Assembly: GCA_051362555.1 (NCBI GenBank)
Contig: CM120640.1
Coordinates: forward strand, 33,251,967-33,315,966
Direction: 5' to 3'
Length of the DNA: 64,000 nucleotides
From: Lingula anatina
Taxonomy: Eukaryota > Animalia > Brachiopoda
Positions within the stretch are counted from its first letter, which is position 1. The number at the start of each line of letters is the position of its first letter. The translations under genes were made by a program, and so were the position numbers. Positions 1-64,000 of this stretch are shown here, in pieces. The notes beneath the pieces are model-generated. The model saw only the letters and a list, made by a program, of their open reading frames with translations. It searched no databases and had not been told where the DNA came from.

Positions 1-2127
1 TGACACTTTATTAATTAAAACATACATTACTAGAGATGTTATTGATCGTGCGGATATACGCTTTATTCAGTTTCAGGGGTGCTTTTCGATAAAATGGTTC
101 TCTGACATATACCAGGTGACGTTATCTCACACGTAACTATTCGTTTTCTACAATAAAATCATATTTCATACGCTTTCATATTTCAATCAATTGTGTGAAG
201 CAAACAGAAGAATATATTTTGATCTTGAAATAACCATTTTTTCCCTCAGAGCAATATCTTTATCACAAGTCTTCGATTCAATATATGGCACATCCCATTT
301 CTATTACACCAATCAAAAAGCTGTGAAGATCTTGTTCATTGCGAAAGCAATGCATACTAAAACTCGCAAAATATTTCCAAGCATTGCACATTTTCCTTTA
401 AGATAATGACAAAAGAATCAACAATCATTCGATTTTGAGGTTCGGTCGAAATGGATGCATTGTTTAAACTTCAGTATCTTGTATTCATCCCAAAGATTGC
501 CCCATGTCACTGTACAGTTTGCGCAAAAACAATCAATAAGCTGAATGTTCAAAACGGCCACGATGGCTTTACCCATGGTGGCAATGAAAACAAAATGAAA
601 AGAGCTGTCCAACTTGGACACTTTCATATTTTACTATAACAAAGACTTTAGTATAACAAAGATTTGGAATCATGGTTTGGAACATCTGTTTCTATGGTCT
701 CGGTGGTAACAAAATGTATACTGATGCGACATCCATTGTTTCTAAAAATTAGGGGGAACTAATTAGTTTGCTGAATTTTTATATACATAAAACCTTTTAA
801 GCACCTTTTTAAAAACACATTGTTGTATCTATTAGTATAATTCGATTTCGAAAAATAAAAAGAAAGGCATTTTGCCATTCCATCCGCTCTTAGCGAGTGC
901 AGTATCTTTGGCAGACTAGTTTGTAAAATGGTCTTACGGAATTTCACTTTGGTCAATTTAAACAGCCCATTGATGAAGACAAAGTGCAAGTAAGATATTA
1001 CTTCACAGAAAATGGTGCAAAGCCAAAAAGAAAAAAAAGAGAGAGGGAGACTAAGAAAACGTTGTTAAATTGAAACTTGACAGTACAACAAGTCCTACCT
1101 TGTATATATTTCCCACTCCTATTGTATTTTCCTAATTGACAACTCCAGGCAACTTTGAAGCATGCAAGCCGAACGCTGTAATAATATATAAAGAAATAGT
1201 TCCTATGGAAACGGGATTCACTTTCCAGTCGCAAAGTGGGTAGGCCCAAGAAGGCGGAGAGATGCAAACAGGCGACAACTGATTGACGTAAACTATTCAC
1301 ACAGACCACGCATTGCTGGCCAATCAGCCCGGATATTTGCAGAAGGCATTGGCTTTGTATACAATTCCTCAGAGACTCAAGACGGAAATGACATAGTGTA
1401 GGACATATTGGATGTTGAAAACCCAGAGAGATTTCTAACTGTTAGAAGGTTGAAAGTACAGCATTAACGTGGGAAACTCGTATCATTTTTTCACTTGAAG
1501 GAACTGCATCGGGCTAATATATAATTAGTGCAATGTGTAATTACAACAATTTAAAAGATAAACAGCAGGTCAAGTCATGTGTTTAGATAAACGCGTGGCA
1601 CTCCCTACAGTCTATTAATAATCCATAGGTCGTCATACAGTTCCGGGTATCAGTTAGTAAACCCGGGGTGTGGCTTTCTTACACACTGGGATTTACGTTT
1701 CATATTGAAAATCCATAATGAAATAATAATGAAAACGACAACACCAACCTGGGCTTTATAATTAGTAGGTGCTTAATTGATGCAGCTATGAAATTACGCT
1801 TCATTATATATTTATCATTGCCCGTCAATATCATTTTAGTGCGTGATAAGGGAAACCCTAAAGGCTTCTGCTAGAGGACTCTGGAAACTCAACTCGCGGC
1901 TAATATCATGTTTTATTGATAGTTGAGAGGTGAGTTTCCAGTGTCCTCTCATACTTGGGTGACCTCTGACGAACATTTTTAACAGGAGATATGTGACAAT
2001 ACACAAACGTCGGTCAGCGAACTTAAGTTTCTCGCGTTACAAATTGTATTTCATATTATCACATCTGCTTAATGAACAGTGCACTCGTTAGAAACTCATT
2101 TCGCACCACCTGCCGCCATTTCCGACA

Positions 2128-2660
2128 CTAAACATTGCCGCTATATCTGTGTAAAGTGTCAAATAATGTGACATTTAGTGAATCAGAAAGGCAGGCTAAG
2201 TCTAATAATATCCGTATGTTTACTATATCTCTTGGAAACTTAAGAGGTCTTTTGATTTTTTTATAATTCACTTTGAAAGGTATTTTGACATCTGTACACG
2301 GATAAAAAGTCCTTACCAACCATTGCTTTGAAGAGTCCCAAACTAAGGAATGCTTTATGATGAAATATTTTGAAGATAACCTTTACTCTTCATTAGTTTG
2401 ACAGGCCCAAACTGGGCTAAAGATAGGTGAACAAATTACATCTACATCAACTTCCTGTATTTTCACTTCGCTTGAAAATGGACATCCTTCAATTTCATTA
2501 TTGTGAAAGTACTAGTACAGTGATAAATCTCTGTAACCCCAACAGGCTAATGATATAGTGGAGGAATTATTTGCTTATTCTGCATCATTTTCGTCCATAA
2601 GAAAAGCCATACTCCTTTGTAGTTATTCCGAGCCACTGTTCGTAATGTCCAATGTCATGC
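2128..2660 (-). pseudogene. Possible degenerate coding relic
   Basis: One minus-strand frame gives ~175 protein-like codons with only 3 internal stops, including ..YFHNNEIEGCPFSSEVKI.. Confidence 0.25.
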
Positions 2661-3947
2661 AACTAATGTTGTTTAAAAGAATACATTATATACGCAAATT
2701 TTATAAGGTAATTGAAAAAAGATCAATTTACACAGTTTTCAAAATCGACATTTATGTGTTAAGGATATCGCCAGACGATTAACACGTTAATCACGCTTTG
2801 TATATAAGTTCATTTTGTATGTCACAAAGGCCTTTCAGATAGATGCATCGATGGTTAACTGAAAATGGCCAACTCTGAAAAGTTCATACAAGAGAAAGGG
2901 AGAAATTAATATTATTAATATTAATTGTTTTGCTTTTCTTTCAATTTCTCTAAGGAATTAAGACGGACATTGAAAAGATATAAAAATCATAAAATAAATA
3001 ATACAACGTTCTGTTGTTGTTGTACCTAGGAATTTATAAAGGACAGTTACGTGAATTCCATTTTCCTTTTAGCACTCTATTAACGTCAAAACACTCTTTT
3101 AAAGACATGAAATAACAACCAACCTCGTTCTCGGAAAATTGCAGTTTTTAAAATTAAGTTTAAACCATTTGAAGACGGTGGAGTGGTTCTAAAAAACGCA
3201 TATTCATGAGGTATGATTGAGCTTCGGCCTCAACAAAGGGACGGTATTTGTTTTCAATTTGATTAAAGAAAAAGAAACTTTTTATTAGATTTTTCGTCCA
3301 AACCTTTTAAGCGAATTGCGTGACGCGAAACCCAACCATTATTTGGAATTAACCAGGACTTGAGAAGTAGGCCTATCTGACACGCAGTGTTTGTGCAATC
3401 GTTTTTCGATTATTGGCTTCCTTTCTTGTGAACCATTATCATTATCCTTAATTCACAAAACAGAATGTAGGCGATAAGAAGTGTCATTTATAGGCCAAAA
3501 AATCTGCTTTTGAGGTTGTGTGGTAAATGCCGCCTTGTAAGTCTATTATAGATAGCACCTTCCGGCATGCCTTGATCATGTGTGATCATATATCGAGCTG
3601 AAAACATAACAGCAGCATCATTTTTTTTTTATTTTTTTGAATTCTGAAATATCAATGACAAACAGATCTCAAGCCGCTCCCGAACGGATATTGACACCTT
3701 TTTTATCGTCTCCTAAGCCTATTTAATCAAATAAATACGTAAGTATTGCAATCCGGTAAAATTCTCTGGAATGGCTTATTTACCTGTATGAAATTATCAA
3801 TATAGAAACGAATTCCTGCCTTTGTTTATTGGAACGTCGTAATTATGGGCTCATATCTCCTAAAGTAACAGTAAAACCCAAGGCTAGTACGGGTTTGTAA
3901 TTCACACCCTACTCGCCAACCATGGCTATTTTCATGATAATATCTTA

Positions 3948-4131
3948 GACTGGGTTCCCACAGATTTAGATCGATCCATCTGGATCGACCTTACTCTCTG
4001 GGGGTTCACGATAAATTGCTCTCAGCTTCCTTTAGTAGGCGGGACAGACATTTAAGCCAGTCGAGCTGACAGCAATCTAGTGAGACTTCCCAGGGGGATA
4101 GATCGATCTAAATATCTGTGGGAAATGTCTC
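3948..4131. mobile_element. PIF/Harbinger (Tourist)-like MITE, family A, copy 1
   Basis: Inverted ends ttcccacagat..ttagatcgatc / gatcgatctaa..atctgtgggaa; TTA on both flanks; the insertion is absent from the duplicated segment at ~5692-5705. Confidence 0.75.
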
Positions 4132-5065
4132 TTAGTTACGGAGCTCGGAAACCGATAACTCACACCAATTTCGAAACAGGGAAATTGATAAATGATTGCC
4201 CACTTTGTGTGCAGAAGCGTCTGGTGGTTAATAGCCTACAACAGTAAATAAGGAATGTTTGTTCTATATGTATTGACCTTATTGCCTCAATATTAAGATA
4301 AGATTTTTACATAAAGGAAATGTCTTTATAACATTTCGAACCCCTTTAAGCATGTATGATGGGCTTGCCATCAAAACGGAAAAGGATTTAGTTATTTTGA
4401 AACACAAATCGAAAATGTGTGTGGCGTAAGGTTTATCTTTAAATTATGCCCGAGTCGGGTGTATGACGAGGTCTCTTTGGTTGAAAATAATCATTATGAG
4501 CTATACTACACATCAAAACGTGTAATATTTTCGAATAACTTTTAAAGTTCATCGCTTTACTACGACTGAGGTCATGAAGGAAAAAAATAACGATGGCGGG
4601 GCTGTAATAAACGTACGATTTACATAGTTTTCAAAATCGACATGTACGTGAATTCCATTTACTTTCTAGGCCCTCTAGATCTGTTGACACCAAAACATAA
4701 AATAACAACCAACCTCGTTCTCGGAAAATTGCACTTTAATATTAGTTTAAAACATTTGAAGTCAGTGAAGTGGTGTAAAAATGCATATTCATGATTGAGC
4801 TTCGATCTTTACAGAGGAAAGAGTATTATTATTATTATTATTATTATTTTTTTTTTGATTAAAGAAACTCCTAATTAAAAATTTCGACCTAACCTTTTAA
4901 GGGAATTGCGTGACGTGAAACTCAACCATTATTTGGAATTGTGCAATCGTTTTTCGATGATTGGCTTCATATCTTATGAACCATCATCATTATCCTTAAT
5001 TCACAAAACAGAATGGCCTTTATTTTTCATTTGCCAACTTTTTGCTCCAATAGCTGTTGTAGTTT

Positions 5066-5253
5066 CAGGGGCGGATTTAGGCCGTCTTCTGGGTCTTCCG
5101 GAAGACGGTCAGATTTTTAAGTTTACATTGACGGGTATCTAATGTTTTCTGTCGGTCAAAAATGGAGGATGGATTAAGACGGTCAAAAATGGAGGATGGA
5201 TTAACAAAGATAATTTGGAAGACTGTCAGAAAATATCCCTGGATCCGCCCCTG
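5066..5253. mobile_element. Non-autonomous TIR element (CAGGGGCGGAT ends) with a 5-bp TSD
   Basis: TIR caggggcggat / atccgcccctg; AGTTT duplicated at 5061-5065 and 5254-5258; empty site at ~6331-6350. Confidence 0.8.
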
Positions 5254-6069
5254 AGTTTCACGTATTTTTCTTAATTTATCTTGGTTGCACTCATTAACCT
5301 ACTAATATTATGGCAGTTATAGGCCTATAATAAGGGGGATGTTTGATTCTTTCCCTATTATTGGGTTTTTGTATCTTATTATTTTTCGTCATTAATAAAT
5401 GATAATTTTCAATGTAGGCGATAAGAAGAAAAAAAAAAACGGAATAATTACCGTAAATGTAAACGAAATGTGTCGAATTTTGAAAGCAACCTGCCTCTTT
5501 ACATAAAAAAGGCACTCAGTAAATTTAAAGTAAAACAAAAATATGAAGTGGAACTTATGGGGCGAACGTCATGTGTCAGACAGCAACAGCGACGGCGACG
5601 ACGCGGACAACAGACCAATCAGAAAAGTAAAACCAAAGGCTTGCACCAGCTTGTAATTCACACCCTACTCATCAACCGTGCCTATTTTCATGTCTTGGTT
5701 ACCGAGTTCGGAAACCATCTCAAAACAGGAAAATTGATAAATGATTTGTGCGCAGAAACGCGTGGTGGCGAATACAACAGTAAATAAGGAATGTTTTGCT
5801 TTAAAAGTATTTAGCTTATTGCACTAATATTAAGATAAGATTTTTAGCTTAAAGAAATGTCTTTAAAACATGTCAAAACCCCTTCAGCATGTATAATGGG
5901 CTTGCCACAAATCGAAAATGCATGTGGCGTAAGGATAAATTATCTTTCAATTTTATCCATCTCGTACGTACGTAAAGTTCTCTTTGATTAAAAATGATAT
6001 TGTTCTATGTTGCACATCAAATCGTGTAACATTCTGAATAACTTGAGCTTTGATCTAAACAGAGGAAAG

Positions 6070-6071
<2 letters not shown>

Positions 6072-6123
<52 letters not shown>

Positions 6124-6124
6124 T
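6072..6124. repeat. (TAT)n microsatellite
   Basis: Direct read; a shorter version lies in the duplicate at 4823-4848. Confidence 0.9.
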
Positions 6125-6840
6125 TGATTAAAGAAATAGAAACTCCTAATTAAAAATTTCGACCTAACCTTTTAAGGGAATTGCGTGACGTGAAACTCAA
6201 CCATTATTTGGAATTGTGCAATCGTTTTTCGATGATTGGCTTCATATCTTATGGACCATTATCATTATCCTTAATTCACAAAACAGAATGGCCTTTATTT
6301 TTCATTTGCCAACTTTTTGCTCCAATAGCAGTTGTAGTTTCACATATTTTTCTTAATTAATCTTGGTTGCACTCATTAACCTACTAATATTATGGCAGTT
6401 ATAGGCCTATAATAAGGGGGATGTTTGATTCTTTCCCTATTATTGGATTTTTGTATCTTATTATTTTTCGTCATTAATAAATGATAATTTTCAATGTAGG
6501 CGATAAGAAGTGTCACATATAAACCAAAAATTCTGCTTCTGAGGTTGTGTGGTAAATGCCGCCTTATAAGTCTATTATATCCCTTGATCATGTGTGATCA
6601 TATATCGAGCTGAAGACGAAACAGCAGCATTTTTTTGTCGAAAGCTAAAATATCAATGAAAAACAGATCTCACGAACAGATATCGCCTCTTTAGCTTATT
6701 TAATCAAATCAATAAGTGCGTCAATCCGGTGAAATTCTCTTGAATGACTTACTTACCTGTACGAAATTAACAGGAAACAAACAAATAAATACTTTTGTTT
6801 AGTGGAATGTCGCTATTATGGGCTCATATCTCCTAAAGAA

Positions 6841-7527
6841 ACTAGACAGCAGAGCTGGCAAATATACAGACACCATACAGGGAACAAGGCAGCAAAGCTG
6901 ACAAATGTTCAGATATTACACAGAAAAAAAAGTGCACCAAATAATGTTTTTGCCAATTTTGATGCACTGTTACATATTGCTTTAAAGAAGCATAACCACT
7001 CTTACCCTCTTCCATTATGTACGACAGGTAACATGAACATTGAAAAACTATCTAGTGATTCATGGGATGTAAAAGCTACTGCAAATGCTAATGTGTGAAA
7101 AAGTGAAAAAAAATCACAAAAAAAAAAAAATAAAATAAAAAAACGGTTTGGCAGTTATGGGACAAACGTCACCAAAAATTGTGAAAAAAAAAAGAATAAT
7201 TACCGTAAATAACTTTCGAAATCAACCTGCCTCTTTAAACAAACAAAAACATTCAGTGAATTTAAAGTAAAACAAAAATACGGTTTGGAACTTATGGGGC
7301 GAACCTTACCAAAATTGTGGCCAAAAAAAACAAAAAAACAACGGAATAATTACCGTAAATGTAAACGAATTGTGTCGAATTTTGAAAGCAACCTGCCTCT
7401 TTACATAAAAAAGGCACTCAGTAAATTTAAAGTAAAACAAAAATATGAAGTGGAACTTATGGGGCGAACGTCATGTGTCAGACAGCAACAGCGACGGCGA
7501 CGACGCGGACAACAGACCAATCAGAAA
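6841..7527. mobile_element. Helentron/HINE-like non-autonomous insertion with internal tandem subrepeats (3' part duplicated at ~5436-5627)
   Basis: Interrupts the duplicated unit at ctcctaaag|..|taaaacc; three subrepeats carrying ttatggg(g/a)c(g/a)aac; ends cggacaacagaccaatcagaaaag, resembling a truncated mollusc Helentron-type terminus (from memory). Confidence 0.4.
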
Positions 7528-9577
7528 AGTAAAACCAAAGGCTTGCACCAGCTTGTAATTCACACCCTACTCATCAACCGTGCCTATTTTCATGTCTTGG
7601 TTACCGAGTTCGGAAACCATCTCAAAACAGGAAAATTGATAAATGATTTGTGCGCAGAAACGCGTGGTGGCGAATACAACAGTAAATAAGGAATGTTTTG
7701 CTTTAAAAGTATTTAGCTTATTGCACTAATATTAAGATAAGATTTTTAGCTTAAAGAAATGTCTTTAAAACATGTCAAAACCCCTTCAGCATGTATAATG
7801 GGCTTGCCACAAATCGAAAATGCGTGTGGCGTAAGGATAAATTATCTTTCAATTATATCCATCTCGTACGTACGTAAAGTTCTCTTTGATTAAAAATGAT
7901 AATGTTCTATGTTACACATCAAATCGTGTAACATTCTGAATAACTTCTTAAAGTCCATTGCTTACTTTGACCGAGGCCATGAAGTGAAAAAAAAAAAAAA
8001 AAAAAAACGATGGCGTGACTGTAATAAACGTCCGATATTCTTCCTCTAATATTTTTGCTAAACACCATTGCACACGAATGCGTAGGCCCTTCACTTCCTT
8101 CACAAGCCCGATTTTATTTCCTCGTCTAAATTTCTCACACTACGTTGCTGTGTTCTGAATTCAATCTTCTATAAATGGAAAAAATGTTGAGTCTTCGTAG
8201 TGAAATCGGCATTTTAATTCCAAGTAAAGTTCAGGAACTTACCCACCTTTTACCTTACGGAAAATAACTTGTAACTTTCAGTGCATTGTTTTGGTGATTA
8301 AATTTATAATAGGATACATCTACAGATGTCCTTAGGATAAAACATCCCGGATCCGACTCAACATTAAATGGAATTAACAATCAAAATTTATGATTGAAAT
8401 TACAATTGAGGAAAGGCAAGTAGTTTAATCGTCAATTGACCCAATTTTGCAGTCTATCCCAAGTCATTATTGAGAATTTCCACAGATATAAATACTTAAA
8501 GCTCAGAGGTATTTTTTAAATCTTGGTAAAACAATTTATCCCTTCTTTGGTGGGATCTCCCCAGGAGCTCTTTCAAGTCTTAAGTCAACACGCATTCTGA
8601 CTAACAGAAGAACCATAACTTTATGAATTAGCAATGTATATTTACAAACTGTAAAACATTTTGACATTTTCAATGGAAAACCTACAGAATAATTTTTGAT
8701 TTTAATAGGTCATTTGTGCTGAGATACAAAAGCTCTACTTGTCTACTATAAATGTATAAATAGTTTCTCCCAGTCCATGATGAATGATCTGGCCAAGTTA
8801 TTTCTTTAAAACCATGGTTCTTTATAATCACCTTCAATAAATAACCCATTTGCAATTCCCACAGCTAATTTGACATTTCATCACCACTTCCTCCAGGGTT
8901 ATTTTGACGTTTATTTGCAATATTATGTTATTTCCCACTGCAAAGTACAATTGCTTCCCAAAATATTCACAGAAGACAATCCTGCATTACCCGATGGCAA
9001 TTCCTCATGTATTCCCATGAGTAAAACATGATAAATCAATAACATTCTATAACAGTACAATACAAATATAACATGGACTTGGTTACTAAATTGTCATTAT
9101 GAGACTTGCCTTTTATCAATGACCTATCATTTACTATCACTTCAAATCCATCACAAGTGCTTTACACCTAATTGTCATTTTTGCAATGATACCAACATTT
9201 GCATGTATGCACAGATATTATCTTTAATCTGGTTAAATTTAATTAAATAAAACTCAATTTAGTCTTCTTTTACTATAGTGCATGAATTTGATTACTACTA
9301 AGCTCTTTAAGTATATATACACTTTTAATTATGCCACAATTATACCACTTGTTCTCAGCATACACATATTTCTACAATAACACTTCCAGCACTTCATCAT
9401 TTGAATGAACGTCATGGATTGCCAAAACATCTGTATGTGCAGATATAGAAATGAGACGGACTCAAGTGGTATATTCTCTAATCAGATGTTTTAAGAGTGT
9501 AAACACTCCAAAATCAAAGAAATGATAAAATATTTATATATATATATACAGAGAAAAAAAACCCTACACCAGAATCT

Positions 9578-14349
<4,772 letters not shown>

Positions 14350-15179
14350 CTTGCTCTAAAGAATTCATTAATAAAATTGAAAAACATGGACATATCATTT
14401 TGTAGATAACTAAATAATTAAATGATTGTACCAAAATATAATGCTGGTGTCAGCGAAAAAGCCTTCCAAAACGTATTTCCTTAAAAACTGTTTGGCTAAG
14501 ATGCTAGTTCAACTTTACATGGGAGCTTCTACCATTTTATCATTTTCACATCAAGGTGTTATGTCAGGATTCCAGGCATAAGCCAGAGAAAAAACTTCCA
14601 TTTTTTAATAAGTGCATATTAAAACTGCTTTTTGAAACCTTGCACTGGGCAACCTCTGATTTGAATATTTCCTGCTAACATTATGGTTGCACACGTGTAT
14701 GTGACAAAAAGATCACCATTTGCACATAAAGTCTTAATTAAAAGCAAAAACCTAAGAAAGGATGATAAAATATTGGTCAGCGCCAGGCATATGAATATAT
14801 CAAACTCCCTTCTTTGCATACTTAGGATACAATCTTATGGTTATGCATTTGATAAAAAATTACTATCAAGTGCTGAATGTCCCTACAGTATCAATACCTA
14901 CCGTAAATCAGTATAAATGTCAGATAAACTAACAACGTGGCAACAACACCAATCTTCAAATGGATTAAATTTCTGATTTGTTCCACAGAAAAATTGAGAG
15001 AATGAGTGGACTTATCAGTGGTTATTTTTACTTTATAATGTAACAGTAGGAAACTAATAACCAATATTACGAAAATTATATGATTAAATTGGTTTAATTC
15101 TTGTTTTCCAGTCTTTATATGGGAATTCAGTATAATGGTGCAGTTTGCAGAACTAATCACATATAGAAAATGTGAGGTC

Positions 15180-15550
15180 GAGGCCAATAATTAGGCACGT
15201 GTAATCGGGTCGCGTAATCTCTCTACATAATTCACCCATCACAGAGCCAACATGTTTTGAATAATTGACACAGAAAGGTAAGAATTACTACTTATACAGA
15301 GTCTCACCTCCTGTATAAGGAAATACTAGCGAGATTTCTGTGAACTTTTTTACGATGATCATTGGATGTTGAACTCTCGCCCAGCCCACAGTGCTCGATT
15401 TGAACTGGTATCTGGTATTACTGTTGTACATTATAAATATTTCTTGAACCTGTCTGTCTTGGTGAGAGCAAATGTTAATGAGAAAAGGAACGCGTTTGCA
15501 GTCAAATTGATTTAAAAATACATTTTTATATCTGTCCTGTACAAGGTACT
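15180..15550. promoter_or_regulatory. Putative bidirectional promoter and 5'UTR exons for PRRC1 and the fucosyltransferase
   Basis: Local CpG enrichment; minus-strand donor gag|gtgaga at ~15307; plus-strand donor aag|gtact at ~15546; acceptors just upstream of each coding exon (14356, ~15867). Confidence 0.5.
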
Positions 15551-16135
15551 GTAATGAAAATATGACTATTAGTATGTGGAAACGCCTTGGGTTAACTGAT
15601 AAAAGTTTCATGTTTACAGAATTAATAAGGGACAGTATCGAGGCATTTGTTGTATTCCAACAAGATGTGTTGGCATTATTAAAATCTTAACATTCTAATA
15701 CATTACACATTCACATATGCTTCTGTATGCGGTGTTACATGTAAATATTTAATGACAGAAATGGTTCACTGTTTGCATGAAATGTATTTGGTAGAGTGTG
15801 TATGAAATGCTGGTATTATTGCTATTTTGATTAATCCTTAAGTTTTTCATCTTTTTTTAATTTTTAGATGTGCTACACTATGTGTTATACACATGGTAAT
15901 GGAAATGTAAATGTTGGAACGAGCTGATGGGCGGTGATTTCAAGGTAACTCACATACTGGGTGTGAGCTCGAGGAACAGAGAGATGTGTAAATACTGTGC
16001 AATGGAAGCCTGATCTGACCTTGACCCACATGTCTGTAAGCTTAAGTGTGTGGGCAATATCTTTGTTAAACATCATAACGCTTTTGCTTTTCCTTTTGCG
16101 CAAACAGTCACTCAGGCTTTTGGACTGGGAAGTAA

Positions 16136-17347
16136 ATGTTGGCAGCAAGCTTTGAAAGTGAAAAAATGCACAGACGAAGGAGAAGAAGCACCAAGAAATA
16201 TCTTTATTTTGGTATCATTTCCATAGTCATCATTGTACTCATTGCATTGCGACCATGGACATATAGTCTTAAATGGAAAAATGAATCAAAGTATATGAGA
16301 TGCATTCATAGTAATGAAGAGAAGGATAATAGTGAGATATTTCAAGCCTATCCAGAGTATAACAAGGATACAAAGGTTATTCTATTGTGGACACATTTTT
16401 TTGGCTCACAGACCTGGTTTATACCTAAGCTTGGACGCTACATATTAGACAGGAACAACTGTAGTCAGAGAAACTGCCTTTTTGTCACTGACAAATGTTA
16501 CTTGGACAGAAGTGATGCCTTACTCTTCCACGCATTCCAAATTACCCAGTTCCCGAGACCAGCATTCCGACTGCCACATCAACGGTGGGCTGTGTATGCA
16601 TTAGAAAGCCCCTGTTATCATGATTTAAGTCCAATCAAAGGCACACCCTGGAATGGGGATTTTAACTGGACTATTTCCTATAGGTTTAATGCTGATATAA
16701 CAGTATATCATGGGGAAATTTTCAAACGTCCTAGCCCTGTGCATAATGATTATGATGATATAATGAAACTGAAGAAGAAACAAGTGGTATGGATGGTCAG
16801 CAATTGCCAGACAGAATCAAAAAGGGAAAAATATGTAGAAGAGTTGGCCAAGTATATACCAGTTGATATAATTGGAGCGTGTGGAAAACTACAGTGTCCA
16901 CATGGAGAGGATTGTTTAAAAAAGATTGCCTCAGAGTATAAGTTTCATTTGAGTTTTGAAAATTCGTTATCAGAGGATTACATGACAGAAAAATTCTTTA
17001 AGACCCTCCCTTATCCAATAGTTAATGTAGTCAGAAATGGCGCTAATATGGAGGCTTATCAAATTCCATCAGATTGGTACATCAACACTAGGGACTTTGA
17101 AAGCCCCAAAAAGTTAGCTGAGTACTTGAATGCACTTGATAAAGATGATACCAAATACATAAAGTATTTAAAAGCTAAGGAACAGTTTTCTTCAATTGAT
17201 ACACAGGATGAGTATTGTAAACTTTGTGAAAAACTCCATGATCCAAAGGTGCCAGTTAAGCAGCAGACTGATCTCTACACTTGGTGGAACATGGACAACT
17301 CAGGAAAAAGTAAAGCCTGTAAAGAGCCTTCAGATTTAAATTTTTAA
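16136..17347 (+). CDS. Alpha-1,3/4-fucosyltransferase (GT10), type II membrane protein, single coding exon
   Basis: 403-aa ORF with a basic cytosolic tail (HRRRRRSTKK), a TM segment (YLYFGIISIVIIVLIAL), ILLWT, ESP, FNWTISYR, WMVSNC and the GT10 motif YKFHLSFENSLSEDYMTEKF. The true start could be the second Met (MHRRRR). Confidence 0.93.
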   Translation: MLAASFESEKMHRRRRRSTKKYLYFGIISIVIIVLIALRPWTYSLKWKNESKYMRCIHSNEEKDNSEIFQAYPEYNKDTKVILLWTHFFGSQTWFIPKLGRYILDRNNCSQRNCLFVTDKCYLDRSDALLFHAFQITQFPRPAFRLPHQRWAVYALESPCYHDLSPIKGTPWNGDFNWTISYRFNADITVYHGEIFKRPSPVHNDYDDIMKLKKKQVVWMVSNCQTESKREKYVEELAKYIPVDIIGACGKLQCPHGEDCLKKIASEYKFHLSFENSLSEDYMTEKFFKTLPYPIVNVVRNGANMEAYQIPSDWYINTRDFESPKKLAEYLNALDKDDTKYIKYLKAKEQFSSIDTQDEYCKLCEKLHDPKVPVKQQTDLYTWWNMDNSGKSKACKEPSDLNF

Positions 17348-17471
17348 AAAAAGAATATTTTTTCTAAATTGATGGATGCATCGATTTTGTTTTTTGGGTA
17401 TTTAAAATTTACTTTGCAGTTATTAGACATTCTGTGTGATTTGTCTTTACACTTGTACCGTTTATCTTTAA

Positions 17472-17654
17472 GAGCCAATTCAGAACGGGACTAGCAAGTC
17501 AGCAGATCCAATATGGCGACCCACTTAAAAGCTTGCTGCTTAATTCTCAATAAGACACTGAATAGATTCCCCACGGGGATTATGCAACAAGCATTCTAGT
17601 GGGTTGGCCATATTTGATCTGCGGATCTGTTAGTCTCTGTTCTGAATGCGGCCT
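17472..17654. mobile_element. Palindromic MITE, family B, in the fucosyltransferase 3'UTR region
   Basis: Long imperfect inverted ends attcagaac...agatccaatatggcgacccac / gtgggttggccatatttgatct...gttctgaat; homologous to 46692-46873, with a partial copy at ~43250-43300. Confidence 0.7.
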
Positions 17655-19438
17655 TTGTGCAATGTTACAGTATAGCTCAGATGTTGTGTACCTGTACACT
17701 CATGTATCTAAGACCAATTTGTTTTGTGGTGAGCCAGTTTATTATTATTATTCCTAATGTATTTGAGATTTTTAACAAATTGCAATGTTTCAAAAGTTCA
17801 GGGTTGTGGTAGACTCAAAATAACCAAGATTTTTTAAAAGTGTTTTCTGCCCACAGTCATAAGAAAATGAAGTGATGATTGTTTATCTAGTCACATGGTA
17901 TTCATATTAACTCATTCATTAACTTTATCAACCTGTCTTAAATGATATTTAGACATTTATATTTCACTTTTTTGTTTAACATATCCTTGATATTTTCAAG
18001 CTTATTCTTCTCTTTATAATAATAATTTATTTTTATATGGCGCATTTCATTTAAAATAGCAATGCGCCTTGCAATCTAAGAGCTAAATATTACAATTAAT
18101 AAAGATTTAACAATACGAAGTTGAGAGCTAAAAACGCCAAATTTTAGTCTTGATTATAAAATTACACATAGCTAATCAAAAACTTAATTTTTTAATTTTA
18201 AGATTACTCTGAAGGCTAAAGATCTAAAAGAATAAAAACTGTTTGATCATTAATGATGCACTGTTCTTGAAATAATATTATAAGCCTTTAAAAGTCTCTT
18301 GAAATTTTCTAACATGCTGTATAATAACTTAACACCTAGCAACACCAGGCATTGTTTGATTATCTTCTCAAGTTCAGTGCGTTCCTGCATAATTACTTAT
18401 ATGTATTATTTGTTGAGGGTTGTAGTTCAAATAAAATATTTTACAATATCATGTCTTTTTGTCCTTTAATAACAGCCTGGAGAAAAAAAAGGGGGAGGGG
18501 GGAAATTTTGCTTTACAAAAGTCATATTTAGACTGCTGTTGTGAATGTGACCTAATAGTCCTCCATAAGAAGTTGATATGTGGCAATTTCTACAACCGGG
18601 GTTGGGTGTGCATGGGAGGCTCTGCAGAGTTTCATTTAGTAAATGGGGAAAATCCACGCCACCATTCTCGGGTGAAAGCTGACTATAATCATATGAAAAA
18701 AAAAAAACTTCATTCATTTCTATTGAAATTAACATGGTTGATGAAATCTAACTTTGTGAGTCAATTTAAGCAGTAATTTAAATTAACTGGTAAATTGATG
18801 TGTAAAAAAAAAGTTTTGCAACAGAAACCGCTACAATAAGTAAATTGGTACAATAATATTTATTAACCAAATGTAAGAGCTTTCACAACAATCCCTATAA
18901 CTGTCATGCATGTATGAATATAAAGAGGCTACCCATTTATCAAGTTTCAGCATAAGCACATTTTCAAAATGAGATGTGATTATCTTTATGGATGATGTGA
19001 TCCACTGTGCTAATATAATTATAGTGCAAAGATATATTTAGCTGTGCCTGAAATATTGTTTCCTTAATGAATTATCATTTTAACTGATACAAACAAAAAT
19101 CTAGGTAAAACTTAGTAAGATTTCTGTATTTTTGTACATTAAAAATCCCCTTCATTTGACACAGACAAACAGATTTCCCAATAATTCTCCACATACAATC
19201 ATTTTAATTCAAACCTGTTTTCAGTTTTAATTCTCTTTAAACCAACAAAATGGAGTAGCAGCAAAGGTGGGTAGGCGAATGGAAATTCCTGTGGTAAGTC
19301 AAGGTGAATTCACTCCATGAAATAAGTATCCAAAGTTTTCTTTCAACACAAAATTAAGAACAAACATTTTAGTCAGAGAAAATGACATCCCTATTATGTG
19401 AACAACATTGGGATTGTGACCTTGACTAAGTTAGTCCT

Positions 19439-22400
19439 TTATTTTTTAGCCTTTCCTTGAGCTGCCACCTTCTCCAAAGCAGCTTTGATTTCCTCGTCAC
19501 TAGCCATATAGTAGTGCTTGATTGGGGTCAGGTCCCCGTTGAGCTCATACACCAAAGGAATACCTACAGAAGAGAATGCATTTAGTAATAACAAAAGACA
19601 AGGATTGAAAAAATTGTTGACAGAAGACCTCACATAACCAGACACTCTCCTATAATATATTTGATTTATAGGTCCCAATCCCTTTTAACAACAAAAAAAT
19701 GATATACCTGTATAATAGGCTTTACATATAACTGATAAAAATAGCTGACCCAATTACTATGTGTATACAAGGTGTGCTGAAGCAGACATATAAAACAAGT
19801 CCCCATCTTCAAATTTTATTCTAAAAAAGTATCTATTATAATTCAATGACATTTCGCTTATTACTACTTCATGATTTTGCCTCTGGATCATATAAGTCTT
19901 GACAACAATGCCTGCAATACCCCTGCAGTGATTAAATTAATTTTTTTTCAAAAATGCAATGTCAAAATAAAATACATAGAGGCTTAAATAGTAATTTAGT
20001 CAGTAAGTTGATTAAGCTGGCTTCTTCACTTGCATGTTGCTATAAGTCTCTGTTTTTCATTACAATATAGCACGTCTTGTCATCTACAAGGAATGTATCT
20101 TCCTAGAAGCTCTAATGTCGACATTACATTTGCCTTCAGTGACAATTCAAAAACCATGCACTTGTCTTGCCAGGCCTCAATGCTGTGATTACTAGCAGAG
20201 TATTGTAAATGTGATCAAGTTTCTTTATTTATTTGGACACACATTACCCATGATGTTCTTTTTCAACTTAATTGCATGGAATGTGCCCCTCCCCCTGCAA
20301 TTACCAACTGAAAGTCTGACTGTATGAAGTGTATTAAAAAATAAAAAGACCAAGATGCTATCAAAACTAAAAATAAACACCTTTTTTGTATTCAATACCA
20401 CATGGCTTTCATAAAGGCAATTGGGTTTAAGCTTTTTGTTCCACAGGTAACATCATGAAGTTGTATAAAGAAATCTTGTTGAATTATACTTTTTGAGGAG
20501 AATTTAAAAATGATAGGAACTTTCTATGCACCCAGTATATACTCTTCAGATTGAGCATGATGGATGTCAAAAACTACCTCTGTAGATTTAAAATCACAAA
20601 AAAAAGTTGTATGATGATAAAAGAGTTACAAATAAGAAAAGGGTATTGCTGAAGTTAAGTTTTCTAAATGATAAGTGAAGCAACATCAAAATAAATGTAG
20701 GTACTGCCAAAATTCTATGCAGCAAATATCTTTCATTTCTAAAAACTTGGCACAGTAATCAATGTATGGTTGTTTTGAAAACAAAACGTCCATTCTAAAC
20801 TACATAGAAGTTGATAATTACTTGATCACTATGCTTGACACTCAAGAATATAAGGTGAAAGCAAAGCAAAATTCTAGGCAACAATGAGTCAATGAAAAAT
20901 TAAATGATGAAAACATTCTGGACTATATAGATACTGTAGATAAATGAAAACAATATAAAGAAAAATCAAAATGCATGCTCATTAAATAAAACCAGCAATC
21001 AAGCTTTTTGGGTCTGGGTGATTGTTATTCTACAAATTACATCTTAAGCTCAATATATTTTTTATTTGATCCTATTTAAACATTTGATTTTATTACAGTA
21101 AAATGAAAACTTTATAATCTGACTTACTTTATTACATATAATCACGATTCTTGTTTAACTTATAAAATGAGATGAGTGGGGAGGTAACTAGAGATTTAAT
21201 TTTCTTGTTTTTATTCTATTGTAAAAAAATCACATTTTCAAAGATTAAAAAAAATTAAAAACCCTTAAATGAATTCAATTATGTTCTCTCTTTCCCCTAT
21301 AAAATACACTTAAAGTTCAACATTCCCATGGCATTCAAAATGCTTAAACCATTATATGTGCCACACCATGCACAAGCAAGCTACAGGGATTGGTGCAACA
21401 CAGACAATTCATCCACATGCAAGAAGCAAGTCACCATGCGTTTTACAAACAGATATCCCAAGAAAATGTATATACCAAGAGACCCTTTTTCCCCATAGAT
21501 GAAATGAGAGATATTAATTTGTAGACAGCGTGTCTAAGATTTGAAGTGAAAGATTGTTATAGCATACTACAGGTCCAAAAGCCTAATTTTAGATTGTGTA
21601 TTACCAGGAAGGTAGGATTGCTCCAACTCCTCCTGTAAAAAAGCATTTGGTTGATAGTCTGTAATGAAATAAAGAAAACACTGGTAATGAGAATGATTAT
21701 AAAATTTCGGCAGTTTTTATTCATGGGTCAGTTTCTCGGGGATTTTCAATTGGCAAAAAATTAATTAACACTGCAATATTTATGATTTAAAGAGGTTAGA
21801 ATTAAAGTGACATTCTAAAGTCATTAAAATCATTCAAAATCAGGGGCGAGAAATACACTTTCATCGCTTTAAAATGCTGCTTAATAACCAAGTCATTTCC
21901 CGAAACAATTTAAATGCAAATAATGTATTGTTTGAAATTCAGCTTTTGGTGAGTGGTTTATTAATTACATATATATGCATGATGATTATACTTCAACAAA
22001 TGAGAAACAGAAAAGCACAAAGCTCCCCATGCCTTGGGTGCACCATGCTGAAGAAAGAGTGAAATAGCTGTGAACTGTGCATTTAACAATAAAAATAATG
22101 GAAGCAAAAGCAAACTACAAGCAAATTTGATTATGGTTTAGTAATCAATATTTGAAAGGGGCCAAGAAATTGTCCACACTTAAACTTTTTTTTTACAACA
22201 TATGATTTACATCATATGACTGGCTCTTTGTAATGACCATTTTTCAAAATATATATATCTGTCACTTGAGAGGGAAAATAAAGCAATTCCATTACCCTTT
22301 TAACTTGAAAACTTGTAAGAAAATCTTCATAAGGAATTGCCTACTACTGATATATCACATATGATAATTTATCATAACTTGAAAGTAAACCCCTAATTTC

Positions 22401-25400
22401 TGGTAAGCATCCAAATGTCCAACTTTCAACAAGTTCAAAACCATTTCACAATGAAATGCAGGGTATCTAAGAGTACATACCACAATGGTTTAAAAGCAAG
22501 CCTGAAATAACAGCTCACTAGAAAGGCACAAAACCTCCAGGGAGGAAGACAGCAGCTACTGACAATGAAGTCTGACAGATCATCCACAAAAAGCATATAA
22601 AATATGATGATGAAGTATTCTTTTGCTAACCTGTAGGTATATTGAGTTCAACAATTTCAGAATCTGAAACACTGTCCAAGTACTTGACCAGTGCTCTCAG
22701 GCTGTTTCCATGGGCAGAGATGAGGACACGTTGGCCAGACTACAAACAAGAAAATTACAATAATAATTTCTCAACTGAAATGATCTTGCAGGCAAACAAA
22801 CACTGATTAAACGGTATGCAGAATGTTTAATACTGAAAAGTTAAGACAATATTGATTTAGCAATTTATGCTGACTTAACATACTGAAACTAAACATCATT
22901 TCAAAATGCCTTATAGAATATCATCAACTTCATTTGTGTGCTATAGTTCTCCTGGGCTGGGTTGGATGAAAGGCGTATAGCACTATACGCCAGATAAATC
23001 AGCTGTGTAAATTATAATTTCTCCAATCGACTAGCAGCCTAAAATACAGTTTCACTATCACATAGGAAAAATATACTTTGAACTCCTATTGCTCTCTTCA
23101 CCACTACTGTAGCAGGTAATTGAGTTATACAGTAAGTTTAAGTATCCTATAGGTCAAATTTTTATAATAATATAGTTTTGTAAATTTTTAATGTAATGCA
23201 CTTACTTTAATGGCTGGAACAATAACATCGTACCAGTATGGAAGTACTCTCTCTACAGTATCCTTCAAGCATTCTGTGGTGGGAATTAGACGCTTGTCCA
23301 TATCCTGAAATACAAACAATGTGTGTATGTGTATTTATTAAATGAGTACATCAATTTACTAAGTCTATTTGGCAACACAAATTTCTTTCATTTTTTTCTA
23401 AAAAATCAATGTCTGGACACAAGTTAAAATAGACCTTCAGAAATAAGGAAAGCAGAAAATAAAAAATTCAAATAAGAAATGAAATAAAATCGGCGAAAAG
23501 CAGGAATTCCATTGCAAAATAACAGCAAAAATATGAATCGCTTTATATCATAAGGTATGCATGAGTAATTTTCCTGTATAGCATCTTTTTTATCACCGAG
23601 AGAATTCCATGTAGAAGAATTGTTTATTCAAACTGTAAGATCCCTACTTGATATCTGCGGTCATGACCAGGCCAGCGGGGATCAGACACTTCCAACTGTG
23701 GTGGAGGAGTATCATAGGACCTACGCCAGATCTAAAAGAGAAAATGAAAATAAGTGGCACACAAATATTATGACTCTTAGTGCTTTTTCCAGATAAAAGA
23801 CATGAGTGCTTCAAAAAAGACTTAACACTTTATGCCCTATAATATTTGACCAATAATAATTTTAAAAAAAATGAGAGAATGAAAGTTTTGAATGAAACAA
23901 AAAGCCAAGGGATTTCATTAACCCATTTCTTACCTTGACTTGTTCTTCAGAATGTTTGACAGCTGTTTCAGATTTGTTAAGACCTTGTAATGCACCATAG
24001 TGCCTTTCATTGAGTCTCCAGTGTTTGTGAACTGGGATCCAATGAAGATCCAACTCATCTAGTACGATGTTCAAAGTTTTCACGGCTCGTTTCAATACAC
24101 TGGTAAAGGCTACGTCAAAAGTATAGCCAGCCTCTTTTAACATCTGAAAATCAATCAGTGTTGAGACAGTTTAAAAGTTAATTATTCTGAAAAGTGAGAA
24201 TGATTGGTTGTACAATGTGTGAAAATCTTAACAATTTTTCTTGTAATATTCATTCTATTGATAACACATCAAATGTGGGTCATTTCAAAAATTATTTTTA
24301 GGTTATTTTTTCTACAAACACAATATTTTTCTTTGTACCAGATTACAGGATTAAACTGGTATTTTATTATGAACAACTTTTATGGATAAAAAGTTAAGTT
24401 TAGGAAGGACATTCATAAAGGATATAAATAGGGACAATCCTGTTTTGATAAGTAAAAATTCAATTTTAGCAAATAAAAAACAAAGGTTAAAATGAGCTCT
24501 TTTTGATGTTTTCATGGCTAATATATTGAAACAGAAAATTTAATTCTTGAACAACAAATAACACAGAGCATAAAATAAAACTTCTGCACCTATTGACGCC
24601 ACTGTAATCATATATTTAATAATCATCTTTGTAATACAAATAGCACACATTTAAATCTGCTTTTTATGTCGTACATTAGTTCTTGGTGAACTTCCTTCAT
24701 CAGCATGGTGTTTCTTTTTCTCAACTTTTATGTTTGGGATGGTGATGTTTTACCTTTGTTATACAAATAGCATATATTTGAATCTGCTCTTTATGTTGTA
24801 CTTTACTTCTTGGTGAACTCTATTAAACAGCATGGTGTCTTTTTTCTCAACTTTAACATTTGCAAGATAATAATGTTTTAACCTTTGTTATACAAATAGC
24901 ATATATTTGAAACTGCTTTTTATGTTGCACATTAGTTCATGGTGAACTACATTTATCAGCATGGTGGTTTTTTTGTCCAGCATTTGCATGATTGTCCAAT
25001 TTAATTTAAAAAATAAAATAAAATACAGTAACTATACTATTCCAAGCAAGACATTTGATTTTTTTTTTTTTTGTATTTCACAAATTTTTATTATTAGTTT
25101 ATTTTAAATTAACCATTTTTTTTTTCAAGTGGCCCATATAATATAATATTCCAGTTGCAATCCCGACGTTATAAGTTCATTCTGACATTTCATGCGAATC
25201 TTCATCATTCTCTGAGATAAAATTTGCAAGTCCATAATCACTGGCTAAGTGCAAACAATGGGATGGGGATTACGGATATGTAACATTCCACTCGCATTCA
25301 TCATTCTGCAAGTAACACTAGAATAAATCATTAATGTACTGTATGCCACAAAAAGAAAAAAACCAACTTCACCTTTGCTCCTGCTATAGCTTCACCGACG

Positions 25401-25501
25401 CCGAAATCAGACAAGTCGACATCAGTCCAGCCGGTAAATCTGTTCTCCTTGTTCCAGACGCTCTCTCCATGTCGCACTAGAACAATTTTATAGTTTGCCA
25501 T
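19439..25501 (-). CDS. PGAM: 2,3-BPG-dependent phosphoglycerate mutase (dPGM, PGAM/gpmA family), 6 constitutive coding exons
   Basis: Exons 25373-25501, 23934-24143, 23648-23731, 23206-23304, 22631-22739, 19439-19563. Motifs LVRHGES (phospho-His), [45 protein letters not shown] and C-terminal VAAQGKAKK. Confidence 0.96.
21605..21658 (-). CDS. Candidate 54-nt symmetric cassette exon in PGAM intron 5
   Basis: tgttttctttatttcattacag|54 nt|gtaata, phase 1/1 matching the host intron, stop-free ([18 protein letters not shown]). Confidence 0.5.
24634..24970. repeat. About 3 copies of a ~128-bp tandem repeat in PGAM intron 1
   Basis: Units begin atacaaatagca at ~24634, 24761 and 24890, each with ttttatgt..tggtgaact..cagcatggtg. 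Confidence 0.8.
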
Positions 25502-25683
25502 TCCAAATTCCCTCAATCTACTCGAGCAGGAGAGTTGTTTGAAGGTTAGCAGCTTGACCTTGATTTTCGCCGGCAAGGTGAAACGAACCTCCAGTTGGCG
25601 AGAGTGAATGCTAACTTGCATGCGTGGTGTCGCCTCTAACACAATATCAAGACCAAGACTTCCTCTTCCACGAGAGAAGCAAG
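25502..25683. promoter_or_regulatory. Bidirectional promoter for PGAM and SRP72 (182 bp between the start codons)
   Basis: Divergent ATGs at 25501 (-) and 25684 (+); CpG-richer than the flanks; TGACCTTGA (ERRE) at 25555-25563. Confidence 0.8.
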
Positions 25684-28600
25684 ATGTCTCAACAGCCGGC
25701 GAATGTGGCAACTTTGTTTGCCGATTTGCATAAATTTGGGCAAAACCAGGATTATGAGAAAGCACTTAAGACTGCAAACAAAAGTAAGTACACAGTCTTG
25801 GGTAAGAAAAAGCTTCCTCTTCGGTCATTATAGTGAACTAAAATTAGGGGTGCCAAAAATCAACAGCCATATTGTTCTCTATTACCACTAATGCTAGCAA
25901 ATAGAGCCATTTCTTTTGTTATGGTATCCATTTAAAGCCCTTCAATCCATTAGTATTTGGATTAAGAGTGTCAGTTTTTATGAAGATTTGAGATTTTAAA
26001 TGCTTTCAATTTCTCGACAGTTCTCCAAGAACTTCCAGATGATGTCACTGCGTTCCACTGCAAAATTGTATGCCTGGTTCACCTCGGGGAATTTGAAGAC
26101 GCTCTCAAGAAAATAACATCCAGTAAACATCAGGGGTAATTTCATTACACTTTCAAGACTACTGAAGCAGACATTGTAAAGATTGTTTTTTGAAAGAATA
26201 ATCCTGATATTATCTGATAATAAATTAATTTATATATTAATTAATTTATAAATTATAATAAATTGTCTCGGCATGTGAATTAAATAGTTTTAGAATGGTT
26301 TTGCAACATTTGGTATCATTGCAACCATGGACCAATGGAGACAGTATGTTCACTTTAAAAGGCAATTAAATACAGAGAAATTGCAACTTTCCAGAGAACT
26401 CGTCTTTGAGAAAGCCTATTGCCAGTACCGTTTAAACAAGACCAGTGATGCTCTGGTAACACTGAGGGAGATTGAAGATCCAGACGTCAGGGTTCAGGAG
26501 TTGATGGCACAAGTGGTAAGTGCTCACTGCCTTGGGATCTCTGCTCAAATTTATAGGGTACTTTTATTTATGTCTTCAGGAAGAGATTAAAAGTATTCTC
26601 TAATTAAATGCCCTGTCAGAATGCAGGTTAAATGTAAATGAGCTATTGTTGGCTGTACCAAAAAATATTGATGGATTTCCAGCTCATCATTTTTACCCAT
26701 TGTAATGATTGTTGCATACATAACTACTCAAAGTGCTGTGTACAACATCACGTGTGACCTCCTCATATAGTCAGAACATTCAACCTCAGAATACATGCGA
26801 TTTCACTATCTCTATAAAATATGGAAAATAAAAGAAAATAAGGAAAAATGTGAAAGTCATACATAAGGACTATTTCTTTGGGGATCTGACTGAGTCATGT
26901 TTAATAAGTTATCAAATAGAATTTTGCCCGGTGCTAGCATTGTTAGGTCGTTTGAAATAAATGTAATGGTGTGGATATGTTTATTGTTGCTGCTGAGATG
27001 CATGAGTCTTTTTGTTTAAAGTCTTCAAGAGCAAATTGACAAAGAAAACTTTAATGCAGTGGATTTAATTCGTATTATAAGGTTTGGCAATTATCTTTAA
27101 AATTTAAATTTTATTTTCAGCTGTACAGATTGGAGAATTATGAGGAATGTTACTCACTGTACAAGAATTTGGTTAAGAATTCAGAGGTAAGTTTACTAGT
27201 TAATGATGTTATTATTAAGTTAAAAACTCAATTTGATAACAATTAGGGTAATCTTTTTGGCTGAACTTTACATTGTAACTCACACTTTAGTCTGGATATT
27301 GTATCTTTTTATTTCAAGGATGACTTTGAGCAAGAACGGTACACCAATTTCTCAGCAGTTATGGCTGCATTGCAGATATCAGGAACACAAGATGTGGTAT
27401 GGGACTTCTTTATACTCTGTTTATAAGATAACTAATGAATGCTTTTTAAAGCTTCAAATATTTAATGGCATTGTTAAACACTACAACAATTTTACTACAT
27501 TAAGTGAGATTTAAACTTGTTTTTGCCTCTTTTAAGTTTATTGTTATTTTAATGTTTTAATAATTTGATGTTACATAGGAAGACCTAGGACTGGAAGAAG
27601 ATAGTTATGAACTTTTGTACAACAGTGCTTGTCTCCATTTAGCCAAAGGATTGTACAAAAAGGCAGAGGATAAGCTCAGGAAGGCAGAAGGTACAGTAAA
27701 TAACATACTTTAGGAAGAAGAGTTAAATTAACATTTCCTGAATTGGTATTTATCCAGGAACATCTATATAATACAAGCTTTTTTGTATCTTTGTAGAAAT
27801 GTGTAGACAGACTTTTTCTGAGGATGCTGATGCTACTGAGGAAGAGCTAGAAGATGAATTAGCTATCATAAGGTGAGTAAGAATTTGTGTTGGTACAGCT
27901 GAAATTGGTGTTTCATTTCAGGTTCTGGCCGGTCTAAACAAAGGTTGACAACAAACCCATCAGCGCAGTTTTTTAATGACCTGTAGCCAGCAGGCTTGTG
28001 AAGTAAAAGTTTATGCAGGGAAGATGTTCAGATTGATCAGTATGCAATTATCTATTATTTTTCTGAACTTAATGATTATCTTAATGGCTGTTTATTATTT
28101 TTAGGGTGCAGCTAGGGTATGCATTACAGATGCAAGGAAGAACAGAGGAAGCCTTGAAGCTTTACAACCTGGTTGTAAAACAAAAGTAAGTGAAGATAAT
28201 TGATTTTGTACAGTGGTTGATACATGTGCTTACTTTTATATACACACTTGAAATCAGGTTGTATGTGAAAAATAAAATTATTGTTTTTAAGTTGTTTAAT
28301 AATATCCTTCAAAATCAAATGAAATAAAAATTAAAATGCCTTTTTCAGACCCTCTGATGCTGCCTTGACTGCTGTAGCATCAAACAATGTTGTCAGTCTC
28401 AACAAGGTGGGTTGATTATGAATTTTAAGACACTGTGTTTATAACTTTTTAGCATCAAACAATTCCTTACTATGGAGCAGTTTATTCAGTACCAAAGTTT
28501 TCATTTAAGATTATAAGATTTAACATTGCATTCATCCATGAGTTTTTTTCGCAGCATTTAGTATATCTTACAGTAATCATTTAGAGTTTTGTCAGTATTC

Positions 28601-31600
28601 ATTGATGCAAATGCATTGGAATGGCAATAATTATTATATGTGTATTTATTTTATTTTATTAATACTATTATTATTTTATTCTTATAATTTTGTATCAAAA
28701 ATTAAACAAATTTTGATTAAATCTTTTCAATATTTGACTTTCAGGACCAGAATGTATTTGATTCCAAGAAGAAGATGAAAACTGCTACATCAGAAGGAGT
28801 ACAACAGAAGCTTACTTCAGCTCAAAAACAAGCTATTCAGCTGAACCAGTGCTTGCTTCTCATGTATACCAATCAGGTAGGAGAAATCAGTGAAAGAAGG
28901 CAAAAGTAGTTTGTAAGGAGCGAAAGTAACACATACACATTTAACTTTGCCTTAAAAGCTGCACACAGACATGTATTATGTATATAATTGATTCTGTATC
29001 AGTGTCACCCCTACAGTTGAATCCTGATTAAGCTTATTAGGTTCAGAATTGCCATATGGATTTTATGTGTTGATAAACCAATTGTTATATTTTGTAACTG
29101 TCATTATGACTTTTCACATTTATGCTTGTATTTGTGATAGTATATGTGGGAGTTTTTTTGAGGATTCTTCAAGTCTGCAGTTGAGAATATTTGGTAAATT
29201 TCTTTGGTAAGGATAATATGGCATTCTGGTTGCTGTTTTTTCAAAAGTAAAGAAGTTAAACAATTGTCAGCTTGATTACAGAGAACTTAATTACCCTCTG
29301 TAATTTACTGTGTTTTCCCATAGGGTGAGCAGTGCCGTAAGAGTGCTAAAGCTCTGCAAGCCATGCACCCAGAGAGTGACAAACCTAGTCTGATCATAGC
29401 AGCTCAGTGTGTCAAGGATAAGCAGATCCCCAAAGCTGTAGAGGCTTTACAGGTGAGAAGAATTTTGTGGGAAATATTTACTATCTTAAGCCTGTTACAA
29501 ACAACATTCTACATTTAGTTATCATTGACAGTTACAGTCAATGAATTAAGAATTGGTGAAATATAGCTGAAGTGGCAAGGTTTACTAAATATGTGTATGA
29601 TTCTTTACGTTGAATAGAAATGACATTATTTAGTTGTCCATTTGATATCAAGCACAATCTTGTTGAAATGATAATTCTATAAATGAATAATTTATAGAGT
29701 AAACTGTTCACAGTAAAAAAAAAACTGCTTAAGAGTTGAACCTAATAGAATCTGCGATAAAGATGAAAATGAATTCTCTCTATACCCCTGTTTGGCTGTG
29801 CCGTACCTTTTGTACCAACTGAATTAACCAAATCTCCATTGTTTTCTATATAAAAGGAGCATGTGTCCAGCCATCCAGAGCAGTCTGTGAGTATCAAGTT
29901 GACCCTGGCCCAGCTGAACCTTCTCCAGGGGATGGTCTACCCAGCCTGTGAGAACCTCAGGGCACTGGGAGAACACAGCTTCAGACCAGGAGTGGTATGG
30001 AACTAGATCTTACATTGATTTCCATTGTAACTGGGATACAATGAAAATGCTTATATTGTGTTTTAGGTAATGATGATAAGAAAAATTATATAACTTGAAA
30101 GAGACTAAACATGTTTCATTGATATCACCTTGATGTGTTTATCCTTTTGTAAAAATTGTTTTTATGAAGATGGATGTGTAAATGATTGCGTGTTCTTATG
30201 TTTTTTACAGGTCTCTGCTTTGGTCAGCTTGTACTTGAAAGAAGAAGACAGAGCCTCAGCCTCAGAGGTGCTGAACCAGGCTGTTGATTGGTGGAAGAAA
30301 AATAATGTGAGTTTGATATTCCACCCCCTCCCGCCCCAAAAAATACAGAGAAAATTGAAAACATGAGTTCTTTTAGGAAAGCAAGTTAAACTTAGTACCT
30401 CTTTGCTAGGTAATTTTTAGCATTTTTTTGTTCTTATATGGCTTAAGAAAGGAGTATTTGTATTTAGGTGATGCATGTTCAAATGAAACGTTAATTGACC
30501 TGTTGTTAATAAAATAATGTAATTTTTACAACATTTTAGCCAAACTCCGAAGAGACTGCTACTTTGATGACATCCAATGCCAACTTCCAGCTGCGATATG
30601 GCAGTGCAGAAATGGCTGCTAAATTGTTGGAAGAGCTAAGAAAGTAAGAATGGCATTATGTTTACCATTCAACTGTTATTTCAGTTTAAAATGATTATTT
30701 AAGTTAAATAAACAATATTTTCATGTTCTTTGAAAGTTAACCTCTTTGATATACTTTTCCAGACAAAAACCGAAGGACAGCAAGATATTAGCCCAGCTTA
30801 TCAGTGCTTACTCTAAGTTTAACCCTGCCAAAGCACAGGAGTATCCTTTTCCGTTTTCAGTGTCTAGAAAAAATGAGCATATCCCTTAGATGTTCAAAGC
30901 AAATTTATTTTAGGATATTTTTGCATTAATGCACAGGGCATTATATCTGTGGTTTAAGAGAATATTGCACAAATGCTTTTTCTCAGTTTGATAATTATTG
31001 TGATCATTTGTAGAAAGATTTTATAAAGGGCATAAATATATTATACTATTAATACAAAACAACAAGCAATTTAGAAAGTCTGTATAATATGATTCACCTA
31101 AGAAGTATTGTTAAAACTTAACCACTCCCTAGACTTAGCAAATCCCTACCCTCAGCATCGGAGATTGCCCAGGAATTGGATGTAGAAGCTTTGGAAAAGT
31201 CCATCAATGTCATGGGACCTAAGTACATTAAAAAGTCGACCAAGGTGGAGTCGCCTAGACCGTAAGTCTTTATTAGATGTCTTTATTACTTTACATTATA
31301 AAAATAAGATGACTAACCTTACAGTACAAGGGTCATGCAAAACATGTAGGTATAATAATTGCTGTTATAGAAACTTAGTCTTGCTCATGTTTTATTTTAC
31401 CCCTCAACAGTTCGCTATTCACTGCCACATTTGGCTGTAGTAGTACTTTTATTCTCAATGGCATTTCTATTCTAGTAATATATTTTCACTTACATCTGCA
31501 GCAGACAGAAAATTACTTGACCAATTAGTCATCAAATGTTTATATTTACAGTGGCACTGACGATGAGTTGCTTCAGAAGAAAAGAAAGAAAAAACACAAG

Positions 31601-32751
31601 AAGGGTAAGAATTTACTATAAAAACATGTTTGACATCAGTAAAATTTTCGATTTCATCAGAATTTTTTTTTTGAGTGATTTTAGTCGGTAGATGATGGAA
31701 ATGCAGATTTTTAGAATCTAAAAGGTAACTTTTGAGACCTTGGCATATTTTGAATAAATTAACCAACCCATCAGAATAAGGCTTGAATATCATGTAGCAT
31801 GTTTAAGTATGCACATAAAATTTTTAATTTTTCTGATAAAGAGAGGGTATTGATACAAAGCAAATGTAACATAGGAAATCAAAATTTAAAGTATTTATAC
31901 ATTTTCTTTTTTAATGTAGGTAAGCTGCCTAAGAACTATGATCCTGGTAGTGATCCTGATCCTGAAAGATGGCTGCCCAAGAAAGAACGGTCTTACTACA
32001 GAGGCAAAAGAAAGGACAAAAGAAAAGAGATTGGTAAGCTATTTATACTGCTGCTATCACATATTGAAGCATTACTTTGAATGCACTACAGATACCTTAG
32101 TGCTGTTCTATTTAATAAAACAAAGATAGGTGGTCATATCAGTACATAAGTAACTGATAAATAAATAGCAGTTTTGCCAGATTTTTAGATACAAAAACTG
32201 GGCCATCACATCATAAAGCACTACAGTTTTTTCTCTTTTTTATTTTTCAAAATTGCAATGATAGTTTCTACAAAACTGCAGGTTCACATAAAGAGTTATT
32301 ACTTATTATTTTATCAATTAATTAATTTTATCAATTATATATTGTTATATTTTTTGTTCACAGGCCGTGGAGCTCAGGGTGCAACTTCAGGTGGTGCTGA
32401 CCTGTAAGTATTTTAAAGTTATAGGTGCTACTGTGCAACATGATAAACAAAAAGCTGAATGCCATGTCAGCATAATAACTCAAATAAAACGGGTGTTATT
32501 GTGAACACATTTCCATTTGTATCATTTAACAGCAGCTGGTACTAAATAGAAACAGGCTGAAAAATTTGTTACTGTGTGCCTTTTCTAAAATAATGTTCTC
32601 CATTTGCAGAGATGCCAGTAAGCCTAGTGGTGAAAGCTCAGCCTCCCCTGCGGCTGGGTCTGCCCCTAGTCCCGTAGCTCCTGGACCCAGGCAGCAGAAA
32701 CCACAGTCTGGGAACAAGCAGAAGAAGAAAAAGAAGGGAAGCAAGTGGTAA
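25684..32751 (+). CDS. SRP72: Signal recognition particle subunit SRP72, 20 exons
   Basis: Exons 25684-25783, 26021-26135, 26395-26515, 27121-27186, 27319-27396, 27579-27690, 27797-27872, 28105-28185, 28349-28406, 28745-28876, 29324-29452, 29857-29994, 30211-30306, 30540-30643, 30763-30840, 31133-31261, 31552-31604, 31920-32033, 32364-32403, 32610-32751. Motifs [21 protein letters not shown], the RNA-binding [27 protein letters not shown] and C-terminal KKKKKGSKW. Confidence 0.96.
30841..31132 (+). other. U12-type (minor spliceosome) GT-AG intron in SRP72
   Basis: 5' splice site GTATCCTTTT, branch-like CTTAAC at 31117-31122 about 10 nt before the AG, no long pyrimidine tract. Confidence 0.85.
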
Positions 32752-34510
32752 ACTCACACCTGGCAAGAATGTAAAACTACAAACTGCTTTGGATATACGT
32801 ACAAAGTATGGAGGCAAAAATATTGTTTGAAAAGTCTAATGGAATTATTGATGCATTCTGACATATTTGTTTATGGTGGTGATGAGGTCATTGTGATCAG
32901 AATGTTGTCAGACTCGACTTTCTTACTGAGTGAATTTTCTACGATTATGTAGAAATATTACAGACAAAGTGGGAGATGAATCTGTAACGATTTGCCACAA
33001 AAAAATCTGAAAATGTATTTTGAAATTGTTTATTGAAAAATTTTCCTGAAAAAGTGAATCTTTCAAAACGAAAGTGCTGCAGGAAACACAACCTGCTAAC
33101 GTGTGGTTTCAAAGAATATTTACTGGACACCATTACATTAAAAAAATACAAGAAATGAATAGAATATCAGTCATTCTGGCATAGCTACATCCTCTTTAGA
33201 GGTAGTTTACATTAGATAAACATGCACCATTTCAATTTTGTCGAATCTATTGGCTTGTCATGATAATAATTTGACATGACCTTTAAGTAAATTGTGTCCG
33301 CATATTAATCTAGTCTTTAACTCCACAGTTACATGTAAAATTTAATAAAATAAAGATACTTAAAATGACAGTTGTTTTCAGTGTTATGATAAAATCTTAA
33401 AATCCATTGGCATTTCATCTTGCTCATGACCAGTTGTATAATTTTGCAGATTCAAAACTAGGAATTATTGTAAGCAACAGGGATGACAAAAACATCTATA
33501 GCTGAGATATGTTTAAATGCAGTCTTCAACTTATCCTAGTCTACTGATAATACTAGTGCTCCTTACAATGTGGTAAGTGGGCCCAACGCTCACACTGAAA
33601 CTAGAAAAGCACTTCTCCTTACATATATACTAACAGTGACAACTCCCTACATCGAAGTGAATATAACACTAGCAGCTACTAATGAAAAACAATACAACAG
33701 ATTTTCACTACTTAAACAGAAGTGCAATATTTGCATTTAAGCATGGAATTATCGTTTCTAACTAGGCTACTTTGAAAAGCACCGAAAGATCCCCAGCTTT
33801 GCAAGGGAACTGACACTAGCACTAGACGTGCAGTGTTCCATTATACAAGGAAAAACATTTTAAGTATGAAAAACATTTCAACATAGAAAGTAATATGGCA
33901 TTAACTTTTAACCTTCGTTGTCAATAAAGTGAGCACCCCATTTAACAAACTTGCAATAAAAGATTCTAAATTCAAATAAACAATCTCAAGATTTTTATAT
34001 AATACAAATATAATACATGCAAAAAATCAAGAGATTCTTGACTTTAAATAGAGAAAATTGCTCCAAAGTGAAATATCCACAATATAAATGGAATGAATGA
34101 GTTTTCAACAATGAAAGAACAGAGACTAGGTATATAATGCTGCTAATTAAAATGCTGGGTATGTATTCCCTCAAAGAAATCTGTTTTTTGGAATGAATAA
34201 ACTAGTTGAGTACATAAAGATAAACATTATTAAACATGGTAGAGAAGAAATGCACAAAAAGGCTAGAAAATATGTTTGCAAATCTCATTATCTCTGTGAC
34301 ACTCGTGCAAAATAATTTCAATAAACCATAATAACCAGTGCAGGGTTAAATGACATTTACTCCTTTACAATCATTGACACGTGTATACACATATCACTTT
34401 CAGACAACTGGAAATTTGATCCATTGCACTATTGGAAAAAAGTGGTTTGAGTCATTACCATGTGAAAGACAAGCCCTGATTAATACACTCAAATGTGCAC
34501 ACAAACCTAA

Positions 34511-34724
34511 GGGTGCATTCCCATAGATTTTAGATTGATCTATCCCCGTGGGGTGTCTCGCTAGATTACTGTCAGATAATCCGGCTTCAATGTCCGTCCC
34601 GCCTACTACAAGCTGTAAGGGGGTAATTAACTTTCGTGTCTGCTCGGCTGACAGCTATTTAGCATGAACCCCCAGGGAGTTAGGTCGATCTAGTTGGATC
34701 GATCTAATCTCTGGGAATGGGGTC
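34511..34724. mobile_element. MITE family A, copy 2 (opposite orientation, in the P450 3'UTR region)
   Basis: Reverse-complement homology to 46468-46682; TAA on both flanks. Confidence 0.75.
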
Positions 34725-34879
34725 TAAGATGAAGATACATACATGTCACTTGTTACGTCATGTTTTTGAAAAAATATTGTTCCAAAAATAACAAGTTGTT
34801 CATTTATATGCATAATTGGACTCCTTACATAAATAACCTGGACTTGCACAACCGAGTACTTATTCTTCAACTGTTCCAT

Positions 34880-37800
34880 CTATTTTCTTGTGAACTTTGC
34901 TTTAACCTTATCCTTAGGTCGTGACACTGGCAGCCATTTGTATTCCAGGCACTGCCCTTCTTCTAACTCCCAGGTAAACTGAGAAATGAGGGAGGTACAG
35001 ATGGTCTGTAATTGGATAAAATGACATTAAAGTAGTTCAAATAAGCATTAAAACAGGTCAATTTCATTAAAGTTAGAAAAAAAGTTTTTATAAAATTCTG
35101 ACACTGGTAGCTGAATATATATATATATATATATATAGCCCTTTTAAGACTTTTTGTAGCCAGCATTATAAAATGAAAGTGATCAGAAATGAATATTTTT
35201 TTGTGAAAATTGGACCTTTTTGAGAAATGGCATAAAACCTTTTTCTGCAAAAATGGTCAACCCACCCTCCCCTGGCTAAAGGCCTGTTAATAGTTGAAAA
35301 GTGTAAAGAAGAATCAATACATAAGAAGTAGTAATACATCTGATCATCTGATGTAAACATCCTTCTTTCTGCAAAACTTACTCTCAGCATGTTCCACATA
35401 ATATGTTGTCCCACACAATCCCTTGCCCCACCACCAAAACAAAAAAGTGAATCCTTGGACAGAGAGCTGTAGAAATGAAGAAATAAAATCCACATTTTAT
35501 CATTTTTTTTCCACATAAGCATGCTGAAATATTTTTCAACTGAATACATACTATTTAAACTAGAATTAAAGACGAGAAAAAAAATTGAAAAATTTCCACA
35601 AAGATAACTTATATATAACCAACACCAACACCCAACTCTAGCATATATAAATTTAGCCAAGAGAATACTCCAAGAAATCTCTGCAAAGTAAAATCTCTGC
35701 CAAGTAAAATCCCTGAGACATAATTGCACCATTTACTGTGGTCTACTAGTACCTGTTGCTCCACCTGTCTGGCCTAAAGTTATCAGGGTCTGGGAAGACT
35801 TTGGGGTCCCTGTGTGAGGCATGGGTACAGTACAGGACAGCATGACCATGAGGAATACGATAACCAGCAGATAAAACTAGGTCCTGTTTGTTGAAAATTA
35901 AATATAAACCCAAGAATTACCTTAAACTGAAACATTGTTCTAATGACCTGAATTTAAATTGGTTTTCCTAAAAGAAACTTAAATTGTTAAGAATTCGAAG
36001 GAAAATTATGCATACAAGCCTTTATTTTATTGCCAAAATTGTTAATTCAGCAAATGTGAATGAGTAAAGCATGCAAACAACACAATCTGGGTGGCATGGT
36101 ATATCTTGGAGGTGAAACAGGAACATACACTTTTACTACAGACTCTACAAAGATTTCTTGTAAGTTTGTGCATATAAAACTAATTTCAGACGAAACAATT
36201 ATACCTTTTTAACAACTCTCCTTCCTCCAGCAAAAGGTGGCCACAATCGTTGCACTTCTAATAACACAGCATCAAAATGCTTTTGATTATCCAACATGTC
36301 TTCAATCTCGTATTTTGACATCCACTGGGATGTGACAAGGACAAAGGAAGTGACAAGAGAGGCGAGAGCTTTTGGCACCAAGGCTGAAGTGAGAAGCAGT
36401 AAGTGATTGGCTGCGAGGATAGGAGTTTTGAAACCTGCTTCTCTGACTTGAAGAGGAAATGTAGCATCTGTGTCTTCTGCATGAAGTTTTGTCTGGATTA
36501 TTTCCAATAATAGTTTCTGAAAATGAACAAGTAAATGTTGGCAAATTGTTCCAGTAATCACATCTATTGAACTAAATGGAACAGGCACTTTTGTAATTAC
36601 AATGAAATATCTATCTTTGATACATGATGCACATATGAATACAAATAAAGTGAATATGACTCGGTTTGTTCTAGTAAGACAATTTACTTACCTTTGCCTC
36701 AAGTGCCTTGGAATATGTTGATGAGGTGCCAAATGGAACTCTGAAGTTCACAGGTACTGATATTATGCCTGTTAAATGAAACAATATCACATTATTCTTT
36801 GTAGCATCATCCAATCAAAAGTAGAAGGACAAGGGCTTTTAAGTTAAAACATTTAACTCCTAGTTTCCGATTTGAAATCATGACAATTTTTAAATAGCAT
36901 CTTCCACAAAAAAATCAATGTAATAGGCCTTTTCATGGCAAAAAAGCAATTTTCCCGTTACAAAACCACTGAGAAAACTACAATCTATGAGTCCATTTTT
37001 AAGTTCTAATTCATAATGAAAAACAGTAAAATTCACAAGCCTCTTCCTCTATTGATAGAGTGATTGGCTCAAAATCCTAGAAATTTAGAACTCAATATTT
37101 ACTTGTAGACTCCAAAGTCTTAATTCTGTGAACAGTTTTGTATATACCTTAATTAAGCAAAAAATTTGAATAAATCCAGGGAAAAATCATTTTGCTATAT
37201 AAGGTTCCCCTCCTGATTAATAGTATGTGTCTAAAGTGTGTAACTTTGCTTACCATGCCAATGTGTTGTCGTCAATTCACATATTCTACTTGCAAGTTCT
37301 TTGCTTTCTTCAAAATCAACACCAAGAAAAAGTGTCAAACATATTTCTGTTGCAAGCTTTTTCACCATTGTGTAAGCACATATTGTCTCCCTGGAACAAG
37401 CAATTATTAAAATCACATTAGAACAGATGCTGACGTGTGTTATTCAATCAATGGTATTTTTATTTTGGGTATAATTAAAATCATTAAACATATCAATAAT
37501 TTAATAGTCTCTTTAATTTTTACATGACCACTGAACACTTAACAATTGCAAGAAAAAATGACTATGTACCTCATAGAACTGAATATAGATATTTAAAATT
37601 AATTGCATTTTTTCTCTTTTGTCATTATTCATGCGTAGTTTTTTATGTATAATTATCAATTTGTCATACCTTGTTTCTACACCTTGTAAGTGCTTTTCTA
37701 CTAACCTGAAATAGGAAAATAAATAATCAGAAACATAATGGGTCACTTTTTAATAAATCATATAAATCATTGTGATGAAAAGAAGAAATGATTTTATAAT

Positions 37801-38785
37801 ACTGACTACAATTTAAATGTCTATTTACCTTTCAACTATATCTTGAAAATGGCCTACTGTTGTTTCATCAAGCAACCTATGAAAAATTTTCCGAATGTTA
37901 TCAGCTTCTTCTCCTGACAAAGAAAAAAAGTATTCAGCAAAAGTATATCCTGCATCAAGTAGATACATAACATTTAAAACAAATTATTAACCAAAATAAC
38001 AGTGCAGACAGTCACATTTTATAAAGTTTTTACCAATAATAAAATTTTAGACAATAATTTATTCATTTTAACACATATTTGCATATTTTTAAGATAAAGA
38101 TTTAAGCATTCTAACACTTTCTTTACATCTTCCAAAGGAATTTAGGACATTCATGTATACATACCATTGGCAAATAAGATGTTATCCCCTAGAACATTGT
38201 GCATAAATACTTTGTAACCAAATTCTAAATGTTCTCCATGATCTGAAGGAAAATATCACATACATTTAATGTCGCATGGGCACACAGAAAAATTGCACAT
38301 GGGTACAATTTATATTGCATAAAAGTTAAAATAACCTCAGATAACGGGCTTTTTTAATGCCCACCTGCAGTAGTCATTTTAGTATTAAAATACTAGAATG
38401 CCATTCACTTGTGCAAATGGCCAAACAAGTGAATTTAAGCCACACCTGAATGATAGTTTTAAACCATTTTTTCAAACATGTATTCCTTCAACTTTTTTTG
38501 TAAGAAAAATGACAATAATCAACATTATAGAAATGGAGAAAACATGTTCAAGATAAATAATTACATTTGTAAGCCATATGTACCTTTTAGCAGTTCATTC
38601 ACCATAGAATGATCTGCAACAAACACTGTAGGTGTATTTAGTAATCTTGAGATAAATATACGGGAGTGATGCTGGTCAATTCTTTTCAGAACAAACTGCA
38701 CAGCATCTTTGTAGTATTCATAAGACTTGTCCCCAACCACAGGCAAGCCTGCACTGCCAGGAATGTGCAGCAACTTGCTGGTCAT
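34880..38785 (-). CDS. Cytochrome P450, clan 26 (CYP16/CYP120-like), ~422 aa, 10 coding exons
   Basis: Exons 38584-38785, 38165-38242, 37829-37913, 37670-37705, 37254-37390, 36692-36768, 36205-36516, 35753-35883, 35382-35466, 34880-35005 (1269 nt). Motifs PGSAGLPVVG, K-helix EVQR followed by LWPPFAGGRR, meander FPDPDNFRPDRW and heme motif FGGGARDCVG. The P450 call is firm; the family assignment is from memory. Confidence 0.88.
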
Positions 38786-39399
38786 TTCTTTCTTGCATCA
38801 GCTGTATGTCTTCCGTTTCCCTGGTAAGAGTAAATGTATTCAGACTATTTGTAAATATACCTATAAACAAATATACATGCATATACACCAGATATTTACA
38901 CAGTAGATACTCAAATTTAGAATGACAGGAGCATTTTATTTATTTATTTATATATCTATATTTATTTATCTATTTATTTATTTATTTGCTATTTTAATCG
39001 TTAAAGATTTTTCATTTTAATAATTTTAAGGAAAGTCATTACCATTACATTTTACTTACAATAACAATATTGAGATATGAACTCAAAATACCTTGTAAAC
39101 TTAACACAACAGATAACTTAATATATGTTAAAAGTCATACTTAATTTCAAGGTAAATAAAAATATGTGTTTGTTAACAACTGTTCGAATTGAAAAAAAAA
39201 AAAGCCACGGTCTATGCCAAAAAGCAATGGCCCGTCAGAATACTTCCCCCTCCCACCCACAAACAAACTAATCAAAACTTGCATACATAATAAAAACAAA
39301 TAGATAATTTTAAAAGGCATAAATATACACATTGTTCCATACATTGGATTAATGATGAAATGAATAGATAGTATCAATATATTCACAATGCCCTACTGT

Positions 39400-39651
39400 A
39401 CCTGTCAAATCAAATGTCAAGTGAGGTGTTGGGTACAGGCGACTTCCGTCATTGCAGAGCATATGTCAGCACTTCCAAACCCTGTTGATTTGACACATGT
39501 TCTGTTGTGATACTCAGCAGCATTAAAATTTTTGTACTCAGTTTACATTTGTGGAAAGGGTATTGACAAACAGCAGTTCGCGCTCCTTATCTATGTCAAA
39601 TCTTCCGTTTCCTTCATACGTGACCTTGACCTGACCTTTCAAAATAGGTCA
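39400..39651. promoter_or_regulatory. Putative bidirectional promoter for the P450 and AGMO
   Basis: Divergent genes; minus-strand donor at ~39400 for a P450 5'UTR exon with acceptor at 38821; ETS-like CTTCCG at ~39443 and ~39602; TGACCT x3 at 39621-39637 and AGGTCA at 39646-39651. Confidence 0.6.
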
Positions 39652-42600
39652 ATGCAAAATCAGGGCTCACTATCACAACACAACACCCTCGAGATGACGT
39701 CTCTGATGAAGGTGCCTATGTCCACTGGGATTAGGAGGCTGTTTTATGCCGTTACACCTAATGAAACGTCATTTGAAAATGTTGATGATGTCCCTCATTA
39801 CATCGAGGATGTAAGTAATAAGTGTCTTGTGAAAAACAGTAAATATACATAGCGATCAGTAATTGCAACTGTCTGTCTGTTGTTATGCAATTGTGCACTG
39901 GCACATATATAGTGCATTTATCACTAAGTATAAAGGGCAAGCAGTTACCGATGGCAAAGTACAAATAGTTCAGATAGCTGTGTGAAGGCATGCAGTGATG
40001 ATATTTTCCTTATTAAAATTTTATAATAAAATAATAATAAATAATGTTCATGAGTATGTTGTACATGTAACAGCTAGTGCACTATACAGTACATGTAGTG
40101 TGTTAAATTGTTAATTTTATTTACTCCATGTGTTTTGTTATCATGCAGTATAGTGCAGTTCATAACATTTGTTCAGAATTTCAATATCTATTTTTTATTG
40201 CAAATCACTTAAAGGTTCCTAAAAAGTTAATTATTTTCTGAAGAGACCGAAGAAATTAATTCTCACCATCGAAGTATGATATCAATTTAGCCCTTCATCA
40301 AAGTACCAGTACTTTGATAACATTAATGATGCTTAATTTCTGAAGAAAACAATCAAATTTTTATCATCGTTAGAAGACTTTTCTTACCATACATAGGCTG
40401 TTCCATTCTTTGTATTTGCTGTTGCCTTGGAAGTGGTGGTCGGGCTGTTAACAGGCAAGCAGGTTTTACGGATAAACGATGCCATTACTTCAGCTGGAGC
40501 TGGCTTAATTTCACTTTTACCATTGTGAGTAAAAAAGTTCTCCAAAGCATGCAGAAGATTATCTTAAACAGTTTGTTATTATGAAAATATAATATATATA
40601 AATATGAAAATTGCTACTTATTATATCTCACTATACTTTTATCATGTTGTATTGTTGGTTTGTTCCATTATATTTTTTTACTTGGAATTAACCCTCATAC
40701 ACAAAACTTTCAAAATACAATAACAAATTATACATGGGTAGAGAAATTTGGTTAAAAGAAATGAAAAGAAAAAAGATGATTGACAGAGGCCCTACAGACT
40801 GATTAGTCAGATTTTCAATTATTGGTCAGTTTTCATATTTCATTTGAACATCTACTGAGCAGTATACAAATTCTGAGCACATGGGACTTAGTTGTTCCCC
40901 ACTTTCCTGACTGGATAACAAGTGTGTCCCATCTTGAAGGTCTGTTAAATGATTTATATTAATTGACATTTATAGGTTATTGATGAGAGGAATTGAAATA
41001 ACTGGATATGTTTGGGTACATGAAAGATTCTGTCTCTATGAACTGCCGTGGAACTCTGCCTGGACTTGGTGGCTGTGCTTCATTGCTGTTGACTTCGGCT
41101 ATTACTGGTTTCATAGAATGGCACATGGTAAAGACATTTTCATACATGTATTCAGAAGAAAATAATAATGCAATCATTTAAATGATAAAAATGCAGCAAT
41201 TCTGTATACTCTTAATTTTTTTATATTATGTCTTTATCTAGAGATGCAACAACTGATTCTTCTATTTTTTGTCCATTTTTTACAAAAGACAACTCATTTT
41301 TGTTATCTTTTTGCATGTACAACTTAAACCTGAACAGATGAATTTTTTTTTTTTGTTTCCTGTGATGCTGTTGGATTGAAATGATATCTGGGTTATTTTC
41401 AGAGGTCAACTTTATGTGGGCATCCCACCAGACTCACCACAGTGCTGAGGACTACAACCTGAGCACAGCTTTGAGACAGTCAATTTTGCAGAGGTACCTC
41501 TCTTGGGTAAGTTGACAGGATTTAGTATCAAACTTGTTAGAAAAGTATAATTGTGACTAGTTATTATCATATTGATTTTCTGTATCCTAGCCAGTTGAAT
41601 TGTCAGTAAAATATATTTTTTTAATTTATCAGTTTTTACTGTACAGTGGTTATTTTTATTTTGATAGTAAATATGACTTAAATGGTACACAAGAATATTG
41701 AATACATAAATATATTTAAAAAACTGTGTATTCTTAGATTTTAATCGGTAAAGTTCAGTTTTCTTTTGGTCATTTTGTCAACCTTAACGAAATCCATATG
41801 TTCACATTAATTTGGGAGATAGATTGACCTTTCATCAATTTAGAACTTTTATATCAAATTAATATTTGGATATGCGCAATTGAAACTTTGTTTCATGAAA
41901 TTACATTTCAGGTATTTTACCTTCCTTTAGCCTTGATTGTTCCTCCAGCAATTTTTGTAGCTCACCTCCAGTTTAATATTCTCTACCAGTTTTGGATACA
42001 CAATGAGGTATATCACGAAAAATTTTTTGCTTGATTTTTCTCTTCATAATCCTGCTTTCAGATATTTTATTTGCCTTTAGCGTTGTGTGTCCCACCGTCC
42101 ATATATCTTATGCATGTTGAATTTAATACAATTTATCAGTTTTGGATTCATACTCTGGTAAGTTACAATGTATATATACTATTATGTATTATTTTGTGTT
42201 TTTGACTAAATAACTTCTCTTCCTTGAACTTTTATCAAAAAATTGTTAAAATTTGCTTTTACATAAATTTTTCATACTACATATTTTACATATGTTCTCT
42301 GTTTAATTAATTTGCACCCCAATATACGTTATCAGACAGGTTTTATTCCATTTAGATGACATCAAAAGTTTGCCTCTTTACAAATTGGGATGATGGCAAC
42401 ATATTTATTACACATATTTGAATATTGATACGCATTTATTATAAATATTGTATTAATCTTTGTAATAATTATCGTGTTCTGCATTTGTTTCTCATTTGTA
42501 GTATTTACAGTATAATTGAGCATTTTGTTCTTACAGATGATAAAATCCTTAGGGCCCCTCGAGTGGATTTTGAACACCCCAAGTCACCATCGAGTTCACC

Positions 42601-44259
42601 ATGGCAGGAATCCATACTGTATAGACAAAAACTATGCTGGGACTCTAATAATTTGGGACCGTCTGTTCGGAACCTTCCAGGCTGAGAATGAGGAGGTGGT
42701 GTACGGACTCACACACCCAATCAACACATTTAACCCTATAGAAGCACAGGTTTGTTTTATATGTATATATATAAATCCGCCAGTGAACTGCTCGAGCTGT
42801 AAATTTTTTTTCTCCTATGTGATAAAGCTGTATATGGAAAAAGAGCATATAATTATTATTTATCACAGATCGTTTCCACCAGCTCAGTCTGGTGTAAAAG
42901 TGTATGTCAAGCTCTCTGTTGATATTGTTTCCATCTTTTAATTTTTAGTTTGGTTATGTAAAATATTTGTGGAGCAGATTATGGGAATTTGACAATCTAA
43001 GTGACAAGGTCTCATCCCTAGTTAAAGGACCAGGTTGGGCACCTGGTAAACCTAGGCTTGGGAACATAGAAGACATTCCAAAGGTAAGTAAACTGGCACT
43101 TCATCAGGACAAATACAGTGTAGGTAAATGCATTTTTGTCAGGTAAATCTCAGATGTGATATTTTATGAGAAATGCTGTGGGTTGATATGGCCAGTGGGT
43201 TGAGACTTGAAGATACTGTGTAGCTATCCTTCGTACTAGCACCCTTAGAATGCATTCAGAACGTACAGCAAACTTACAGATCCGTGGATCAAATATGACC
43301 TTGTCAATCATGTACTGTCTGTCAGCAGTTTATTTGTCACAGAAGACAATAATATTTATCAATTTTGTAGAAAGTATTTAATGTCTATTTTAGGTAAAGG
43401 CACCTGTAAAGAAGTATGACAGTGGACTGCCTTTGTCATTGAGTTTATTTGTGCTGAGTCATTATTTGCTGGTTTTGATTGGTTACCAGGAACTGGTAGC
43501 TAGGAAAAGTGTAAGTGATCTCTGAATTTTTAACAACAAGAAAATCTTATGAAAATTTTTTATTTGAAAAAAAAAAAAATCAGAATGAGCACAATGGTGC
43601 TTTTACACTGGACACAAACACTTTGAATGATCAGTATTTAAACCACGAGAACATATATGATGCTAAAGAACATGCCAGCATATAAATCCATGATAGCGAA
43701 ATAAGGTTTCAGCAGTACGATGAAGAAGAAAAAGTACACCTCTTAACCTGTAACTCATTGAAATTTGTGCCTTCTTTTCTTTTTAGGGATTAAGTCAACT
43801 AAATGTTGCATGTTTCATTGCTTACATTGTGCTGTCTCTGACGTGTTTTGGAGCACTATTTGATAACAGGTAATTTAGACATTTCTTTAAAAAATTTCCT
43901 TGCCACATTGGAAAAGACTGAACAGTTTTAACTCTTCTACAAATATAATGATTCCTGTAGTACATCATACCAGTATTGTACCTTTTTAATTAAGCGACCT
44001 CTTACCTTTATTTTTCTGTCTGTTCTTTATTTTCCATAATTTTTGTTGTAGATTTTATGCGCCATTCCTGGAATGTTTTCGCTGTGTGCTGTTTGTTGCT
44101 TGTGATCTTTACCTCACAAGGGGCAGGTTGGAGGAGCGTCCAGTCTGGCAGCACTTGATCCAGTGGTATTTTCTGTTTTCTGCATGTCTCTGGGGTCTGC
44201 AGGCTGTAAGGATGCTCATGAGTCCAAAGAATGAAAAAGAACAGCAAAAACAGAGTTGA
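39652..44259 (+). CDS. AGMO: Alkylglycerol monooxygenase (TMEM195; BH4-dependent ether-lipid cleavage, fatty acid hydroxylase superfamily)
   Basis: Exons 39652-39810, 40397-40524, 40976-41127, 41403-41506, [41912-42007 or 42062-42157], 42537-42749, 42949-43083, 43394-43510, 43787-43869, 44052-44259. His motifs YYWFHRMAHE, WASHQTHHS, YQFWIH, TPSHHRVHHGRNPYCIDKNYAG, plus KGPGWAPGKPRLG. The start Met is uncertain (several in exon 1). Confidence 0.94.
42062..42157 (+). CDS. AGMO: AGMO alternative exon 5b, a duplicate of exon 5a (41912-42007)
   Basis: ttcag|96 nt|gtaagt, phase 0/0, encoding IFYLPLALCVPPSIYLMHVEFNTIYQFWIHTL versus 5a VFYLPLALIVPPAIFVAHLQFNILYQFWIHNE. Confidence 0.85.
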
Positions 44260-46140
44260 AATAGTAGTGTTTCATGGTCCTGTACCCAGTATGCTTTATT
44301 TTAAAACATGTCAATCTGACTCATTTTTCAAACCTGTTGTACTGGTAAAAGGTATAATTAAGGTCAGGATAAGAAAAAATAAGCGTAAATTGAATTAAAT
44401 TAGCATCCAGACAAAGTTTGATTTACACTGAATAAAAAGATGATGTGATTTATTGACTGCAGCCAGAGTTATGTCACAAAGATGTTGTATATTAATATTC
44501 ATTACCATATACTCTGCTGAAATTTACTAAGTATTACTGTCATGTATAACGTACCTAGCATAACAGCGCTCATGATTTCTCAAGTGACTGGTGATAATTG
44601 TCATATTCTAAGAATCATCAAGTAGAGTGCCAAATTTACAGAATATTGTCATTTCCTTTGATAGTTTTTACTCTGGTGTTTAATCACATTCATATGGGAT
44701 TATTAGATAACAGATGATAGATGCAGTGTTTCCAATCACATATAATTGATATCATTACTGTTGGTTATTCTCTTTGAGGTTTTCATATAGAAGAAATGTC
44801 TTACTCAGTTATCAATATAAATTTTTAGTGGTTTAGTTGGTCTTTCTTAATTTAATTAATTTTTTGACCACTGATAAAGAAGTTAATGGTTGTGTCCTTG
44901 TGTGCTATATGGTACTCCGGCCTGTAGCCAGTAATTTTATTATTTTGAAAAAGTGGAGCTTTTACTTATTGCTATCAACTTTTACTTATCCCCCCCCCCT
45001 CTCCCCCTTGGCTACGGGCCTGGAATTACATGCTTGATCAAGAATTCTAAATTGTTGGGGATGTTATATTTACATCAGGTTCCATTATGAGCATAAACAT
45101 CATAAAAATAATATATCCACCAGTTTTTAGTACAACAAATTTCATGTTTAAACATTGGAGCACAATTGCTTGTCATTGCTCACAATTGTATTAAAATATG
45201 TTTATTTTTGTAAAATCAGTGATAAAATGTGTAAATTTATATTTCTAATAAAAGATACAATGTTTTCAAGGTGTTAATTTTCATAATCTGAATTTCCTTT
45301 AGGAACTCATTTGGTTAACAGTCCCATTATTAATGCACCAAGAGCTTCTGAGGTCATTGGAAACTTGCCATTATTGTGAAGTATGTGGGAAAAGTAGAGA
45401 CATGCTGATAGAGGAGACGTGGGTTTCCATTGTCCTCAAGCTGTAAAACTCATATCAGTGGTGTATTAAGGGGGTGTCAGGGGGGTTCTGACCCCCCCCC
45501 CCCTTGATTTCTGAAAAAAATAACACCAAATTAGAATTTTGACTAGCTGAATCATAGTCCGTAACTGTACCAAATGGCATTGTTTGCCCTCTACAAAACA
45601 AAATTTTCAGGCTCCTTTACTGGGCCCTGAACCCAACAAGGGGGGGGGGGGGGGTCGGCTTGCTTCCAAGGACCCACTGATGTAAAACAAACTTGCCATG
45701 AAAAGCACATCCAATTATCACAACAAACACATTGTGAGTTATCAGCTGCAGATCATTGCAAATTGTCTACTGCACATTTTCAACTACATTGAAGATCTTA
45801 ACACTCCTGGTATGCATACCTTTGTAGCAAGTGACCATGTAGATTTTTGGTACTCTTCCTTATCGATTTTCAAATGACATTAAAAAAAAAATTCACTTTT
45901 GCTACCCAAAAAGTCTTAAACATTATAATAGTTGTATTTTCAGTAAGATTTTAAAAAGTGAGAATGATGCTTTTTTTAAACATTTTTCAGAAGGGGAAAC
46001 TATAGAGGGGGGGCAGGGGAAGTAATAGATGTAATTGACCTGCATTCTACAATACAGGGCAGTGATTATTAAAATACAAATCATTTGTGCTAACATCAGC
46101 CCTAACACTTAGGCATGGCCTTGCTCTACACATCAATGTA

Positions 46141-46314
46141 CAGGCCCATAGCAAGCAATTTTAAAAGGAGTGTTTTTTTTCTGAAAAAGTGGACCTATTA
46201 CCACAAAACCTTCGTGTACCTAGATAAAATTTTACCCAGCGGGTACCTTTTCCCGGCAAAATGGGGGGTTCTTTCAAACCTCTCGAACCCCCCCCCCCCT
46301 CTGGCTACAGGCCT
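46141..46314. mobile_element. CAGGCC-ended MITE-like element (related copy at 44918-45022)
   Basis: caggcccatagc ... ggctacaggcctg ends; shared internal aatttt..gaaaaagtgga and a poly-C tract in both copies. Confidence 0.55.
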
Positions 46315-46467
46315 GATGGCCAGGCCAGACAGACAGGAAGATGATGCCAAGATTATGTTGTCTGAGCCCAGTCTTTAATTAAGGCAGCTGAGGGATTATC
46401 TTCGCAATGCCGTGGTATGTTGCCATGCCAGATTGTGACCAAACAACTTGACCAGACTGCTGGCTTA

Positions 46468-46682
46468 GACCCCATTTCCAGAGATTAGATTGATCTACTT
46501 TAGATCGACCTAACTCCCTGGGGGTTCACGCTAAATAGCTATCAGCCGAGCAGACACGAAAGTTAATTACCCCCTTACAGCTTGTAGTAGGCGGGAGGGA
46601 CATTTAACCCGGATTATCTGACAGTAATCTAGTGAGACTCCCCGCGGGGATAGATCGATCTAAAAGCTCTGGGAATAGAGCC
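46468..46682. mobile_element. MITE family A, copy 3
   Basis: Same internal sequence (gggggttcacg...gtaggcggga...atctagtgagact...ggggatagatcgatcta); TTA on both flanks. Confidence 0.75.
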
Positions 46683-46691
46683 TTAGACATG

Positions 46692-46873
46692 GACAGCATT
46701 CAGAACAGTGGACTAACTAGTCTGCAGATCAAATATGGCAACCCACTAAAAAGCTTGCCATCTTATCTGCCCATAGACACTGAATATCAGAATAGATTCC
46801 CTGTGGGGAAGTATTCAAGTGGGTCGGCCATAATTGACCCGCGGACTAGTTAGTCCACTGTTCTGAATGCGTC
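46692..46873. mobile_element. MITE family B copy, abutting family A copy 3
   Basis: Perfect outer TIR gcattcagaacagtggactaactagtc / gactagttagtccactgttctgaatgc, extending imperfectly to ~50 bp. Confidence 0.75.
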
Positions 46874-47492
46874 AATGGTCTTCCTCTACACAGGAATGCT
46901 ATAATGATGCTTGGACAAATAATCTGCTTAATATTTGTCCAAGAGTGATGCTAGACAAACACAAAAATAAACCTAGGATTATGTTGTCTGAGACAAGTCT
47001 CAAAAAAATTAAAAAAACAGGGATATACTCTTTGCAGTGTAGATGTGTGTGGCCAAGTTTGATAAAACTGCTTGCATTAAGACTGGGTCCCTCAAACCAT
47101 GGCGCCCAAACCACATGCTGCTTCAGCAACACAATATTAAAATATATAATTTGCTGAGTTATTCTTGGAAATAAAAGATATCAAATTAACTTACATTAAA
47201 TGGAACTCTTTTCTGGAGTTCATGCAATTTAAATGACCAGTGTGTGTCATCAATCATCCACTAAGATTAAAACTTTACTTATTCCCTAATGATGGCCATG
47301 TATATGTATCAGTTGTTTTGGTCCCCTGCACCAGACCTATTTAGTAATTCCGGTTTTAAATATCATCTTGGGATCCAGCTCGCAAATCGGTAGTTTTGTT
47401 GAAAACTGCAAATTGATATTCTGGTGTCTTACAACATTGCTCTTAATCAATAAGGAAAAAAAAACTCAAAGGTATTGTCATATAAAACAAAT

Positions 47493-47498
47493 TTTATT
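47493..47498 (-). terminator. Candidate poly(A) signal for GRK, implying a ~4.5-kb 3'UTR
   Basis: TTTATT on + (AATAAA on -) at the left edge of a long, exon-free stretch with 3'UTR-like strand composition. Confidence 0.4.
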
Positions 47499-50400
47499 TG
47501 AGTTGATTGAAACTTCCGTAACATGACACTATAATGGAAGATGACTGCACAATGTATTACACAAGTACTCTACAAGACTTAATAATAATAATATTAATAA
47601 TAGATAAATAAAACAACAGTACAAAAATATTGTTCCATTCATTCAGTTTGGTTCCAGCTCTATGTTATGACTGCCTTTCAATATTCTTTTTAGAAACTAA
47701 CCAAATAGTGGCATAACAGTTCTTACTTTCAGTGAGAATAAAAAAAAGACCCAGGACATTTTAATATTACGCACATACCATAACCCTATATTGTTTAGCC
47801 AGCTTAATGGTGTCGCCAATGCCTGTACACTATACCCAATCTCCAACACAATTTATTTGCAGTTATATTTTTTTTGTTAATCAAAACTACTTTGAATGTT
47901 AATCTCATTACCATCTCAATATTAATTTCTGATTTTTTATCTTTTTTTTCATCAATAGTGTAGCAGCTAGTTGAACTGACAAGCAACTTTTACTTCTTTT
48001 TTTTCCACAGAAGTTGAGATTATATTGAAACAGAACCCTAATCATGAGCTGACTTTACGTCATAACATTTGCTATGATGGCCCAAGGCAAACCTCTGTTC
48101 CTAGAAAAAATTGCAAAGTGCTGAAAAATATAAACTGAACTGAATATCTTTCATAATTTGTATGGTTATACAAGAACACAAGATTGTATAATTATCGAAA
48201 CATGTACACGTATGTTCTGAATGAATATAAATAACACAATAATTCTCAATATTACAATACTACAGAATAAATAGATTGATTTAAAACACTACTTATCATA
48301 CATAAATATACCTAATAACACCTAGATGAATTGAAAGCAAAGTGACCTGCCTTGCTTTATCCTCATCCCACAAATACCTTGCTTTGTACAATATTAGCTA
48401 CAATGTACTATATTATCAATGTGGTTTAACTGCTTCCCAATAATTAAAAAAAAAAAAAAAGAGTTGATATACTCCTATTTGGAAAATTTCTCAAATCTTC
48501 TGAGGGTTTTCATACAAGTGTCCACAAAATAACTATTACACAAAAGTTGCACATATTTATCAATGGATATTTTTACTCTACCAAAATCATAATCTTGCAT
48601 TGCTATAATATTTTGTGTATCAAGAAAGTCTACAATATTTTCATTTTTGTCTGTAAAAGGGGACTGTGTTATCAGACTAATTTTCACCGAGACAAAACTT
48701 CATTCAAAAGCACGACTTCGGATCCAACAACCATGTACTGTATTTCATGACTATAAGTGAAGCACCTTATCCAATTCTATGGCTCATATATTAGTATGTT
48801 TTGGCAATGCACAATAGGCAATGGAAAAGCTCTCTTACATGTTGTTCATGCTTATATTTATTAAGATATAGCTGCTCATTATACGCATGTACAGCTAGCA
48901 CTGCTAAGTTGACCAGTTAGACTCTGCTATGAAATAAGACAGTGACAACAAAAAAGCATAAAATGAGACAAAATCAATATATTCGGTATTAATATTTGGG
49001 TGCATGGCTAACCTTTATTTTGCAAATTTTACAAAACACCGAAATATATATTATCAAGATTGTACTTTGCTGAGTGTTTTCAAAAGGCGAGGCTGAGAGT
49101 TTTCATCTGTTTGTACACGAAGCTACAAAGATGACTGTCTCAGTTTTCTTACAATTATTCAATTTTGTAATAGCATCGAGTATTTCATATTTTTTTACTA
49201 ACAATTTAAATATTCAAGTCTCACTAATAGACTGCAAAATGCACTTAGCTTAGAAGACAGGTTGATCTCTGTAAAAGTCACCTTATCTAATATAATGTTA
49301 TGCCACAATCCCCAGTAATGGAGTACACTGGATTTCAGTGGGTATAATGTACCTTAGGATTTGTGTTTTGGGGTATAGCTCCTGGTGATATCCAACCATT
49401 CAATTCATACTTATTATAACATGTTTTTGTATTTTGCAATTCACAATGCTACTTCGTAATGCACAAATTGAAACATTTAGATATATAAAACTGGTAATGA
49501 TATATCTTAACAACATCTCTCTGTTGACACTTACACTTTTGAATTTACTGAAACACCAAAAGGATTGAGAATAACATCAATATAAAGAGTTGGATCTGTT
49601 TTCTCTATTTTCCTTTCACAATACATAACTACAATATTTAGTAAATCAAGAGAATCTACAATATTTTCAACTTTGTAAAAATAATGTCCCAACAAAGAAG
49701 ATGGGGTTATCAGACTTATTTTGACTAAGAGAAAATAAGCTGCCCTTTCTTCTCATATTAAGTTAATTGAGTCCCTTCCTCCTTTGCACCTGAGCTAACT
49801 TTTACAAAGACAACCTATGCAATACCTCTTTCATGCAAAAATAGCACTACAAATGAATTATAGAAAATATAACATTTGCTTGCTTATTCAAATTAAGTTT
49901 GAAATTATTCAACTTTATGAATAATGTTCCATACATAATTTTTAAAATTAGTACCTATAAGGAAAGCACCAGATATTCAATTATAACAATTCCACCCTTA
50001 TATTTACTATGGAGGACGCTCAACAAATTGAACACTGATAAGCAACTCCCACAGTGTGAAGACACACTGGTGAATTGTGAATCACTGTCATAACTAATAA
50101 GCACCAGTTTAAAATCAGTTTTGATAAATATCCAAAAGAACAACCACCATTGCAAAATTATAGCTACAGCCTTCACAGATGAAGCTAAGTTATGGATAAA
50201 TTTAAAGGAAATCTGAAAACTAGGATTTCAAAAAGTTTTGGATGATTGGGACTATTTTCGTTAAGTTTTCCTTCTCTTTTTTAAACATAATTTATGAATA
50301 AAAGAAAAAATAAATAACATCATACAGATCTAAAATCTCATTGATCAAGTTCTCAAAAGTCAATCCATATGAATATTAGCCAGCAAAAGCTGGCATATGT

Positions 50401-52146
50401 ACAGCCCAGCATAAGAATCAAGTCACTAGGTAATAGCACATTTCAGAAAATACTCAGAATTGACAAAGGACAAGGCCACAATGCAAACTAAACAAACAGT
50501 TTTATAAAAAGGCGAAACTTAAGAAATATTTATTTGATGAAACCAACTCTTAATTTAGCTTAACTTGTATTTTAGCCCAAATGCTTACGGCAGGTATGAA
50601 AGAAAATCATTTTTCCAGATATTCAACAAGTAAAATTGCAATACAGTTTAACACATGCCAGAAATCATGCATGCAATAAAAAAGTAAATGAATGAACGAA
50701 CCAGGGCTTCTCTGCATTGACCTCAATTGTGATCTAACTGATTACAACAAGTTGTAAACAATTAAAAATGTCTACTTCCAATATAATCCCATAGCAGCAT
50801 TGTAACAAAAGGGAAACACATGGTAATGATTACAAAAAGTGGCGGGATAAGGTTAAAAAAAAAATTAAAAAAAAAACAGGTCTATTCAAGGCAATGATAT
50901 CCATTTTAATCCTACAGGTGACTTCAGCAAGATTGAAGTAAATGGATTAGGAGTTTATTAGACATTACTGAGACAATGTTGATGCAAAAGCTGAAAAAAG
51001 CCATTTTTAATCCATACACTGCATTTTTGTCTTTAAAGGAAACTCAAATTTGCTATAGACAAAACGGCGACTTTGAGATTTCCATCTCAGGTGATGCAGA
51101 CATGACGATGATGGCTATATGTCCAGTTACTACTGTGACTGCACATAAAAATAAAACTGCACTACTGATCAAACAAACTTTTCACAAACCTTTGAAGTTG
51201 CCTTGTGAAAAGTTTTCTGTGTTTCAACAGAAATTAATAAATAACAAACCCTAAATTATTTTTATAGCTGTTTAACTGCCATGATGCCAAATCTTTCTCT
51301 GTCTTTGACAATAACATTTAGTATTTTACAAAGGCCTTTTACTCATAGCAAAATATTCAATTATGAAGATACCATACATAATATAAATTGTACTTACGTC
51401 TCTTGACAAGATGAATAATTTAGTTATTACAAGTAATTTTCATCTACCTACCTTACCTACCAAGAATCAAACCTAATAAATGGTAACACATTTATACTAT
51501 CTTGATATCTAGTGTGCTATCATTGATCATTAGAGAAACAATACAATATAAATGAAATGGTACATTCATTAGGCATGGGAACTTGCCTCACTAAACACAC
51601 AGATAACAGATAAAAAAAAAAAATTGTGCCATGGAAATTGTTCCACTGTATAATACTTTGACTTCATGGTTTCAGAGCTTCAGATCCTCCTCCAGTGGCG
51701 TCAATGTGCCCTCCACTTCTTCCACCATATTTGCCAATGGCGTATTATACCGTTTGATCCACAGTGACATCTAGTGTTGAACAGCCAATGTTCTTGTTCT
51801 TTGGTGGCCTCTTCTGCCCCTAAGAATAACCCTCACTCAGTGGGGGGAAGAGATGGCCTTCTGGTCTGATTGTGCAATAGTTTTAAAGGAATAAATAACA
51901 GTTATAAACACAAACATCACATAGTCTCCGTTTGAAATGATAGGAGTAGACAGACGCGGGTGCCTGAGTGATGTGCAATATAATGCTCCATGGTTGGTTC
52001 GACAGGGTTTATACTGGTATGACTTCAGGAGTACACGAGTGCAGCATGCTGGCAATGCATGGAATGGATGAGCACAGGACCACATTCATATAGCCAGTGT
52101 GTCACAGGTTTAGAGATCAGAAACAACAGCACTTGGGTGTCAGATG

Positions 52147-61582
<9,436 letters not shown>

Positions 61583-63775
61583 CTAGAAAAGAAAATACAC
61601 ATTTCAATGAATTTTGAAAAAAAATAGTTGTGTAATAAACCTTGTGATTTAAAGGTACAATATGGAATGAAAATTTTTACTTATAAATAACACACTTTTA
61701 GGAATTTAAGAATTCAAGAAAAAACTTTATGGTTCAGCCAGTTCAGTCTTAACTTACTTTTCTCATACTTCTTTGAAAAATGTTTTTTATTTTTTTTTTT
61801 TTTTGCAACATAAGTTTTTTTTTATTGTGTGACTGTTTCACTTTTCCATGCTTGTGTATTCTATTTCCACACCTGAGACCAGAACATAGCATGTAAAAGC
61901 ACATGTAACTTATGTAAGTCACTCCCATCTCAAATATCAAACTTGCCACTCTGTATTTTAACAAGCAAGCAAATTGTTAAAAAGAAGTTTACAGCAGGCT
62001 AGATACAATTGTACATCCATAATTTGAGCATTTACAAATAAATTGTATGCAGTTGTAATATGTAAAAAAAATGGTGATCTAGCCTGAAGATGAGACCACC
62101 TGTTTTTACTGAGTAAATTTTTTAGTCATCCTGTAGAATTAATTCACAATGGAACTATACCACTATTAGGGACTCTAACTGAATGCAATCAGGGCCCCAT
62201 CCCTCGAAAGCATCGCGTATTGCGAATCGCTATATCAAATAGAGGCTACAATGGGACGAGTATGGGCAAGTTATGGAATCGAGACGTTTGCGCAACATAG
62301 AGAACCTTTCAAGATACAGGGCCCAGATTAACATACCTCCTCTTATTTACAACTAACTCTTGTAATCACCAGCTTTTCTGTATTCTACTCAACAGCAGGA
62401 GCAGGTGTGTTTATCTGTTAATCTGATTGCATTCAGCAAGAGTCCTTGTGGAGTTAGTTCCAACTATCTAGTACAATAGTTTCATTGTAAACGTACCCTA
62501 AGAATCAGGAATGTGTATCAGTTGGATTCTGAAATTGATCTTCAACAACTAACCAACGGTCAGCATCTAGTGAAAGGTCTTAAGTTTAGACCACAACATG
62601 GGCTTGTCATTAAACATAAGTTCTAGAATCCAGCTGATACATATGCATAACATTTTTCAAAGGAAAAAAAAATCTGATAAAAAGAAGTAAGAAATTCAGG
62701 GGAGGGATTGAGCTTTTTTTTAAACCAACTTTTTTGTGAAATCGTGTGTGTGTGTGTGTGTGTGTGCCCACATAGTCTGCTACTCTAAAAGGACACCCAG
62801 TATGTTGATTGTCCAGAAAAAATGACAGCCTGGTGATGCTGCGTGCTGATTGGCTTAGAGTTGCTGATGATTGACAGCCAGTGATAGGTCAATGGTCGCA
62901 CAAGCATATTATTTTGGGAAAGCAAAAGCTCTTCTTTCCTCCCAATCCTGACAAAGATGTCATCTGAAAGATCCTGTATCATTTTGTAATATACCTTTTG
63001 CTGCTGAAAACAGCAACAAATGCCAGTAATAATTACTAAGTAGCATTTTCTTACCACCTTGAGGCTGTTTATCTATAATTTATATCTAAAAATAACACTG
63101 GCAAGGGCATAACTTATATTTAGTTTTGACCCTGTTAAAAATCCAGATATACTTCAAACTTCCCTTTTTCCAAGTAAATGTGAAAATGAACTTATGTTAT
63201 AAGGAGTGCCCTTAATTTTGCTGCAATTTTTGCACAAGTCTTGTATAAATTTAGATAATTAGGACAATTCAGACAGAAAATTAAGCAATCACGTATGGAA
63301 AATCTAAATTACAATAACTACATATACCACATATGGGTAGAATAAACCACCTTGTTCATGTGAACCCACGAAAGGGACAAAATTGCTGAAGAAAGTGAAG
63401 GTGTTGTTAGAACTGCGTGCATGCCGGTAATGATGTCAAGCTAAGCACCAGGTGCTGACGTCAAATAGCACAGATGACATCTCCATACACACACACATAC
63501 AGGCATGTCTTCACTAATTACAGATCACACAATGCCAGAAAGTAGAGTGTTAAAGGTACAATATACGTTCTTGGCACTATTCATACTTTATTTCAAACGT
63601 CACAGCTTCCTTGTTAAGACGACCTTTTGATCTCAAACTAAAGTTAACCAAGGACACTGCTATACACCAGTGCCTCTCACTTAAGCAGAATAATCCAAGT
63701 CTATTCAACAACTTTTACTTTGTGTTTGACTGAGATTGGATAAAACTGATTCATCTGTATACCTGCCAAACCTTC

Positions 63776-63776
<1 letters not shown>

Positions 63777-63848
<72 letters not shown>

Positions 63849-63859
63849 AAAAAAAAAAA
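63777..63859. repeat. poly-C, (CA)n and poly-A compound microsatellite
   Basis: Direct read. Confidence 0.9.
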
Positions 63860-64000
63860 TCGTTTAAACATGTCAATTGATACTCAGTTCTAACTCCAAT
63901 ATTTTCAGGTTTATGACCATTTGGTAACACACCCTACAAAATACAAAGATACCAAAATAAACCATTCAATCCTTATAATTACAGAGTACACTTGGTCCTT

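Follow-up and report, generated by a model that had tools for sequence, protein, structure and literature searches.

The AGMO gene of Lingula anatina carries two tandem copies of its fifth coding exon, here called 5a and 5b, which derive from an old duplication, have both been held under constraint and are both spliced to exon 6, with 5a as the major copy. The explanation favored here, to which slightly better than even chances are given, is that the two copies are likely used singly and that the resulting pair of 450-residue enzymes would differ in turnover or in fit to lipid substrates, and not in metal or cofactor chemistry.

Within the window, which is the whole stretch of 64,000 nucleotides analyzed, the AGMO coding region occupies positions 39694..44259 on the + strand, as defined by tblastn of the RefSeq Lingula isoforms (P0030 and P0146), Pfam domains and splice sites. 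It consists of ten exons, with exon 5 present in two copies, and specifies 450 aa per isoform. Its identification as AGMO in the original prediction was confirmed by exon 6 (42537..42749, +), a constant exon supported by reads that bears the third histidine cluster and matches isoform X1 of Lingula anatina AGMO at 100% identity. Both isoforms contain the Pfam domains FA_hydroxylase (PF04116) and AGMP_C (PF24858, the AGMO C-terminal domain), and both keep the histidine clusters. The likeness to the human enzyme, as far as the available text of PMC3304488 describes it, extends to the fatty acid hydroxylase histidine motif and to equivalents of E137, Q197 and H201, of which E137 and H201 are kept in both isoforms. 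Further upstream, an in-frame ATG (window 39652-39693) would give 14 extra residues ahead of the RefSeq start. A separate partial Lingula model of 251 aa on another scaffold (P0145, XP_013402447.1), which belongs to the same four-member RefSeq cluster as the two full-length isoforms, begins at the exon 6 Met and differs from the window at 2-3 residues; it may represent an allelic scaffold or a partial duplicate. Neighboring genes in the window include SRP72 (25681-32748, +), a histidine phosphatase (23862-25765, -), a protein kinase (59380-59652, -) and, at 16136-17347 (+), a long open frame encoding both GT10 fucosyltransferase domains.

The two copies of exon 5 lie downstream of exon 4 (41403..41506, +), which is defined by RNA reads and splice sites, is constant in Lingula, encodes the HxxHH cluster, contains the greater part of the codon for the E137 equivalent, and ends at the donor TGG/GTAAGT. 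Exon 5a (41912..42007, +; reads and RefSeq X1) encodes residues 168-199, with Q at human position 191 and E at 203, and its donor matches the consensus at 6/9 positions. Exon 5b (42062..42157, +; reads and RefSeq X2) is the minor copy, with E and L at the same two positions and a donor of 8/9 consensus. Between them lies an intron of 54 nt (42008..42061, +), in which motif prediction marks the A at position 27 and that at position 39 as branch-point-like. Each copy is 96 nt long and thus a multiple of three, is in phase 0, and is preceded by AG and followed by GT; the coordinates, splice sites and translations originally proposed for the pair all stood.

The sequences of the two copies are revealing of their history. 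Exons 5a and 5b are identical at 62/96 nt and 20/32 residues, and 11 of the 20 codons that specify the same residue differ synonymously between them. Silent sites are saturated (pS 0.81) and pN is low (0.22), while both exons fit the family equally well, with scores of 82.6 for 5a and 81.2 for 5b against a profile of 129 other homologs, 13 of which score below either. Saturated silent sites, low pN and equal profile fit together point to an old duplication under purifying selection, in agreement with the earlier proposal that selection has acted on both copies. Simulation of 34 random base changes left at least 20 residues intact in 1/100,000 copies, and under neutral drift a copy of 5a reached the profile score of 5b in 0.4% of draws at 0.1 changes/site and in 1/20,000 draws at 0.2 changes/site. 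The translation of 5b is also the same in the window and in the RefSeq model (32/32 residues), weak evidence in a protein that differs at only 5/450. Judged from such comparisons, purifying selection has acted on 5b through most of its existence, with the qualification that recent relaxation may have occurred.

Use of both exons, as initially expected, was borne out by RNA, in which 5a and 5b are each joined to exon 6. Eight of nine raw RNA runs under the same species label, with coded sample names, were sampled at 6-30% of each run, and a joint was listed when it had at least three reads. The joint between exons 4 and 5a (41506-41912) was covered by 89 reads in 7/8 runs, and that between 5a and 6 (42007-42537) by 71 reads in 6/8 runs. 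The joint between 5b and 6 (42157 to 42537) was covered by 3 reads with 3 starts in RNA run X3, with GT..AG at the predicted sites; in RNA run X1 a depth of 2 on 5b stops exactly at this joint, which suggests 2 more sub-threshold reads. The share of 5b among downstream joints is therefore 3/74 listed, or 4% (95% interval 1-11%), and becomes 5/76, or 7% (2-15%), with the 2 additional reads, on counts in which mates may not be independent. Depth on 5b was zero in 5/8 runs, and in RNA run X9 all of the reads on 5b were unspliced. The remaining joints named in the original prediction, 4-5b (41506-42062) and 5a-5b (42007-42062), together with the direct 4-6 joint, were absent at >=3 reads in these eight shallowly sampled runs. 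Two letters upstream of 5b in RNA run X3 are equally compatible with two 4-5b reads or with one 5a-5b read, and a comparison of 5 reads with at most 1 on the question of exclusivity was not significant (p 0.11). Across window positions 41403-42749 the reads also show sequence variation: exons 4 and 6 contain 12 variant sites, of which 11 are silent, and 5a has none listed at a depth of up to 40.

Because the reads do not settle which exon precedes 5b, the argument for exclusive use leans on the RefSeq models and the 54-nt intron. RefSeq holds two models on one contig, both of 450 aa, of which XP_013417440.1 (X1) carries 5a and XP_013417441.1 (X2) carries 5b. They differ at 12 residues, all inside exon 5, and the RefSeq cluster contains one-or-the-other forms only, among 3 of 4 members. 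The two exons in these models are the same as those in the window, with identical protein, and each is joined between exons 4 and 6. The models differ from the present gene in being automatic, and the window departs from them at 4/39 residues of exon 1 and at one residue of exon 10, which suggests that the window represents another individual or assembly. As to the intron, the other nine in AGMO measure about 180-590 nt and those of the neighboring SRP72 go down to about 106 nt (from tblastn gaps in the best 3 of 20 homologs), and none of some 28 nearby introns besides the one between 5a and 5b is shorter than about 106 nt; both lengths given in the original prediction, 54 nt and about 106 nt for the next shortest, were thus reproduced. 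The steric criterion for exclusive exons, drawn from human data, is a donor-to-branch-point distance of <50 nt (PMC5740500, available text), and the predicted branch-point A at position 27 or 39 of 54 falls under this human-derived value. Given the RefSeq models and the intron, 5a and 5b are most likely mutually exclusive, as first proposed, although no 4-5b joint is listed in the reads.

It is very unlikely that 5b instead serves as a cassette included after 5a (5a-5b-6), in which case translation in the retained frame would yield 482 residues and a helix hairpin present twice, or the transcript would be a regulatory dead end. Such inclusion is allowed by exon lengths that are multiples of three, by the depth in RNA run X3, which has room for one 5a-5b read, and by the fact that 54-nt introns are ordinary in some annelids, with medians of 57 and 66 nt in two species (bioRxiv 2020.05.07.078311, available text); no genome-wide distribution of intron sizes for Lingula was found in the literature searched. 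However, RefSeq has one form or the other among those 3 of 4 cluster members, no similarly short intron occurs among some 28 neighbors, and constraint across all of 5b, histidine included, suits replacement more than insertion.

With exclusive use as the preferred reading, any branch point in the 54-nt intron would lie <50 nt from the 5a donor, and a spliceosome on 5a would block the 5b acceptor. Exon 5a, being transcribed earlier, would win by default despite the better consensus sites of 5b, which has 13/17 acceptor pyrimidines vs 10/17 for 5a in addition to its 8/9 vs 6/9 donor. Where 5a is passed over, which is probably limited to a few cell types or stages, 5b would be included instead. 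The minor use of 5b despite its better sites fits either first-come definition of 5a or active repression of 5b. Tandem exclusive pairs with steric interference described in human (57/629 clusters, 9%) are similar in having homologous exons of equal length, a distance of <50 nt and a pattern of one dominant and one restricted exon; the Lingula case differs in that the whole intron is 54 nt, and AGMO is absent from the main text of that study so far as it is available (PMC5740500). As splicing biology, the AGMO exon pair is an ordinary kind of event. Exon 5a does begin with GTATTT, as the original prediction observed, but the proposal built on it, that the 4/5a junction regenerates a donor and is spliced again to 5b, lacks support because the junction matches the consensus at 5/9 positions, below the 6/9 found at an ordinary AGMO junction, that of exons 7 and 8, and because Val begins this exon in 41/129 homologs. 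A search for docker/selector pairing returned 23 short AT-rich inverted repeats (counted with no shuffle control), none with an arm pairing with sites at both exons.

Replacement of 5a by 5b changes 12 residues, including Q191E, I194T and E203L in human numbers, which were assigned through a gibbon protein of 445 aa that agrees with the residues cited in a study of human AGMO mutants (PMC3304488). In the available text of that study, H201A has no activity; Y174A, H189A, Q191A, Q197A and E203A have lowered activity; H189A and E203A leave the Km unaltered from wild type for both BH4 and the pyrene substrate; and the BH4 Km is raised only by E137A. The equivalents of Y174, H189, Q197 and H201 are the same in 5a and 5b, and the equivalent of E137 lies at the exon 3/4 junction, outside the swapped exon. 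The original designation of a catalytic exon is overstated, in that the one essential residue of the exon, the H201 equivalent, and Q197 do not differ between the copies. In a model built from a 131-sequence alignment (pLDDT 95), with helices at 163-175 and 179-195, exon 5 is predicted to supply the C-terminal half of the first helix, an interruption at Pro-Pro and the second helix, which runs toward the essential histidine. The 12 substitutions would then reshape helix faces while the histidine and Q197 are retained. Structure searches for the AGMO catalytic domain matched the C-terminal bundle only and returned no solved relative by which to place residues against the metal site.

A change in cofactor use between the isoforms, one of the functions initially suggested, is unlikely; the idea is weakened because E137 lies outside the exon and because the BH4 Km of human E203A is unchanged in the available text. 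That the isoforms differ in turnover or in fit to substrate is plausible; the unchanged Km of E203A for one test substrate (PMC3304488, available text) counts against it. It is also possible, at a clearly lower probability than the preferred reading, that the exons are exclusive and both functional while the enzymes are near-equivalent, with 5b kept through chance use in a particular cell type or stage. The 12 changes mostly involve residues common in other AGMOs, the 5b residue being the commoner among 129 homologs at 6/12 positions; acidic residues at 191 have 4 separate origins among these homologs, and this recurrent replacement of Q by E may simply be tolerated; and the histidine and Q197 are shared. 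In contrast, L203 and M188 of 5b and N202 of 5a each occur in 0/129 homologs, and two of the swapped positions matter in the human mutants (PMC3304488, available text), which argues against near-equivalence.

A further explanation is that the 5b enzyme has low activity, or has lately lost its constraint, and that the exon is spliced only as leakage. E203L removes the polarity of a position at which a polar residue is kept in 129/129 homologs, human E203A is less active (PMC3304488, available text), and 5b accounts for only about 4-7% of joints. Leakage is nevertheless improbable when set against a profile fit equal to that of the major exon, splice-site consensus better than that of 5a and, more weakly, the complete identity of 5b between the window and RefSeq. 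The preferred reading remains that of two exclusive exons whose enzymes would be distinct in turnover or in fit to substrate.

Alternative exons of AGMO were found nowhere described in the literature searched, whose coverage excludes most subscription journals, and the word isoform does not occur in the available main text of an AGMO review (PMC7911779). MetazExp (PMC8728262), which covers splicing across many animals, may contain an AGMO event. The earlier statement that no description was known is borne out by the papers searched; RefSeq, however, already contained both forms. The exon pair is new to print as far as searched, yet annotated automatically. Among 321 AGMO proteins with an intact core, Lingula was the only source of a pair whose differences are limited to exon 5, and no such pair was found for vertebrates. 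Clusters of relatives were examined for 30 of several hundred representatives, and no other named brachiopod or phoronid AGMO was present among the matches.

Molluscs possess two AGMO paralogs, with Q vs E or D at 191. In bivalves and gastropods these take the form of a Q191/E203 type and an E191 type with mostly Q203, a pair for which no discussion was seen in the literature searched. A 28-row tree built with exon 5 omitted recovers the paralogs as clades supported at 100/100 and 95/91. It places Lingula not in the Q clade but in a weak group (82/90) that also contains the E clade, annelids, vertebrates and a chiton. Orthology of 5b to the mollusc E191-type exon was considered and is not supported, the mean identity to 18 such proteins (3/18 grouped by motif) being 21.0/32 for 5a vs 20.6/32 for 5b; these proteins share I194 with 5a and E191 with 5b. 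Coupling of positions 191 and 203 is likewise unsupported, with strong raw counts of 90 Q/E and 15 E/Q of 129 that reduce on correction for kinship to 4 independent pairs (sign test p 0.5-1).

The Q paralog of oysters and mussels has a second kind of isoform pair. RefSeq X1 and X2 models of equal length are present in Magallana gigas, Crassostrea angulata, C. virginica, Mytilus edulis and M. galloprovincialis (P0283/P0285, P0290/P0286, P0284/P0289, P0273/P0307 and P0298/P0305), for example XP_011419849.3/XP_011419850.2 in Magallana gigas and XP_071154750.1/XP_071154751.1 in Mytilus edulis. They differ at 7-12 residues, all within the stretch that corresponds to Lingula exon 4 (window 41403-41506), and the two exon-4 types recur in oysters and mussels, which belong to two bivalve families. 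Like the Lingula isoforms, these pairs are equal in length and restrict their changes to a single block of the catalytic core about the size of an exon; unlike them, they involve the neighboring exon and a paralog clade (100/100) that excludes the Lingula gene, and the comparison was made on proteins. They apparently represent a second, independent and old pair of exclusive exons. A tentative and rather doubtful extension is that one small stretch of the spiralian AGMO core was diversified by two or more exon duplications (that of exon 5 in Lingula, that of exon 4 in oysters and mussels) and by one gene duplication (the Q191 and E191 types of molluscs), as the animals would need enzymes of different substrate ranges. 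If this were true, the exon pairs would be natural swap experiments that locate the determinants of substrate specificity in AGMO, for which no structure has been solved. The Lingula isoforms, with their 12-residue difference in the helix before the essential histidine, form with the bivalve exon-4 pairs a small, ready panel for residues that set substrate range.

Several vertebrate records (six listed of 16 rows: P0117, P0068, P0108, P0069, P0097 and P0081) are without exactly the 32 residues of exon 5, histidine included. These 32-residue gaps show that vertebrate exon 5 has the same borders as that of Lingula, and the records probably represent inactive skip forms.
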